A stretch of DNA of 64,000 nucleotides, from the NCBI GenBank assembly GCA_965224435.1, contig OZ245048.1:1724511-1788510 (forward strand). Reading direction: 5' to 3'. The notes below the pieces were generated by a model. That model worked only from the letters and a program-made list of their open reading frames with translations, was not told the DNA's origin and ran no database searches. Source of the stretch: Acidimicrobiales bacterium (GTDB taxonomy: Bacteria; Actinomycetota; Acidimicrobiia; Acidimicrobiales; SZUA-35). A program made the translations under genes and the position numbers. Each line of letters starts with the position of its first letter. The first letter of the stretch is position 1. This document shows, piece by piece, positions 1 to 64,000 of this stretch.

Positions 1-296
1 AATCCTTGGCCGCAGAGGCAGCTGCACTCATGGCTGACCGCGATCCTGGCGATGTGCAATTCGACGAAGAATCTGGCGAAGGCGACACCATTGCCGTCGA
101 ACGAGACCGAGACCTTGCCCTGTCGGCCAAGGCTCGCGAGAAGGTCGATGAAATCGATGCGGCACTCATCCGAATGGACAAGGGGCGTTACGGCCATTGT
201 GTGTCGGGTGACGAAGGTGACTTCATTCCGAAGGATCGACTCGAAGCTCTCCCAATGGCAGCCAAATGTGTGACTCATCAGACGGCGATGTTCTAG
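1..296 (+). CDS. TraR/DksA-family zinc-finger protein, C-terminal part (N-terminus off the 5' window edge)
   Basis: The frame is open to the window edge and the listed start at 6 is a TTG. The C-terminus 'GRYGHCVSGDEGDFIPKDRLEALPMAAKCVTHQ' follows the DksA/TraR finger layout (YGxCxxC...RLxAxPxAxxCxxC) but keeps only 2 of the 4 Cys. It lies directly upstream of lspA. Confidence 0.6.
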   Translation, partial: SLAAEAAALMADRDPGDVQFDEESGEGDTIAVERDRDLALSAKAREKVDEIDAALIRMDKGRYGHCVSGDEGDFIPKDRLEALPMAAKCVTHQTAMF

Positions 297-880
297 CGAT
301 CAACTCTAAACCAGAAGCCGATACCGACTCAGGAGCAGATAGTTCCTCGCCAGTCAAGGTTCCTTCACCCGAGACGAGTACTCGGTTCACCCTGATCATG
401 GCAAGCGTTATCCTGGTTGCTGATCACCTCAGCAAGTGGTGGGCGCAATCACACTTGGAGGCAGGGATCTGTTCGCCGGAGACCTGCTTGACTGTCTTCG
501 GTACTCGCTTGAGATTTCACCTGGTCTACAACACCGGTGCCGCTTTCAGCCTGGGTGAGGGGTTTGGTTGGCTGATCGCTCCTCTCGCCTTCGTTATGGC
601 TGGTGGCCTGCTTCTTGTCGCTCGTCAGACCTCAGACCGCGCATCGCTGATCGCCTTGGGTCTGGTCATCGGTGGCGCCTTGGGTAATATGGTCGACCGG
701 GTCATGCGGGCCGAAGATGGACTATTTAGCGGTGGTGTGGTGGACTTCATCGACTTCCAGTTCTGGCCAGTTTTCAATGTGGCGGATATGGCAGTGGTTG
801 GTGGAGTTGCCCTCCTATTCGTGCGTCAGATGAGCCAACCCAACGAAGTGGCAGCCGACGAAGGGATTGTCGATGAATAG
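266..880 (+). CDS. lspA: lipoprotein signal peptidase (signal peptidase II)
   Basis: Contains the motifs 'VYNTGAAFS', 'GGALGNMVDR' and 'VVDFIDFQFWPVFNVADMAV' with multiple TM segments. The true start may be the internal ATG at 398 (MASVILVADHLSK), because the first 44 codons are hydrophilic and low-complexity. Confidence 0.9.
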   Translation: MCDSSDGDVLAINSKPEADTDSGADSSSPVKVPSPETSTRFTLIMASVILVADHLSKWWAQSHLEAGICSPETCLTVFGTRLRFHLVYNTGAAFSLGEGFGWLIAPLAFVMAGGLLLVARQTSDRASLIALGLVIGGALGNMVDRVMRAEDGLFSGGVVDFIDFQFWPVFNVADMAVVGGVALLFVRQMSQPNEVAADEGIVDE

Positions 881-1817
881 GGAAGCAGAGCTACACGAGG
901 TACAGCTGCCGGATGCGCTAAACGGGGAGCGAGTGGATCGGGTGGTCTCCTTGGCGGCCGACATCAGTCGCAAGGAGGCGGCCGAACTCATCGAGGTTGG
1001 CGCGGTATTGGTGAACGGTGAGGCTCCTGTCAAGGCATCACAGAGGCTTCGAACCGGTGACCACCTTCGAGTGGCCGTTCCTTTTCGGGACAGCACAATT
1101 CGTGATGACCCGACGGTTGAAGTCGTCATCCACTATCTCGACGATCAGGTGATAGTGGTTGACAAACCAGCCGGTCTGATTGTGCACCCAGGTGCCGGTG
1201 CCAGCACCGGAACAATGATTCAAGGACTTCTGGCCCAGTTCCCGGAAATCGCTTTGGTTGGCAATGACCCAACAAGGCCTGGCGTTGTGCATCGACTGGA
1301 CAAGGGTACGTCGGGCTTGTTGATGGTTGCCCGGACCCAAGCTGCTCTGGAGTCGCTCAGTCTCCAACTGTCTGAACGGACAGTGACCCGGCAGTATCAA
1401 GCCTTGGCCTGGGGAACTGTTCAGGCCTCGCACGGCGTTGTTGATGCTCCGCTTGGTCGGTCTCCCAACGATGCGACCCGTCAAGCGGTTGTTGCTGATG
1501 GGCGAGAGGCCCGAACCAGCTATGAAGTCGTCACCCGCTACGAAGACCCACTTCTAACGTTTCTTCGCTGCCAGCTTGAGACTGGTCGGACCCACCAGAT
1601 ACGTGTTCATCTTGAGGCCATTGGCAATCCGATTGTCGGAGACGACCGATATGGGGGTGGCAGTCGAGATCGGATGGGTCTCGCGAGGCCCTTCTTGCAC
1701 GCTGGACTTCTCGGTTTTGTTCACCCCGCGAGCGGTGAATACATGGAATTTGAGACCGACATGCCGGGCGATCTTCAAGACCTTCTGGCACAGCTGGCAG
1801 AATCAGCCCTCGACTAG
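867..1817 (+). CDS. rluD: RluA/RluD-family 23S rRNA pseudouridine synthase
   Basis: Has an N-terminal S4-like region, the catalytic motif 'HRLDKGTSGLLMVART' and the motif 'GRTHQIRVHL'. It overlaps the lspA stop by 14 nt. Confidence 0.9.
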   Translation: MSMNREAELHEVQLPDALNGERVDRVVSLAADISRKEAAELIEVGAVLVNGEAPVKASQRLRTGDHLRVAVPFRDSTIRDDPTVEVVIHYLDDQVIVVDKPAGLIVHPGAGASTGTMIQGLLAQFPEIALVGNDPTRPGVVHRLDKGTSGLLMVARTQAALESLSLQLSERTVTRQYQALAWGTVQASHGVVDAPLGRSPNDATRQAVVADGREARTSYEVVTRYEDPLLTFLRCQLETGRTHQIRVHLEAIGNPIVGDDRYGGGSRDRMGLARPFLHAGLLGFVHPASGEYMEFETDMPGDLQDLLAQLAESALD

Positions 1818-1872
1818 CTCATGTTGTTGCGGCTGCCTGATCCCATCGGCCCTTGAACGAGCCGAAGCGCAG

Positions 1873-2502
1873 TCAACCCGACCAGTTTCCCCAGTGGGTG
1901 ATGCTCTCGAGACTGGGGCGCTGCCTCCCCGAGGAACGTGCTCGCTCGTCGTTGTCGTGATTCGGGTCAGTCGGATCGAGTGGATGGCCAATGGCGACAG
2001 TGGCCACAATTCTGCGGTCCTCGGGAATGGCAAAAGTATCGCGCAGAGCGGATTCGTGATTGAAGGGGCCAAACAGACAACAGCCCAGACCTCGCTCGGT
2101 GACGAGCAAAAGAAGGTTCTGCAGGACTGTTCCGGCGTCGACCCACCAGTAAGGCACTGGCCACCGCTGTTCAGAGCTGCCCCGACCGGTCGATGCCTTG
2201 TCTGCTTCTGAGTAACGGTCTAGGTAGGCCTGGGGTCGGGTCAGAACCAATACGAGGATGGGAGCAGTCAGAAGGGACTGCCAACGAAACGTTGTCTGAG
2301 AGTCTTCCGTCATCGAAGTCGCCCAATAGTTCTTCACCGCGTCTGTCGTGTTCAATACAAGGAACTCGGTTGCCTGCGTGTTTCCAGCTGATGGTGCCCG
2401 CCGAGCATTTTCGAGAATCTCTTCGACCACTGATTGCGGAACCGGGGCGTCGCTGAAGGTTCGAATCATATGCCGCGCTCGTATGGCTGGGATCAGGTCC
2501 AT
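1873..2502 (-). CDS. nitroreductase-family oxidoreductase
   Basis: The N-terminus 'IRARHMIRTFSDAPVPQSVVEEILENARRAPSAGNTQATEFLVL' is typical of FMN nitroreductase-fold proteins. At 209 aa it is the right size. Confidence 0.75.
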   Translation of the reverse strand: MDLIPAIRARHMIRTFSDAPVPQSVVEEILENARRAPSAGNTQATEFLVLNTTDAVKNYWATSMTEDSQTTFRWQSLLTAPILVLVLTRPQAYLDRYSEADKASTGRGSSEQRWPVPYWWVDAGTVLQNLLLLVTERGLGCCLFGPFNHESALRDTFAIPEDRRIVATVAIGHPLDPTDPNHDNDERARSSGRQRPSLESITHWGNWSG

Positions 2503-2508
2503 GATTTA

Positions 2509-2584
2509 TCCGCCATCACACGGTTCATCCGCCATCACACGGTTCATCCGCCATCACACGGTTCATCCGCCATCACACGGTCTA
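2509..2584. repeat. 19-bp tandem direct repeat, 4 copies (last copy diverges at its end)
   Basis: The unit 'tccgccatcacacggttca' occurs at 2509, 2528 and 2547, and as 'tccgccatcacacggtcta' at 2566. The array fills the whole spacer between the Rrf2 stop (2582-2584) and the nitroreductase start (2502). Confidence 0.95.
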
Positions 2585-3028
2585 TTCAGCATCACTTGGC
2601 CCAGGAGATGGAATCTCGGACTTAGCAACCACATCAGCCAGGGTGAAGCCCTCCAGGAGCTCTCGCATCTGCTCTCCGACCCCGTGCCAGATAGTCAAGA
2701 GCGCGCATTGGCCCTCGTGATCGCATGCTCCGCCAGCGTGGGGTTCGACAAAGTCACCCAAGGTGATTGGGCCATCGACAGCCCGGATGATTTCTGCCAG
2801 CGTGATCGATGTTGGGTTGCGGGCCAGGACGTAGCCCCCACCGACTCCTCGTTTGGAGCGAACGAGCCCGGCTCCCTTTAGAGCCAGCAGAATCTGTTCA
2901 AGGTAGGGCTGGGGAAGCCCGGTGCGATGAGCGATCTGGCGAACAGTGATTGGGCCATCCTGGTCTCCGTGTAGAGCCAAGGAAAGCAATGCACGGCTTG
3001 CATAGTCACCACGAGTCGAAACCTTCAC
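2582..3028 (-). CDS. Rrf2-family transcriptional regulator
   Basis: Contains 'MKVSTRGDYASRALLSLA', a winged-helix region '...IAHRTGLPQPYLEQILLALKGAGLVRSKRGVGGGYVLAR' and C-terminal Cys residues (GGACDHEGQC) that could ligate a cluster. Confidence 0.85.
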   Translation of the reverse strand: MKVSTRGDYASRALLSLALHGDQDGPITVRQIAHRTGLPQPYLEQILLALKGAGLVRSKRGVGGGYVLARNPTSITLAEIIRAVDGPITLGDFVEPHAGGACDHEGQCALLTIWHGVGEQMRELLEGFTLADVVAKSEIPSPGPSDAE

Positions 3029-3059
3029 CGGTGAGATCCTACTGGTCTGCGACCCTGGG

Positions 3060-4241
3060 ATGGCAGAAGAGAAGGATCGCGACTGCTTAGGTGGCTGTCT
3101 ATCCTGCCGATATCATCCTGGAGACCTGAATGGAGAAGCGGTGACAGATCCGATTCGACCCGCATATGGCCGTGGCTGCCTGAGCGAACTTCTGCCTGCG
3201 ATCCTTGGCTATCCATCAGCCGGAGGAATGGAATTGCCGGTTGCCGTCGATGCAACTGCCCCTCGGGTTCTGCTTGTCCTCGATGGTCTTGGCTGGGATC
3301 AGTTTCAGGACCGCCTGAGTGTCGCTCCCACCTTGGCCGGGTGTAGCGGGGGATCGATCACCACGGTCGCTCCGTCGACCACGGCGGCTGCCTTGACTTC
3401 CATTACTACCGGACTTACCCCAGGTGAGCATGGGGTCATCGGCTACCGAATGATGGTTGGCGATGAGGTGCTCAACACCTTGCGCTGGCGAACCGACCGA
3501 CACGGTGATGCTCGCAAGACCATCCCCCCTGAACTCGTGCAACCCTATGACCCTTTCATGGGTGAACGGGTCGCCCTGGTCTCCAAAGCTGAGTTCCGAC
3601 GGTCAGGGTTCTCCCAAGCTCACCTTCGGGGGGTTCAGTTCACTGGCTATCGCACACCAGCGCTGCTTGTTCACGAAACAGTCCGGCTCATCAATGAAGG
3701 TGAACCCGTTGTCTACGCCTATTATGACGGAATCGACAAGGTGGCGCACGAATACGGCCTTGGTTCGGAATACGACACCGAACTTCGATTTGTCGACCAG
3801 CTCGTAGCCTCAATGCTGGACGGCCTCCCGGACGGCACCCAAGTCGTGATCACGGCAGACCATGGTCAGGTCGATTGTCGCAATGGTTCTGTTTTGATTG
3901 ACGATCAGGTGATGGGCCTCACCCGAGGTTTGTCGGGCGAGGGCAGGTTCCGTTGGCTGCACGCAAAGAGCGGGGCGGCTGCCTCTTTGTTGGACGCCGC
4001 CAATGAGGCTCATAGTCATCATGCCTGGGTCCGGAGCCTTGAACAGATCCTCGATGAGAACTGGTTTGGGCCTAGCGTCAGGTCAGAAGTTCAGGAGTCT
4101 CTGGGCGACGTAGCCCTCCTGCCGTTTGAGCCGATCGCCTTTACGGATCCAAAGGACACCGGCCCCTTCGAACTCGTCGGCAGGCACGGATCGCTGACTG
4201 CAGCCGAAATGTTGGTACCCCTGATTGGTACTGTCTGCTAG
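3060..4241 (+). CDS. alkaline phosphatase superfamily protein (nucleotide pyrophosphatase/phosphodiesterase-like)
   Basis: Contains 'VLLVLDGLGWDQ', 'TTVAPSTTAAALTSITTGLTPGEHGV' and 'VVITADHGQVD', which are metal-ligand and nucleophile-Thr motifs of the AP superfamily. The start is uncertain (ATG 3060 or GTG 3141). Confidence 0.7.
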   Translation: MAEEKDRDCLGGCLSCRYHPGDLNGEAVTDPIRPAYGRGCLSELLPAILGYPSAGGMELPVAVDATAPRVLLVLDGLGWDQFQDRLSVAPTLAGCSGGSITTVAPSTTAAALTSITTGLTPGEHGVIGYRMMVGDEVLNTLRWRTDRHGDARKTIPPELVQPYDPFMGERVALVSKAEFRRSGFSQAHLRGVQFTGYRTPALLVHETVRLINEGEPVVYAYYDGIDKVAHEYGLGSEYDTELRFVDQLVASMLDGLPDGTQVVITADHGQVDCRNGSVLIDDQVMGLTRGLSGEGRFRWLHAKSGAAASLLDAANEAHSHHAWVRSLEQILDENWFGPSVRSEVQESLGDVALLPFEPIAFTDPKDTGPFELVGRHGSLTAAEMLVPLIGTVC

Positions 4242-4285
4242 GGAACCGTCTGCTGGTAGGCAGTGTGGTCTGCTAGAACAGAGCC

Positions 4286-4864
4286 ATGACTCAGACGAGC
4301 GATACAAATCAGCCACGACCCGAATCGGCAGACAGTTCACAGGCAGACAGTTCACAGGCAGACGTCACAGAGGCAGACAGCGCACAGTCGAAGAATGAGG
4401 TTATTTCTCCTGACGCAATTGATCCTGAGGGGGCACAATCGGACCCGGAGCCCATGCCCAAGGGCTCAGTCTCCGAACCAGCAAAGGTGATGCGAATTGG
4501 ATCCATGATTCGTCAGCTGTTGGAAGAAGTTCGAATGACCGAGCTGGATGAGCGTGGCAGGATCCGCCTTCGAGAGATCTACGACACATCAGTGGAGAAC
4601 CTGGCGTCCGCGCTGTCTCCAGATTTACAGGAAGAACTCTACTCCTTAGCTGTTCCCTTCGGTGATGACGAATTGCCATCTGTCTCGGAGTTGCGAATTG
4701 CGCAGGCTCAGCTGGTCGGCTGGCTTGAGGGCCTCTTCCACGGAATCCAGACGACAATCTTTGCTCAGCAAGCGGCGGCTCAACTGCAATTGGAACAGAT
4801 GAAATCGTCAACGCCCATGCCGGGTATCAACCCGGATGCTCCCCGCTCAGGTACCTATCTTTGA
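4286..4864 (+). CDS. bpa: bacterial proteasome activator (Bpa/PafE, DUF2587-like)
   Basis: Has a disordered acidic N-terminus and a helical core 'MRIGSMIRQLLEEVR...LREIYDTSVENL...AQAQLVGWLEGLFHGIQTTIFAQQ'. The extreme C-terminus 'GTYL' resembles the GQYL gate-opening motif of mycobacterial Bpa. Confidence 0.7.
   Translation: MTQTSDTNQPRPESADSSQADSSQADVTEADSAQSKNEVISPDAIDPEGAQSDPEPMPKGSVSEPAKVMRIGSMIRQLLEEVRMTELDERGRIRLREIYDTSVENLASALSPDLQEELYSLAVPFGDDELPSVSELRIAQAQLVGWLEGLFHGIQTTIFAQQAAAQLQLEQMKSSTPMPGINPDAPRSGTYL
4328..4387 (+). repeat. 15-bp in-frame tandem repeat (4 copies, last two diverged) inside bpa
   Basis: The unit 'gcagacagttcacag' occurs twice, followed by 'gcagacgtcacagag' and 'gcagacagcgcacag'. 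Together they encode ADSSQADSSQADVTEADSAQ. Confidence 0.9.
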
Positions 4865-5039
4865 CGGCTTGAGTTTCTGCTCGGATGGCTGAAAGCCAGC
4901 AACGGTAGGCATTGCTTTCGTTTTCGGTTTGCATTCCGCCCCTGCGAGCGGCGAAGCTAGTTCAAGAAGAAAGTATTGAAGGTCCATGAGGGCTTGCCCC
5001 GATGAGCGGGGTAAGGACGGGACCGCGAGGGGGAAACCG

Positions 5040-5738
5040 ATGGCCATCGAGGTCACGACAAAGGATTGCTCGTCATTGAGCGACGCCGAGTTTGCCGAGA
5101 TGGCAGAACTGGCATGCAATGACCATATGGAAGTGGGGATGCTGTCTAAGCAGGCGGATGACTGGGTGCTGATCAGCCAGGCCAGACGCAATGGAACCTT
5201 GCAAGGATTCATCTTCAGCACTCTTGAGCGAATCGGTGGAACGCCCGCACTGGTCATTGGGTTGGGCCTGGTCGAAGATGCTCAAGCGTCGGTCTTGCGG
5301 GCTCTCATGCATGATCAATTCCATAAGGCGAGAATGGCCTTTCCAGACGAGGACGTGGTGGTGAGTGCTCGAATGAGGTCCCACGGAGCTTTGGCTGCGT
5401 TGGTAGACCTTCAAGACATTCGACCGTGGCCCCAGACGAGGGTTAACGGCGAAGAGCGAGCCTGGGGGAGGCGGTTGGCAGCTCGCTACAAGACCACTAC
5501 CTATGACGACCGGACCATGGTTGGTAAGGGATTGGGCCCGCGATTAGTACTGGACTATGTGACCGGCGTTGAAGGTGGAGCGATCGCCGAAACGAGCGGC
5601 GCAAGCGAGAGCTTCACAACGGAGTCGGTGGAGGTCATGGACCAGTTCGACCCGTGTAACGATGGAACGCACTTTCTTGTGGTGTGGGGTTGGGCTTTGG
5701 CCGAACTCCTTGATGGGTTCCAGCAGCCCGCGTCCTGA
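5040..5738 (+). CDS. hypothetical protein (no recognisable family)
   Basis: A long ORF with the SD-like 'gaggggga' 5-12 nt upstream of ATG 5040 (the listed ORF starts at 4986). I could not recognise any motif. Confidence 0.5.
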   Translation: MAIEVTTKDCSSLSDAEFAEMAELACNDHMEVGMLSKQADDWVLISQARRNGTLQGFIFSTLERIGGTPALVIGLGLVEDAQASVLRALMHDQFHKARMAFPDEDVVVSARMRSHGALAALVDLQDIRPWPQTRVNGEERAWGRRLAARYKTTTYDDRTMVGKGLGPRLVLDYVTGVEGGAIAETSGASESFTTESVEVMDQFDPCNDGTHFLVVWGWALAELLDGFQQPAS

Positions 5739-5922
5739 AGACGCAGCGCCTTCGAAAACTGCGAATGTGACGATTTGATCACGGACGGAGTCGCGAGGGT
5801 CACGACGGGTGGTCGACTGGCCGAGACTGCGAACAGAGTTTCATGTGGCATCCAGGTGAATTACCCGAAAGAAGCGCAGAAATGAGCGATTTCACCCGGG
5901 TCGCTTGAGTAGATGCTCCTGA

Positions 5923-5955
5923 TTGACTTGACTTCGGAGAGTGTCTGCCTAGTAT
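5923..5955 (+). promoter_or_regulatory. candidate sigma-70-type promoter giving a leaderless or near-leaderless transcript for the CAP-domain gene
   Basis: Overlapping TTGACT hexamers sit at 5923-5928 and 5928-5933. A 16-nt spacer separates them from TAGTAT at 5950-5955, and the ATG at 5965 is 9 nt downstream of the -10 element. Confidence 0.3.
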
Positions 5956-5964
5956 GTCGTTTAC

Positions 5965-6831
5965 ATGACAACGAACCACGCCCAGTTCGTTCACCGCCTC
6001 GTGGCTTCGTTGGTGCTCATCTCCCTGACCTTGGTCGGGGTACTTGTTCCCGCGAATCCAGCAGGCGCTGTTCGGCCTCAGAATGTCCTCGAGACCGAAA
6101 TCTTGCAGCAGTTGAATGCTGAACGCACCGCTCGGGGGCTGGGAGCCGTCAGCATTGAAGACGAGCTGACCGATGCGTCTGCCCAATGGTCAGACTCAAT
6201 GGCCAGTCGTAGCTCTCTTGTTCATTCCGGCGATGGGCGGGCAGAAATCATTGCCTACGGCTACACCACAGGCCAGATCACCCTGGCTTGGATGAATTCT
6301 CCCAGCCATCGCAACCTGATGGTTGACCCAAACCTGGTTTTCGGCGGAGTCGGAGTGACATGCGACAGCGGCGGACGGATGTGGGCCACCATCCAATTTC
6401 GCAGGCTTGATACCCGCCTCGCAACTCTTCGCTCGTCGAATCCCAGTCCAGCAGTCACCGCTGACCTGTCGGGATCCAACTGCGAAGATCAGGCGGGGAC
6501 ACCTCCAGTGCGGCGCCTGTACCGAGCATTCTTCCAACGGGAGAGTGATACTGGTGGCTTGGCCTACTGGGTCCAGCGATATGCCGATGGTGAAAGTCTG
6601 ACCGGGATCGCCGACTATTTCGCTACATCGGATGAGTTTCAAGCAACCTATGGGCGACTCAGCGATCGTGACTTTGTGAAGACTGTCTATGTCAACGTGA
6701 TGGGACGAAGTCCTGATCAGGGCGGGTATGACTATTGGGTCGGTCAGATGCGCTCGGGGATGACTCGAGGTGAGCTGATGGTGGCCTTTAGCGAAAGCCA
6801 AGAGTTCGTGATCCGAACAGGGATCGTCTAG
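5965..6831 (+). CDS. secreted CAP/SCP (YkwD-like) domain protein with C-terminal DUF4214 repeats
   Basis: Has an N-terminal signal/TM segment 'LVASLVLISLTLVGVLVPANPAGA'. The CAP motifs are 'LNAERTARGL...AQWSDSMA...WMNSPSHRNLM'. The C-terminus 'RLYRAFFQRESDTGGLAYWV' and 'VYVNVMGRSPDQGGYDYWVGQM...FSESQEF' is DUF4214-like. Confidence 0.8.
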   Translation: MTTNHAQFVHRLVASLVLISLTLVGVLVPANPAGAVRPQNVLETEILQQLNAERTARGLGAVSIEDELTDASAQWSDSMASRSSLVHSGDGRAEIIAYGYTTGQITLAWMNSPSHRNLMVDPNLVFGGVGVTCDSGGRMWATIQFRRLDTRLATLRSSNPSPAVTADLSGSNCEDQAGTPPVRRLYRAFFQRESDTGGLAYWVQRYADGESLTGIADYFATSDEFQATYGRLSDRDFVKTVYVNVMGRSPDQGGYDYWVGQMRSGMTRGELMVAFSESQEFVIRTGIV

Positions 6832-6996
6832 CTCGACTGCTTGCCTGACCTGTTTCGGACCCAAGATTGCCGTCAAGAATCAGCTGAGCGGCAAAGCAAC
6901 CTCGATCGGGATCTATAGAGTCAGCACACTCAGAGTCAGGGCGCTCCGGGCAAGTGGTTTCGTTTAACTCGTCGGATCGCTCTGTCCGGCCAGGGA

Positions 6997-9900
6997 GTGG
7001 ACGTGGGGTCCTCTTTTACCCATCTGCATGTTCATACCGAGTTCTCGATGTTGGACGGAGCGTCGCGGCTTGATGATCTTGTAGCCAAGGCGGCAGCCGA
7101 CGGCATGCCAGCCCTGGGGATCACCGATCACGGCAATATGTATGGGGTCCTCGACTTCTACAAAGCCTGTCGCAAGCAAGGCGTCAAGCCAATCATCGGA
7201 GCGGAGCTCTATCAGGCCGACGACTCGCGTCATGAGCGCCCTAGTCGACGGGGCAAGATTGATGACTCGGGCGGAAGCACCGATGGTGGCAAGAAGCTCT
7301 ATTACCACCTGATCACCTTGGCCGAGAACAACACCGGCTACAAGAACCTGATCCAGCTGGCCTCAAGAGCTTTCATGGAGGGCTACTACTACAAGCCTCG
7401 GGTCGATTGGGAAGTGCTCTCCGATCATTCCGAGGGTGTGATTGCGACCTCAGGTTGTCTTGGCGGTCATGTACTGCAGGCTCTCATGAATGGCAATGAG
7501 CAGGACGCGCTGGAGAAGGCGGCACGTTTTCAAGACATCTTCGGACGAGACAACTTCTTCATCGAGATCCAAGATCACGGGATCCCCGAGCAGATCCAGA
7601 CCAATCCCCAGCTGCTAGAGATCGCCCGCAAAATCAAGGCACCGATCATGGTGACCAATGATTCCCATTATACCGATCAGCATGATCATGGTGCCCATGA
7701 CGCCCTGCTGTGTGTGCAAACCGGCTCGTTGATGAGTGACCCTGACCGGTTCAAGTTCAGCGGCGATCAGCATTATCTGAAAACGGCGCAAGAGATGCGT
7801 CATCAGTGGGCTGAGCTGCCTGAGGCCTGTGACAACACACTCTGGATTGCCGAACGGTGTGACGTCGAGATCGAGTTCGGCAGTCCCCAGCTACCAGACT
7901 TTCCTATTCCCGAAGGATTCACTGGCGCCGATGACTACCTCTTCCACCTCACCATGGAAGGAGCCAAGAAGCGCTGGGGCACAGCCATTCCCGAAGGGAC
8001 AATGGACCGGCTCGTCTTTGAGCTGGATGTCATCAAGAACATGGGGTTCTCTTCCTACTTTTTGATCACCTGGGACATGATCAAGTACGCCCGCGAAAAC
8101 GGTATCCGCGTCGGCCCGGGGCGTGGCTCTGCTGCTGGCTGCGCCGTGGCCTACTCGCTCTGGATCACCGACCTTGATCCGATCAAGTACGACCTCCTCT
8201 TTGAACGATTCCTGAATCCCAGCCGAATCTCCATGCCCGACATCGACATGGACTTCGACTCCCGCTATCGCGACACCATGATTCGCTACTGCGCCGAACG
8301 CTATGGCCGCGACCATGTGGCTCAGATCGTCACCTTCAGCCAGATCAAGGCCCGGGCCGCAGTTCGCGATGGTGCCCGGGTGCTTGGTTACCCTTATGTG
8401 GTCGGTGACAAAATCGCCAAGGCCATGCCACCACTCATCATGGGCCGTGATACGCCGCTCAAGTACTGCTTCGAAGAATCGGAGAAGTACAAGGACGGCT
8501 ACAACATGGCTGGCTCCTTGCGAACAATGGTCGAGACTGAGCCCGATGTGGCCAAGGTCATGGATGTTGCCATGGGGCTCGAAGGACTGCGTCGCAGTGA
8601 TGGAATCCATGCTGCAGCGGTAGTTATTACCAAGGATCCGCTGACGGACTATCTGCCGATCCAACGCAAGCCAGCGGCAGGCAAGGACATCTCCGAAGCT
8701 CCCGTCGTGACCCAGTACGAGATGCACGGGGTCGAAGAACTCGGCCTGCTCAAGATGGACTTCTTGGGCTTGCGAAATCTGGATGTCATCAGCGACACCC
8801 TTGCCCTCGTCGAACAAGTGCACGGTGTTGTGGTTGACATTGATCATGTCGACCTGACGGATGAGAAGACCTTCGCGCTGCTGCAAGCAGGAAATACCAT
8901 CGGCGTTTTCCAACTTGAGTCGTCGCCAATGCGAGCCCTCATGCGTTCCATGGCCCCCACCGGATTCGAAGATGTTGCTGCCCTGGTTGCCCTCTATCGG
9001 CCGGGGCCAATGGCAGCCAACATGCACAATGACTACGCTGACCGCAAGAACGGCCGGCAAGACGTAACCCTGGCCCACCCCGATGCGCAAGAGCTTCTCG
9101 GCGACACCTATGGGCTCATGATCTATCAAGAACAGATGATGCGCTTCAGCCAGAAGTTCGCAGGGTATTCCCTGGCTGATGCTGACAACTTGCGTAAGGC
9201 CGCCGGCAAGAAGAACCGGGAGCTGATGGCCAAGGAACGAACCAAGTTCGTCGACGGTTGTGTTGAGCACGGCTATGGCGAGGACTTCGGTGAAGACCAG
9301 TTCACCCTGATCGAGGGTTTTGCCGACTACGCCTTCAACAAGAGCCACTCCTATGGCTACGGATTGGTGAGTTTTCAGACGGCCTACCTCAAGGCCAATT
9401 ATCCGGTCGAGTATCTGGCTTGTCTTCTGACCAGCGTGAAAAGCAGTCTGGACAAGGCCGCCGTCTATCTCAATGAATGTCGTCAGATGGGAGTCACTGT
9501 CCTGGTTCCTGATATCAACCGTTCTGAGTTGGATTTTGCCTCCATACCGGATCTTGATGGAGGGGCTCTGAACGCCATCCCCTTTGGGCTTTCGGCTGTT
9601 CGCAATGTTGGTGCTGCCCTCGTCGAACTGATCTTGAAGGAGCGGCGAGCCAGCGGACCGTTTTCCTCTTTCCTCGACTTTTGTGAACGTGTTGACTACG
9701 CCGTGCTCAAGAAATCGGCCATCGAGTCCTTGATCAAGGCTGGAGCATTCGATTCGCTTGGACACCCACGTCGGGGACTTCTTCTGGCCTTTGAGGACAT
9801 CATCGACAAGACCATTGCTTCTCGCAAGGAGCACGACATGGGAGTCATGACCCTGTTCGGCGCAGTCGAGGATGCAGAAGACGGTCCAGCCTTTGACGAC

Positions 9901-10548
9901 CGCACCCCAATCTCTGACCTCACCTTCGACAAATCTCAGCGGCTGAAGTTCGAGAAAGAAATGCTCGGCCTTTACGTCTCGGACCATCCACTACTTGGTC
10001 TTGAAGGTGCGCTAAATCGAAAGGCAGAAGACTCGCTCAACGACTTTGAGCACAAGGAGGATGGGGCAGTCGTCGTCGTCGGCGGTGTTGTGACTGCCCT
10101 GCAGCGGAAGTGGACCAAGAAGGGTGACCTGATGGGCATCTTCATCTTGGAGGACCTGACCACATCGATCGAGGTCATGGTCTTTCCACGCACGTTTACT
10201 GACTACGGGCACCTGTTGGAAGATGATCGCATTGTCATTCTCCGTGGCCGGCTGCAAAAGCGCGACGAAGAAACCAAGCTGATGGCCCAGACCATCGAGG
10301 TCTTTGAGCCGGAGTCGTTGGGTTCGTCTCGGCCGCTGCGCTTGGAGATCCGCCCTGACCAGCTATCCGAAACCCTCATCGACCGGCTCAAGCTGGTTCT
10401 TTCACAACACCCCGGCGAGTCCCAGGTCTACATTCACTTGAGCGAAACCCAGGTGGTCAAGCTGGCTGATGAGTTCAACGTGACCACCGACGGCGGCTTG
10501 ATTCCGGAGCTTCGAGTGCTTCTTGGCCCTGATTCGGTTGTTTTCTAG
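6997..10548 (+). CDS. dnaE: DNA polymerase III alpha subunit
   Basis: An 1183-aa protein with a PHP domain 'FTHLHVHTEFSMLDG', the palm motifs 'PDIDMDF' and 'KMDFLGLRNL', and 'FNKSHSYGY'. It uses a GTG start at 6997. Confidence 0.97.
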   Translation: MDVGSSFTHLHVHTEFSMLDGASRLDDLVAKAAADGMPALGITDHGNMYGVLDFYKACRKQGVKPIIGAELYQADDSRHERPSRRGKIDDSGGSTDGGKKLYYHLITLAENNTGYKNLIQLASRAFMEGYYYKPRVDWEVLSDHSEGVIATSGCLGGHVLQALMNGNEQDALEKAARFQDIFGRDNFFIEIQDHGIPEQIQTNPQLLEIARKIKAPIMVTNDSHYTDQHDHGAHDALLCVQTGSLMSDPDRFKFSGDQHYLKTAQEMRHQWAELPEACDNTLWIAERCDVEIEFGSPQLPDFPIPEGFTGADDYLFHLTMEGAKKRWGTAIPEGTMDRLVFELDVIKNMGFSSYFLITWDMIKYARENGIRVGPGRGSAAGCAVAYSLWITDLDPIKYDLLFERFLNPSRISMPDIDMDFDSRYRDTMIRYCAERYGRDHVAQIVTFSQIKARAAVRDGARVLGYPYVVGDKIAKAMPPLIMGRDTPLKYCFEESEKYKDGYNMAGSLRTMVETEPDVAKVMDVAMGLEGLRRSDGIHAAAVVITKDPLTDYLPIQRKPAAGKDISEAPVVTQYEMHGVEELGLLKMDFLGLRNLDVISDTLALVEQVHGVVVDIDHVDLTDEKTFALLQAGNTIGVFQLESSPMRALMRSMAPTGFEDVAALVALYRPGPMAANMHNDYADRKNGRQDVTLAHPDAQELLGDTYGLMIYQEQMMRFSQKFAGYSLADADNLRKAAGKKNRELMAKERTKFVDGCVEHGYGEDFGEDQFTLIEGFADYAFNKSHSYGYGLVSFQTAYLKANYPVEYLACLLTSVKSSLDKAAVYLNECRQMGVTVLVPDINRSELDFASIPDLDGGALNAIPFGLSAVRNVGAALVELILKERRASGPFSSFLDFCERVDYAVLKKSAIESLIKAGAFDSLGHPRRGLLLAFEDIIDKTIASRKEHDMGVMTLFGAVEDAEDGPAFDDRTPISDLTFDKSQRLKFEKEMLGLYVSDHPLLGLEGALNRKAEDSLNDFEHKEDGAVVVVGGVVTALQRKWTKKGDLMGIFILEDLTTSIEVMVFPRTFTDYGHLLEDDRIVILRGRLQKRDEETKLMAQTIEVFEPESLGSSRPLRLEIRPDQLSETLIDRLKLVLSQHPGESQVYIHLSETQVVKLADEFNVTTDGGLIPELRVLLGPDSVVF

Positions 10549-10608
10549 GCCAGATGCCCCGGTGGGCACTGAGCAGAGGGACTCAAATGACCTTTCCAGC
10601 TGCCGACC

Positions 10609-11997
10609 ATGGTTTCGGTATCAGGTAATCTGGTTGCGTACGAACCGGGAGTAAACGTGGAACACACAGCAATTCGAGGGGACACCCAGGGCGACAGTCA
10701 AGGTGACAACGAACCTGGCAGTCATATTGGCTATCTCACCAATCAATACCCCAAAGCCAGCCACAGCTTTATTCGTCGCGAAATCCTGGCCCTTGAGGGC
10801 TTGGGCTGGAGAGTCAAGCGATACGCCATGCGTATCCCGATCGAAGAAATCGTTGACCCAGTCGATCGACAAGAGGCCGACAAGACCCGGTCCCTCGTTG
10901 ACGCGGGAATGCCGGCCATGGCGACTGCCCTGGCTCAGTTGGCGGCAAGACGGCCAGCGGCTTTCGCCCGAGCGCTTCGAGCCGCTACTCGATTGGCTCG
11001 CCGCTCCGATGTTGGCATGTCTCGACACCTTGTTTACCTCGCCGAGGCCGCCCTACTCGTTCAGTGGTGTGAGCAAGACGGGGTTACTCATCTTCACACT
11101 CATTTCGGTACCAACTCAGCCGAAGTGGCCTTGCTCAGCCACTATCTCGGTGGTCCGAGCTACAGCCTGACTATCCACGGACCAGAAGAGTTCGACCGAG
11201 CGCCGCTGCTTGGCATTGCCGAGAAAATTGGCCAGGCAAGATTCGTCTGCACCGTGAGTTCCTTTGGCCGAAGCCAAGCTTGTCGTCTGGTTCCAACCGA
11301 GCACTGGGATCGTATCCATGTTGTGCACTGCGGTCTTGATGACGAATGGTTCAGCGGAGACACCGTCCCAATCCCTGGGTCCAGCGTCCCAGCATCAAAT
11401 GGCTCTGAACATGGCGTCCCTGAACATGGCGTCCCTGAACAGAGTGTTTCGACCACCCGGCAGCTCGTTTGCGTGGCCAGACTGAGCGAGCAAAAGGGCC
11501 ATGGAATCCTTCTGGCTGCGCTAGCGAAGGTGGCGGAAAGCGGACGCGACTTCCACATGACCCTCGTCGGAGACGGAGAGCTTCGGCCAGAAGTCGAAGC
11601 ACAGATCCAATCCTCCAACCTTGGAGACAAGGTCACCATTACCGGGTGGGCGTCAGAAGACGAGGTGAAGGCCGCAATCAACGCATCAGTGGGCTTCGTT
11701 CTCCCCAGTTTTGCGGAAGGCCTTCCCGTTGTCATCATGGAGGCCCTCGCTGCCGGACGGCCAGTAATAAGCACCTATGTTGCCGGAATCCCCGAACTGG
11801 TTCGCCCCGGAGTCTCGGGTTGGCTTGTGCCTGCTGGTTCGGTTGATCTCCTGGTCGACGCGGTTTGTGAACTGCTGGATGCTCCCCTGGAACAGCTTGA
11901 GTCATTCGGTGCCGAGGGACGAAAAGCCGTGCATGAGCAGCACCGAGCAACAACCGAGGCGGCAAAGATTGCTGCCCTGTTTCCGCTAAGGAACTAA
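10609..11997 (+). CDS. GT4-family glycosyltransferase (WcaL-like)
   Basis: The N-terminus 'IGYLTNQYPKASHSFIRREILALE' and the C-terminal GT-B motif 'LPSFAEGLPVVIMEALAAGRPVISTYVAGIPELV' support the call. The start is uncertain, with a possible GTG near 10657. Confidence 0.8.
   Translation: MVSVSGNLVAYEPGVNVEHTAIRGDTQGDSQGDNEPGSHIGYLTNQYPKASHSFIRREILALEGLGWRVKRYAMRIPIEEIVDPVDRQEADKTRSLVDAGMPAMATALAQLAARRPAAFARALRAATRLARRSDVGMSRHLVYLAEAALLVQWCEQDGVTHLHTHFGTNSAEVALLSHYLGGPSYSLTIHGPEEFDRAPLLGIAEKIGQARFVCTVSSFGRSQACRLVPTEHWDRIHVVHCGLDDEWFSGDTVPIPGSSVPASNGSEHGVPEHGVPEQSVSTTRQLVCVARLSEQKGHGILLAALAKVAESGRDFHMTLVGDGELRPEVEAQIQSSNLGDKVTITGWASEDEVKAAINASVGFVLPSFAEGLPVVIMEALAAGRPVISTYVAGIPELVRPGVSGWLVPAGSVDLLVDAVCELLDAPLEQLESFGAEGRKAVHEQHRATTEAAKIAALFPLRN
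11407..11441 (+). repeat. 15-bp in-frame tandem duplication in the GT4 inter-domain linker
   Basis: 'gaacatggcgtccct' occurs twice and is followed by 'gaaca'. It encodes EHGVPEHGVPEQ. Confidence 0.9.
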
Positions 11998-12045
11998 CCG
12001 GCAAGCCGAAGCCCTGTGGACCTCCGATTCCACTAGACTTCGCCG

Positions 12046-14442
12046 ATGGATTTCACTGTGGCGCCAAGGGATTTCACCATGAGCAGAGGTGATCGGCGGA
12101 AGCGCTCGCAAATTCGGTTACGGACGAGAGGATCGGCCTGTTTCGTCGGGCTTTGTTGCGCCCTTCTGGTTCTGGGTGCTTGCACCTCCAATGGCGAAGG
12201 ATCTGGCGCTCCGGACGATGTTTCGCTTGCCACCGAACCTCCCGGGTTCCCCCAAGACGGCGTTGACAGCACGACCCCTTCTCCTGGCTCCGTAGCCGCC
12301 TCACTCAGCGAGGCCTACGAATTCACTGATCTCGAACTAGGCGGCGGCGGTTGGGTGACCGGAATGGTCATTCACCCGACAGAAGCCGATCTGATGTACG
12401 CCAGAACCGATGTTGGTGGGGCCTACCGCTGGGATCCGACGACCGAACATTGGATCCAACTGTTGTCCTTCGAAACAGTTCCAAACCCCGACCCTGGTGA
12501 TTGGCAGGTCTCATCCGTAGCCACCTCGCCATCGGACCCGGACCGTGCCTATATGGCGGTTGGCGACTCGACCAAGGATTCCGAGGGCCGCATTCTCATT
12601 AGCGACGATCGGGGAGCGACATGGCAAGATCATGGTCGCGGATTCACTATTGCTGGCAACGCCGAAGACAGGATTGGTGGTGAACGCCTAGCGGTTGACC
12701 CGACTGATCCTGACACTGTCTGGTTCGGAAGTCGAAGCGAAGGACTGCTTGTCTCGACTGATGGGTCAGCGACCTGGTCTCCGGTTCCGTCTGTCCCCAT
12801 TGTTGCCGCGGCCGAGGGTGAGAAACCAACGGGGGTGAAATGGGTGCTGGCCAGCGAGTTCGGAGTTTTTGTTGGTATCGCACATGACGGGGTCTATCAG
12901 GTCTCCGGAGAGCCATCTGCTCCTGGCGAAATCACCGCCGAGAAGCTTTGGGCCAGTGAAGGGATTCCCCTCGATGCGGAGATCGGCAGTGACGGTGTGC
13001 TCTGGGTAGCCGAACAGAAGCCGCCCTTTGTCTATCGATTTGACTCGTCCAGTCGCGAGCAACGCGACGTGACCCCGAACGGGGGCAAGAAGTTCGCTTC
13101 CGTCGCCATCGATCCCAACAACCCAAGTCGGGTCTTCATCGGACGTCAGAACATTTCGGACAGCGGTCTATGGAGAACCACCGATAGCGGCGAGAAGTGG
13201 AAGAAGGCGGCGGCGACGACCACCTGCGAGCAGGTCCCTTGGCTGGATGAGTATGACGACCGCTTGTTAAGCGCAGGCAGTATGGCCTTTGACCCAGCGG
13301 GTGAGCTGTGGTTTCCCGAGGGATTCGCCATGTGGCGAAGCACCGACCTTGATGACGGCGAAGTCACTTTCCAGTGCGCGACGCTTGGGATCGAAGAACT
13401 TGTGAGCAACGACGTTCTGGTCACCCCGGCTGGTTCCATTGTTAGCGCCCACTGGGACCGTGGAGCCTTTCGCCATACTGATGGCACACCACAAGGGGCG
13501 ATCCAAGGACCAGTCACCGAATTCAACTCGGTCTGGGATCTTGATTGGAGTCCTGCGGATCCAGATTTTGTGGTTGCAATCGTTGCCGATCACCGTTTCT
13601 GTTGCGAAGACTCATCCGATGCCTACGTCAGCAGCTTCTCCACCGATGGGGGACAGAGCTGGGAACGGTTTGGTTCCTACAAATCGGGCAACCATCCGTA
13701 CAAGCTCAGATTCGGCAATATCGCGGTCTCCGCAACTGACACCAACAATCTGGTGTGGCTCCCAACCTTCAATCTCCCGCCCCAGTTTTCGCGTGATCGC
13801 GGAACAACGTGGTCAGAAGTCATCTTGCCTGGAACCGAAGACATCCAGAAAGACGGGGTCAACCGTGGTGGCTCTCACACCACCTTTTTCCTGAACCGGA
13901 AGGTCCTCGCTGCGGATCGTGTCGCAGCGGACACGTTCTATCTTTATCAGGGAGACTTCGGGGTCTATCGATCCACAGACGGGGGTCAGTCTTGGGCGCT
14001 AATGGCCAGCGATGGTTTACCGATCGGGTCACCAATCGGCCATTTCCATAGCCAATTGCAGGCGGTTCCCGGTGAAGAAGGCCACCTTTTCTTCACCACC
14101 GGTCCGTTGGACCAGGGGGTTTGGCCCGCCTATGAAAGCGTCGATGGTGGAGACTCGTGGACCGAGGTCGACGGAACGGGCGAGGTAACAGCCATCGGAT
14201 TTGGATCTGCTTCCGAGGTTGGTGGGCCAGTCACTGTCTTCCTGGCTGGTGAACTCAATGGAGAGCGAGGCCTATGGAGGTCGATCGATGGTGCCGTAAC
14301 CTGGGGTCTGATTAGTGCGGCTCCTGGAGGAAATTACCTGCCGATTCAGGCCATAACCGGTCACCCAGACGAGTTCGGCACGGTTTTCGTGGCGTTTGGT
14401 GGAACAACAGTCAAAGTTGGAGCGTCTACACAAGGTGAATGA
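12046..14442 (+). CDS. BNR/Asp-box repeat lipoprotein (GH74/sialidase-like beta-propeller)
   Basis: Has a lipobox 'LLVLGAC' after a basic N-terminus, with a likely start at ATG 12079. There are at least 7 Asp-box motifs (SDDRGATW, STDGSATW, TTDSGEKW, STDGGQSW twice, SVDGGDSW, SIDGAVTW). Confidence 0.75.
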   Translation: MDFTVAPRDFTMSRGDRRKRSQIRLRTRGSACFVGLCCALLVLGACTSNGEGSGAPDDVSLATEPPGFPQDGVDSTTPSPGSVAASLSEAYEFTDLELGGGGWVTGMVIHPTEADLMYARTDVGGAYRWDPTTEHWIQLLSFETVPNPDPGDWQVSSVATSPSDPDRAYMAVGDSTKDSEGRILISDDRGATWQDHGRGFTIAGNAEDRIGGERLAVDPTDPDTVWFGSRSEGLLVSTDGSATWSPVPSVPIVAAAEGEKPTGVKWVLASEFGVFVGIAHDGVYQVSGEPSAPGEITAEKLWASEGIPLDAEIGSDGVLWVAEQKPPFVYRFDSSSREQRDVTPNGGKKFASVAIDPNNPSRVFIGRQNISDSGLWRTTDSGEKWKKAAATTTCEQVPWLDEYDDRLLSAGSMAFDPAGELWFPEGFAMWRSTDLDDGEVTFQCATLGIEELVSNDVLVTPAGSIVSAHWDRGAFRHTDGTPQGAIQGPVTEFNSVWDLDWSPADPDFVVAIVADHRFCCEDSSDAYVSSFSTDGGQSWERFGSYKSGNHPYKLRFGNIAVSATDTNNLVWLPTFNLPPQFSRDRGTTWSEVILPGTEDIQKDGVNRGGSHTTFFLNRKVLAADRVAADTFYLYQGDFGVYRSTDGGQSWALMASDGLPIGSPIGHFHSQLQAVPGEEGHLFFTTGPLDQGVWPAYESVDGGDSWTEVDGTGEVTAIGFGSASEVGGPVTVFLAGELNGERGLWRSIDGAVTWGLISAAPGGNYLPIQAITGHPDEFGTVFVAFGGTTVKVGASTQGE

Positions 14443-14529
14443 GCCGATTTGAGCGAGAAAATCTTTGCTGGATCTGCTGGATTCGTTGCCGCTGAGGCCG
14501 ACGAGTAGTAGTAACCCGGAGGGTAGAGA

Positions 14530-15531
14530 ATGCATTGGACCGTAGCGGCACCGTTCGTCACCAGTCCTACAAGTCAGTGGCTTGCCAGTTCGGTTAGCCA
14601 GGATCACCAACTCACCATTGTTCCCCGCGTCGGTGAACAGGTCAGTTGGCATGACAAGAAATCGCCTGTGACCAGTCCGGCTGAGTGGATCCAGTTCATG
14701 CGCCAGGCCCATCGGGCCGTTTCGCGGACCTCCGGTGGAGTCATCACCGTCTTTCCACAGCTCGCATCCATGGTTGGTGCTCAGAAGCAGCTGCGCCGCA
14801 AGAACGACATGCCCATCGTGAGCTGGTTCTTCAATACTTCGACCGACTCTGCCATCCGCATTGTTCCCGCCCGGCTATCCCTGCGAGCCGTCGACAAGTT
14901 CGTCGTGCATTCCAGTCGCGAGATCGAGGCCTATGCCAGCCAGCTAGCCATCGACCCTGGACGATTCGAGTACGTTCCCCTCCAGTACGGAGGCGACATT
15001 GATGACTCCCCGCTCGAAGAAGAGAAGCCCTTCATCTTCGCCACGGGTTCGGGACACCGTGACTATGCCACCTTCTTTGACGCAGTGGCAAAGACGGGGC
15101 ATCGCACGATCGTTCTGGCATCGGAGCACGCTCTGGCCAATACAACACCGCCGCCCAACGTTGAGATCTTGGAGCAACTTCCAAAGCCTGAGATTCGAAA
15201 GATGATTCGCCGGGCTCGCATCAATGTTGTGCCAATGAGCACCAACGGTCTGACCGCGGGGCTCGTAACCATCGTCGATGCTTTCTGCCACGGCCGTGGC
15301 CTGGTAGCCACTGCTCGACCCGGTGTTGAGGACTATCTTCTTGACAGCGAGAACTCGCTTCTGGTTCCGCCAAGTGATGCGGGGGCGATGGCAGAGGCTC
15401 TCGAAGCCATGTGGGGTGATGACATCCTGCGTCAGCAGCTAAACAAGGGCGCGGCCGCTTTTGCCGAAGCTAATTGCACGGACGCGGCCGCCGGTCGTCG
15501 CCTAAACGAAATCCTCGACTCTCTCTCGTAG
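14530..15531 (+). CDS. GT-B fold glycosyltransferase (GT1/GT4-like)
   Basis: The C-terminal half 'NVVPMSTNGLTAGLVTIVDAFCHGRGLVATARPGVEDYLLDSENSLLVPPSD' matches the nucleotide-sugar binding region of GT1/GT4 enzymes. Confidence 0.65.
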   Translation: MHWTVAAPFVTSPTSQWLASSVSQDHQLTIVPRVGEQVSWHDKKSPVTSPAEWIQFMRQAHRAVSRTSGGVITVFPQLASMVGAQKQLRRKNDMPIVSWFFNTSTDSAIRIVPARLSLRAVDKFVVHSSREIEAYASQLAIDPGRFEYVPLQYGGDIDDSPLEEEKPFIFATGSGHRDYATFFDAVAKTGHRTIVLASEHALANTTPPPNVEILEQLPKPEIRKMIRRARINVVPMSTNGLTAGLVTIVDAFCHGRGLVATARPGVEDYLLDSENSLLVPPSDAGAMAEALEAMWGDDILRQQLNKGAAAFAEANCTDAAAGRRLNEILDSLS

Positions 15532-15599
15532 GTCAACGGTTCACTTTCCGCTTTCGAAATGAACGGCTCCGTCATGAAGACTCCGATCGCTCACCCATT

Positions 15600-16517
15600 A
15601 TGAAGACCCCAATTGCTCTCTACGTCTGCACTCATCAACGCAATGATGAGCTTCAGCGTCTGCTCGACTCGGTTGTCGTTGCCGCAAATGAGGTGATGGA
15701 TCGTGTTGACGTCGCCGTTGTGGTGGTTGATGACAACCCCGATGGTCGGGCTGAGTCTGTTGTCGAAGCCTTCGAGCACAACTTCTCCCTCGGCCTCCAC
15801 TACCGCCTCAGTGGGAAACAGAACATCGCGATCGCCCGAAATATTGGTTTCGAAGCGGCCATGGAACTTGGTGACTGGGTACTCATGACCGATGACGACA
15901 TTGTCATCCCAGCCGATTGGTTTGCTCAGCACCTTGCATTACAAGACAGGACCGGTGCCGATGCCACGACCGGCCCGGCGCTCTTAACCTTTGGGCACGG
16001 AGGCGATTGGATCCGGGAGCAGCCATTTGATCTGGTTGGCCTTCTGGATTACGAAGAAGAGTCAATGCCTCCGGAGTGCTCAACCGGAAACTCTATGGTT
16101 CGGTCCGCATTTTTTGTCGAGCATCCCGAGATCCGCTTTGATCCTGGTCTCGGAATTGCTGGTGGCGAAGACATGGTGTTCTACCGGGGGGCTATTGCGG
16201 CAGGCATGGTGCCGCGATTCTCCAAGAAGGTGGCGGTCTATGAGATCGAACCAGCCAGTCGCTCAACCTATCGATATCAGCTCAGTCGCTCCCTCTGGAT
16301 GGGCAATACCGAGTTCGAAACCAACCTGCGTAGTGGTCAAGCAAGTCGCCTGCGCCTATTCCTTCGGGCGAGCAAACGTGCCCTTGGCGGTCTGAGCCGC
16401 CCGGCCCGTCGTGCTAGCAGGGGCCAGCCGCCCCAGTTTCGCTACGCCGGAGTACTTATTGTGCAAGGAATTGGTATGGGCATTGGCCAGTTCGGCATTG
16501 TCTTGGACCACCGGTAG
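15600..16517 (+). CDS. GT2-family glycosyltransferase
   Basis: Contains 'IALYVCTHQRNDELQRLLDSV', 'VVVVDDNPDG' and a DXD motif in 'LMTDDDIV'. I prefer ATG 15600 over the listed 15474 because the latter overlaps the upstream gene. Confidence 0.8.
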   Translation: MKTPIALYVCTHQRNDELQRLLDSVVVAANEVMDRVDVAVVVVDDNPDGRAESVVEAFEHNFSLGLHYRLSGKQNIAIARNIGFEAAMELGDWVLMTDDDIVIPADWFAQHLALQDRTGADATTGPALLTFGHGGDWIREQPFDLVGLLDYEEESMPPECSTGNSMVRSAFFVEHPEIRFDPGLGIAGGEDMVFYRGAIAAGMVPRFSKKVAVYEIEPASRSTYRYQLSRSLWMGNTEFETNLRSGQASRLRLFLRASKRALGGLSRPARRASRGQPPQFRYAGVLIVQGIGMGIGQFGIVLDHR

Positions 16518-16668
16518 TGATGACTGCGACTGGTTCTGGCCTACGCCACTCACGGGTTCAGCTAGGCCACCTACTAGGTCATAGGGCCTATTGCCTTGGG
16601 CAGAGTATTTTCCATTGGAATCCTCCCCGCCTTCAACGCTACGCTGGAGCGGTGGATTGGGAGTTTTG

Positions 16669-17487
16669 ATGGATATCCGAGCGGTTGTTGGTGCGGCCAG
16701 AGTCAAGGCCGAGCGAAAGGTTGGCGAGACAGTGGCGTCGGTGAGCCGTCGCCTTTCAGGGTCTTCAGAACAACCCCCGGCCAAGACACTCTTCGTGATT
16801 GCCCACGCCCGGTCCGGCTCGACGTTGCTCACCCACCTTCTCGGCGCTCACGATGACATTTTGTCCGTCGGTGAGCATCACGTCAGCTATAGCAAGGATT
16901 CTGACTTGCGCCGGTTGCGCGATCGCAGCGCGTTTATGGCCAATGATCTCAAGGCCCGGCCGATCTATGTCGTTGACAAGATCGTGTACAACGAGCACAC
17001 CATCAGTGATGACCTCCTGCGTGACTCCTCGATCAGGTTCGTGTTCTTGCTGCGACGGCCAGAAGGCACGCTGCCCAGCGTTGGCAAGATGTTCGGCCAG
17101 GCCGACATTGGTCGGCAGCTGGCCTACTACCGTCGGCGTCTCGACGAGATGGTCACCATCGCCAAGAAGGTGGGGGACCCGACCAGGTCGGCCTTCATGA
17201 CCTATGAGCAGATCACGGGCCAGCCCGACGCGACTCTGTCCTACCTCAGCGGCTTTCTTGATCTCGATTCGCCCCTGAATAAGGACTATGACGTCAGCCG
17301 CACGACGGGCCGTCAGGCCTGGGGTGATCCGTCCGAGCGTATCTTCTCTGGCACCATCGATCTGCGCCGCGGTGATTCTGACCCGCTACCAGTTGATATC
17401 GCAGTTGAGGCTGAGGCCATTCACGCCTTCGCCCTGTTTGAATTGGCGAAGCAATCTGCAGCAAATCCCCTGGTTAGCGACTCCTAA
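16669..17487 (+). CDS. sulfotransferase-family protein
   Basis: Has the 5'-PSB loop 'AHARSGSTLL' and the 3'-PB motif 'FLLRRPEGTLPS'. SD 'gggag' lies upstream of ATG 16669 (the listed ORF starts at 16591). Confidence 0.8.
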   Translation: MDIRAVVGAARVKAERKVGETVASVSRRLSGSSEQPPAKTLFVIAHARSGSTLLTHLLGAHDDILSVGEHHVSYSKDSDLRRLRDRSAFMANDLKARPIYVVDKIVYNEHTISDDLLRDSSIRFVFLLRRPEGTLPSVGKMFGQADIGRQLAYYRRRLDEMVTIAKKVGDPTRSAFMTYEQITGQPDATLSYLSGFLDLDSPLNKDYDVSRTTGRQAWGDPSERIFSGTIDLRRGDSDPLPVDIAVEAEAIHAFALFELAKQSAANPLVSDS

Positions 17488-18810
17488 GTGTTGAGCCAGG
17501 TCTCGGACCGAACAACCTCGTCGACCCTGACGACGGCAGACTCTTACTTTGGGCCATGGTCCAGGGGTCTGGGACAGATCTACATTGTTACGGCCATGGT
17601 CACTGCTTTTGGGGCCTATGACATCAAGCCTATGTTCCACACCCTGGTCCTTGGTTTCGCCTTTGGTTGCCTCCTGTTGGCTCCTCGCCAAGCCATTTTG
17701 GACATCCGTGTCTCCCTGATCTCGGTCATGATGTTGTCCCTGGTGGCCGCATCGGTCTTATGGACCTTTGACTCGGTGACGACAACGTTTCTGGTCCGCC
17801 TGGAAGTCCCGCGATCACTGTTTCTACTGCTTGTTATTGCTGTGCTTCCGTTGGAAGACACCATTGCTGGTCTGAAGAAGGCCATATGGGTGATCTTGGG
17901 CATGACCATCATTGGCTTGATTCTGGTGCCGGCTACTCGATCACACGGCATTCTGGCCGGATCGACCGAGCCCTATCCCGGCTGGCATGGCTTCTTCCTG
18001 CACAAGAACTCGATGTCGCCCTATCTGATCTTCGCTCTCAGCACGCTGTTGATTTGGGAAAAGAGCAAGGCAGCTCGAGTTCTTGGATTCCTGACCATCA
18101 TGGTCTTGATGGTGGGATCGCAATCGGGTACCGGCATCGGCGCCAGCCTGTTTGTTATTGCGTTCTATATTTGGGTTGTCATGTACCGGCGCAGCTCGAA
18201 CCGTTGGTCAGGCGGATTCTTGATTGCATCTGTTGGGCTGCTGTTCTGTGCGGCCATTACTGGAGCGGCAGCAATTGGCCAGATCTCCGAATCTGCGGGC
18301 AAGGGCTCGTCCTTCTCGGGCCGAACTTTCATCTGGAGCGCGGTTCTCGATGCCATTAGCCAACGACCCCTTCTGGGCTATGGCTATGGAGGCTTGTTCC
18401 AGAACCCGCCTTCGGATACAACCCGGGAAATATGGCGAAACATCGGGTTTGAGGCCAATCACTCCCATAGCGGAGGATTAGATCTACTGCTACAGCTTGG
18501 TGTTGTTGGCACGGTGCTCTTTGGTGGCCTCTTCGTATCGACCCTGCTCGGTGGGCTCGGGGTCCGAGAGGACGAGCAGCGGATGGCCGACTGGATCCTC
18601 ATCGTTCTGGCTGTGCAAGTTCTCATCAGCCTGTCCGAACCAGTCTTTCTTGGGCCATGGATGCTGGTAATGATGATTCTTCGGGGACTGACCCTCAAGA
18701 CAATGCCATCGTGGCGCCAACGTCATGGACGGGTCGCCACCATTCATGGTGAGCGGGCTCGGATCCGGTCGGAACACGACGACGAGCTTGACTATCAGTC
18801 CGTCGAATAG
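17488..18810 (+). CDS. O-antigen ligase/polymerase family (Wzy_C) membrane protein
   Basis: A polytopic membrane protein with a loop 'FSGRTFIWSAVLDAISQRPLLGYGYGG...NHSHSGGLDLLLQLGVVG'. Its GTG start directly abuts the stop of the upstream sulfotransferase. Confidence 0.8.
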   Translation: MLSQVSDRTTSSTLTTADSYFGPWSRGLGQIYIVTAMVTAFGAYDIKPMFHTLVLGFAFGCLLLAPRQAILDIRVSLISVMMLSLVAASVLWTFDSVTTTFLVRLEVPRSLFLLLVIAVLPLEDTIAGLKKAIWVILGMTIIGLILVPATRSHGILAGSTEPYPGWHGFFLHKNSMSPYLIFALSTLLIWEKSKAARVLGFLTIMVLMVGSQSGTGIGASLFVIAFYIWVVMYRRSSNRWSGGFLIASVGLLFCAAITGAAAIGQISESAGKGSSFSGRTFIWSAVLDAISQRPLLGYGYGGLFQNPPSDTTREIWRNIGFEANHSHSGGLDLLLQLGVVGTVLFGGLFVSTLLGGLGVREDEQRMADWILIVLAVQVLISLSEPVFLGPWMLVMMILRGLTLKTMPSWRQRHGRVATIHGERARIRSEHDDELDYQSVE

Positions 18811-18824
18811 GCGACCAGAAACGA

Positions 18825-18842
18825 GGTGAGATCGATCTCCCC
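18825..18842. terminator. imperfect palindrome between convergent genes (possible bidirectional hairpin)
   Basis: 'ggtGAGATCGATCTCccc' has a perfect 12-nt core palindrome at 18828-18839, located in the 31-nt gap between convergent genes. There is no U-tract. Confidence 0.2.
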
Positions 18843-20176
18843 TAGGTTCGAATGGGGGTGCGACCTGACTGGTTGCCCTTCTCACTGCCCGATTCGTCTG
18901 CGTCTTTGGCTGGGCCATCAGATTCGTCCGCTTGGCGCTGTGCCCGGATAAGCATCAGCCAGCCCCCAACTGCGAGGTAGATCTCGGCCACGATGGTGCC
19001 GATGACGGCACCGCGCCACGAGTAGGAGGGAATGAGGGCGATGTAGAGCACCATGCTCAACGCGGCGGAAGAGATTAGCAGGTAGGCGCGCCGGGAAATG
19101 AGGCCAAGTCCCATGAGCCCGTTGAGTGGTGCGCGACTGATAGCGAGCAGGGGGATCAATGGCACCAGCCAGCGAACGATGTTGACATCGATCTTGTCGG
19201 TTCCTGGCATGAAGCGAAGGAGGATCGGTGTCAGAGTGAACATGGCCAGAGCGATGACCAGGCTCAGGGCTAGGGACGTGCTGGCAAAGCGCTTGGCCCG
19301 GTCAACGTGCAGACCCTTGCGGCCGTCGCCCTCGGGCAAGAATCGCTGGAAGAGGGCCTTGTTCATGGTCTGGATCGGGAACTGGGAGAGCAACACAATA
19401 CGGAAGGCAGCGCCATAGAGGCCAGCGTCGGCCTCTAATCCGTAAACGTTCATGATGGCCTTGTCCCCATTTGTCTGGAGGTTGGAGGCGGCCATTGGTG
19501 TTGACAGCTCGAAATTGGTTCGCACATAGTCCCGGTCAGGCTGCATGAGACCAGGCCGTAATCCGAAGCGAGGTAGCACCAGAAACACTGCGACTGCGCT
19601 GGTGAAGGTGAAGCCGATGAGCCAAGCAATGGCGAGATTCTGGATAGTCATGTCGGCCAAGGTGTAGGTAGCCAGGAGTGAGCCAACACGAACAAGGGGC
19701 AGAGCCAGTCGTATCTTGGCCGACGTTGCGAATCCGTGCGTGGCTTGAATCAGGGTGGTAGCCACATTGGAGATCGGGAAGAGGATGAGTTCAGCAACGG
19801 CCATGAGGAACATGGCGAAGACGGTGACAGTGGAAACAACGAAGGAGGCAATCAGCGTGGCAACACCAACGGCCATGACACCCTGCAAGATGGTCATCCA
19901 GAGGGCGCGACTGCTTACAACCTGCGGGTCATCGTTCAGCTTGATAATGCGTTGTAAGACCAGAAGCTGCAGGCCAGACCAGCTCAGCGCACCAATCGGA
20001 CCAATGACCCCGTAGAAGCCGACGTAGCCGCCATATACCTCGGGTTCGAGGGCATTGAGGAGAAGCAGGAACGAGATGATGTTGGCTACAAGGCTCAGTC
20101 CGTCACCAAGCCCACTCCAAGCCACATCTCCCATCATCTCGCCGTAGCGACGGAAAAGCCCTCGAACCCGAGTCAT
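18842..20176 (-). CDS. MOP-superfamily oligosaccharide flippase (Wzx-like)
   Basis: A 444-aa protein with about 12-14 predicted TM segments. The N-terminus '...DVAWSGLGDGLSLVANIISFLLLLNALEPEVYGGY' is typical of polysaccharide biosynthesis/flippase proteins. Confidence 0.75.
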   Translation of the reverse strand: MTRVRGLFRRYGEMMGDVAWSGLGDGLSLVANIISFLLLLNALEPEVYGGYVGFYGVIGPIGALSWSGLQLLVLQRIIKLNDDPQVVSSRALWMTILQGVMAVGVATLIASFVVSTVTVFAMFLMAVAELILFPISNVATTLIQATHGFATSAKIRLALPLVRVGSLLATYTLADMTIQNLAIAWLIGFTFTSAVAVFLVLPRFGLRPGLMQPDRDYVRTNFELSTPMAASNLQTNGDKAIMNVYGLEADAGLYGAAFRIVLLSQFPIQTMNKALFQRFLPEGDGRKGLHVDRAKRFASTSLALSLVIALAMFTLTPILLRFMPGTDKIDVNIVRWLVPLIPLLAISRAPLNGLMGLGLISRRAYLLISSAALSMVLYIALIPSYSWRGAVIGTIVAEIYLAVGGWLMLIRAQRQADESDGPAKDADESGSEKGNQSGRTPIRT

Positions 20177-21087
20177 GAGGCGGCCAGACTATTCGGAGAG
20201 CAGGGCGGCAGATTTTCTTGCAAGTCGTCGACCCAGACGGGACGGAGAGATCCGGTCACTGTCGCAAAGTTCGCACAATCCAAGGGTGTTCCGAGCCAGG
20301 AACCGAGTTGTAAAAGGTCATGGTCAAAAACTTCACTCAGCCTGGCAATGTCATGATCAGACAGGACCGGCTTTGGTCCGGCCCGCCATTGATTCCGAAT
20401 CCGGTTCACGAGAGACTCTGGGGCAAGTCGTCGAAGCAGATCATAGAGCGGAGCCGACTTCAACCGCTCACGAACCGTGCTGCTGGCTAGCCGTTCGGCG
20501 GTGACATTGTGCTGACGTGTCGCGTCCCAGACGGGCGTTCCCTGGTAGCCAAGAAAGCCGCAGACGCGCTCAAGCTCAGCCTGGGGATCTTTCAACAGAT
20601 GATCAAAGAAAACTGGCAAGACGGACTCGGTGCCAAATCTGGTGAGGTAGGGGAGTAGCTGCTTGCTGTAGCAGCTGTACTCGATCAGCTCCGGATTGCT
20701 CCCGCTGATCGCAACTTCCAGTGGCTCGTGGATTTCTCCCTCCAGCTGCATGTGCTGGTACTGGGAGACAAGCCGGTCAATGGGGTGGCGCATCACATAG
20801 ATGAAGCGAGGATTGTCAATGGTGGCGGCCAGGCGCTCGATGGTGCGGGGGTAGGTGGGGAGTTTGGAGTAATGAGTGCTGGACTCGCCGCAGAGATCGG
20901 TCGGAACAGCCCCGTCGAAGTGGGATGCGTACCACTCCAGTCCTTGATCCCAGACTGCGTCATCGCTAAAGAAGTACAGCTCCTTGGGCTGGCTCATCGA
21001 GAGACCGGGTTGAGCTGCTAATTGCTCGTGCAAGGTCGAGGTCGCAGCTTTCATCGCTCCAATGATAAAGAAATCTGGGAATCGCAT
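20173..21087 (-). CDS. sulfotransferase-family protein
   Basis: Has the 5'-PSB loop 'FFIIGAMKAATSTLHEQL' and the 3'-PB motif 'YVMRHPIDRLVSQY'. It overlaps the flippase start by 4 nt. Confidence 0.8.
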   Translation of the reverse strand: MRFPDFFIIGAMKAATSTLHEQLAAQPGLSMSQPKELYFFSDDAVWDQGLEWYASHFDGAVPTDLCGESSTHYSKLPTYPRTIERLAATIDNPRFIYVMRHPIDRLVSQYQHMQLEGEIHEPLEVAISGSNPELIEYSCYSKQLLPYLTRFGTESVLPVFFDHLLKDPQAELERVCGFLGYQGTPVWDATRQHNVTAERLASSTVRERLKSAPLYDLLRRLAPESLVNRIRNQWRAGPKPVLSDHDIARLSEVFDHDLLQLGSWLGTPLDCANFATVTGSLRPVWVDDLQENLPPCSPNSLAAS

Positions 21088-21384
21088 CGAAAGGTTGGTC
21101 CCGAGAGTGGACGGAAGAGGTAACGGTCAGCAGTGGCGGGCGTGCATCTTGATGGTGAATCCATCGGTCGTTTGAGGAAGGAGATGAGGGTCGACAGGCG
21201 GGACGGACCACAATAGGCAGCGTTCACTGAATGGACCGTGTTCCCAGATTAGGTCGGGTTTGCACCCGTGTGAAGGCGTGCGACTGGGTAAATGTCGAAA
21301 CACCGGGCTGTATGGCACAAGGAGACGTGGGTCGCTTGGCGTGCTTGTCGGATATCTCGGCCTAGGTAAAAGCGACCAGTTGGC

Positions 21385-21401
21385 AGAAACTCGCGGTTTC
21401 T
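21385..21401. promoter_or_regulatory. inverted repeat AGAAAC-N5-GTTTCT in a divergent intergenic region (candidate operator)
   Basis: Perfect 6-bp arms sit at 21385-21390 and 21396-21401, about 70 nt upstream of ATG 21471. They lie in the 383-bp gap between divergent sulfotransferase genes. Confidence 0.2.
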
Positions 21402-21470
21402 CTCAAGCCGCCAGGTGAGAAGCCGATTAACTAGGGGTACCGCGTACTGCTCGAGGAGTACAAGACAGCA

Positions 21471-22424
21471 ATGATTCAATCCCCAGTGTTCCTAGTTGGC
21501 GCCGAGCGCTCTGGTACCACCATGCTCCATCTGATGTTGGACTCTCACCCCGAGATTACCGGGTGTGAAGGTTTCGAGTTCATGGTTGAGATGGTCGGGG
21601 AGCAGGGCGAGCGTCCTGAGCTGGCGGAGTATTATGAGTATCTGTCGCGGCATGCAATCTTCGGCACGTCGGAACTGTCGATCGACCGCAGCCTTGATTA
21701 CGACTCGCTGGTGAATAACTTCCTCGAACAGCGTCATGGTGCAGGCAACCAGGACCAACCAGTCATCCCTATGGTCCACTTTGGATTCTCCCGCCTCCTT
21801 CACATTTGGCCCGAGGCTCGATTCATCCACCTGGTACGAGATCCCCGCGACGTGACCAGCTCGGTCATCGAGATGGGTTGGGCGGGAACCGTTTGGCATG
21901 GCTTGGACAAGTGGATTGAGTCCGAAGACGAATGGACCGATTTTGCCAGACGGATCGATGCTTCCAAGTTCGTCGAGCTTCGCTATTCTGACCTCATCGC
22001 CGATCACCCAACAGAGCTCGGCAAGGTTTGTGACTTCCTGGGCCTGGCCTACACCGATGAGATGATGTCCTACGCCAAGGAGACCGAATACACGGTTCCT
22101 GACCCGTCCCGAGTCGAAGCCTGGAAGGCAAAGCTCAACACTGACCAGCTCTCCCTGGTCGAAGGGCGGGTGGCCCAGATGATGACGGATCGTGGTTTCG
22201 CCCTGAGCGGCGGGCCCATGCGTCAACCTGCTGGAATCGAACGATTCCGGCTGCAATGGCAGAACCGACTGGTCAAATGGAAGATGCGACTCGATCGTTT
22301 CGGGCCTCGCCTGTTCGTCGAAAGCCTCCTGATCCGGGTCATTCCCGTTGATTCCTATCACAAGTCGGTTCAGCTACGGACCAACAAGGTCGAGCGATCA
22401 CGGCGGAAGAAGTCATGGCGCTAA
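21471..22424 (+). CDS. sulfotransferase-family protein
   Basis: Has the 5'-PSB loop 'FLVGAERSGTTMLHLML' and the 3'-PB motif 'IHLVRDPRDVTSS'. Confidence 0.8.
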   Translation: MIQSPVFLVGAERSGTTMLHLMLDSHPEITGCEGFEFMVEMVGEQGERPELAEYYEYLSRHAIFGTSELSIDRSLDYDSLVNNFLEQRHGAGNQDQPVIPMVHFGFSRLLHIWPEARFIHLVRDPRDVTSSVIEMGWAGTVWHGLDKWIESEDEWTDFARRIDASKFVELRYSDLIADHPTELGKVCDFLGLAYTDEMMSYAKETEYTVPDPSRVEAWKAKLNTDQLSLVEGRVAQMMTDRGFALSGGPMRQPAGIERFRLQWQNRLVKWKMRLDRFGPRLFVESLLIRVIPVDSYHKSVQLRTNKVERSRRKKSWR

Positions 22425-22459
22425 ACTCCAACAATCCCCAATCAGGAAGACTCTGACCG

Positions 22460-24412
22460 GTGGAACTCTCCTTTGTAATTGCAGCCCTGCGGCGTAACGG
22501 CTGGGTCATCATTGTTTGCAGTGTGCTTGGCTTTTTCGCCTCGCTCAGTATCGAACCGCCTCGAGCCCAGTTCGAAAGCAATGGACTTCTCCTACTTTCG
22601 CCCTCGGGATTTGATGGTGGAGTCGCCTACGCCAACCAGCCCGATCGTTTCGTGCTGACCCAGCTTGGTGTGTTGCAGGCTGAGGGCTTGGCGGAACGAG
22701 TGGCCGAGCGAGTCAACGCCGGATCGAGCTTGGAAGAAACGGCAGGCTCGGTAAGTCGCAATACCGAGATGACGCAGAATCTTGATAGCGACACCGTCAA
22801 TATCGCTACCACCACTGGCCAAGAGCTACGCTCCCAGCTGATCGCCCAGGCCTACTTGGATCTCTATATTGAAGAGGCTAGGGCAACTGTTGAAGGCACC
22901 AGCCAGCCCGAATTGGAACGCTTGGACAATGATATCGACGAGGTTGAGAGCGAACTCACCAGCGTTCAGCAGCAGATCGTCTCTGTCATGGCTCCGTTCT
23001 TGCCCAGCACATCCGATGAAATCACCAAGCAGATCCCACCTCTGAGCATTGTCGCTCCTGAGTTGGCCACGCGTTTGGAAAATCTCACAGCCCAACTCAA
23101 GGCTCTGAATCTGAGCCGGATCGCTCTGGAATCCGAAGTTTTCTCCAGCTTCAACTCCATTATTGTTCAGGACGCCACCCTGCCGGTGAGTGCCATTGGT
23201 AACTCGACAGCGTTGCTGACAGCGGCCCTGGTCTTTGTCGCCACCACCCTTGGTTTCATCATTGCCTTGGTCTGGACCCGTTTCTCTGATCGTGTCCTGG
23301 ATGACCTGCAGGCCTCGGAGATCCTTGGTATGCCCATTGTCGGCGAGTTGGACCACGCTCGTGCGCTTCGCCGCTCGCCGCTGGTTGCCTTTGACAACTT
23401 GCCGAGCTCACTCATCCCCGTTATTGATCAGTTGTCGGTGCGGGCCGAGGCCCTTGGTTCGGTGACCGAGCCGCTCACCGTCGCTGTTGTCGGTACCCAG
23501 CGGGTGGCGGGAACAACGACCTTGGCCACTGCCATGGCTGGCCGCTTCAGTGCGGCTGAGTTTGAGGTTGTGCTGGTCGACCTGGATGCCAGCGATCCGT
23601 ACTTGTCCGAGGCCTTTGGTGGCATTCGTGGCGAAGGCTTGGCAGCAGTCTTCACTCCGAATCCGGAGCGAGCATTCATTCGCACCGGCCGGACCGGCGT
23701 GACCCTGTTGGGTCGTGGTCACCGGGCCGTCTCGATCCGTCGTGACCTGGTCGGTGAAGTCCTGGACGTCGCTAAGAGCCGAGCTCATATTGTCATCATC
23801 GATGCCGGTTCGGTGCTTGATGCTGCGGCCACGGTCGAACTCTGTGATCTTGTCGATGCTGTTGTACTGGCGGTTCCCTTGCGTCGCCAGGAAACCCGCC
23901 CCCTTGGACACGTTGCTCGTCAGTTCGAGCCCATCACGAAAAAGGTCTTGCCCATCATCACCCATCCGATGGCCAAACGAGCTGCCTTGTCATCAGACAA
24001 TAGTCACGCTGCTCCTGAGACGATCGAAGAAGCCATCGTGCCGACAACTCCGCCGACCCCTCGCCAAGCGCTTCCGCCCGAGCCGTCTGAACCGGCTGAG
24101 CCATATGTGGAGCCAATCGAGACACCAGCCAATAGCAAATCCTCAGCTCGGTCCGAATCGGCCAAGAAAGGATCAACACAGTCAGGATCAACAAAGTCAG
24201 GGTCAACAAAGTCGGGACCCGCAAGGTCTGAAACGGATACCTCCGGGTCGCGGAAACCAAAGAATGACCGGACCAAGAGTGATCGTACGAAGAGCGACCG
24301 CACCAAGAACGGCCGCAAGCGTAGTGAACAATCGACATCGGGGAATAGCTCATCGGGAAGCTCGTCCTCCGAGTCTGATCAGTCCGGCAGCGGTTCCCGC
24401 TCAAGGTCCTGA
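22460..24412 (+). CDS. Wzz-type chain-length determinant fused to a degenerate BY-kinase-like P-loop domain and a Ser/Lys/Thr-rich tail
   Basis: Has an N-terminal Wzz-like TM 'WVIIVCSVLGFFASL', a coiled-coil ectodomain and a second TM 'LLTAALVFVATTLGFIIALVW'. The P-loop region 'VAVVGTQRVAGTTTLA' has no Walker-A Lys. The other motifs are 'VLVDLDASDP' and 'IVIIDAGS'. The last ~100 aa are rich in S, K, T and R and contain no Tyr. Confidence 0.7.
   Translation: MELSFVIAALRRNGWVIIVCSVLGFFASLSIEPPRAQFESNGLLLLSPSGFDGGVAYANQPDRFVLTQLGVLQAEGLAERVAERVNAGSSLEETAGSVSRNTEMTQNLDSDTVNIATTTGQELRSQLIAQAYLDLYIEEARATVEGTSQPELERLDNDIDEVESELTSVQQQIVSVMAPFLPSTSDEITKQIPPLSIVAPELATRLENLTAQLKALNLSRIALESEVFSSFNSIIVQDATLPVSAIGNSTALLTAALVFVATTLGFIIALVWTRFSDRVLDDLQASEILGMPIVGELDHARALRRSPLVAFDNLPSSLIPVIDQLSVRAEALGSVTEPLTVAVVGTQRVAGTTTLATAMAGRFSAAEFEVVLVDLDASDPYLSEAFGGIRGEGLAAVFTPNPERAFIRTGRTGVTLLGRGHRAVSIRRDLVGEVLDVAKSRAHIVIIDAGSVLDAAATVELCDLVDAVVLAVPLRRQETRPLGHVARQFEPITKKVLPIITHPMAKRAALSSDNSHAAPETIEEAIVPTTPPTPRQALPPEPSEPAEPYVEPIETPANSKSSARSESAKKGSTQSGSTKSGSTKSGPARSETDTSGSRKPKNDRTKSDRTKSDRTKNGRKRSEQSTSGNSSSGSSSSESDQSGSGSRSRS
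24170..24322 (+). repeat. two blocks of 15-bp in-frame repeats in the tail of the pseudo-kinase
   Basis: Positions 24170-24214 hold 'ggatcaacacagtca/ggatcaacaaagtca/gggtcaacaaagtcg', encoding GSTQS GSTKS GSTKS. Positions 24263-24322 hold four units encoding NDRTK SDRTK SDRTK NGRKR with synonymous differences. Confidence 0.85.
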
Positions 24413-24569
24413 GCCCCGTTACAAGCTTTCGTAAATTTGAGCTCTACGTGCTTGGAATCTCGTTCCGCTAAAGAACCATCCATTTCGATCGATAGTCAGA
24501 GTACCAGTCTCACCAAAGTCAGGCCGTTAGTGCAACGGACACTAGTGACAAAACAGGTGGCAAAACAAG

Positions 24570-25391
24570 ATGATGAAGGACAGAGCAGTGTCTGAACAGG
24601 TTTCCCCCAGTGACATCCCAGTTGTGATCCTCTGCGGAGGGCAAGGAACCCGAATTCGGGAAGCATCCGAGAGCCTGCCCAAACCGTTGATCGATATTGG
24701 CGGCAAGCCAATCCTTTGGCACATCATGAAGAGTTACCACTCTCATGGTTTTCGCCGCTTCATTCTCTGCCTGGGGTACAAGGGCTGGAATATCAAAGAA
24801 TACTTCCTTCGATATCAAGAGAATGTCTCGGACTTCACTCTCGAACTCAGTTCCGGCACCGGCCCCAACTTCCACGGCCACGGTACTGACGACTTTGAGG
24901 TGTCACTGGTCGACACCGGTCTGAATACCGGAACTGGCGGTCGCATTCCCAAGATAGCCCACCTGCTGGATCAGGACTATTTCATGCTCACCTATGGCGA
25001 TGGCCTTGGTCCCGTCAATGTTGGGGATGAGCTCCAACAACTGGCTAGTTCAGACAACCTCGGCATGGTGACCGGCGTTCACCCAACCTCTCGTTTTGGT
25101 GAATTGCACTGTGTCGACGGCATGGTTGAGAACTTCGCGGAGAAGCCAGCCTCAACCGGCTGGGTATCTGGCGGGTTCTTTGCCTTCCGCAAGGAGTTCC
25201 TGGACTACCTGGACCCCGAGGACCCTGACCAGATGTTGGAAAGTCAGCCGCTACAACAGCTGGCTCGAGACGGCAAGCTCTCCATGTACGAACATGAAGG
25301 TTTCTGGATGGGCATGGACACCTTCCGTGAATACACCGCATTGAATGAGATGTGGGCCGCCGATGAAGCTCCTTGGAAGACCTGGGAGTAG
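24570..25391 (+). CDS. rfbF: glucose-1-phosphate cytidylyltransferase
   Basis: Similar along its length to my recollection of enterobacterial RfbF/DdhA. Matching segments include 'VVILCGGQGTRIRE...KPLIDIGGKPILWHIMKSY...LGYKG..IKEYF' and an identical C-terminal 'APWKTWE'. Confidence 0.92.
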   Translation: MMKDRAVSEQVSPSDIPVVILCGGQGTRIREASESLPKPLIDIGGKPILWHIMKSYHSHGFRRFILCLGYKGWNIKEYFLRYQENVSDFTLELSSGTGPNFHGHGTDDFEVSLVDTGLNTGTGGRIPKIAHLLDQDYFMLTYGDGLGPVNVGDELQQLASSDNLGMVTGVHPTSRFGELHCVDGMVENFAEKPASTGWVSGGFFAFRKEFLDYLDPEDPDQMLESQPLQQLARDGKLSMYEHEGFWMGMDTFREYTALNEMWAADEAPWKTWE

Positions 25392-25432
25392 CCACCAGTG
25401 ATCGGTGGGGCGAAGCAAACGGGAAGTATTCG

Positions 25433-26329
25433 ATGACGATGATGTCGGCATCGGTCATCATCCCCGCTCACAACGAAGAGGCCACTATTGAGGCTTGCCT
25501 TGACGCGGTCTTGGCCAGTGAATTGTCTTCTGGTGCTGTTACTGACCTAGACATTGTGGTTGTCGCCAATGGGTGTACCGACAAGACAGCCGTCATTGTC
25601 GAAGGCTACGCGGCTCCCGTGCGCTTGATCGACACGCCGGTTGGCTCCAAAGCCAATGCTCTCGAACTTGGTCGGGCCGCTACCCAGCCGGGCAATCGGA
25701 TCTACCTGGATGCTGACATCGTGGTGTCGCCTGACGCCATCGATTCTGTCCTGAAGTCGCTGAATAGCGACGGCATCGAAGGCTCAGCACCCCGGATTGA
25801 CCTGGCTCAACCGCAGTCGGCCAGCCTGCCGCTGCGCCAGTACGCCCGGATCTGGGAGCAGGCTCCCTACTTCGGCTCTGGACTCATTGGCTCCGGTTTC
25901 TATGGTCTGACCGAAGAAGCTCAGACCAGGATTGGTGGCTGGCCTAGCTTGATCGCTGATGATCTGGTGGCACTTTGCCACCTCAAGCCCCAAGAGCGGC
26001 AGACAGCTGCTGGCTGGTTCCGCCACACCTTGCCCAGCCGGCTACGAGATGTAGCCAAGGTGGAGGTTCGTCGCGAGGCTGGACGAATGGAGTTTGCTGC
26101 CTGGGCAGACGCTGAGGGCCGCTCGGTGGCCGAAGAAAGCCCGGGAGGGAACTGGCTCGGTGAGCTGGCCCGCAGCCCGAAGAACTGGCCAGGACTTGGA
26201 TTGTTTGTAGCGGTCAAGGTGGTGGCCAAGATCCGGGCCAAACGTGCTTTTGATGGCGGCAGCATTGCCTGGGGACAGGATCAGCATGGTCGTTCGCTGC
26301 GCGCCCGTGACGCAGCGTCGACTGAGTAG
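25433..26329 (+). CDS. GT2-family glycosyltransferase
   Basis: Contains 'SVIIPAHNEEATIEACLDAVL', 'IVVVANGCTDKTA' and 'YLDADIVV'. I chose ATG 25433 to avoid overlap with rfbF (the listed ORF starts at 25373). Confidence 0.8.
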   Translation: MTMMSASVIIPAHNEEATIEACLDAVLASELSSGAVTDLDIVVVANGCTDKTAVIVEGYAAPVRLIDTPVGSKANALELGRAATQPGNRIYLDADIVVSPDAIDSVLKSLNSDGIEGSAPRIDLAQPQSASLPLRQYARIWEQAPYFGSGLIGSGFYGLTEEAQTRIGGWPSLIADDLVALCHLKPQERQTAAGWFRHTLPSRLRDVAKVEVRREAGRMEFAAWADAEGRSVAEESPGGNWLGELARSPKNWPGLGLFVAVKVVAKIRAKRAFDGGSIAWGQDQHGRSLRARDAASTE

Positions 26330-26401
26330 ACAACTGACTGGCCGTCTGGAAAATCGGGTTGCCTGAGAATCTGGTCGGCTCGCGGTTTTCTTAATTTTCG
26401 G

Positions 26402-27697
26402 CTAGGAGGAGAACGTCGCTGTCTGCTCGCTCCGAAGCTGATCGCACAGTCGACCTTCCGGCAGGCTGACATCGGCGTAAGAAATGATCTGGTCCTTGGC
26501 GATGTCGCGAGTGAGGACACATCCTTCAGCCAGGCCCATTGGTAGCAGCTCCTGCTTCTGGCAGACATCAGAGTTCTCGGCTACTCCGTAGGTGTCGAAT
26601 CCACCGATGTAGTCCAGGGTTTGTCCGGCCTTGAGATCTTGCTTGGCCGCCGTGAGAACATCGACAACGGGTCCACCGATTGGCGCAATGGCTGCATCGC
26701 CGAAATGCACTGCCCGAGCCACGGTCAACGGTGCTTCAAAGTGGCAGATGTGGAAGGGGGTGTAGAAGACATAGAGGGGGCCGTCGCCCAGCTTGTAGTA
26801 CTGCAGATACTGGCGCTGGATCGGGTCATCCTGATGGGCGACGACGAAAACTCCACCAGGTGGCTTGGCCCCCAGCACATAGTCAACAATGCCGGGTCCA
26901 GCTGAGTCACCAAGATAGGGATCAAGGTCAAAGATGGTTTTAGCCTCGTCAACCTCCTCACAGCGGTAGCCGTACATGCCCCTCGTGCCGACACCGAAGC
27001 CGGTGGCGTTAGCAACGACGGCCATTTCCATTGAAATTTTGGAGCCGTCGGCGAAGGAGGTCACCATGCGCGGTTCCTGGTTGTGCATCTCGGCAAAGGC
27101 CTTCTGGGTTTCCGGAGTGCGGTAGGGATCTTGCAGGCCCTTCATATTGCCGGCCAGGACCGGCTTGAGACCGATGGACTGCACGTAGCGGAACAGGTTC
27201 ATGATCACGCCGGGCTGATCGCCGTCAGCATTGGTGTAGATCACACCCTGCTCATCGGCGTACTTCTTCAGAAGGGGGCCAACAGTCGCGTCAAGCTCGG
27301 CATTCATCAAGATGACGTGCTTGCCGTTCTTGATGGCCGACAGGACAACATGGGCGCCGAACTCGATCTCACCGGTTACTTCGATGATGGCGTCGATGCC
27401 GTCGGCTTGACACAACAGGAACGGATCATCGGTCACCGCGAACTGACGAGTTTTGATGCTGTCTTCGAGCTGGCCGACCGAGCTCACACGGTTGACCTCG
27501 TTGGCTCCGCCTTGGGCGTAGGCCGTCTCGGCCTTGGAGACGGTGCGGTTCGAGATGGCGGCGAGGTGCATGCCGGGTACCGAGGTCAAGATCTGCATGG
27601 CGATGCCGCGACCCATATAGCCAGCGCCGATGATGCCAACTGTGATTGGGTTGTTGTCTTGTTGACGTTGGGCCAGGGCACTATCGATAAGGATCAT
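26402..27697 (-). CDS. NAD(P)-binding oxidoreductase, homoserine-dehydrogenase-like with a C-terminal SAF-like domain (COG4091-like)
   Basis: Has a Rossmann motif 'ITVGIIGAGYMGRGIA'. At ~430 aa its architecture resembles COG4091 proteins. I prefer ATG 27697 (the listed ORF extends to 27787 and would overlap the upstream epimerase gene). Confidence 0.55.
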   Translation of the reverse strand: MILIDSALAQRQQDNNPITVGIIGAGYMGRGIAMQILTSVPGMHLAAISNRTVSKAETAYAQGGANEVNRVSSVGQLEDSIKTRQFAVTDDPFLLCQADGIDAIIEVTGEIEFGAHVVLSAIKNGKHVILMNAELDATVGPLLKKYADEQGVIYTNADGDQPGVIMNLFRYVQSIGLKPVLAGNMKGLQDPYRTPETQKAFAEMHNQEPRMVTSFADGSKISMEMAVVANATGFGVGTRGMYGYRCEEVDEAKTIFDLDPYLGDSAGPGIVDYVLGAKPPGGVFVVAHQDDPIQRQYLQYYKLGDGPLYVFYTPFHICHFEAPLTVARAVHFGDAAIAPIGGPVVDVLTAAKQDLKAGQTLDYIGGFDTYGVAENSDVCQKQELLPMGLAEGCVLTRDIAKDQIISYADVSLPEGRLCDQLRSEQTATFSS

Positions 27698-27705
27698 GAA
27701 TCTGC

Positions 27706-28254
27706 CTATTCCTGCTTGAAGTCTGGCTGAAAATCGGGCCAGTCCTGGTCCTTGTCGGAGATCAGATAGCCGCCAGTATCCGGCCACTCAATTCCAAAGG
27801 CTGGATCATTCCATCGACATCCTGCTTCATGACCTGGAGCATAGAAATCCGATACCTGATAGTGGACTTCAGCATTGTCTTCCAACGTGAGGTAGCCGTG
27901 GCCAAAGCCCTTTGGTACATAGAGTGAAAGATGGTTTTGCGCCGAGAGCTCGAGTCCGAACCAGTCAGTGAAGGTGGGGGAGTCTGGACGTAGATCGACA
28001 ATGGCATCGAAAACTGCGCCGCGGCTGCAGCGGACAACCTTGACTTCGGCATGAGGGGCAAGCTGCCGATGCATTCCACGAAGCGTGCCCTTCGTATTAT
28101 TGAAGGCGACGTTGGCTTGAGCCAGGTCGGTGTTGAGGCCATGCGCGGCTAGCTCGTTCTTGCACCAGGCTCGCCCAAAGAAGCCTCGATCATCTTCGAT
28201 TCGGTCAACGTCAAAGATATAGGCACCCTGTAGTGGAGTTTCGGTGATCTTCAT
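27706..28254 (-). CDS. RmlC-family sugar-nucleotide 3,5-epimerase (cupin)
   Basis: Contains 'GTLRGMHRQ...KVVRCSRGAVFDAIVDLRPDSPT...YVPKGFGHGY...WNDPAFGIEWP', including the His/Tyr catalytic context of dTDP-4-dehydrorhamnose 3,5-epimerases. Confidence 0.88.
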   Translation of the reverse strand: MKITETPLQGAYIFDVDRIEDDRGFFGRAWCKNELAAHGLNTDLAQANVAFNNTKGTLRGMHRQLAPHAEVKVVRCSRGAVFDAIVDLRPDSPTFTDWFGLELSAQNHLSLYVPKGFGHGYLTLEDNAEVHYQVSDFYAPGHEAGCRWNDPAFGIEWPDTGGYLISDKDQDWPDFQPDFKQE

Positions 28255-29360
28255 TGGGGACCGCCCATATTCTCAAACTCAGAGATCTGAGCCTCGCTCA
28301 GACTCTTCATGTTGGCACCTTCTTGGAACGACTTGTACCAGAGTGTTGTCCATCGCAGGGCTGTTGCCAGGTCAAGACGTGGGCTATACCCCAGCCGGTT
28401 GCCGGCCTTGGAGATGTCGAGTTTGAGATACTGGGCTTCATGGGGATGATCGCCTCCGTCCAGCTCCCAACGGGCCCCGGCTCCCCATTCCTTGGTGACA
28501 CGATCGACGATCCAGCCGACCGGCTTGGCATCATCTTCCTTGGGACCGAAGTTCCAGCCCTCAGCCACCTGGGCATCGTCCGATGCTGCAGCGGTCTCAC
28601 TGCTCTTCTTCCCTTGTTGGAAGAGTCGTTCGGCCAGAATCAGGTAACCGCAAAGCGGCTCGATGACGTGTTGCCATGGCCGGATGGAATTTGGGTTGCG
28701 AATGATGACGGGCTCGTTGTTCATCATGGCTCGCATGATGTCGGGGATGAGACGGTCTCCAGCCCAGTCACCACCCCCGATGACGTTGCCCGCTCGAGCG
28801 CTAGCCAGGGAGGTCGCTGAATCTGGTCCAAAGTAGGAGCGTCGATAGGCAGAGATCACAAGCTCGGAGCAGCCCTTGCTGCTGGAGTATGGATCGTGGC
28901 CACCCATGGCTTCGTTCTCACGGTATCCCCAATCCCACTCGCGGTTCTCGTAACACTTGTCGGTGGTGATGCAAACCACTGACTTTGCGCTGCCACTTCG
29001 ACGCACCGCTTCGAGAACGTTTGCCGTTCCCATCACGTTCGTTTCATACGTTTCGATTGGATTGTCATAGCTGTATCGAACAAGGGGCTGGGCGGCAAGG
29101 TGGAGCACAATGTCGGGCTCAGCCTCAGCGACGGCTGTCGTCACCCGCTCAAGGTCTCGGATATCGGCTTCGATGGAATGCATGCCTGACGCCACGTTGG
29201 CGGCCTCAAACAAGCTCGGGGTCGTGGGTGGGGCGAGCGAGTAACCTGTGACGTCAGCTCCCATGCCCTGCAGCCAGAGAGCGAGCCAGCTTCCCTTGAA
29301 ACCTGTATGCCCGGTCAGGAAGACTTTCTTGCCGGTCCAAAACTGCCGATTAGGGTTCAT
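28251..29360 (-). CDS. rfbG: CDP-glucose 4,6-dehydratase
   Basis: Contains 'FWTGKKVFLTGHTGFKGSWLALWL', 'TDKCYENREWDWGYRENE', 'YSSSKGCSELV', 'RAGNVIGGGDWAGDRLIPD' and 'IRPWQHV'. These closely follow my recollection of RfbG/DdhB. Confidence 0.92.
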   Translation of the reverse strand: MNPNRQFWTGKKVFLTGHTGFKGSWLALWLQGMGADVTGYSLAPPTTPSLFEAANVASGMHSIEADIRDLERVTTAVAEAEPDIVLHLAAQPLVRYSYDNPIETYETNVMGTANVLEAVRRSGSAKSVVCITTDKCYENREWDWGYRENEAMGGHDPYSSSKGCSELVISAYRRSYFGPDSATSLASARAGNVIGGGDWAGDRLIPDIMRAMMNNEPVIIRNPNSIRPWQHVIEPLCGYLILAERLFQQGKKSSETAAASDDAQVAEGWNFGPKEDDAKPVGWIVDRVTKEWGAGARWELDGGDHPHEAQYLKLDISKAGNRLGYSPRLDLATALRWTTLWYKSFQEGANMKSLSEAQISEFENMGGPQ

Positions 29361-29495
29361 TCTTCTTCCTCAAGTTGGAGATCTGAGATTCTAGGAGCTA
29401 GCGCTGTCCAGAAGGGGAATGACCGACTAACATCGATGGCCTGCCAGGCGATGGCTACAGACCGTGGGCAAGAATGTGGTGATTTACCCACCCTC

Positions 29496-29513
29496 TGTGA
29501 CAATCGTGTGACA
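29496..29513. promoter_or_regulatory. direct repeat TGTGACA-N4-TGTGACA in a divergent promoter region
   Basis: The 7-mers at 29496-29502 and 29507-29513 are spaced 11 bp apart. They lie between rfbG (start 29360, minus strand) and the phosphoglycosyl transferase gene (start 29566 or 29692). Confidence 0.2.
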
Positions 29514-29565
29514 GGCAAAGTCGGACCCTGTGCCGCGGGGCGCGGTGGTCTAGCTTTGGAAGCGG

Positions 29566-31248
29566 TTGCCGCGGGCGAAGAATGAAACGAGACCTGTCGT
29601 GGCGATTGTTGGTCTTGTTGGGCGGAGAAGAAGGAAAGCGGTGGGGTTGTTGAATTCGGGACGACGTAGTTGGGACATCATCCCTAGGTTGATGGACGCC
29701 ACAGTGCTGTTCGCCACTTGGGCCGGGGTATTTGTTGTTTCCAACATCACGGAAACATCGGTCCGTTCTACTGGGCATTCTTGGGTCCTAGTCGGCATGG
29801 CCGTCGTCTTCACCCTGGTCTTGTTCGGGCGAAGCAATCTGTATGAAACGAAACCAACGCTTCCCCGGACCGAGGAGATTTCTCGGGTTTCGATGTCGGT
29901 CGTTGGTGGCGTAGCTGGATGTGTTGTTGTTGATGCCTTCCTCGATTGGCGCATCGGTGCGTGGGAGCTGGTTTGGGGAGTTGGCATTGCCTCCTTCCTG
30001 CTCATGATCTTTCGCGGCTTGCTTCGAAACCTTGGTGATCTCATTCCCGGGCACCACGAGCCGTCTCGTATCCTGATCGTCGGAACAGGCGAAGAAGCTC
30101 GCGAGCTTGCCGACGTGATTCTGGATCATCAAGAAGCTCGGCTCCATCTTGTCGGGGTAGTCGGCCATCTGCCTGTCGCCCAAGAAAACGGGCTGGCCGA
30201 TATCTGGATTGGTCCAACTGATCGCCTCATTGAACTCATGCATATCCATCAGGCCACCGGAGCCCTAGTAACCCCGACAGGCTTCCGAGCCGCACAGTTC
30301 CGCCAGATCAGCACCGGGCTTCTCAAGGCTGGGTTCGATGTGCAGACCTCAACGGGGGTCAGCCGTCTTTGGGAGGGCCGATTTGAGGTTCGCAGCCTGG
30401 CGCATGAACCACTGGTCGTGATGGGAACTCGAAAACTTGGTACGGGTCAGATGACCCTGAAGCGAATTCTCGACGTGATTGGGGCCAGTGTGATCTTGCT
30501 GCTCGCTTCACCCGTCATGCTGGTCGCGGCTCTGGCCATCAAGCTGGAAGACCGTGGGCCAGTGTTCTTCCGTCAGCATCGTGCTGGGCGCAACGCCGAG
30601 CCGTTTGGCATGCTCAAGTTTCGCTCCATGGTGATCAATGCCGAGGATTTGAAGGCCGAGTTAGCCGAAGCCAATGAGCGAACTGGACCGTTGTTCAAGG
30701 TCAGTCACGATCCACGAATCACCAAGGTCGGGCGCATCATTCGGGAGCTTTCAATCGACGAGCTTCCCCAACTGATCAATGTGATTATTGGTGACATGAG
30801 CTTGGTCGGGCCGAGGCCAGCGTTGGACGAAGAAGAGCGCGCCTTTGACGACGAGCTGCGCAGCCGCTTCGACGTTCGCCCAGGAATAACCGGACTCTGG
30901 CAGGTCGAGGCTCGAAGCAATGCCAGCTTCGCCGCCTACCGTCGGCTTGATCTGCATTATGTCGAGAACTGGACTATTGGTCTGGACATCCGAATCCTCA
31001 TGGCAACAGTCGAACAGGTTGTGGTCACAGCTGCCATGATTCCGGCCCGGGCAATTCTGTCCCGGTTCTACCAGCAGAAGGACGTTTCGCTACCTGGCAC
31101 GGATGAGATCGCCGGTAGGGACGTGATCGACCTTCGTGACCGAGCAACCGCCAAGATGGCAGCGGAGGCCGACAGTGGCTCACCTTCGACGACCCCAAGT
31201 GACAATCCATCGGGCGACTCGCTGGTGAAGAAGTCAACCTCCTCCTGA
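29566..31248 (+). CDS. polyprenyl-phosphate sugar phosphotransferase, large WbaP/exopolysaccharide type
   Basis: Has N-terminal TM segments and a central Rossmann-like domain 'RILIVGTGEEAREL'. The C-terminal Bac_transf domain reads 'KRILDVIGASVILLLASPVMLVAALAIKLEDRGPVFFRQHRAGRN..FGMLKFRSM...DELPQLINVIIGDMSLVGPRP'. The start is uncertain (TTG 29566 or ATG 29692). Confidence 0.88.
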   Translation: MPRAKNETRPVVAIVGLVGRRRRKAVGLLNSGRRSWDIIPRLMDATVLFATWAGVFVVSNITETSVRSTGHSWVLVGMAVVFTLVLFGRSNLYETKPTLPRTEEISRVSMSVVGGVAGCVVVDAFLDWRIGAWELVWGVGIASFLLMIFRGLLRNLGDLIPGHHEPSRILIVGTGEEARELADVILDHQEARLHLVGVVGHLPVAQENGLADIWIGPTDRLIELMHIHQATGALVTPTGFRAAQFRQISTGLLKAGFDVQTSTGVSRLWEGRFEVRSLAHEPLVVMGTRKLGTGQMTLKRILDVIGASVILLLASPVMLVAALAIKLEDRGPVFFRQHRAGRNAEPFGMLKFRSMVINAEDLKAELAEANERTGPLFKVSHDPRITKVGRIIRELSIDELPQLINVIIGDMSLVGPRPALDEEERAFDDELRSRFDVRPGITGLWQVEARSNASFAAYRRLDLHYVENWTIGLDIRILMATVEQVVVTAAMIPARAILSRFYQQKDVSLPGTDEIAGRDVIDLRDRATAKMAAEADSGSPSTTPSDNPSGDSLVKKSTSS

Positions 31249-31258
31249 CTCCGGCTAG

Positions 31259-33301
31259 TCAGCCTCTTCTGGCCTGGGTGACGTCCTTGGCCACGAAATA
31301 CAGCCGCATGAACGATTGAAACGGCGCAGGCGTCGCGACCAGTGATCCGTGGCGCCATTGCCGAGGAATAATTGCGCGACCAAATACCTCGGCCGGAGAA
31401 TAGGGTCGGACTACCCGGCCGATTGAGTCTCCAGCATCGTCTCCCTCAAAGCGCAGACCGCTTAAAGCTACGGCCTCGGACTTGCTGGGTTTGGCCCAGA
31501 AGAGGGTCAGGATCTTGCGAGCCTCCTCATCCAGGTCCTGGGAGCAATCACACCAGTAATCCATGTCATGCCGGGATGGCAGAAACTTCGCCATATCAAT
31601 TGCACCGGACCAGAGGCGACGAAGGGAATCGGTATCGACGGGGGAGGAGGCATCTTCGAAGACTTCGCAAACAGAGTCATCTTTTGAGTGCTCATAGCCG
31701 AGCAGACGAGCCTTGCCCGACGCCAAGAAGGTCTCGAGGCATGAGACTGGTTCGCCGATCGGGTGGGGGCGCACCGAGTCATCGAAGGCGAAGCGACGAA
31801 TCTGGATGATCTTGTCGATCTCGGGCAAAACCTCGTCTCCTCCGAAGTGGAGATGGAGGGGTTCGTGGCCAGTGACTTCACGGATGATGGTGCCGGTAAA
31901 CATGGCATGTAGTCCCCGCCAGCCAACATCGATCAGGGCAATGGACTCTGACGGCAGTTTCCGCTGGCGAAGACTCTGCAAGATCAAGTTGAGAGGCTCG
32001 GCTGCCCGCTTCTCGATCAGGGCGTTTAGTGATCCGGACTGAAGGACATCGGCCCAGCTTTGGACTGCGTCACCCGTGCCGAGGGCCTGCTGAGGGTCAG
32101 TGTTTCGGAGTGGGTGAGTCTGGGGCAGGTCCTCCAACTGCAAGCGGCAACGGGCAAGGACTGAGCGGAAAGGGATATGGCCGGCCGAGTGAAGCAAGAA
32201 GGCCTCGGAATCACCGGTGCCGTGTCCGATCCATTTCTCGACGCCGACCAGGGGAGCCGCAGCCAGGGACCAGGCCCGTCGCCCGCAATGCAGGTAGTTG
32301 AGGGAGAAGTTCGACCAATGGTCATTGGGCATTGCCTGAGCGACTCGTAGGGGCAACTCGCCGTCCCGAGCAAGGAACTCCAGATGATTGATATTGCTGC
32401 TCTCACATTGTTGTCTCACCCAGAGAACGAAGGCAGTCATGACCTGGCCTGCTACCTGCGAGCCGCCGATGGCGATCGGATCGGGATCACCTCGCTCGAT
32501 TGAGGTCAACCGATGAGTTCTGGCGGCAGCAGCAATGACTGGTCCGGCCGAGGAAGCATTGTTGGCCATCACCGACTCATAGCGTGTTGGATTGGCGGAC
32601 ATGGCCGGAACCGGGGCTGCTCCCGATGCGGCGGCCTGGGTCACGTCGGACCATGGGTTGTTTCCAATAAAGGCAACACCACTATTGCCGAGGTGTTCGT
32701 CGCTAAATGCTAACTCGAAGAGTGTGCCGTCTGATTTCGAGGCATCGTGTTCGCAGGAGACGACGAGGCGGTCGCCGGATTCGATCAGCTCATGGTGCTG
32801 CAGGATGGCGCGGACTGCAGAACCGTCGTGGTGCATATCAGACACAAAGGTCAGCTGGCGACCCTGGCGCAACCGCACGAGCGCTGCCTGAGCACCAGGC
32901 ACTGGCCTCAGAAGCTCGGACTCTGCTTCCAGTTCGACTTCCAGCGCATCGTCTGCTGAGCTAAGGCCAACGGCCATCATGGCAGTTAGCCAGGCGTGTA
33001 GGTGGGCCGATGGGTCCTGTCGTGCGGCCTCGGCCCGTGCCTGCAAATACGACGCCAGAGTACCCCTCCATAGGCCAGCAGCAATGACGCGTCTGGCCAC
33101 CAGGGATTCCATCGCAGAATCACCAAGCACTGCTCTGCTCAGGACAGTGTCAAAGACGTCAATGCCGACCTCAGCGGGAGCGAGTCGTTCGATATCTTCG
33201 ATGATGCCTGTCCAACTAGCAGCGTCTCGATGCCGCCAAAGGAGCCGACGGTGTGACGCTGAGCGTTTCACTCGATCGATTGTGATCTGAGAACGATCCA
33301 C
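31259..33301 (-). CDS. hypothetical 680-aa protein with an N-terminal HAD-like hydrolase domain and a large uncharacterised C-terminal region
   Basis: HAD-like motifs occur in order: 'GIDVFDTVLSR' (motif I-like), 'LTFVSDM' (II), 'SKSDG' (III Lys) and 'FIGNNPWSD' (IV). The remaining ~430 aa have no motif I recognise. The architecture recalls COG5610-type predicted hydrolases. Confidence 0.4.
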   Translation of the reverse strand: MDRSQITIDRVKRSASHRRLLWRHRDAASWTGIIEDIERLAPAEVGIDVFDTVLSRAVLGDSAMESLVARRVIAAGLWRGTLASYLQARAEAARQDPSAHLHAWLTAMMAVGLSSADDALEVELEAESELLRPVPGAQAALVRLRQGRQLTFVSDMHHDGSAVRAILQHHELIESGDRLVVSCEHDASKSDGTLFELAFSDEHLGNSGVAFIGNNPWSDVTQAAASGAAPVPAMSANPTRYESVMANNASSAGPVIAAAARTHRLTSIERGDPDPIAIGGSQVAGQVMTAFVLWVRQQCESSNINHLEFLARDGELPLRVAQAMPNDHWSNFSLNYLHCGRRAWSLAAAPLVGVEKWIGHGTGDSEAFLLHSAGHIPFRSVLARCRLQLEDLPQTHPLRNTDPQQALGTGDAVQSWADVLQSGSLNALIEKRAAEPLNLILQSLRQRKLPSESIALIDVGWRGLHAMFTGTIIREVTGHEPLHLHFGGDEVLPEIDKIIQIRRFAFDDSVRPHPIGEPVSCLETFLASGKARLLGYEHSKDDSVCEVFEDASSPVDTDSLRRLWSGAIDMAKFLPSRHDMDYWCDCSQDLDEEARKILTLFWAKPSKSEAVALSGLRFEGDDAGDSIGRVVRPYSPAEVFGRAIIPRQWRHGSLVATPAPFQSFMRLYFVAKDVTQARRG

Positions 33302-33565
33302 GCACTCTCCGAATCAGGATCTGAAGGCCACCAGCAGGAGACTCAATATAGTGGCGCCCTGGGCAGATGTTGAACCGGGTGAATAATGACCAGCCGGCCA
33401 AGCACAACTCAGATGAAAGTACTTCTGAGAGTGTGATTGTTGTCGAGCGACACTTCTTTCCAGACATGCCATGAGCAAGCTCACCGGGGTCGGCTGGGTC
33501 GATCTAGAAACCTTGATAGGTAATTGTTCACCTTCTCTTTCCAAGCGCCAAATCGCGTGAGAATA

Positions 33566-34378
33566 ATGGCGGTATTCCGATCACCTGAACAAGGGGCGAG
33601 GACCGAGAATATGGCACAAGCGATGATTCAGAATACGGCTGGAGGCCAAAGTGGCGATCCAGAAGCGACCGCAGGTTCGCTAGCAATGATCGACCATGAG
33701 GTGAGGACCGCGGTCCTCGTCCCAGTCGGGGTTGCAAGCGCTGCTGAGTTGAACCAGCGTCGGGGCCCAGCGTCCCTGCTGTATCGCTCGGTTGGCAAAC
33801 GCCTGCTGGACCTGGCCGTGACCAGTACCGTGCTCGTTGTCGTCGCCCCAATCTTGGCCACCGTTTGGCTTGGCCTGCGCACGACTCTTGGTCCGCGAGT
33901 TGTACTTCGGCAAGATCGCGTCGGCAAGAATGGCGACACGTTCCGGTTGATCAAGTTCCGAACGATGCGCGGCTGTCGCCGAAACACCGAGGACTCATGT
34001 TCCTTCGTTGGTGCCGATCGGCGGCTGACCCACAAAAGCTGTGATGATCCCCGCCACACAAAGTTGGGCCGTGTGGTCCGCAAGTTCAGTCTGGATGAGC
34101 TGCCCCAGCTGATAAACATCCTGCGGGGTGACATGTCGTTGGTTGGTCCTCGACCCGAACTCGCTTCGGTAGCAACAACGGAGTTCCTCAACCATCCGCG
34201 ACACCGGGTTCGCCCAGGACTGACGGGCCCCTTTCAAGTATCTGACCTTCGCGGCTCCGGCGATCTGAATTCCGGCCTTCACCTGGACACGAGCTATGTC
34301 GAGAATCTGGGTTTGCGCGGTGACCTGCGTTACCTGGCCCAGACATCGGGTGCACTTCGGCAAGGCACCGGCAGCTAG
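33566..34378 (+). CDS. polyprenyl-phosphate sugar phosphotransferase, small (monotopic) type
   Basis: Contains 'KRLLDLAVTSTVLVVVAPILATVWLGLRTTLGPRVVLRQDRVGKNGDTFRLIKFRTM...DELPQLINILRGDMSLVGPRP'. The start is uncertain (33524, 33566 or 33611). Confidence 0.85.
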   Translation: MAVFRSPEQGARTENMAQAMIQNTAGGQSGDPEATAGSLAMIDHEVRTAVLVPVGVASAAELNQRRGPASLLYRSVGKRLLDLAVTSTVLVVVAPILATVWLGLRTTLGPRVVLRQDRVGKNGDTFRLIKFRTMRGCRRNTEDSCSFVGADRRLTHKSCDDPRHTKLGRVVRKFSLDELPQLINILRGDMSLVGPRPELASVATTEFLNHPRHRVRPGLTGPFQVSDLRGSGDLNSGLHLDTSYVENLGLRGDLRYLAQTSGALRQGTGS

Positions 34379-34408
34379 AAGCAAGGACTGATGCTGAAAG
34401 CCCGGGGC

Positions 34409-35872
34409 TTAGGACTCTTTCGTCCGAGACGAGAATGCCTCTTGAGCCTGTCTGAGTCTGCGAGCAAGGGTTTGTGCGCCCGATCTGATGTGTTGAGCGT
34501 TAGGACGCACAGAGAGCCCACGAACTCGTTGAGCAGCAATTCCTAAGGCGAGGTTCATGCCAATAATGCTGACAGCAACGGCAATTGCCGTGCCAGGCAA
34601 GCCGAGATAGTGGGTCAAGACGATTGAGGCGACGACTTGAAAGAGCGTCGATGCTGCTTGAAGCCAGGCAAAAACTCCGGCCTTCCCAGTCATGAGCAGG
34701 ACCGAACCGCTCGGGCCAGTAGCAGCGCTGGCGATGGCTCCGAGCAGGAGGATGCCAAGCGGTAGCCAGGCGGCAAGATACTCAGTGCCCATGAACCAAA
34801 GCAAGACGGGGCTGCCAATCAGGGCAGCAATGGACAAGATGATGGTTGGCAAGAGGGCTAAGGAAATGCTCTCGTCAATAACGTCTTGAATCTTCTGGTC
34901 TTCGGATGACGAGTGGTGCTTGGAAAGTAGGGGAGCCGCCGACCCCTCGACTGCCATATTGAGGTTCTGCACCAGGGAGACGACGCGGAAGGCCATGGAC
35001 ACGACCGCAGCTGCTGCGTGGCCTTTGATGTGGTCGACGATGAGTATCGGCGAACCAACAGATATGACCAGTGCCGCTTGGGTGACGAATAGCGGCAGGG
35101 TCAGGCCTTCTTCGCTGACGCCCGCTGCCCCTGTCGTGTCGGCTGACTGTGCTGTCGTGTCGGCTGACTGTGACTGTGTTGTCGTGTCGGCTGACTGTGT
35201 TGTCGTGTCGGCTGACTGTGTTGTCGTGTCGGCTGACTGTGCCGCTTGCTTGGTGGCCACACCGTAAAGCGCCATCAAGCCGAGCAGCGAGCTCAGGATG
35301 ATCATGAGCAATCCTGAGCCAGGGCTGTCCTGTCCCAAGAGGGGCAGCGCTGCTACCAAGACGAGGAGGATCACTGGCTGGATCAGGTCAGCGATCAGGG
35401 TGGCAGTGGCCAGGCTCCCTCGCGCCTGGAGGGCAGCCTTCTCGATGCCTATTGCGCCGAGGATGGGAGCGAGCACAAAGCCAAAGATCAGGAGCCGATC
35501 GGGCTCACCGAAGGCACGAAGCAACGCATAGGTGCCCAGACCAAGAATTGAACCCCGAATGATCGTTCCAACGCGGTAGCGCCGCAGGAGCGTCCGTGCT
35601 TCTGACGCCCGGCCGGTGTGATCCATAGCTGGTAGGAGGCGGTTGAGAATGCCGCGACCGCCCAGATCGGAGACCGCGGCGATGCTCTCACCCCAAGTTC
35701 GGGCGACAACGAGGCGCCCGAACCCAGCGGTACCGAAGACCAGGTTGAAGACAAGCGCCGACCCGAAACGTACAAGACTTCCCACGATGGTGAGGACGAA
35801 GGTTCCACTGGCGTTGGTCTCATGTGATGAGACAGGGGCCTTGTCGGCGTGATCGTCCAAGTGGTCGTCCAT
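34409..35872 (-). CDS. MOP-superfamily polysaccharide flippase-like membrane protein with an internal repeat insertion
   Basis: A polytopic 487-aa protein resembling polysaccharide biosynthesis/flippase proteins. It contains a hydrophilic block 'QSADTTTQSADTTTQSADTTTQSQSADTTAQSADTT'. Confidence 0.65.
   Translation of the reverse strand: MDDHLDDHADKAPVSSHETNASGTFVLTIVGSLVRFGSALVFNLVFGTAGFGRLVVARTWGESIAAVSDLGGRGILNRLLPAMDHTGRASEARTLLRRYRVGTIIRGSILGLGTYALLRAFGEPDRLLIFGFVLAPILGAIGIEKAALQARGSLATATLIADLIQPVILLVLVAALPLLGQDSPGSGLLMIILSSLLGLMALYGVATKQAAQSADTTTQSADTTTQSADTTTQSQSADTTAQSADTTGAAGVSEEGLTLPLFVTQAALVISVGSPILIVDHIKGHAAAAVVSMAFRVVSLVQNLNMAVEGSAAPLLSKHHSSSEDQKIQDVIDESISLALLPTIILSIAALIGSPVLLWFMGTEYLAAWLPLGILLLGAIASAATGPSGSVLLMTGKAGVFAWLQAASTLFQVVASIVLTHYLGLPGTAIAVAVSIIGMNLALGIAAQRVRGLSVRPNAQHIRSGAQTLARRLRQAQEAFSSRTKES
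35131..35241 (-). repeat. 21-bp in-frame tandem repeat, 5 copies with one 6-nt insertion
   Basis: On the plus strand the unit is '(c/t)tgtcgtgtcggctgactgtg'. Copies lie at 35131, 35152, 35179, 35200 and 35221, with an extra 'actgtg' at 35173-35178. Confidence 0.95.
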
Positions 35873-35992
35873 TTCGAGTCGGCAAATAGTAGCGCGTCAA
35901 GGCGATCTTCCCTGGGCTCCTGACAGGAGCTGGGCACAGATGGCCCGTAACGGGCTTGCATGCCGAACATGGAGCGGTAGCCTCAGCACACC

Positions 35993-37006
35993 GTGGCCAG
36001 CAGTAGCGATAGTGAGAATGAGCTTCGGGAGGACTATCCGTGGCGATCTGAGCGACTCATTCAGTTGCTGGGAACAGCTGACCACGAGTCCTTTGACGTC
36101 ACAATCTGTATCGCCACGTTTCATCGGGAAGAGCAGCTCCTCGTCCTGCTGGAGTCGATTCTGGCCCAGCGCTACCGGGCAATTAGTGAGCCAACAATCT
36201 GCTTTTCAATCGCCGACAACAGTCCAACGCTTACTTCGGCTTCCACAATCCATGAGTTCTGCCGCCTAAACCCTTCGCTGGCACTTGTTTTGGACCAGGC
36301 GACTCCACAAGGAGTCGTCCATGCTCGCAATGTCAGCGTAAGAAATGCTCCGCCTAGCGACTTCGTCATCTTTGTCGATGACGACGAATACGCCGATACT
36401 CAATGGCTGGAGAGCCTGCTGAGTACCCAGAGAGCAACTGGAGCGACAGGTGTGGTCGGTCCCCTTCGTGAAGTTCTGCCAGCTGGTGTGCCCGCCTGGT
36501 ATCACGATGGTGGGTTGGATAGGCCGGACAGCTATCCCGACCAAGAGCGCATATACCGCGGCTACACCAGCAATATGATGCTGCGGGCATCGGCTGTTGA
36601 AGATCCAGAGGGACCGTTTGACGAACGTTTCAATGTCACCGGTGGAGAGGACACGCATTTGTGCATCGGCTTACTGGCCGATGGTGCATACTTTGTCTGG
36701 GCCGCTGATGCCGTGGTCTCTACCGAGGTTCCCTTGGAACGGACCGAGCTTTCGTTCGTTTTGCGACGAGAGTTTGTGGGGGCAGCAAACTTCACCCGCT
36801 CGGAACGTCTTGTGCACGGAGTCAAGGTGATTCCGAAACGTGTTCTGACTGGTTCGGCGCGTGGCGCCATGGGGCTCGTTGTTGCTGCTGGAGCCATGGC
36901 TCTTGGGCGTAAGGGGAGTGCAGCCCAGGCCATTGCTCATTCGGCCAAGGGGCTTGGAGTGCTGGCCGGCGCAGTTGGATTCCGGCGTATACCAAGCTGG
37001 TGGTAG
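35993..37006 (+). CDS. GT2-family glycosyltransferase
   Basis: Contains 'FDVTICIATFHREEQLLVLLESILAQ' and a DXD motif in 'VIFVDDDEYAD'. It uses a GTG start. Confidence 0.8.
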   Translation: MASSSDSENELREDYPWRSERLIQLLGTADHESFDVTICIATFHREEQLLVLLESILAQRYRAISEPTICFSIADNSPTLTSASTIHEFCRLNPSLALVLDQATPQGVVHARNVSVRNAPPSDFVIFVDDDEYADTQWLESLLSTQRATGATGVVGPLREVLPAGVPAWYHDGGLDRPDSYPDQERIYRGYTSNMMLRASAVEDPEGPFDERFNVTGGEDTHLCIGLLADGAYFVWAADAVVSTEVPLERTELSFVLRREFVGAANFTRSERLVHGVKVIPKRVLTGSARGAMGLVVAAGAMALGRKGSAAQAIAHSAKGLGVLAGAVGFRRIPSWW

Positions 37007-37076
37007 CGAAGCTGGTGTTAGAGCCCAGTAATAGAGGCCCGTGGACCCGTGTTCTGAGGACTGCGTTCAGCCGCTC

Positions 37077-38969
37077 CTAGTTTCTGAGGCGAGTCACCCC
37101 GACCACACCGGCCGCACCAAGACAGAGGGCGCCTAGAGCGAGGAAGACGCCGATTCTTGACGATCCGTCGGACTCAGTATCGGGACTGCCATAGGCCAAT
37201 GAGTCGGGTTCGCCTGACGAGCCTTGCAGTTCCTCAGATTGCAAGCCCTCAGATCCAGGGTCATGTTGGTCTGATTCCTTCTCCGAAGCGGTCCCAGATT
37301 GATCGTCGAGGTTTCCGTCTGTGGCCTCGTTTGGGTCGGCGTCGCGGATCTGGCCCCGAGCAATTGTCGTTGTTGATGTTGAAGTGGTCGAATCGTCTTG
37401 GTCAATCGTGGTGCTGGATCGATCAGCCGCTGAGGTTGCAACCTGGCTCGTTGCGCCCCGGCCAGTGGTCGTTGTTGACGAGCTGGGTTTCGATTGTGGT
37501 TTCGATGTGGTTGCGGTCGTTCGAGTTGTCGGTGCGGTATCGGCACTCGGTTGGTTCGCGGACTCAATTGCCCCTGGCTCAGCCGTATCGCCGCCGCGTG
37601 AGCGATTGTAGAAGTCGGTCCCGATCGGGAGATCCAACTCGAGGGCGGAGCCGAAGAGGCCAGATTCTGTGCTCAGGGCGAAGTTGGCCTGGCGGGGATC
37701 GGTATTTGGGCTCACAAAGACTGGGCCGTCGGCGAGTACCTGATCAGATTCATCCACGATGCTGCTTGGGGCACCACCGACTAGAACATTGCCTGCTGAT
37801 TCGATGGAATTGGCTTCGCCAACCAGGATGGGGAGCTTGCCCGGCAAGGCCACAGCAATATTGTTCAGGAATCGAACGTCAGAAGCTCGGTACGCAGTGA
37901 GTTCGCTTCCGCCGGGCCACAACGCAGCGGTGAAGCCGTTGCGATAGGTCGTATTGTGAATGACGTCGACATGGTCGGTGTCGAATACGTGGATGCCTCG
38001 ACCTCCATTGCCGGCAGAAATGTTGTTCATGACCAGGAAGCGCCCCTGGTAGCCGGTTTGGCGGCCCGAGTCGATGATGATGCCGTTGCCGTCGGTGATC
38101 TGACCTTGAGCATTTCCGTTGGCGGCCACCTTGTTTTCATTGGCGAAGACGACGTTTCCGTAGATTCGGTCGGTGTATCCGTCCTGGTCAAAAGACTGGC
38201 CGCGATTCTGAGGCAGCCAGACGGAGATACCGCTGCCCTGGTGGGGGTGCCAGTATCCGTTCTGGTAGACAGTGTTGTTGGAGATCTGGATGCCAGCGGA
38301 ACGGTTGGCAGCGATACCTCCAAGAGGGAAGCCATGAACCGTGTTGTTGGAGACAATGAGGTTGACGCCATCGGCCAGTTCGATGCCCATGCCGAAGTTG
38401 TTGCTGCTGCTATATCCCTGGCCGGCGATCTCCAGACCACTGACTTCGATAAAGGAACCAGCGATTTCCAATCCTGAGCCATGGGTTCCCACTAAGACTG
38501 GATGGTGGCCAGCCATTGCCTTGACCCGGATCCAAGCATTGGCTGTCCCTGACTGACTGAGGCGAAAGTGGCCGCCTCGACCGGGGCTAAGCGGTTGCTC
38601 ATAGCGACCGTCCATCACATAGAGGGTTTGGCCAGCAGACAATCGATGCAGGGCTGGATCCAGGCTGAGCCACGCTGTCTCTGGCGCTTGGCCATCCCCG
38701 GAGTCGTCCCCGGTAGCGCTGACAAAGAAGGTGGACGGGTCAGTTTCAGACAGCAAGGCTGGTTGCACACCGGCGGTCGACGGAGAGGTCTCTTCGAGTG
38801 TCGGCCCCAGGATCAGCTCCTCACCAGCCTGGGCTGGCTCACCATCTTGTGAAGGCGACTCTGAGGGCCGGATGGCTGCACGGCTGGCAAGGAATCCAAG
38901 AGCGATGACGACTAGGGCGAGCGGAAGGATAGCTCGGCCACTTCGGTCTGATCGGAGAAACTGGGGCAT
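37077..38969 (-). CDS. right-handed parallel beta-helix repeat exoprotein with Thr/Ser-rich linker and C-terminal TM anchor
   Basis: Has an N-terminal signal/TM 'ILPLALVVIALGFLA' and repeated 'xNNxVxG/N' rungs (SNNTVHG, SNNTVYQN, MNNISAGNGGRGIHV, IHNTTYRN). These are followed by a linker 'TTRTTATTSKPQSKPSSSTTTTGRG...STTSTSTTT' and the terminal 'IGVFLALGALCLGAAGVVGVTRLRN'. Confidence 0.7.
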   Translation of the reverse strand: MPQFLRSDRSGRAILPLALVVIALGFLASRAAIRPSESPSQDGEPAQAGEELILGPTLEETSPSTAGVQPALLSETDPSTFFVSATGDDSGDGQAPETAWLSLDPALHRLSAGQTLYVMDGRYEQPLSPGRGGHFRLSQSGTANAWIRVKAMAGHHPVLVGTHGSGLEIAGSFIEVSGLEIAGQGYSSSNNFGMGIELADGVNLIVSNNTVHGFPLGGIAANRSAGIQISNNTVYQNGYWHPHQGSGISVWLPQNRGQSFDQDGYTDRIYGNVVFANENKVAANGNAQGQITDGNGIIIDSGRQTGYQGRFLVMNNISAGNGGRGIHVFDTDHVDVIHNTTYRNGFTAALWPGGSELTAYRASDVRFLNNIAVALPGKLPILVGEANSIESAGNVLVGGAPSSIVDESDQVLADGPVFVSPNTDPRQANFALSTESGLFGSALELDLPIGTDFYNRSRGGDTAEPGAIESANQPSADTAPTTRTTATTSKPQSKPSSSTTTTGRGATSQVATSAADRSSTTIDQDDSTTSTSTTTIARGQIRDADPNEATDGNLDDQSGTASEKESDQHDPGSEGLQSEELQGSSGEPDSLAYGSPDTESDGSSRIGVFLALGALCLGAAGVVGVTRLRN

Positions 38970-39167
38970 TAAACTCTATCGGCCGAACGGAATTGGACTC
39001 AAGGGTATTGAAACCGATGGAACGACCGGCCTGGACCATATCAGACCCGTGGTTCTCCCCCTATGCGGATGGGCAATTCAACCCGGAGAGGCTTGATTCA
39101 GCCGATCTGCTCTCGGCACGTCCTCGTTTACAGTACGGCTGGCTGCCCGTTGAGGTAGCCTACCAGG

Positions 39168-40217
39168 GTGGTGGACCTCGGCCTAGATACTCAAACGCTC
39201 CTCAACGACATTGTCGTTGAGACGCGGGGCGAGCCGAGACTGAGCGTGCTTATGACGGTCTACAACGGCTTGCCCTATGTTCGCTCGGCAGTGGAGTCGA
39301 TCCTTAATCAGACCTTTGCCGATTTTGAGTTCGTCATTGTTGACGATGGATCCACCGACGAAACACTGGCCTACCTGCAAGCTCTTGATGATCCGAGAGT
39401 CCGAGTTATAGCTAGAGAAAACGGCGGGACAGCGGCTGCAGCTAACGAAGGTTTGAGCTATTGCACCGGTGAGTTGCTAGCCAGGATGGACGCCGATGAT
39501 GAGGCAATTCCTACCCGATTTGAACGACAGGTCGACTATTTGGACCAGAATGCCGAAATTGGGCTGGTTGGTTCCTACACCTGGGCGTTAGGTGAATGCC
39601 GAACCGGAGGGGTAACACCTCTTCCGACCGATCATGAGGAAATCGTTGATGCCTTGATGGCGGGGCGACATGCTCTTTCGCATCCGACCTTGATGATGCG
39701 GACCGATTTGTTGGAAGAAATCGGTGGCTATTGGTCCTACCGGCTAATCGATGATTGGGACATGATGCTACGGATGAGCGAGACCACGCTCCTGGCAAAC
39801 ATTCCGGAGCCCCTTCTGAGGTACCGGGTCCATCGTGGTTCGCTTAACGGTGAATCAATGGCCAAGATGCGATTCAGTATCGATTTTGCCCGAGCTCGCT
39901 CAAGGTCTCGGCGAGAAGGATCTCTGGAGCCAGAGCTCGCTGGCTTCGAACAAGGCCAAGCATCTCAAGGCTCATTGCAGCGGATTGCCTCAGGAGCGTT
40001 GTGCTATTCGCTCATGAACTACCGGATTGCCGTGGCCGAACGCAATGGCCCTCGGCCCTGGATGATGGTGCCCCACCTCATGCTCGCCGGTCTGAGCAGG
40101 CCTGACCTGGTCTTCCTTCGTGTAGTTCGTCATCTACCGCACAGCTGGCGCCGTCCAAAGCCCAGCAACTCGTCCGTAGTCAAGCAGCTTTCTTCTGTAG
40201 TCAGCCAGTTCCGCTAG
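39168..40217 (+). CDS. GT2-family glycosyltransferase
   Basis: Contains 'LSVLMTVYNGLPYVRSAVESILNQTFADFEFVIVDDGSTDET' and 'ARMDADDEAIPTRF'. Confidence 0.88.
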   Translation: MVDLGLDTQTLLNDIVVETRGEPRLSVLMTVYNGLPYVRSAVESILNQTFADFEFVIVDDGSTDETLAYLQALDDPRVRVIARENGGTAAAANEGLSYCTGELLARMDADDEAIPTRFERQVDYLDQNAEIGLVGSYTWALGECRTGGVTPLPTDHEEIVDALMAGRHALSHPTLMMRTDLLEEIGGYWSYRLIDDWDMMLRMSETTLLANIPEPLLRYRVHRGSLNGESMAKMRFSIDFARARSRSRREGSLEPELAGFEQGQASQGSLQRIASGALCYSLMNYRIAVAERNGPRPWMMVPHLMLAGLSRPDLVFLRVVRHLPHSWRRPKPSNSSVVKQLSSVVSQFR

Positions 40218-40219
40218 AG

Positions 40220-40236
40220 GTTCGGCTCGTCCGAAC
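40220..40236. terminator. hairpin between convergent genes
   Basis: 'GTTCGGctcgtCCGAAC' forms a 6-bp stem with a 5-nt loop, 3 nt after the GT2 stop. There is no U-tract. Confidence 0.25.
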
Positions 40237-40267
40237 AGTACCGATTCTGGCTAGTTGCGGTAGCTGG

Positions 40268-41923
40268 TTAGTTGCGGTAGTACGAGTGCTTGCCCCGGTT
40301 GAGCCACGAGCCAGCGTCTTGGCCATCACGGTTGAGGATCGCTCCGGCCAAGTTTCCTCCGGCTCCTGATATCTCAGCCTCAGTCCGAACGAGATCAGGA
40401 ATCTCTGTCGTCCTCGAATCAACGATCACCACAAAACCGTCAACATGTTTGGCAATGGCAAGAGGATCGGCGGCGCTGAGAACGGGCGGGCAGTCGATGA
40501 TGACGTAGTCCAGTTCGCTGCGCAGCGTCTGGATCATGAGGGCAAAGTTCTCACTTCCCAACAGTTCGGCCGGATTGTCTGGAACTGGGCCCGCAGTCAA
40601 GATCCAGAGGCCGCGTACATCCTTGATCTGAGTGGGTTCGATTTCTGCCTCACCAGCCAGGTACAGAGAAAGGCCGGTTTCACTATTGGGAACATCGAAG
40701 AGCCGTTCCAAGGAGGGACGGCGCAAATCGGCGTTCACCAGAGCCACTCGAGCACCATTTTGAGCCAACGCGACTGCGAGATTGCTGGCGACCACGGACT
40801 TGCCTTCGGACGGGAAGGCGCTGGTAGTAGCGATAACCATGGCACCCTCGTCTTCTTCAACGATGGACAAGAACTGAACAGCCGAGCGTAGGCGTCTGAA
40901 AGCCTCCCGTACCCGTTGGCTGCCAATCGACTGAGCTGTCGACCGCATGACGATTGCCCCAGGGCCGCGGCGTGACTGTAGAGGGAGGACGGGAATATGG
41001 CCAATCACTCTTGTCCGTAGAGCATTGGCGATGGTCGACTCGTCTCGGGCAGTGATATCGATGCTGTCCAGCACGATTGCGGCCACAATGCCACCCAGCA
41101 GAGCGATCGAGGTCAGTGCAACAAGAATGAGTCCGTTTGACGGGCCTTTTGGCCCGTCCGGTTCTTCTGCCAGTACCAGGACCCGCGCACTCGGCTCACG
41201 AGTTGCCATCTGTCGCTCAGCCTTGGCTAGCGCATTGCCCAGGTCTCGACTGTCGGTCAGTGCAAGTCCATATTGACTCTGGACAATGGCACGCTCCTGA
41301 GCAAGCTTGAGTGACTCCTGCCTTCGGGCGCTGACGGAAAGGTCAATGGCCACGTCAATCGCGGTTTGAAGCTCCTCCAGCCGTTCCAGCTCTATGGCCA
41401 GATCCTTGGCGGTGGCGAGCGCGGCTTCGGACTGGGTCACCAAGATGACCCGTTCAGAATCGACGAGGTTGATGGCGGTGTCTTCAGTGAACTTGACGTA
41501 AGACTCGGCGAATGCGTTGGCAATGTCGGCGGCAACAGAGGGGTCGACATCAGTTGCCTGGATAGTGAGAACCTCGCTCTCAGGAACGAACAAGACGTCC
41601 AGCTCTTCCAACAACTCGTCGACGTCTCGCTCTGGCACCTTTGTCGCGACGGCCCGAGCCACCACATCTGAACCAACAATGGCCATCTCGCGTTCAAGTA
41701 CAGGAGCGCGGGCGTTCTCATTGGTTGAGCCAACCATGGTCGGGCCGAGTACGACGCTGGCTTCGGCCTCATAGCTGGGAGTTCTTGTTCCGGTGAACCA
41801 GAGAGCAAGAGCCAGTCCGAGCAGACCCGCAAGCAGGATCAGCAGGCGATGAGCGCGGATGGAGTTGAGGTAGTCCTTGAGACCGACCGAATTGTCGTCG
41901 GTTTGGAGATCTTGATACATCAT
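40268..41923 (-). CDS. polysaccharide co-polymerase with C-terminal BY-kinase domain (tyrosine autokinase)
   Basis: Has a Wzz N-terminus 'LKDYLNSIRAHRLLILLAGLLGLAL', Walker A 'FPSEGKSVV', Walker A' 'LVNADLRRP' and Walker B 'VIIDCPPVL'. The C-terminal tail is 'KHSYYRN'. Confidence 0.88.
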   Translation of the reverse strand: MMYQDLQTDDNSVGLKDYLNSIRAHRLLILLAGLLGLALALWFTGTRTPSYEAEASVVLGPTMVGSTNENARAPVLEREMAIVGSDVVARAVATKVPERDVDELLEELDVLFVPESEVLTIQATDVDPSVAADIANAFAESYVKFTEDTAINLVDSERVILVTQSEAALATAKDLAIELERLEELQTAIDVAIDLSVSARRQESLKLAQERAIVQSQYGLALTDSRDLGNALAKAERQMATREPSARVLVLAEEPDGPKGPSNGLILVALTSIALLGGIVAAIVLDSIDITARDESTIANALRTRVIGHIPVLPLQSRRGPGAIVMRSTAQSIGSQRVREAFRRLRSAVQFLSIVEEDEGAMVIATTSAFPSEGKSVVASNLAVALAQNGARVALVNADLRRPSLERLFDVPNSETGLSLYLAGEAEIEPTQIKDVRGLWILTAGPVPDNPAELLGSENFALMIQTLRSELDYVIIDCPPVLSAADPLAIAKHVDGFVVIVDSRTTEIPDLVRTEAEISGAGGNLAGAILNRDGQDAGSWLNRGKHSYYRN

Positions 41924-43383
41924 CGAGAAATGAGTTCCGTTGGGGGTCGAAGGGCGGAGGGAGGTGGTTTGCCGACGCTCGTCATCTTTTCACCGGTTAG
42001 AAGAGTGGCAGCGCTCATGGTTGAAGCACAGACCAGGAGCCAGCCGATTCCCCTTGAGAGGATGCCCGATTCGGTCATGGAGAACATCAGCATGTAGCTG
42101 AGCATGGCGATGGGAAGTGTTGCCGGAGCCCCAGGGAAGTCACGAATCAGTCGGGTAGAGCGGACCACGGACGTGATGAAATAGACCAGCACGGCTGCGA
42201 AACCAATGATCCCGATCTGGAGCAAGTACTCGAGCCCTGCATTGTGCGCTGAAGGCGGATTCCAGTCCTCGAGAAGCCAGATCCTTCTTGCCGGGCTGAG
42301 CCAGCCATTCCAATACGCAGAGTAGCCGTGCCCAAGAAAGGGCCGCCGACTGATCTCGGGAATGAGATTGGCCCAAAGTGATGTCCGCCCGGTGAGGGTG
42401 ATGTCCTTGTCCAGCAGGTCGGTGAGGAGCGGCAATGCCGCGGTGGCGAAGAGAACGCCGACCGCAGAGGCGCTGAACATCGATAGTGCTACCGCCCCGA
42501 ACAGCTTCTCCCTGGATCGAAAGAACTGATACACGGCCATCAGAATGGTGATGAGAATTGCGCTGGCTAGGGAGGTCTTTGATTGGCTACCGAGAAGCAG
42601 GACGAATGAGCCACCGAGAGCGGGAATGGTCCAGATTCTGCTCATGGGGGAGCGTGCAGTCTGAAGAGCCAAGATGATGGCCGCCAAAGTGGAAACCATG
42701 CCAAGCTCGTTCTTGTTGAAATAGATCCCGCTCCAAAGGTCTGAGTGCTGCATGATTCCGTACTGGGGCAGGACGAAGACCCAAGCTAGATTCATCATGG
42801 TGTTTGTCGCCAGGGCGATAGCGGCCATATGGAGAATCTGGTGCCTGCTGAATCGAAGGGCTAAGTAAGCAGCGAAGAAGACGGTGATGGCTACAGACAT
42901 TGACCGGCGGCCGGTCGTGGCGATGTCTTCAGACCAGAGGGTCGACATCAGGATCCAAAGGGTCAGAATCATGAGCGGCTTGTTGGCTCGGATGACACCA
43001 AAGACCCATTGGAAGTTGGGGAGCAGGATCATGAAAGCCACGCCGGCAATGGCCATGAACACGATTGATGAAAGCGGACCGGTCAAGCTGGCGTTGACAT
43101 TGGCATCGGTGTTGAGGGCGTCCGTTGAGGTGAACCAGGTCTGGGGTAAATCGACAGCGAACAGGAGTATGGATAAGAAGGCGAACGAAGCCTCTACGAG
43201 CGAGCTGACCGGGCGACGGCGGCGATAGTGAGGAAATCGACCGTCATGGCTATCGCGGCCATCTGAATCAATCTGGATCGCTGGCGTGCCCATGGCTGGC
43301 CATTTCTCACGGGACCACTCGGAGTCAGAAAACAAGGCACCGTTTTCGCCCTCTTGTTTCCCTCGAACGGTGACCATGGACAA
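41920..43383 (-). CDS. O-antigen ligase/polymerase family (Wzy_C) membrane protein
   Basis: A polytopic protein containing 'LTGRTSLWANLIPEISRRPFLGHGYSAYWNG...SAHNAGLEYLLQIGIIG'. It has a 4-nt overlap with the downstream BY-kinase gene. Confidence 0.8.
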   Translation of the reverse strand: MSMVTVRGKQEGENGALFSDSEWSREKWPAMGTPAIQIDSDGRDSHDGRFPHYRRRRPVSSLVEASFAFLSILLFAVDLPQTWFTSTDALNTDANVNASLTGPLSSIVFMAIAGVAFMILLPNFQWVFGVIRANKPLMILTLWILMSTLWSEDIATTGRRSMSVAITVFFAAYLALRFSRHQILHMAAIALATNTMMNLAWVFVLPQYGIMQHSDLWSGIYFNKNELGMVSTLAAIILALQTARSPMSRIWTIPALGGSFVLLLGSQSKTSLASAILITILMAVYQFFRSREKLFGAVALSMFSASAVGVLFATAALPLLTDLLDKDITLTGRTSLWANLIPEISRRPFLGHGYSAYWNGWLSPARRIWLLEDWNPPSAHNAGLEYLLQIGIIGFAAVLVYFITSVVRSTRLIRDFPGAPATLPIAMLSYMLMFSMTESGILSRGIGWLLVCASTMSAATLLTGEKMTSVGKPPPSALRPPTELISR

Positions 43384-43685
43384 GAGCGTAGGACCCTTGT
43401 CCCTGCTTGCCTTTGAGAGCGGGCAATTCGACTCTATGAGTGCCTACCAGGCATATCAAGCGTTTGGTCAGACTGATGTTGCCGAGCCCGATGAGCTGGA
43501 GGGCTTGTGTGAAGAGAAGCGGGGGCGTTGTTGGTCTGAGAGCTTACGATTGCACCATCAGAGTCGATGGGTTCAGAAGGGAATACTATGAGCGACGGCA
43601 AAAACTGCCCGTTCCTGGCAGTACTACCTCAGCGTGAATGGGCAGTTGGCTCGTCCACCCGATATCGCTACCGCGGAGAACTCCT

Positions 43686-44759
43686 ATGAAGACAGTCATT
43701 ATCACCGGATCAGGCGGCCTCATTGGCGCTCAAGCAGTGCGGTTTTTTGCACCATTGGCGGACAAGGTCATCGGTGTCGACAATGACATGCGGGCCTATT
43801 TCTTTGGCGCTGAGGCCTCAACTGACTGGGCGGTTGCGGAGCACAAGTCATCGCTTGCCAACTACGAGCATCGTTCGCTTGATATCAGAGACCGTCGGGC
43901 AACACTTGATTTGTTGGCCGAGCACAGCTCGGACATCGAGCTGATCATCCATACCGCTGCTCAGCCGTCACATGACTGGGCAGCCAATGAGCCCTTCACT
44001 GACTTCGATGTCAATGCTGGTGGCACCTTGAACCTTTTGGAAGCCGCTCGACAGTCCTGTCCGAAGGCGACCTTCATCTTTACCTCGACCAACAAGGTCT
44101 ATGGCGATACACCTAACCGACTGCCCCTAATTGAGCTGGACACCCGGTGGACGCTGGACCCAAGTCATGAATGGGCCGAGTTCGGATTCCCCGAAGAAAT
44201 GTCGATTGACAACTCGACACATAGCCTCTTTGGTGCTTCCAAGGTTGCCGCTGACGTCATGGTGCAAGAGTATGGGCGCTACTTTGACATGAACACCGGC
44301 GTATTCCGAGGTGGTTGCCTGACGGGCCCTGGCCACTCAGGCGCCCAGTTGCACGGTTTCTTGGCCTACCTCATGAAGTGCACCACAACGGGCGATCCGT
44401 ACACCGTGTTTGGCTACAAGGGCAAGCAGGTTCGCGACAACATCCACGCCGATGACCTGGTGCGAGCCTTTGAGGCCTTCCACAAGGCTCCGCGTGCGGG
44501 TGAGGCCTACAACATTGGTGGCGGCCCCGAAGCCAACTGCTCAATGATGGAAGCGATCGAGCTTTGTCAGACGATTGCTGGAAAAGAGCTTGATCACTCC
44601 TACGCCGAGGACAACCGCATTGGGGATCACATCTGGTGGGTTTCCGACATCCGAAAGTTCAAGGACCACTTCCCTGAGTGGAAGCTGAACTATGACATCA
44701 CCGGCATCCTGCAGGACATCCATGACAATGGTGTTGAACGCTGGTCCGCCTGTGACTGA
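43686..44759 (+). CDS. NAD-dependent SDR epimerase, CDP-paratose 2-epimerase-like
   Basis: Contains '[14 protein letters not shown]', '[15 protein letters not shown]', 'TSTNKVYGD', '[14 protein letters not shown]', '[15 protein letters not shown]' and 'YNIGGG'. These parallel my recollection of Salmonella RfbE (tyvelose epimerase). SD 'ggaga' precedes ATG 43686. Confidence 0.75.
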
Positions 44760-45516
44760 TCGATATGGCGAGAAGGTGGACATTTTCGGGGTTGGCTACA
44801 CGATCACTGACTATGTGGATGCCACCGAACGCATCATGGTGGCAGCGCGACAGAACCAGTCCTACGCGGTCTCCGCGCTGGCGGTGCACGGCTTGATGGA
44901 GGCCGTGAACGATGATTCGTTTATGGCTCAGGTACGAACGATTGATCTGATCACCCCTGATGGGCAACCTGTTCGCTGGGCCATGAATGCGCTTCATAAG
45001 GCCGATCTGGATGAGCGGGTCTATGGCCCTGATCTGACCTGGTACGTAATTGAGGCTGCGGCCAAGGAGGGAGTCAAGATCTTTCTCTTCGGCTCGACGG
45101 AGGAGACCTGTGACGCCTTCGCTGACGCGATTCGGGAGCGTTGCCCTGGGGCCCTCGTTGAATACCAATCTGACCGTTTCCGCGAGCCGACTCCGGAAGA
45201 GGATCGGGCTGATGTCGATCGAATCAATGACTTCGGCGCTGGAGTTGTCCTGGTTGGGCGTGGCTGTCCTCGTCAAGAAAAGTGGGTCGCCGACCATCGA
45301 GGCAGAGTCAATGCGGCGATGCTGGCCGTTGGCGCCGCCTTTGATTATGGCGCCGGGTCCCTGGAGCCGCCGCCAGCGTGGATGCAGCGCTATGGCTTGC
45401 AGTGGCTGTTTCGACTCAAGCAAGAGCCTGGACGGCTGTGGAAACGCTACCTGTTCACGAACTCGCAGTTTGTCTTCAACTTCGGCAAAGCCTTCGTGAA
45501 GACTCGGCGTCGCTAG
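44752..45516 (+). CDS. WecB/TagA/CpsF-family glycosyltransferase (GT26)
   Basis: Contains '[13 protein letters not shown]', '[12 protein letters not shown]' and '[43 protein letters not shown]'. The start is uncertain (GTG 44752, or ATG 44722 or 44692 overlapping the upstream gene). Confidence 0.82.
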
Positions 45517-46601
45517 ATCTCGGTTGCCACCGACTTGTTGTGAACCTGTTCTTTGTTCTGGAACTGGTCGCTCAACTTGTCAAAGAAAGCGGGCGGCCAG
45601 AGCAGGCCGGAAACAGCAAGGTTGCCGAATCCTTGGACTCGCTGCCCGCCGAGGGCGAGCGCTCCACCACGCCGGAAATGCATGCGGCTGCGGTCACGAA
45701 GATCACGTTTCGCTCGGACCCAGGCAGGAGCTTCGGCTTCGGCCTGCAGGAGGTCAGAGAGAGAAGGCTCTGGCAGATCCTGACGCCTCGCACGGTGGCA
45801 GGCTTCAACCAGTCGGACATGCTCATTCTGCAGCTTCCAATTGGAAGTTGAGACCGATCCTTGATGGATCCGGTAGCCGAAGTCCCAGTCAGGAATGGCT
45901 ATCACCGGGGCATCAAGGGCAAGCTTGGTGAAGATTCGATTGTCGACAGACTGGTTGAACTTGGCTTCGAAACCGCCACTGTCGCGGAGGAGATCCGTAC
46001 GGATTACGGCCCCTGGCCAGAGCATCTCAAAGATGCATCCCTCGTCTCGCCAACGCGTCCACTCCGAGACGGAGGTTGGGCCCAGGTTCTTTCTGGTGCC
46101 AATAGTCGGTTGTGCTGCGTCGCCAGCAATGCGGCGAGCGAAGGTCGTAACGGCTGCTGGTTCGGGATTGGTCTGGTTGAACGCGTCCAGAATCTTGTCA
46201 AACCGAGGTGCGAGGGCTACGTCGTCGTCGCCCATGAAGTTGACGAGAGGAGTCTTGACCAGTTCGAGGGCACGGTTGTGAGAAGCATCAAGGGAGACCA
46301 TTTCCGGGATGTGCTCGAAGTGCACGGGACCTTTCCATGAGCCTGCTTGCTCCATGGTCCGCTCACGGGATGAAGAAGGAGTTCCGTTGAACACGATCGT
46401 GAGAGGAGCGCCCTCCGGAGTGGTGTGTAGCAGGCTCTCCAAGCAGGCGCCAAGATACTCAGGCCGATTGACGGTGCAGATGTTGACCGTCAGATCTTCG
46501 ATTGTGTAACCACCCATATCGCGTGTCCGTTTTATTTGCCGCCGGAAGGTCCAAATACTATCCATTGCTGGATCGAAGTATCCCATTCGGCGTCTTGTCA
46601 T
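45513..46601 (-). CDS. GT2-like glycosyltransferase
   Basis: Contains 'LTVNICTVNRPEYLGACLESLL' and a DXD motif in 'FMGDDDVA'. Confidence 0.65.
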   Translation of the reverse strand: MTRRRMGYFDPAMDSIWTFRRQIKRTRDMGGYTIEDLTVNICTVNRPEYLGACLESLLHTTPEGAPLTIVFNGTPSSSRERTMEQAGSWKGPVHFEHIPEMVSLDASHNRALELVKTPLVNFMGDDDVALAPRFDKILDAFNQTNPEPAAVTTFARRIAGDAAQPTIGTRKNLGPTSVSEWTRWRDEGCIFEMLWPGAVIRTDLLRDSGGFEAKFNQSVDNRIFTKLALDAPVIAIPDWDFGYRIHQGSVSTSNWKLQNEHVRLVEACHRARRQDLPEPSLSDLLQAEAEAPAWVRAKRDLRDRSRMHFRRGGALALGGQRVQGFGNLAVSGLLWPPAFFDKLSDQFQNKEQVHNKSVATEI

Positions 46602-46633
46602 GGCCTTGTCATGACCTGATGTGATCTCAAGAG

Positions 46634-47914
46634 TTAGAGCGCTTCTGCTGTTCCTATCGGCATTCGATGGCGAGTATCAAAGACATAAGGGGCGTGAGCG
46701 GCGATGAGGTCGTAGTCAACGTCGTCATGATCGGTCACGATCACGACGGCGTCCGCGGTACCCAGGACATCAGGCGTAAGCGCGACTCGCTTGGCTGTCG
46801 AGTCGATTGCATGGGAGTCAACCCACGAATCATGCACCGAAACGCTGGCGCCAAGAGTGAGTAGCCCTTCGATGATTGGCAGTGACGGGGTTTCGCGGGC
46901 GTCATTGGAGTTCCGCTTATAAGCAAGCCCGACAACCAAAATCTTGCTTCCCTTGACAGACTTTTCCAACTCGTTCAGACCGAGCTGTACTCGCCGCACA
47001 ACCTCAGCTGGCATGCCGTTGTTGATGTCATCGGCGATCTTGACGAATCGACTAACGGTTCCAAGCTCGCGTTCAAACTGCCAGGACAGGTATGAGGGAT
47101 CGATGGGCAGGCAGTGGCCCCCGACTCCAGGTCCTGGGTAGAAAGGCATGAATCCGAACGGCTTGGTTGATGCCGCCTCGACCACGTTCCAGAAGTCGAT
47201 GCCGAGCGCCCGCGAGTTGACTGCAAGCTCGTTGACCAGAGCGATATTGACGTGGCGAAAGGTGTTTTCCAAGAGTTTCGCCAGCTCGGCTTCTCGGGTG
47301 CCGCTGGTGGCTACTGTCTGGTCGACAAGCTGGTTGTAGAAGTCTTGGATGATTTTGAGTGAGGCATCATCCAGGCCAGAGACAATCTTCGGAGTGCGAC
47401 GGAAATTCCAAGTCTCGTTGCCGGGGTCAATTCGCTCGGGCGAGAAACCTAGATGGAAATCGTCTCCGGCTCTGAGTCCAGAGACTTCTTCCAGGATTGG
47501 GGCCACGAATTCTTCAGTCGTTCCCGGATAGGTCGTTGATTCAAGGATCACCGTTGATCCAGGCCGGATGTAGGCGGCGACGGTGCGCGACGCACTCTCA
47601 ATGTAAGACATGTCCGGTGCCCCGTCTCGCAAGGGTGTCGGCACAGTGATGACGGCGATGTCAAAGTTGGCCAGATCCGCCATATTGCTGGTTGGCTTAT
47701 AGCGGCCAAGTTCCAACGCCTCAGAGATCTGCGCATCAGTGATGTCATCAATGTGAGAGATCCCGGCGATCAGGCCGTCGACCTTGTTCTGATCCAGTTC
47801 GGCGCCAACAACATCGAAGCCAGCCTCCACCGCCCGGATAGCGACGGGAAGGCCAACATATCCCTGCCCGATGATGACCACGCGCTGCGGATTCTTTGTC
47901 TTTGTTTCAGCCAT
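46634..47914 (-). CDS. nucleotide-sugar 6-dehydrogenase (UDP-glucose/GDP-mannose dehydrogenase family)
   Basis: Contains 'VVIIGQGYVGLPVAIRAVEAGFDVVG' and a catalytic Cys context 'PGPGVGGHCLPIDP', plus a C-terminal UDP-binding domain 'KILVVGLAYKRNSNDARETP'. Confidence 0.88.
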   Translation of the reverse strand: MAETKTKNPQRVVIIGQGYVGLPVAIRAVEAGFDVVGAELDQNKVDGLIAGISHIDDITDAQISEALELGRYKPTSNMADLANFDIAVITVPTPLRDGAPDMSYIESASRTVAAYIRPGSTVILESTTYPGTTEEFVAPILEEVSGLRAGDDFHLGFSPERIDPGNETWNFRRTPKIVSGLDDASLKIIQDFYNQLVDQTVATSGTREAELAKLLENTFRHVNIALVNELAVNSRALGIDFWNVVEAASTKPFGFMPFYPGPGVGGHCLPIDPSYLSWQFERELGTVSRFVKIADDINNGMPAEVVRRVQLGLNELEKSVKGSKILVVGLAYKRNSNDARETPSLPIIEGLLTLGASVSVHDSWVDSHAIDSTAKRVALTPDVLGTADAVVIVTDHDDVDYDLIAAHAPYVFDTRHRMPIGTAEAL

Positions 47915-47931
47915 GCTGACCCCATCTCTGT

Positions 47932-47952
47932 GTGAGCCGCTTTCCGGCTCAC
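47932..47952. other. 8-bp stem hairpin in the 5' region of the dehydrogenase gene
   Basis: 'GTGAGCCGctttcCGGCTCAC' lies 18-38 nt upstream of the minus-strand ATG at 47914, in a divergent intergenic region. Confidence 0.25.
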
Positions 47953-48076
47953 CCTCATCGAAATCGTCGATCAGAATAGTCTCTCATCTGTTGCCTTGGA
48001 GGTGATGGGTGAACATCCCTTCGCGATAGTGGAATCGGCCTAGGTGAGGCGTCACTGGGCTACGCTTCGCAGGATG

Positions 48077-49246
48077 TCGAAGCCCGTTCCCTCCGTGGCT
48101 TACCTCGTTCGCCACGTCCATCACTATCGAGAGCCCTTCTATTTGGGTTTATCCGAGACCATGAAGTCTCGTGGCGTTGAATTCGATCTGCTGTATGGAC
48201 AGCCGGGCACCCATGACCAGGGCAAGAATGACGCCACCACTCCCGAGTGGGCGCTGTTTCGGAAGAATCGAATACTTGACATTCGCGGCCAAGAGCTGAT
48301 CTATCAGCCCTGGTTTCGTGAACTCTTCACCCGTGACTTGGTGATTGTCGAACAGGCCAGTCGTCTACTGATCAACTATCTCCTGATTGCACGGCGAGCG
48401 TTAGGCCGTGGCCCCCGCATTGCCATGGTCGGCCACGGCTCGAACCTGGCGTCTAACCCGAGTCGGTTCGGTGAAGCATTGAAGCGAGGCTACACGGGGC
48501 GTCTTGACTGGTTTTTTGCCTATACCGATGGAGCGAAACAGCGGCTGGTTGACTCTGGCTTTCCGGCAGCTCGAATCACTGCATTCCAGAACACGCTGGA
48601 CATGTCGGCGCTGAAAGCAGATCTCGCTTCGATAACTGAGGCCGATATCAGTAAGTTTCGTGCGGAAAACAAGATGGACCGAGAGCATCTTGTGCTCAGC
48701 TTGGGTTCGCTGTACCCAGACAAGCGACCAGATCTCATGGTTGCGATCGGGGACAAGCTGAATGCGGCCAACGCTCGTAGTAATGTTTTGGTAGTCGGTA
48801 GCGGCCCGGATCAAGACATGATCGCAGGAGCAGCGAATCAGCGACCGTGGATGACCTACAAGGCGGCTGCATTTGGCCGAGAGAAGGCGCTTGCCCTTGC
48901 TGCTTCGGATGTATTGCTGGTACCCGGGGTCGCTGGGCTCGTTGTCCTGGATTCTTTCGCTGCGGGCTTGCCGCTGATGAGTGCGCACATGAAGCATCAT
49001 CCGCCCGAGACCGAGTATGTGCGACCTGACGTGAATGGCCTGATGCTGGCCGAAGGAGCGACAGCCGAAGACTTCGCTCTGGCGCTGGACGGCGTGCTCG
49101 AGTCGCCCGAACGTTTGCAAGAAATCGCCCGAGCGGCGTCGGCGTCGGGTGATGTACTCACCATTGACAATATGATCAGGAACTTCGCGGACGGAATTGG
49201 GCAGGTTCTGGGCGCCTCCGAGCTTGCGACGCTTGATGTGAGATAG
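48077..49246 (+). CDS. GT4/GT1-family glycosyltransferase
   Basis: The GT-B C-terminal motifs 'LGSLYPDKRPDL' and 'ASDVLLVPGVAGLVVLDSFAAGLPLMS' support the call. I prefer ATG 48077 (the listed ORF starts at GTG 48044). Confidence 0.7.
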   Translation, partial: SKPVPSVAYLVRHVHHYREPFYLGLSETMKSRGVEFDLLYGQPGTHDQGKNDATTPEWALFRKNRILDIRGQELIYQPWFRELFTRDLVIVEQASRLLINYLLIARRALGRGPRIAMVGHGSNLASNPSRFGEALKRGYTGRLDWFFAYTDGAKQRLVDSGFPAARITAFQNTLDMSALKADLASITEADISKFRAENKMDREHLVLSLGSLYPDKRPDLMVAIGDKLNAANARSNVLVVGSGPDQDMIAGAANQRPWMTYKAAAFGREKALALAASDVLLVPGVAGLVVLDSFAAGLPLMSAHMKHHPPETEYVRPDVNGLMLAEGATAEDFALALDGVLESPERLQEIARAASASGDVLTIDNMIRNFADGIGQVLGASELATLDVR

Positions 49247-49358
49247 GGCCGAAAAGCCTTAGGGTAAGAAACCACCTAGCCCCGAGGTTGTGGGTTATTG
49301 TGCTCGTTGGTCCGCGTTCTAGGTGGACAGTCTTCGATCGATTGGCAGTATTGCGGTA

Positions 49359-51011
49359 ATGATGTTTCAGCAGCCTTCGAATGAGGCACCCTCTCTTGAT
49401 GACTACATCAAGGCCATCACCTCCCGGAAGTGGGTCGTGTTGGCGGCAACACTGGCTGGCTTGCTGGCGGCTCTGCTCTATCAGACCTATCGCACCGATA
49501 CCTTTGAAGCCGCAGCCAGAGTGGTCGTTGGGCCATCACGTCGGCTGAGCCTGAACCCGAAACTAGCAGTTGCTCCAAACCTGGAGCGTGAGCGCGAGAT
49601 CATGCTGGGTGATGACGTGTTTGCGGCCACAGCACTCGACCTGAAGGTCGATGTCAGTGAGATCCACGAACGTATCAAGCTGGCGACCGTGCGATTCATT
49701 CCGAAGAGCGACGTCATGGCTTTGTCGGCGACCGCAGACAGCCCCGAGGGTGCATCCGAATTGGTGAACTCCATTGCTGCTTCTTATGTCTCCCTAACCG
49801 AAGCAGGCGAAGAAGAGTTCTTCCAGGTTCGTATTGATGGACTGAGGGCCAACATCAAGGAAGCCAACGAAGCCTTAGCTGTCCTGGACACCGAAATCGC
49901 TGACCTGCTGGCCCGCCGCACGATTGCGGCTGCCCTGCCTGCTGATGACACGTCCAAGGCAACCCAGATCTCTTCGATCGATGCTGAGCGGGCAACTCGC
50001 CAAACCAGCCGTCAGCAGCTGCTTGTGTCTATCCGGCTGACTGATACGGAACTGCGATCGCTTCAAGCTGAGCTCGGAACTCGCCCATCGACAGCATTGC
50101 TGTTTAGCCCAGCTCGCGTTCCAACCGTCTCCCAGGGAATGTCGGGGCCGATGCTGTCGGCCATTGGCCTGATTCTTGGCTCTGCTTTGGGTGTCGCTGC
50201 GGCCTTCTTGCTGGCCCGCCTGGACCGCCGAGCACGGGGTCAGGAAGACATCGAGGCGGCCCTGGGGCAGCGGGTCCTGGCCTCGGTGCCCAGTTTCGGA
50301 TTTGGACTCACTGATCTTCGGGGAGAAAGTGCCCTGATCATGGCCAGCGAGGCCAAGAACCCTCGGGCGATCAACGCAGCGGAGGCGTTCCGTCGCTTGC
50401 GTACCGGTGTGAGCTTTCTGGCCAAGACCGAAGACTCCAAGGTATTTCTGGTTTCCTCCGCCTTCCCGGCTGAAGGAAAGTCGACGGTGTCGGCCAACCT
50501 GGCGGTGGCCTTCGCCCAGAGCGGTCAGCGCACTGTTCTGGTGTCCGCTGACCTGAGGCGCCCCTCGCTGGAGCGGCTCTTTGGGGTTGAGGCAACGATT
50601 GGTTTGAGTGAATGGCTGGGAGGCGACGACGGTGTTGACCTCTTGGTTGAGCTTGACCAGCAGAACCTCTACTTTGTGCCTGCCGGAAAGCCAGCGGCCA
50701 ACTCGTCTGAATTGCTTGGTTCGGATCGATTCGCGCTTTTGATCGAAGAGCTGCGCTCCAAATTCGATGTTGTCCTCGTTGACACCCCACCCGTCTTGGC
50801 CACTGCTGACGCTGGCGCTGCTTCCAAGCATGTTGATGGCGTGATCATTGTGGTCGATTCACGCAAGACCGAGACGGACCAGCTGCTCCAGGTTCGCTCT
50901 GACCTAGACCGGGCCGGATCCCAACTCATTGGAGCGGTTCTCAACCGAGAGCGACAGAAACGGACGTTGCCGTGGCGCAAACGCGATCGCTACAGCTACG
51001 CGTACGTGTAG
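49359..51011 (+). CDS. polysaccharide co-polymerase with C-terminal BY-kinase domain (tyrosine autokinase)
   Basis: Has a Wzz N-terminus 'LDDYIKAITSRKWVVLAATLAGLLAAL', Walker A 'FPAEGKSTV', Walker A' 'LVSADLRRP' and Walker B 'VLVDTPPVL'. The tail is 'RDRYSYAYV'. The listed ORF starts at GTG 49323. Confidence 0.88.
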   Translation: MMFQQPSNEAPSLDDYIKAITSRKWVVLAATLAGLLAALLYQTYRTDTFEAAARVVVGPSRRLSLNPKLAVAPNLEREREIMLGDDVFAATALDLKVDVSEIHERIKLATVRFIPKSDVMALSATADSPEGASELVNSIAASYVSLTEAGEEEFFQVRIDGLRANIKEANEALAVLDTEIADLLARRTIAAALPADDTSKATQISSIDAERATRQTSRQQLLVSIRLTDTELRSLQAELGTRPSTALLFSPARVPTVSQGMSGPMLSAIGLILGSALGVAAAFLLARLDRRARGQEDIEAALGQRVLASVPSFGFGLTDLRGESALIMASEAKNPRAINAAEAFRRLRTGVSFLAKTEDSKVFLVSSAFPAEGKSTVSANLAVAFAQSGQRTVLVSADLRRPSLERLFGVEATIGLSEWLGGDDGVDLLVELDQQNLYFVPAGKPAANSSELLGSDRFALLIEELRSKFDVVLVDTPPVLATADAGAASKHVDGVIIVVDSRKTETDQLLQVRSDLDRAGSQLIGAVLNRERQKRTLPWRKRDRYSYAYV

Positions 51012-52351
51012 CGCCAGATCGGCCTTCGAATGCTGGGGGTACGCCAGCGTTGGCCGCCTCGTTGACGTGGCCTGGTCGGCTGGAACGCTTCATTGTCGGC
51101 CTAACGTTTTTCTTGTTGGCCTTCGATCTGCCGTCGGTCTGGTTTCGAAATCGAGACGACATTGCTGCTGGTGAGATCATTATTGGTGGCGACGCCAAGA
51201 CGCTGGCCCTGTTCTTAGCGCTCTATGCCTTGTCGTTCTCCCGACTGGTCAACAACGGCAACCTTGTACTTGCCATCATGCGACGTGATCGTCTGCTGAC
51301 CGCGTTCATCGGATGGATCGCAATCTCGACATTCTGGTCGGTCAGTCCTGGACAAACCGGACGACGAGTTGTGTCTCTGGTTCTGACCACGCTGTTCGCG
51401 GTATTCCTGGTTATTCGCTTTCCCTTGCGTGAGATCATGGCAATGACGTCGGCTGCTTTCGGTCTTGGAACCATCCTGAGCTACTTCTTCGTCTTTGCCA
51501 TCCCGAGCGCCGGGGTGGCTGGTTCGGGCTGGATTGGCATCTTTGACAACAAGAATTCGCTTGGGCGTCATGAGGTTCTGGCCACGGTGATTGCCTTGGT
51601 CGCTAGTTCCAGCAATCGCCGCTGGCGTGTACCTCTTTTCTTGCAGGCCGTGTTGTCGATGGGGCTGGTGGCAGGTGCGGGTTCGTCGACAGCGATCGTT
51701 GGGCTTCTTGCGATTCTCGGCAACTACACCGTCTTTCGACTCTTCCGCTCGCGCGACACCTTGTTTGGGGCCGTCGCTATTTCACTGACAGCGACTGGAG
51801 CGGCGTCGGTGTTGCTGGCCTACGGGAACCTCGACCGATTGACTGGGCTCTTCGGCAAGGACGTGTCCTTGACCGGAAGGACCGATCTTTGGGAAAGTGT
51901 CTGGCGGGCGATCGGGGAACGACCTTGGCTTGGACACGGATATGACGCCTATTGGAATGGCTTCTTCAGCCCAGCCCACGAGATATGGGTGGAATTTCAC
52001 TGGCTGCCGCCACATTCCCACAATGCGATCTTGGACTATCTCTTGGTGATTGGAATTCCCGGGGCTGGTCTGTTTCTTTTCATGTTTGGCCGAGGCCTCT
52101 ATCGCAGCACACGATTTATTCGTGAGCGTCTTGACGGAACGGGGCTGTACCCGATCATGATGCTGACCTACGCCTTTGTCTTCTCACTAACCGAGGCCGG
52201 CGTGGTTGGTCGGACAGCAAGATGGGTCCTCTTCGTTGTGGCCCTCCTGGCTGTCGCTGACTCAGAAGAATTCGGTCCGACTAGTGAGACTGACAAGGGC
52301 ATGACTGATTCGCGCGACGGAGAACTGACGAATACCCTGGCTGAGTCCTGA
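50972..52351 (+). CDS. O-antigen ligase/polymerase family (Wzy_C) membrane protein
   Basis: Contains 'LTGRTDLWESVWRAIGERPWLGHGYDAYWNG...HSHNAILDYLLVIGIPG'. It is a clear paralog of 41920..43383. The real start is probably downstream of 50972, which overlaps the kinase gene by 40 nt. Confidence 0.8.
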   Translation: MAQTRSLQLRVRVAPDRPSNAGGTPALAASLTWPGRLERFIVGLTFFLLAFDLPSVWFRNRDDIAAGEIIIGGDAKTLALFLALYALSFSRLVNNGNLVLAIMRRDRLLTAFIGWIAISTFWSVSPGQTGRRVVSLVLTTLFAVFLVIRFPLREIMAMTSAAFGLGTILSYFFVFAIPSAGVAGSGWIGIFDNKNSLGRHEVLATVIALVASSSNRRWRVPLFLQAVLSMGLVAGAGSSTAIVGLLAILGNYTVFRLFRSRDTLFGAVAISLTATGAASVLLAYGNLDRLTGLFGKDVSLTGRTDLWESVWRAIGERPWLGHGYDAYWNGFFSPAHEIWVEFHWLPPHSHNAILDYLLVIGIPGAGLFLFMFGRGLYRSTRFIRERLDGTGLYPIMMLTYAFVFSLTEAGVVGRTARWVLFVVALLAVADSEEFGPTSETDKGMTDSRDGELTNTLAES

Positions 52352-52489
52352 ATCAAGGAGATGAGGCTGTTGCCAGCGATCGCATCGGCCAAGCCTGACA
52401 AGAACCAGGCCTTCGGAGCACTTCCGGCTATTCTTTTCCCTAGGTGACTGTGGTGGCATGTACTCGTCAGACCCAGGGGACTAACAAGA

Positions 52490-53125
52490 ATGGCAAACTT
52501 GCGTTTTGCTCGAAGAATCCATGACTGGAATCGTCAGCGGAAATGGCTGCTCTTTCAGGAGCGATGCATCTCAGGCGAGAACCAGACGATTCTAGACGTT
52601 GGATTCGCCGCCGCCGCTGGCCCGGATGGTTACCAGAACACGCTCGAACATTCGATTGAAAACCTTTCGCGTGTTACAGGTTTGAGCCTGGACCCGGTTC
52701 CTGAGATCAGTCCGTTTCCGGGCATGACGATGATCCAGTACGGAGGCGGCGTTTTCCCGTTTTCCGATGGCGAGTTCGAGCTGTGTTGGTCGAACGCTGT
52801 GCTCGAGCACGTTGGCACCGACACGCAGATGATCGAGTTTCTTCGCGAAATAGCCCGAGTCGGCCGCCACAGCTTTGTGACCACTCCCAATCGGTGGTTT
52901 CCAGTAGAACCCCACACCAAGCTGCCTCTGGTCCATTTTCTACCGAAGTCGGTCTTCGACAAGATACTGAGAAAGACCGGGAAGTCCTGGGCTGCAGGTT
53001 CCTATATGGACCTGCTCGGTGAGAAGCGTTTGCGACAGTTGTTAGAAGACGCGGACATCCGTGACTACGAGATGTTCAAGAATCGTGTTGGCCCGTTCAC
53101 CATGGACTTTGTTGTCATCTTCTAA
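52490..53125 (+). CDS. class I SAM-dependent methyltransferase
   Basis: Contains 'ILDVGFAAAAG' (motif I-like) and 'CWSNAVLEHVGTDTQMIEFLREIARVGRHSFVTTPN', typical of Methyltransf_11/23-type enzymes. Confidence 0.7.
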   Translation: MANLRFARRIHDWNRQRKWLLFQERCISGENQTILDVGFAAAAGPDGYQNTLEHSIENLSRVTGLSLDPVPEISPFPGMTMIQYGGGVFPFSDGEFELCWSNAVLEHVGTDTQMIEFLREIARVGRHSFVTTPNRWFPVEPHTKLPLVHFLPKSVFDKILRKTGKSWAAGSYMDLLGEKRLRQLLEDADIRDYEMFKNRVGPFTMDFVVIF

Positions 53126-54447
53126 CTGGAGGGCTTGAGCAGCACATCAAAGACAGCTCGGGAGAACTCTTCGACCGATTGGTCTTGGAGGGGCTGGACC
53201 AGGTCCAGGGCAACGTCACCGACCTGGTTGTTGCTGATAACAACGGTGATCAAACTATCCACCAGCTCGGAAGAATCCAAAATCGGCTCTAGGCCGGTCT
53301 GGAAGACCACGTTACCTTCGACCAGAATCTGGCCGGCGGTTTCGCTTCTCAGATTGCGGTCAAGAAGGATTCCATGGTGTTGCACGTCCCATATCAAGTT
53401 GTTTCTAACGATGGCCGGAGCACTAAGGACGATTGCGTTTCCGTCGCGCCACGGGCTAGTGCGAGAGATGCTGTAGATCACATTGCGCTCGATCACAACA
53501 TCGGGGCTCGGGCTGCTCCGTTCGCCGATTGACACGACGATCGCACCGCTATTGGCCGTCGCGATGTCGTGAACCAGATTGTCCGATATGACAACATGGC
53601 TGACGGAAGGCTTCACGTCTATGGCCTCAGCGGTGGTGAAAGAGATCTCGTTGTCGTGGATCGAAATATCCGACGTCTGGTCATAACTGCCATCATCTAG
53701 GACCCCACCAGTTCCGAGGTAGATGCCTTCTCCAAAATTTGCGAATGCAGTCGTGCCGTTTGTGCCCGGTCGGCGACCTGTTTGACTGATTGTGTTGTTG
53801 GCGATCTCGATTCGTGTGGAGTTGTCACTAACGAGGATTCCTTCCTGTCCGATGTCGACGATTGTCGAGTCGGCAAGCAAGACATCTGACGAGTCCAGGA
53901 CCAGAAGGCCCCACAATGAATTTTCAATCTGAATGCCCTGGAGGGAAATCTGATCACTTGACTTGATGAGAACACCGGCACGTGTGCCATAACCTGCGGC
54001 GGAGAAGGTCGTTGCATTGTCGGACGCTCCGACCACGATCAGACCAGTCTTGCCCTCGATCGTCAACTCAGAGTAGGTGCCGCTAGCGAAGTGCACGGTG
54101 TCGCCTTCAACTGCCATGCCAATTGCATAATCTGGAGTCCGGACCGGCAAAGCTTGTTCCCTACCCCTTCCAGATTCGTCGACCCCACTCGGGTCGACGA
54201 AGATGTCGTGGGAGGCTTCAACTAGCGTCTCAGGGACAGTGCTCGTGGGTCGCGTTTGTGAACCGCCCAGAGTGGTCGAAGTAGCTGACGTCGCTGTTTG
54301 TGCGTTCTCGCTTGGGCGAATTGGTGCTGGTTGCCCAACCTTTCCTAGCGCAAGTAGAAGCAACAGCGTGGTGATTGAACCCGCGACGGCTCCAAGTAGC
54401 AGCGGCGTGAGAATTGACGAGCTGGGCTTTCGGCTTCTTCGTGACAC
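53122..54447 (-). CDS. right-handed parallel beta-helix repeat protein, N-terminally membrane anchored
   Basis: Has an N-terminal TM 'LTPLLLGAVAGSITTLLLLLAL' and rungs 'IANNTISQTG', 'IHDNEISFTTAEAIDVK', 'ISDNLVHDI', 'IERNVIYSI' and 'VRNNLIWDVQHHGILLD'. Confidence 0.7.
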   Translation of the reverse strand: MSRRSRKPSSSILTPLLLGAVAGSITTLLLLLALGKVGQPAPIRPSENAQTATSATSTTLGGSQTRPTSTVPETLVEASHDIFVDPSGVDESGRGREQALPVRTPDYAIGMAVEGDTVHFASGTYSELTIEGKTGLIVVGASDNATTFSAAGYGTRAGVLIKSSDQISLQGIQIENSLWGLLVLDSSDVLLADSTIVDIGQEGILVSDNSTRIEIANNTISQTGRRPGTNGTTAFANFGEGIYLGTGGVLDDGSYDQTSDISIHDNEISFTTAEAIDVKPSVSHVVISDNLVHDIATANSGAIVVSIGERSSPSPDVVIERNVIYSISRTSPWRDGNAIVLSAPAIVRNNLIWDVQHHGILLDRNLRSETAGQILVEGNVVFQTGLEPILDSSELVDSLITVVISNNQVGDVALDLVQPLQDQSVEEFSRAVFDVLLKPSS

Positions 54448-54564
54448 CAGCTGAGCCTAGATCAAAGGCTAGCGATCCCACCTTCGCCGATGTCGTCGAC
54501 AGGTTGGAGGCAACAGTTTCGATCTCAGCAAGGGCTATGATTTCGTGCTTGTGAGTCAAACACC

Positions 54565-55818
54565 ATGACCAGCGGGCCAGTTGACCTCCGATCCAACACC
54601 ATGTGGGCCTTTGCTGCTGATGGTACGCAAATCGTGCTCACACTGGTTTCCTTCCTCTGGCTGAGCCGCTACCTCGGCAAGGCTGAGTTCGGGATCTATA
54701 GCGGCGCAATTGCAATCTGCGGATTGGCAGCCCTAGCTGGGTATCTCGGTGCCCAACAGGTCCTAATGCTGGATATGTCCGCTGGCGGGTCGTTCTCTGG
54801 CCTGTGGTCGCGTCTTGTCTCCACCGTCGTTGTTGGTGGTCTAGGGGTCGTCGGAGCCCTCATTCTTCTCCAGCCAATCTTGCTCGTCCGGTTGACGCGC
54901 ATTGAGGTGGCCGCCATTGCGCTGTCTCAAGTGATCTTCTTCGGATTTTCCGAGTTCGCACTTGTAGCGGCCCAGGCCCAGCAACGGATGATCGTTGCTT
55001 TTGCAGTGCGGCTCACGTCGGGAGTTGTCCGCCTTGTGGCAGTCGCCTTGTTCGTGGTCTTTGGTGACCCAACCGTCGCTGCTTGGGTCTGGTTCGCCCT
55101 GGCGACGTGGTTCGTATCCGGCTTAGCGGCCATCGTTTGGGTTCGAGTTTTCTTCGCCAGCTGGCCATCCTGGGACCCACCAGACTGGGCAGCGGTTCGT
55201 CGGGGAGTCCCCTTCGTCGTTGGCGGAAGCGGAGCAACAGTTCTGGCGGTCGTCGATCAACCGATGTTGCTCAATTTGGCGGGTGATGATGGCCCATCGG
55301 CAAACGGTCTCTATGCGGTTGGAGCAAAGCTGGCAGCTTTCTCAGCCCTACCGATAACCGCCCTCGTGCGTGCGAGCGACTACGACTTCTATACCGCTGG
55401 CGCCAAAGGTAGACGTGAGGCCCAACGTCTTGCCGTCCGAATGACGAGTCTTGCAGCGGGATACGGAGTCTTCGCTGGCCTTGGCTTGGTAGCAATTTCA
55501 GGCTTCGCCGACGACGTGCTCGGACCAGATTTTGCCGAAACGACCACAGTGCTCCGCTTTCTCTCGCCCCTGCCGTTCATCAAAGCCCTGCAAATCTTTC
55601 CAGCGAACGCCTTGACCGGTTCGGGCCAGCAACAGAGCCGAAACAGGATCATCCTGACTGCCGTGCTTCTCAATGTGTCCATGAATGTCGTGCTCATTCC
55701 TCGTTACACGTGGAGAGGAGCAATCGTGGCGACTCTGGTTGCCGAGACCGTTATGGCCATCTTGTTGTGGGTCTTCTTGCGACGGTCAGTTCGAGCGCAT
55801 GTTGACAGTGCGAAGTGA
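54565..55818 (+). CDS. MOP-superfamily oligosaccharide flippase (Wzx-like)
   Basis: A 417-aa polytopic protein. The N-terminus 'NTMWAFAADGTQIVLTLVSFLWLSRYLGKAEFGIYS' is typical of polysaccharide flippase-family proteins. Confidence 0.7.
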   Translation: MTSGPVDLRSNTMWAFAADGTQIVLTLVSFLWLSRYLGKAEFGIYSGAIAICGLAALAGYLGAQQVLMLDMSAGGSFSGLWSRLVSTVVVGGLGVVGALILLQPILLVRLTRIEVAAIALSQVIFFGFSEFALVAAQAQQRMIVAFAVRLTSGVVRLVAVALFVVFGDPTVAAWVWFALATWFVSGLAAIVWVRVFFASWPSWDPPDWAAVRRGVPFVVGGSGATVLAVVDQPMLLNLAGDDGPSANGLYAVGAKLAAFSALPITALVRASDYDFYTAGAKGRREAQRLAVRMTSLAAGYGVFAGLGLVAISGFADDVLGPDFAETTTVLRFLSPLPFIKALQIFPANALTGSGQQQSRNRIILTAVLLNVSMNVVLIPRYTWRGAIVATLVAETVMAILLWVFLRRSVRAHVDSAK

Positions 55819-55825
55819 TTTCGTT

Positions 55826-56842
55826 CTAGCGATACACAGCCAGATGGCGGCGAATGTTTTGTTGCCAGTCAAACTCGGGCACAGGCGTCTCGGTCCTGTC
55901 ATTCTGGGCCCACTTGAGTATTTCTGGCCAGTCGCGATCCTCGTTCCGCTCAGCGACACAAAATACCCATTCCTCTCCAAGTGAGTCTCTAGCCTGCCGT
56001 GCCTGAGCTGTGTCGGCGGAGATGACTGGAGTTCCAAGAGGGACTGATGCGGGTATGACTCCGGAGTTGAGGGCACCGCCTTGCAGGGCAAGAGATCCAT
56101 CTGCGCTGCTAACCAATTCGGCGAGCTCGACATCAGGGACATAGCGGGCGACCATAGTCGCACCCTCGAGTGAAGCAACCCGGCGGCGAAGCTCCTCGGC
56201 GTAGGCCTGATTCCCGACTCGTCCAACGAACTGCAGAGTGACAGCACCGTCATTAAGTAGTGGTTCAAGAGCATCTAGAGTCGCGAGTTGTTCTTTGTAC
56301 GGATCGATCGTCCCGAACTGGATCAATCGAGGAACCCCGCTCTGGGCTTCCGTTGTGGGTAGAACGCCATTTGAAGAGGCGGACTCGAGAGCCAGTGAGC
56401 CAAGTGGTATTTGGTGGAATGCAACTCCAGAGAGGCGCGGGTAGAGCGAGCGAAGAGGCTGGACATGTTCAGACGAGGTGACGATTACTCCGGTCAGGAG
56501 CCTCTGCACCCACGAAAGAACGATTCGCTGAGCCCAGGCGAATTCGGTTTTGTGTGGGCGGTCGTTGTGAGCGGTCCAAACTACTTGCCTACGCAGCACG
56601 GTCAGAATTGACAAGATGACGAATGTGTTTGCAATCTTGCCGAGACGAACCAGCGGGCTTGGGTGAGAGATGAGGTGCTCGGGCCAGTGGATATGAACCA
56701 CCGCCCGGCGGCTCCGGATAACAGATCCCACCGTCAGAAACTGCACGTTTGCGCCTGACGAGCGAAGTGCATTTGACCAACGCCCAACATAGCTGTTCTC
56801 GCCGAAGAGGGGCCTCGGGTGAGCCAGAACCGTGATCTTCAT
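55826..56842 (-). CDS. probable GT-B fold glycosyltransferase
   Basis: The N-terminus 'MKITVLAHP...IHWPEHL' and the C-terminal segment 'GGALNSGVIPASVPLGTPVIS' resemble GT1-type enzymes. The motif support is weak. Confidence 0.5.
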   Translation of the reverse strand: MKITVLAHPRPLFGENSYVGRWSNALRSSGANVQFLTVGSVIRSRRAVVHIHWPEHLISHPSPLVRLGKIANTFVILSILTVLRRQVVWTAHNDRPHKTEFAWAQRIVLSWVQRLLTGVIVTSSEHVQPLRSLYPRLSGVAFHQIPLGSLALESASSNGVLPTTEAQSGVPRLIQFGTIDPYKEQLATLDALEPLLNDGAVTLQFVGRVGNQAYAEELRRRVASLEGATMVARYVPDVELAELVSSADGSLALQGGALNSGVIPASVPLGTPVISADTAQARQARDSLGEEWVFCVAERNEDRDWPEILKWAQNDRTETPVPEFDWQQNIRRHLAVYR

Positions 56843-56990
56843 GCGGTTGGGTGCATTGATTGGTCGCTGTGCATGATTCGCCCGGGTGGTCGTTGGCTAA
56901 CGGCTCTAGCCGCGCGACTATAAGGTTGCTTCTCGCTGTATGAAACCATTGCCAGCACAATCGGTCAATGGCCGACGTTCGGTGACTTGG

Positions 56991-58727
56991 TCAGCGAGCC
57001 GCTCGCCGGAAGACTAGGAAGCCGCTCAACGATCCTGCCATGAGCAAGAGGAGGACCAAGTGATGGGAGGACTTCCCTGATCGCGATGCTGGGTCATTGA
57101 AGCCCAATTGTTCGGGTGCGGCGTTGTCGGTATCTGAGCTAAATTCGTTGATGGACACGCCGGTCTTGGAGATCTCGAGTTCGGATTCAAGGATGCTGAT
57201 TGTTGGCAGCGGATCCGGTTGCTGGATGCCTGGTGTGTGGTCGGCCTGCACCGATCGATTAGCCGCAGCGGGTCCATCCCCGGCCTGGCCAGCCGCAGCC
57301 ATTTCCGTTGGAGTGAAACTCTGCTGCTCGGCGATGGACTGAGGAGATGCTGTTGGTGAGCCGGCGGAGTGGCCACCCTGCGCTGGAGAATTCGGTTGGG
57401 ATGCCTTGCCTGGCAGCGTTGTCGCTGGCTTCGACTCAGGTGTGGTCGTCGACGGAGTCCGACCCGCTGGAGTCTGGGGAGTCGAGGTCGGCGATACCAC
57501 GGCTGGAGTAGTAGTTGGGGTCGGAGCTGGTGTTGGTTTCGGTGCCGGTTGCTGGATGGGTGCCCCACCCAGACTGGCAACCAGGCTGTCTCGAAGTTGG
57601 ATGACATTTGCACCCGGATTGTCACCCGAAGGCCTTGGTGACGAACCCAAGGCGTTTTCGGCATCGCCAGCGGTCAAGTTGCTGGATAGTTGAGGCTGAG
57701 CCGGATTGGGATCAGTCCAGTGCCCAATCGCATCTCGGCCGGTTTGGAAGACGGCATTGCTTCGCAGTGAAACGGTCTTGTTGGAGGACGCAAAATTGCC
57801 GTCCATCAAAATGCCATGGTGCTCGGTTCCCCAAATGACGTTTGCCTCAACTGTCGATGATGCGCTCAGCGATATGGCATTGCCGTCAGTCCAACGGGTA
57901 TTGGTCGAGATGTTCCAAAGGATGTTTCCGCGAATGAGGACGTTTGGATCGCGGTAGGACCGGATTCCGATGCCGACCACGACAGCACCACTGGTGTTGG
58001 TGTTGATGTCGTGAACCAAGTTCCCTTCGATCCGCACGTTGTACACCGATTGCTTGATGTCGATTGCCTCAGATGTCGTGGCGGAAATGGTGTTGCGTAA
58101 GATGCGAATGTCATGGGTGTCATCGTCGTTCAGGCCGCTACCGGTGCCGATATAGATTCCCTCGCCGTAGTGAGCGTACTGTCCGCCTCTGTTGCCGGTG
58201 TCAGAGATGTGCGAGTCAGCAATGGTCACATCCGATGAGTATCGGTGGACATGGATTCCTTCCTGACCGGTATCAGAGACGTTCAGCCTGAGCAATGAGA
58301 TGCCGCTTGAGCCCTCAACCTTGACACCCCAAAGAGATCTTGACAGTGCGAGATCTTCAACGGAGATACGCTGGCTATCAAGGATGGCCACAGCAGCAGA
58401 GCGTTCATAGCGACCGTCCGAGACAGCGACACCGGCCTCGCCGATGATGCGGAGGTCAGTTCGATTCTGAACAATGAATGATTGATAGGAGCCAGCGGAA
58501 ATCTGGATGGTCGAACCAGCCGGAGCAAGGTCAACGGCCCGTTGGATTTCTCGCACAGCCTCGTTTGATGAGCTTCCAGTCTTGCTGTCATCACCATTTG
58601 GGCTGACGAACAGCGTCGTGCCAGACAAGCTTCCGGAGGCGTCCGCAGCAGCAAGGCCGGGTCCGGCGACAAGAGCCGTGAGTAGTGCAAGCGTTGCACA
58701 AAGAGGAAGAAGTCGAAAGTGTCGCAC
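56991..58727 (-). CDS. right-handed parallel beta-helix repeat exoprotein with Pro/Thr-rich linker and C-terminal TM anchor
   Basis: Has a signal peptide 'LLPLCATLALLTALVAGPGLAAADA'. The rungs 'IADSHISDTG', 'ILRNTISATTSEAIDIK', 'IEGNLVHDI', 'IRGNILWNI' and 'VEANVIWGTEHHGILMD' are collinear with those of 53122..54447. A linker 'PAPKPTPAPTPTTTPAVVSPTSTPQTP' and the terminal 'HHLVLLLLMAGSLSGFLVFRRAAR' follow. Confidence 0.7.
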   Translation of the reverse strand: MRHFRLLPLCATLALLTALVAGPGLAAADASGSLSGTTLFVSPNGDDSKTGSSSNEAVREIQRAVDLAPAGSTIQISAGSYQSFIVQNRTDLRIIGEAGVAVSDGRYERSAAVAILDSQRISVEDLALSRSLWGVKVEGSSGISLLRLNVSDTGQEGIHVHRYSSDVTIADSHISDTGNRGGQYAHYGEGIYIGTGSGLNDDDTHDIRILRNTISATTSEAIDIKQSVYNVRIEGNLVHDINTNTSGAVVVGIGIRSYRDPNVLIRGNILWNISTNTRWTDGNAISLSASSTVEANVIWGTEHHGILMDGNFASSNKTVSLRSNAVFQTGRDAIGHWTDPNPAQPQLSSNLTAGDAENALGSSPRPSGDNPGANVIQLRDSLVASLGGAPIQQPAPKPTPAPTPTTTPAVVSPTSTPQTPAGRTPSTTTPESKPATTLPGKASQPNSPAQGGHSAGSPTASPQSIAEQQSFTPTEMAAAGQAGDGPAAANRSVQADHTPGIQQPDPLPTISILESELEISKTGVSINEFSSDTDNAAPEQLGFNDPASRSGKSSHHLVLLLLMAGSLSGFLVFRRAAR

Positions 58728-58824
58728 GGCAAATCTACGGCGCGTTTATTGTGAAGGTTGAGAAGAATTACCCAGACTTACTTGATCCGTCCCTCCCCGA
58801 GCCGACTGGTTTAGGCTTCCCTTG

Positions 58825-60594
58825 ATGCAGGAACCATCCTCGGAAGAACCTCGCCCCGGCCTGGTTACAACTAGCTTCAAGAGATGGTTGCTGTTCACAT
58901 TTCTCGTGTGGCTTGCGCTTGCTAGTGCGACCTTGGTGAAGGCTCAGAGAGAGGCCCGGGCCGGTGAAGTAGCGTTGCGATCAGTGGCCGACTTGTCAGA
59001 TCCAACGGCTATTGATCTGGATCAGGTGGCTCATTCACTGCGAGTGGGCCAAATAAACCTTGAGTCAGCCGAGGGCAGGCTCAACTCTTCGATCCTGTGG
59101 CCTCTGCGCCCACTCCCATTTGTTGGCCGTCAATTCTCCTCGACACGTGCCCTTGTTGGCACAGCTCAAGATCTCACCGAGGTGGTGCAACCGCTCATTG
59201 CCGATGTGCAGGCAGCCCGAACTGATCCCAACGGTCTTGACCGGATCGCCTTCCTTCGCCGGGTGGCCAACCAGCTTGGCGATTTGGAACAGGTTATCGA
59301 TGGTGCTGATCTTGGCCCAGAGGACGGCCTCATCGGGCCCTTGGCTGAGGGTCGGGTTGAGATGGCGACACAACTGGCTGAGCTCGCTGATCGTGGAGCG
59401 GCCTATCGAGTGGTGACTGATGGTCTCGCCTCGTTTCTTGAGGAAGGCGACTACCTCCTACTCGGTTCCAACAATTCCGAGATGCGACTCGGATCAGGCA
59501 TGCACCTCTCAGTTGGTCGGTTGACAACGAGTGACGGTCGACTTGACCTGGTGGACCTCACACCTAGTGCCGACTTGGCGCCAGTCGTTGGCGCGGACCT
59601 CATCGACGACGATGTGGCAGCAAGATGGGGCTTCCTCGACATCGAGACGGATTTTCGGAAGCTGGGATATTCAGCCAGATTTGATGAGTTCGTGGCCCCG
59701 CAAGCACTGGAGATGTGGCAAGCCAAAACCGGGGAATCCTTGGATGGCGTGATCCTCCTGGACCCATTCGTCCTTGAAGCACTATCGGGAGTGCTTGGAG
59801 ACGTGACGGTTGAAGGCGAAACCTATGACCGGGCAACCTTGCTGGCCTACCTGCTTCGCGATCAATACGACGCAGTCGGAGCCGATGCCACCGAGGAAGA
59901 AAACGAGGTCCGACGAGACCGTCTGGCTCTGCTTGCCGGCGCCATGAGTGAATCATTCGATACTGCGTCATGGGACCCGCTCGACCTGATCCAAGCCCTG
60001 GCCCCAGTTGCTCGGGGGAGACACCTCATGGTGTACAGCAACGATGAATCGGAGCAGCGCGGCTGGGAGGAAATGGGTGTTGCTGGCCAGATCAGTGGCC
60101 ACGAAACTGGAGTATTTTGGCTAAACACGGGCGCTAGCAAGTTGGACTCGTTCCTTTCCGTTGATGTTGAAGTCACTTCTGAGGTGATTGAGGATCGGCG
60201 GAAATTGTCCTTCGTTGTTCAGACAACAAACACGGCTGATGCCAGCATCTCCCGCTACGTGCTCGGCCCGTGGGAGACGCTCGGAATCCCTAAAGCTGGC
60301 GCCTACCGCGGCCGGTTTGCCTTCTATGCACCAAGCGATGCGGCCGACGTAGAGTTCGCCCCCAAACGACCCTTGGATGTGCAAGGACCCGACGGGCGAC
60401 TGTGGCTTGTGTCCAGCGAGCAGATGGTTGTGTTGCCTGGCCGCAGCACAACCATCCGCTTTGAGTACACGGTCCCTCTCGAGCGGTCAACTATCGAGAT
60501 TCTGCCGTCAGGCCGCTTTCCGTTGGTGACATGGAATTGGGACGGCCAAGAGTTTGATGATGCCGAGCGGCGCTCGATCTCGCTTGATGGCTAG
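58825..60594 (+). CDS. DUF4012-like membrane-anchored protein
   Basis: Has an N-terminal TM 'WLLFTFLVWLALASATLV'. Its size and segments such as 'LLLGSNNSEMRLGSGMHLSVGRLTTSDGRLDLVDL' resemble DUF4012 proteins found in actinobacterial glycan loci. This assignment is from memory only. Confidence 0.5.
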   Translation: MQEPSSEEPRPGLVTTSFKRWLLFTFLVWLALASATLVKAQREARAGEVALRSVADLSDPTAIDLDQVAHSLRVGQINLESAEGRLNSSILWPLRPLPFVGRQFSSTRALVGTAQDLTEVVQPLIADVQAARTDPNGLDRIAFLRRVANQLGDLEQVIDGADLGPEDGLIGPLAEGRVEMATQLAELADRGAAYRVVTDGLASFLEEGDYLLLGSNNSEMRLGSGMHLSVGRLTTSDGRLDLVDLTPSADLAPVVGADLIDDDVAARWGFLDIETDFRKLGYSARFDEFVAPQALEMWQAKTGESLDGVILLDPFVLEALSGVLGDVTVEGETYDRATLLAYLLRDQYDAVGADATEEENEVRRDRLALLAGAMSESFDTASWDPLDLIQALAPVARGRHLMVYSNDESEQRGWEEMGVAGQISGHETGVFWLNTGASKLDSFLSVDVEVTSEVIEDRRKLSFVVQTTNTADASISRYVLGPWETLGIPKAGAYRGRFAFYAPSDAADVEFAPKRPLDVQGPDGRLWLVSSEQMVVLPGRSTTIRFEYTVPLERSTIEILPSGRFPLVTWNWDGQEFDDAERRSISLDG

Positions 60595-61940
60595 AGGTTG
60601 ATGGCTGAGATGCTTTGGCCGAGATCGTGCGTCAAGCGCTCATCAGGCGTTCTCAGATCGATCTCGTCAAGCTGATCAGGGACTCGCTTGGCCGCGACTG
60701 GAGAAGTCAATACGACGGCAACACAGATCGCTAACCAAGCAAAGGCCGGAGCTCGAAGCACAGCTTCGCTGATGCCGTCGACAAGGACGAAGGTCAGCAA
60801 AGCTAACGCTAGCGGTTCGGTCATCGATGCCGAGCGAACTAAACCGAGGGCCATCGCCCCAACAAGGAGGGCCGCTCCAATCACACCGGTGGTGAGGGCT
60901 AGATGAAGGGCCAGGTTGTGGGTGTGTTGGGCCCCCCAACCGATCGGTAGCCCTGCGACAACAGAACGGTCGTTTCCGAGCCCGATCCCAATAATGGGTG
61001 AGTCCTTGATCTCGTCAATGACTTGTGGCCAGAGGGTCGAGCGCCCATTGAACGACTGGACCTCGCCTTCAGAAAACGAGGTGGCTTGGGAGAATGCAGT
61101 TGAGTTCCCGATCCCAATAGATCCTGAAAGGGCGAGGGACAGAAGGAGCAGAAGGAGCCCGAGAGCAAGGGCGGCGATCCGACGGCGAGAGACGTGGACG
61201 ACCAGGATTGTGAGAGCGATAGCGAGCCCGAATGCTCCAGTTCGGCTCATGGTGGCTAGGACAAGCAATAGACCCAGGACAGAAGACGCGGCAACAGCGA
61301 GCCGCTGAATTCCAAAGCACTCCCGAGCAAACCAGAGGGAACCGATGCAACCAAGGGCAGCAATCCGAGCAAACTGGTTGGACTCGAGCGACGCGAGGGC
61401 AAGACTGTCGGCCACAAATGGAGACGCGGTCGAGGTCTGGACCAGGATTGCACCGATGAGCAAATGGACCAAGAAGCCTAGCCAGAGCGTCCGAGTAGCT
61501 GCGATCCGGCCACCGTGTCCAACGATGGCGTAGGTGGCACCCATGACCAAGGCAAACCCTCCAGCAGTGGTCAATGAGTGTTGCCAATTGCTGCCTATGG
61601 AGGAAATGACCGACCACAGAACCCAGCTGGTCAAGAAACCTAGCTGGGGCGAAGAATAGAGATTAGGGCGGCGCAGCGAACCGCGAATGTAACTGGCAAC
61701 CAGGGAGCCGAGTAGAGCGATCGCGGTGCCGGCCGACAATATCCGCAAGCTGATTGGATCGCCGAAACGAATCTGGTCAACAGCGGCGACGGCAACAAAG
61801 ACGGCCAGCAACGCCTCTTGCCCGGTTGGAATCAGTAGAGACCGGCGCTCGCTTGTGCTTGAGCTTGCCGGGTCCGGGGGCCTGGTTCCTGGCTTCACGG
61901 GTGCTCGGACTGAGCCCCTCTCGACTTGCTCAGTCGTCAC
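60591..61940 (-). CDS. O-antigen ligase/polymerase family (Wzy_C) membrane protein
   Basis: A polytopic protein containing 'FNGRSTLWPQVIDEIKDSPIIGIGLGN...AQHTHNLALHLALTTGVIG'. Confidence 0.75.
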   Translation of the reverse strand: MTTEQVERGSVRAPVKPGTRPPDPASSSTSERRSLLIPTGQEALLAVFVAVAAVDQIRFGDPISLRILSAGTAIALLGSLVASYIRGSLRRPNLYSSPQLGFLTSWVLWSVISSIGSNWQHSLTTAGGFALVMGATYAIVGHGGRIAATRTLWLGFLVHLLIGAILVQTSTASPFVADSLALASLESNQFARIAALGCIGSLWFARECFGIQRLAVAASSVLGLLLVLATMSRTGAFGLAIALTILVVHVSRRRIAALALGLLLLLLSLALSGSIGIGNSTAFSQATSFSEGEVQSFNGRSTLWPQVIDEIKDSPIIGIGLGNDRSVVAGLPIGWGAQHTHNLALHLALTTGVIGAALLVGAMALGLVRSASMTEPLALALLTFVLVDGISEAVLRAPAFAWLAICVAVVLTSPVAAKRVPDQLDEIDLRTPDERLTHDLGQSISAINL

Positions 61941-62874
61941 GAGGCTGAGCGGTAGTGAAGGACAACATGAGCAAGGTCAAAACTGCTGCTCCAACCCCGG
62001 CTGCTACCGACGCCAAGAGGGACTGCCGACTGGGAGAATGGATCTGAGCTGGTTGCAGGAAGATGTAGGCCGAACCAGTCGAAGCAATCTCGCTCTGGAG
62101 CTCTTGCTGTTCGGACCGTCGAGCGTTCAGCTGGTCGCTCACGGCGTGAAGATCTGAGCGAAGGCGAATCTGAGCAGACTCTTCAGTCGCCGCCGACAAT
62201 TCAGCTTCCCTGGTGATCTGTTGCTCTTCAAGTTTAGCAATGGCGGATTCAAGGGGAGCAAGGTCAACGCTCAGCCCGTGGCGGCGATCAGCCTGGGAGT
62301 GTTGCATCAACACAGCTGCTCCGAAAGCAGCCAACTCTTCTGCGGCTTCAGAGGTCTTTGCTGTTGCTACCAGTTGGAGCACCGAGAGATCAGAGGATGG
62401 ATCAACTCGAAGTGAGATCGCGTCGTCGGGGTTTGGGAGGGCTGCTGCTGCCTCGCTGAGAACGGCTGGGTCGGCCAAGATGGTGTCGGCCAGGTCATGG
62501 GAGGCGCGAAAGAAGGGCCAATGGATCTCGTTCTCATCAAGGATGAGTGGGGCGACAGCCTCGGGGTCGCTGGCGTTGATTCGGTTGATGGAGAATGCGG
62601 CGATGCCAACGGCCACTCCCACCAGGAGAGCGACGAGAGATAATGCGCGGCCAGTGAGTCGGGTGGTTGGCGTCTTTGGGGGTTTCTCAGACTGCTTGGG
62701 CACGGTGGAAGTCACTACCCGTTGCGGGTCAGTTCGCCTGGCCTGGGCATGGGTTTTCTCTTGAACCTTGACCGGAGACTTGCCCGCGGTTGCCTGCTTG
62801 CCCGCGGTTGCCTGCTTGCCCGCCGGCTGTTTGGTCCTGGGGCCTGTCGCCGCGCTGTGTCGTTCTTTAGTCAT
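61930..62874 (-). CDS. Wzz-like chain-length determinant without kinase domain
   Basis: Has a basic N-terminal tail with KQATAG repeats and a TM 'ALSLVALLVGVAVGIAAFSI'. An ectodomain with coiled-coil character and a C-terminal TM 'LLASVAAGVGAAVLTLLMLSF' follow. It overlaps the downstream Wzy-like gene by 11 nt. Confidence 0.6.
   Translation of the reverse strand: MTKERHSAATGPRTKQPAGKQATAGKQATAGKSPVKVQEKTHAQARRTDPQRVVTSTVPKQSEKPPKTPTTRLTGRALSLVALLVGVAVGIAAFSINRINASDPEAVAPLILDENEIHWPFFRASHDLADTILADPAVLSEAAAALPNPDDAISLRVDPSSDLSVLQLVATAKTSEAAEELAAFGAAVLMQHSQADRRHGLSVDLAPLESAIAKLEEQQITREAELSAATEESAQIRLRSDLHAVSDQLNARRSEQQELQSEIASTGSAYIFLQPAQIHSPSRQSLLASVAAGVGAAVLTLLMLSFTTAQPRDD
62779..62826 (-). 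repeat. 18-bp in-frame tandem repeat (2 copies plus a partial third)
   Basis: On the plus strand 'cttgcccgcggttgcctg' occurs twice and is followed by 'cttgcccgccgg'. It encodes AGKQATAGKQATAGK. Confidence 0.9.
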
Positions 62875-63305
62875 CGTTGCTCTGTAACCATCGTCGCTCC
62901 GTAGTCATCGCCGGATAAACGTTATCGCGTGGCTTGTAGCCAAAGGACCCGGTTAGCCAAGCAGAACTGCCCGCTACTTAGGTGGGGGTGAAAGGAAAAC
63001 GAGCCCAGCCAACTGGCCGAGTCGTGGCCGGCCGACGTGAGCTAGTAACTCACCGTGCAATTGGAAACCTCTCGACGGTCGGCGTGGCTTGATGTCGGCA
63101 CCGGCGCGTCCGCGGAGGAAGTCGATCGCATGATGAGTAGCGGCACAATAGTTGGCTGATAAAGCACCCGGAGTGGTTGGGCGGGGACTCCCTGGTCTTT
63201 TTGGCTAGGCATATCAACACATTTACCCTTGAAGTCCTGAATTGGAGTTCGAGTATGCTGTAGGTTGTGCGAAGGCAGTTTGTGGTCCTTCGGGAAGGGT
63301 GAATC

Positions 63306-63620
63306 ATGAGAAAAATGATTGTGGCAGCAGGTTTAGTCGCCGGGTTAACCGGCGGATTCATAGGTGTGGCGGGTGCTCAAGTTCCGTATCCGGACGACAC
63401 TCCGAACCCTGATTCGGTAGATCCTGACGTTCTCCCAGAGGAATCGACTGACCCGGCCGTGGTTGAGTCAGCGGGAACGCCTGGTGTTGAAGTCAAGGGC
63501 AAACAACAGCTTCCCGTGACCGGAACCGATGCTGCAGGTCTGGCCGCCATTGGCGCCATCCTCGTCGGTGGTGGAGCAGTCCTGGTGTGGCGCTCCAAGG
63601 GTGCAGAAGTCGAGGCGTAG
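63306..63620 (+). CDS. small LPXTG cell-wall-anchored protein
   Basis: Has a signal peptide 'MRKMIVAAGLVAGLTGGFIGVAGA' and an acidic Pro-rich ~50-aa segment. The sorting signal is 'LPVTG' plus the hydrophobic 'LAAIGAILVGGGAVLVW' plus the basic 'RSK'. Confidence 0.8.
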   Translation: MRKMIVAAGLVAGLTGGFIGVAGAQVPYPDDTPNPDSVDPDVLPEESTDPAVVESAGTPGVEVKGKQQLPVTGTDAAGLAAIGAILVGGGAVLVWRSKGAEVEA

Positions 63621-63682
63621 TCCTTCGCCCACAACTTGAGATCTTCGATGATGCCTTCTCCTTGGAGAAGGCATCATCGCGT

Positions 63683-64000
63683 TCAGGCTTGGCGGGTAGC
63701 GCTGAAGAGTTGGGAGAGACCACCTGTTAGTTGGCGCCGTTCTTGGTGCTGGAAACCAGCGTCGGCCAAGAGCTCAAGCATCTGCTCGGTCGGAGGAAGG
63801 TAGGAAACCGAGCGCGGTAGATAGCTGTAGGCATTCTTATCGGACAACAGACCTCCGACGAAGGGCACGACCTTGTTGAAGTAAATGCCATGGCCAAAGG
63901 CTAAGAAACGATTGTCCGGTTGAGAGACGTCCAGTAGCCCGATGCGGCCGCCGGGACGAATGACCCGAGCCAATTCGACGAAGAACACCTCCAGGTCAAC
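63683..64000 (-). CDS. ubiE: UbiE/MenG-type class I SAM-dependent methyltransferase, C-terminal part (N-terminus off the 3' window edge)
   Basis: 'ELARVIRPGGRIGLLDVSQP...FYFNKVVPFVGGLLSDKNAYSYLPRSVSYLP...LLADAGF' matches the C-terminal half of demethylmenaquinone/ubiquinone methyltransferases. The frame stays open to position 64000. Confidence 0.75.
   Translation of the reverse strand, partial: VDLEVFFVELARVIRPGGRIGLLDVSQPDNRFLAFGHGIYFNKVVPFVGGLLSDKNAYSYLPRSVSYLPPTEQMLELLADAGFQHQERRQLTGGLSQLFSATRQA

Follow-up and report, generated by a model that had tools for sequence, protein, structure and literature searches.

Five genes of the window (the whole stretch of DNA analysed, 64,000 nucleotides) may form one pathway in which a DXR-II-like, DLO1-type oxidoreductase would reduce C4 of CDP-4-keto-6-deoxy-L-hexose, a reading to which we give close to an even chance of being right. 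As the earlier note on this DNA had proposed, the only enzyme of the operon that could carry out the last step is this oxidoreductase, which is not an SDR, and a route with such an enzyme is uncharacterised: literature searches found neither a function for DLO1 nor a pairing of CDP-glucose with a reductoisomerase- or homoserine-dehydrogenase-like protein. The genes, together with a more distant SDR gene, are the following:

24570..25391, + strand: RfbF-like sugar-1-phosphate cytidylyltransferase, divergent family member (273 aa; TIGR02623, PF00483)
25373..26329, + strand: GT2 glycosyltransferase (318 aa; PF00535 at 61.9 bits)
26402..27697, − strand: DXR-II-like (DLO1-type) NAD(P) oxidoreductase (431 aa; PF21135 DRL_cat)
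27706..28254, − strand: RmlC-type NDP-4-keto-6-deoxyhexose 3,5-epimerase (182 aa; TIGR01221)
28251..29360, − strand: CDP-glucose 4,6-dehydratase RfbG (369 aa; TIGR02622)
43638..44759, + strand: CDP-tyvelose 2-epimerase-like SDR (373 aa; PDB matches)

The five ORFs of the cassette lie where the earlier note had placed them. Their setting is a polysaccharide locus of an uncultured actinobacterium, and the product of the surrounding locus is a sulfated polysaccharide. The genes rfbF and GT2 on the + strand are convergent with the rfbG-rmlC-oxidoreductase operon on the − strand. GT2 and the end of rfbF share 19 nt, a coupling from which GT2 is probably the user of the CDP-sugar. Both junctions reported for the operon were read in the sequence: rfbG and rmlC share an ATGA (4-nt overlap) and the rmlC stop is followed by an 8-nt gap before the oxidoreductase ATG; the three genes are translationally coupled. 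This start codon, at 27697, is backed by homologues of ~430 aa; the longer ORF that begins with GTG at 27787 would run into rmlC.

RfbG scores 492.7 bits with TIGR02622 over its full length (cut-off 278.45). The earlier note's description of RfbF and RfbG as unambiguous does not hold for RfbF. The RfbF-like protein matches TIGR02623 over its full length with 272.9 bits, under the cut-off of 300.25, and it is ~43% identical to the canonical RfbF proteins of related cassettes, which score ~455 bits. Since the score lies below the family cut-off, its specificity for CTP and glucose-1-phosphate is one that we infer. A genome-wide search found this rfbF to be the sole candidate for the glucose-1-phosphate cytidylyltransferase. 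The rfbF-GT2 pair is also present in the sister locus L020, with identities of 82% for RfbF and 68% for GT2. RmlC, the only one in the whole genome by a genome-wide search, scores 168.2 bits with TIGR01221 (cut-off 155.75) and has the RmlC structure 3RYK as its best PDB match (E 3e-43). The sequence is compatible with a 3-, 5- or 3,5-epimerase.

No E1 was found in the genome (best NF011936 score for RfbH/E1 118.8 bits, cut-off 423) and the four DegT-family proteins found there all retain the aminotransferase lysine. Absent E1, an E3 would be without substrate. The genome search for ddhC (E1) homologues suggested in the earlier note thus gave nothing above the cut-off and upholds its statement that the 3-deoxygenation enzymes are lacking, in which the locus differs from the CDP-3,6-dideoxyhexose pathways (paratose, abequose, tyvelose, ascarylose), E1 being RfbH/DdhC. 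Its report that the usual RmlD/SDR 4-reductase is missing stands as well: there is no SDR reductase within the operon and the best RmlD score in the genome is 56.3 bits (TIGR01214, cut-off 224). This absence of RmlD and the use of CDP in place of dTDP distinguish the cassette from the dTDP-L-rhamnose (RmlABCD) and dTDP-dihydrostreptose pathways, with which it shares the series of nucleotidyltransferase, 4,6-dehydratase, RmlC and NAD(P)H-dependent final enzyme.

The further claim that known CDP pathways continue via E1/E3 is contradicted by the Campylobacter jejuni HS:41 route, which has neither (PMC12369002). That pathway was reconstituted from a cytidylyltransferase, a 4,6-dehydratase, a 3,5-epimerase, an NADPH C4-reductase and a mutase, with CDP-D-fucose as well as CDP-6-deoxy-L-altrose as products (HS41.21 to HS41.17; Simons, Narindoshvili and Raushel 2025; PMC12369002); in it an RmlC-type enzyme and then an NADPH C4-reductase work on CDP-4-keto-6-deoxyglucose. 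The cassette of the window resembles HS:41 in its putative cytidylyltransferase, CDP-glucose 4,6-dehydratase, RmlC-type epimerase and proposed NAD(P)H step as well as in the lack of E1/E3. It differs in the reductase, a 431-aa DXR-II-like protein here whereas HS41.18 (36.6 kDa) carries the annotation of a nucleotide-sugar dehydratase and, judged by this and by its size, would be of SDR type. It differs also in the pyranose/furanose mutase present in HS:41, since no GLF-family mutase was found in this genome.

The description of the 26402..27697 product as homoserine-dehydrogenase-like is too broad to serve as its sole label. The HMM and structure searches proposed for this ORF gave 181.5 bits with PF21135 DRL_cat, an E value of 2.6e-74 with Brucella DRL (3UPL/3UPY) and, for an AlphaFold model (pLDDT 80) that is poor in the low-confidence catalytic loop (residues 187-243), a TM score of 0.85 to 3UPL. 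Distant structural relatives of the model include Gfo/Idh/MocA sugar dehydrogenases. The protein shares with Brucella abortus DRL/DXR-II the Pfam catalytic domain, the three-domain fold, the Rossmann and DGSK motifs and Glu232. D225, K228 and E232 are kept. Invariant in the clade are, in addition, the Rossmann motif and D-x-x-K pair common to homoserine dehydrogenase and DRL. The signature residues of DXR-II are swapped (K191N, T229I, H250Y, R320T) and so is the Glu of the GDEP motif (E168Q); positions 191, 229, 250 and 320 are invariant or nearly so among 15 clade members, in a comparison that mapped residues via the 3UPL alignment to the numbering of PMC3847144 and covers the positions quoted there. 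DLO1 proteins carry Leu, Ile or Val at 229 and DLO2 proteins Pro, Ser or Ala (PMC3847144). The oxidoreductase is a DXR-II-like family member, and with Ile at this position its residue pattern fits the DLO1 clade. The DLO1 list of Carretero-Paulet et al. 2013 takes in Nostoc/Anabaena and Coxiella burnetii (PMC3847144), and Nostocales orthologues, which share ~60% identity with the protein of the window, are placed with it in one tree, built apart from that study's own sequences. The published work gave the clade neither function nor gene context.

The gene context of 80 related loci was read by tblastn. Far from being unique to this genome, the gene set forms a conserved cassette: rmlC is found no more than 3 kb from the oxidoreductase gene, usually directly upstream, in 75 of the 80 loci, which span more than 15 phyla, though related genomes share both genes and the module labels used below, so that linkage counts overstate independence. 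The five exceptions are mostly truncated contigs. Where the flanking DNA is long enough, almost every locus has rfbF as well. The oxidoreductase family is very large (over 8000 clusters at 90% identity; at least 504 GTDB species representatives with a match), and identity between phyla is unusually high (~60-67%). Hosts of the cassette include many sulfate reducers, Chloroflexota, cyanobacteria and one Methanoperedens archaeon; in Anabaena the cassette is part of the island for heterocyst envelope polysaccharide (HEP). The step that generates the 4-keto group is interchangeable, as three upstream modules feed the same RmlC-oxidoreductase pair: RfbG (module A, as in the window), an LhgO-like FAD oxidase plus SDR (module B, as in the Anabaena HEP island and Nostocales), and a UGDH-like plus a UXS-like enzyme. 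Three such modules with one pair point to an epimerised CDP-4-keto sugar as the shared feature of the substrate. In the oxidoreductase tree, proteins with the same upstream module group together (14 label changes, where shuffles have 44; matched in 0 of 200 shuffles) and phyla are mixed within each module; the tree follows modules, not taxonomy. The residue that follows the 'HG' motif of RmlC, which is Met in CBU1838 and said there to leave room for the 6-OH, failed as a discriminator of modules because it is Tyr in nearly all proteins of the three.

In the pathway that we favour, the RfbF-like enzyme would convert glucose-1-phosphate to CDP-D-glucose and RfbG would convert this to CDP-4-keto-6-deoxy-D-glucose. 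Next, the RmlC-type cupin would epimerise C3 and/or C5 by way of the 4-keto group. These steps follow from the family assignments, and action of an RmlC-type enzyme on a CDP substrate is plausible given the precedent of C. jejuni HS41.19. The DLO1-type oxidoreductase, with NAD(P)H, would reduce the C4 carbonyl in place of an RmlD/SDR reductase to yield a CDP-6-deoxy-L-hexose, a step that we infer from the linkage of the genes and because the 4-keto group has to be removed. In compact operons of type A (L021, for example) there are rfbF, rfbG, rmlC and the oxidoreductase gene and nothing else, which leaves no other enzyme for removal of the 4-keto group. As suggested by gene coupling, GT2 may finally move the sugar into the sulfated polysaccharide.

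The nearest characterised relative of the oxidoreductase, with the same three-domain fold, is DXP reductoisomerase, an observation that counts against a plain C4 reduction. A ketone beside a hydroxyl is the target of DXR, dihydrostreptose synthase and UDP-apiose synthase, each of which carries out the same rearrangement followed by reduction. The protein could likewise be a sugar-nucleotide reductoisomerase that carries out a DXR-type alpha-ketol (retro-aldol/aldol) rearrangement of CDP-4-keto-6-deoxy-L-hexose: C2 would migrate from C3 to C4, C3 would become a formyl branch and the aldehyde would then be reduced; the product would be a 3-C-hydroxymethyl furanose, linked to CDP and similar in type to dihydrostreptose. 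We regard this as possible, if on balance doubtful. With the other two modules the products would be dihydrohydroxystreptose-like and apiose-like sugars. Replacement of K191 and T229, which reportedly anchor the fosmidomycin phosphonate in DXR-II (PMC3847144), with retention of D225, K228 and E232 fits the same chemistry on another substrate; on the other hand, E168 is Gln in the window protein, and the functional-divergence analysis suggesting that DXR-II gained constraints after its split from the DLO clades (PMC3847144) allows for a simpler ancestral chemistry. The Coxiella burnetii protein on the DLO1 list (PMC3847144) may bear on the matter, as the region of the RmlC CBU1838, whose published neighbours are the SDR CBU_1837 and the RmlA CBU_1834, has been linked to dihydrohydroxystreptose, a sugar whose ring-contraction enzyme is still missing. 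A GH140 'apiosidase-like' gene between rmlC and the oxidoreductase gene in eight loci would also suit a branched sugar, but among the loci it is confined to one phylum, the Chloroflexota, it is absent from this genome, and the name 'apiosidase' derives from a single characterised member. That DLO1 enzymes as a class are reductoisomerases making branched 3-C-hydroxymethyl furanoses from RmlC-epimerised CDP-4-keto sugars is a broader proposition, which we advance with greater reserve still.

The oxidoreductase would, in another account, work elsewhere on the ring (oxidation/reduction at C2/C3, net epimerisation) and leave C4 to a different SDR, for instance that at 43638-44759. Gfo/Idh/MocA relatives do act at various sugar positions, and module B cassettes have an extra SDR. 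The SDR of the window resembles CDP-sugar enzymes and sits in the same polysaccharide supercluster: its best PDB matches are 1ORR (CDP-tyvelose 2-epimerase, E 4.5e-34) and 9RL0 (E 5.8e-33), with no NCBIfam equivalog match. It is a possible accessory CDP-sugar enzyme. However, a counterpart adjoins the cassette in none of the other 80 loci, and operons such as L021 hold no second enzyme for the 4-keto group, so that we judge this account improbable. Far less credible is a genuine DXR-II of the MEP pathway placed beside sugar genes by chance. The PF21135 match and the strong match to Brucella DRL would favour it, but the genome already encodes a Dxr of the canonical kind (411.7 bits, cut-off 315.7) and does not need a DXP reductoisomerase role from this protein, Thr229, Lys191, His250 and Arg320 are all replaced across the clade, the DLO representatives in published tests did not complement a dxr mutant, and linkage to rmlC is near-universal. 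The gene lies in a sugar-nucleotide operon, in contrast to the isoprenoid role of Brucella DRL, and a DXP reductoisomerase function was rejected.

The reaction of the DLO1 family, which the published clade list extends to Coxiella burnetii (PMC3847144), would once assigned name one or more new activated sugars in many cell envelopes and tell whether DXR-II arose from a sugar-nucleotide enzyme. If the enzymes were reductoisomerases, branched sugars would be a hidden yet widespread class in the envelopes of bacteria and archaea, Coxiella would have a candidate for its missing ring-contraction enzyme, and DXR-II would have an evolutionary origin. Among known gene clusters, the HEP island of Anabaena sp. 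PCC 7120 (alr2825 to alr2841) encodes a cytidylyltransferase (alr2825), rfbC (alr2830) and the oxidoreductase (alr2831); the loci of the Nostocales orthologues share its layout and differ from the window in having module B in place of RfbG. StrU/StrX/StrQ of S. griseus may form the same cassette.

The genes annotated by the earlier note were confirmed at the level of ORFs, families and junctions. They make up two convergent units:

24570-25391, plus strand: RfbF-like nucleotidyltransferase, a divergent member of its family
25373-26329, plus strand: GT2 glycosyltransferase, overlapping the RfbF-like gene by 19 nt
26402-27697, minus strand: oxidoreductase with the PF21135 DRL catalytic domain
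27706-28254, minus strand: rmlC (TIGR01221)
28251-29360, minus strand: rfbG (TIGR02622)

The stop codon of rfbG and the start codon of rmlC share the sequence ATGA, and the rmlC stop codon is spaced by 8 nt from the oxidoreductase ATG. The listed oxidoreductase ORF starts with a GTG at 27787; the ATG at 27697 was taken as initiation codon because homologues of ~430 amino acids share the same N-terminus. In the family scan RfbG (TIGR02622, 492.7 bits; cut-off 278) and RmlC (TIGR01221, 168.2 bits; cut-off 155.75) were assigned above threshold. RfbF, previously described as unambiguous, scored 272.9 bits against TIGR02623, under the cut-off of 300.25, leaving its nucleotide and sugar specificity less certain. 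The corresponding proteins of related cassettes score about 455 bits, and the window protein is thus a divergent family member. It shares ~43% identity with canonical RfbF proteins from other cassettes, compared to ~65% for the oxidoreductase. The divergent form is also found in the sister locus L020, and the window RfbF is the sole candidate cytidylyltransferase genome-wide.

The genome (4.39 Mb, 93.7% complete) was searched for the enzymes expected to act next. No RfbH (E1) was found genome-wide, the top score being 118.8 bits for a cut-off of 423, which upholds the proposed lack of 3-deoxygenation enzymes. The four DegT-family proteins of the genome are ordinary lysine-bearing aminotransferases located more than 950 kb from the operon. 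Neither an RmlD above cut-off nor a GLF-type mutase was identified genome-wide, and there is a single RmlC copy. A dTDP-glucose 4,6-dehydratase (RmlB, 452.7 bits) adjoins a WecE-like aminotransferase 2.6 Mb from the operon (G000:C1:4347366-4350396). The presence of RmlB implies that a dTDP-4-keto sugar exists in the cell; the window rmlC is nonetheless translationally coupled to rfbG. The RmlB/WecE-like pair is a separate dTDP-4-amino-4,6-dideoxyhexose route, without RmlC or RmlD of its own.

The oxidoreductase matches DRL, the alternative DXP reductoisomerase (DXR-II) of Brucella abortus (3UPL/3UPY; E 2.6e-74). Its AlphaFold model (pLDDT 80) superimposes on 3UPL with a TM-score of 0.85, while homoserine dehydrogenases and Gfo/Idh/MocA sugar dehydrogenases follow at about 0.4. 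The DRL family comprises three clades, true DXR-II, DLO1 and DLO2; the latter two are uncharacterised and their tested members fail to complement a dxr mutant (Carretero-Paulet et al., PMC3847144). Residue numbering of that study was carried over by alignment with DRL. The substrate-anchoring Lys191 and Thr229 of DXR-II are replaced by Asn and Ile, His250 by Tyr, Arg320 by Thr and GDEP by GDQP, while Lys193, the DGSK motif and Glu232 are kept; both sets are invariant or nearly so among 15 clade members. With Ile at 229 the protein shows the state described for DLO1 (PMC3847144). A canonical Dxr is also encoded in the genome. Considering these replacements, the DLO1 state and the canonical Dxr, the protein is a DXR-II relative and was rejected as a DXP reductoisomerase. 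Its family, given earlier as homoserine-dehydrogenase-like, can now be named more precisely.

Homologues of the oxidoreductase form more than 8000 clusters (E<1e-20), with 58-67% identity across phyla. At least 504 encoding loci were found in GTDB species representatives, and gene context was counted in the best 80 of these, which span more than 15 phyla and include one Methanoperedens archaeon. In 75 of the 80, rmlC lies within 3 kb of the oxidoreductase gene, mostly directly upstream on the same strand. Five loci lack it. Four of these run out of sequence no more than 350 nt before the oxidoreductase gene starts, and in the fifth (L089) the ~1.8 kb that precede the gene contain no rmlC. Most of the 80 loci carry a canonical rfbF, and three alternative modules, each in about a quarter of the loci, are found between rfbF and rmlC:

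Module A: RfbG, as in the window; 21-23 of 80 loci
Module B: LhgO-like FAD oxidase and GalE-like SDR; 24 of 80 loci, Nostocales among them
Module C: UGDH-like 6-dehydrogenase and UXS/ArnA-like SDR; 22 of 80 loci
Example loci of the interchangeable modules: L050:6365-11314, L084:4628-11317, L051:5303-11287

The window holds an ordinary type A version of this widespread cassette. The Nostocales module B loci have the layout of the Anabaena HEP island (alr2825, alr2827, alr2830, alr2831). In Trueperaceae cassettes (L084:7714-9450, L086) a gene coding a 578-aa PF07995 glucose/sorbosone-dehydrogenase-like protein is found between the SDR gene and rmlC.

In a quick maximum-likelihood tree the oxidoreductases cluster by module and not by phylum: the module label changes 14 times versus 44 in shuffles (14 reached in 0 of 200), and module B sequences form a clade with 100% support. 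From this clustering, the linkage to rmlC and the existence of three modules we infer that the oxidoreductase acts on the RmlC product of a CDP-4-keto sugar, whichever product that is, and probably co-diversified with the upstream chemistry. A homologue is present in 18 of 24 genomes of the window's own actinobacterial family, with identity above 80% in congeners only and near 50% in the rest. Type A homologues of Chloroflexota and Proteobacteria reach 65-67%. As the other genera of the family are less identical than these cross-phylum homologues, sequence identity suggests that the window's genus acquired the cassette by lateral transfer.

Catalysis by RmlC-type enzymes depends on a 4-keto group that is still there afterwards, so some other enzyme must consume it. 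In compact operons (e.g., L021) the oxidoreductase is the only one left to do so. The simplest reading of this gene content is that the oxidoreductase would carry out NAD(P)H-dependent reduction at C4, yielding a CDP-6-deoxy-L-hexose. The closest known system is the reconstituted Campylobacter jejuni HS:41 pathway, in which cytidylyltransferase, 4,6-dehydratase, 3,5-epimerase and C4-reductase handle CDP sugars one after the other and E1/E3 play no part (PMC12369002). It differs from the window in the family of the last enzyme and in having a mutase, which the window's genome lacks. The earlier interpretation as a non-canonical CDP-sugar route is right in substance; its premise that known CDP pathways all proceed via E1/E3 is outdated.

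A rather unlikely alternative is that the oxidoreductase is a sugar-nucleotide reductoisomerase, combining alpha-ketol rearrangement of the CDP-4-keto sugar with aldehyde reduction. These are the two successive reactions of DRL, its closest characterised relative. By established chemistry, NDP-4-keto sugars undergo the same conversion in the reactions of dihydrostreptose synthase and UDP-apiose synthase. Circumstantial evidence comes from the positions altered relative to DXR-II, which are phosphate anchors and not the conserved Asp/Lys/Glu sites, and from two further observations. The DLO1 list of PMC3847144 includes Coxiella burnetii, whose RmlC region still misses a ring-contraction enzyme. 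A GH140 "apiosidase-like" gene (PF13204, formerly DUF4038) is inserted between rmlC and the oxidoreductase gene in 8 of the 80 loci, all from Chloroflexota (e.g., L028:8646-9977, L023:3267-4571), but it was not found in the window's genome.

The SDR encoded at 43638-44759 has the CDP-tyvelose 2-epimerases 1ORR and 9RL0 as nearest structures and could be a C2 epimerase of a CDP-hexose; it showed no linkage to the cassette in the other genomes when related loci were compared. The cassette-linked RmlC (window 27706-28254 and L020-L099, the related loci) features A-H-G-Y in place of the canonical A-H-G-F. Judged by its presence in nearly all modules, this Tyr is a mark of the cassette-linked RmlC lineage and not of 6-OH versus 6-deoxy substrates.
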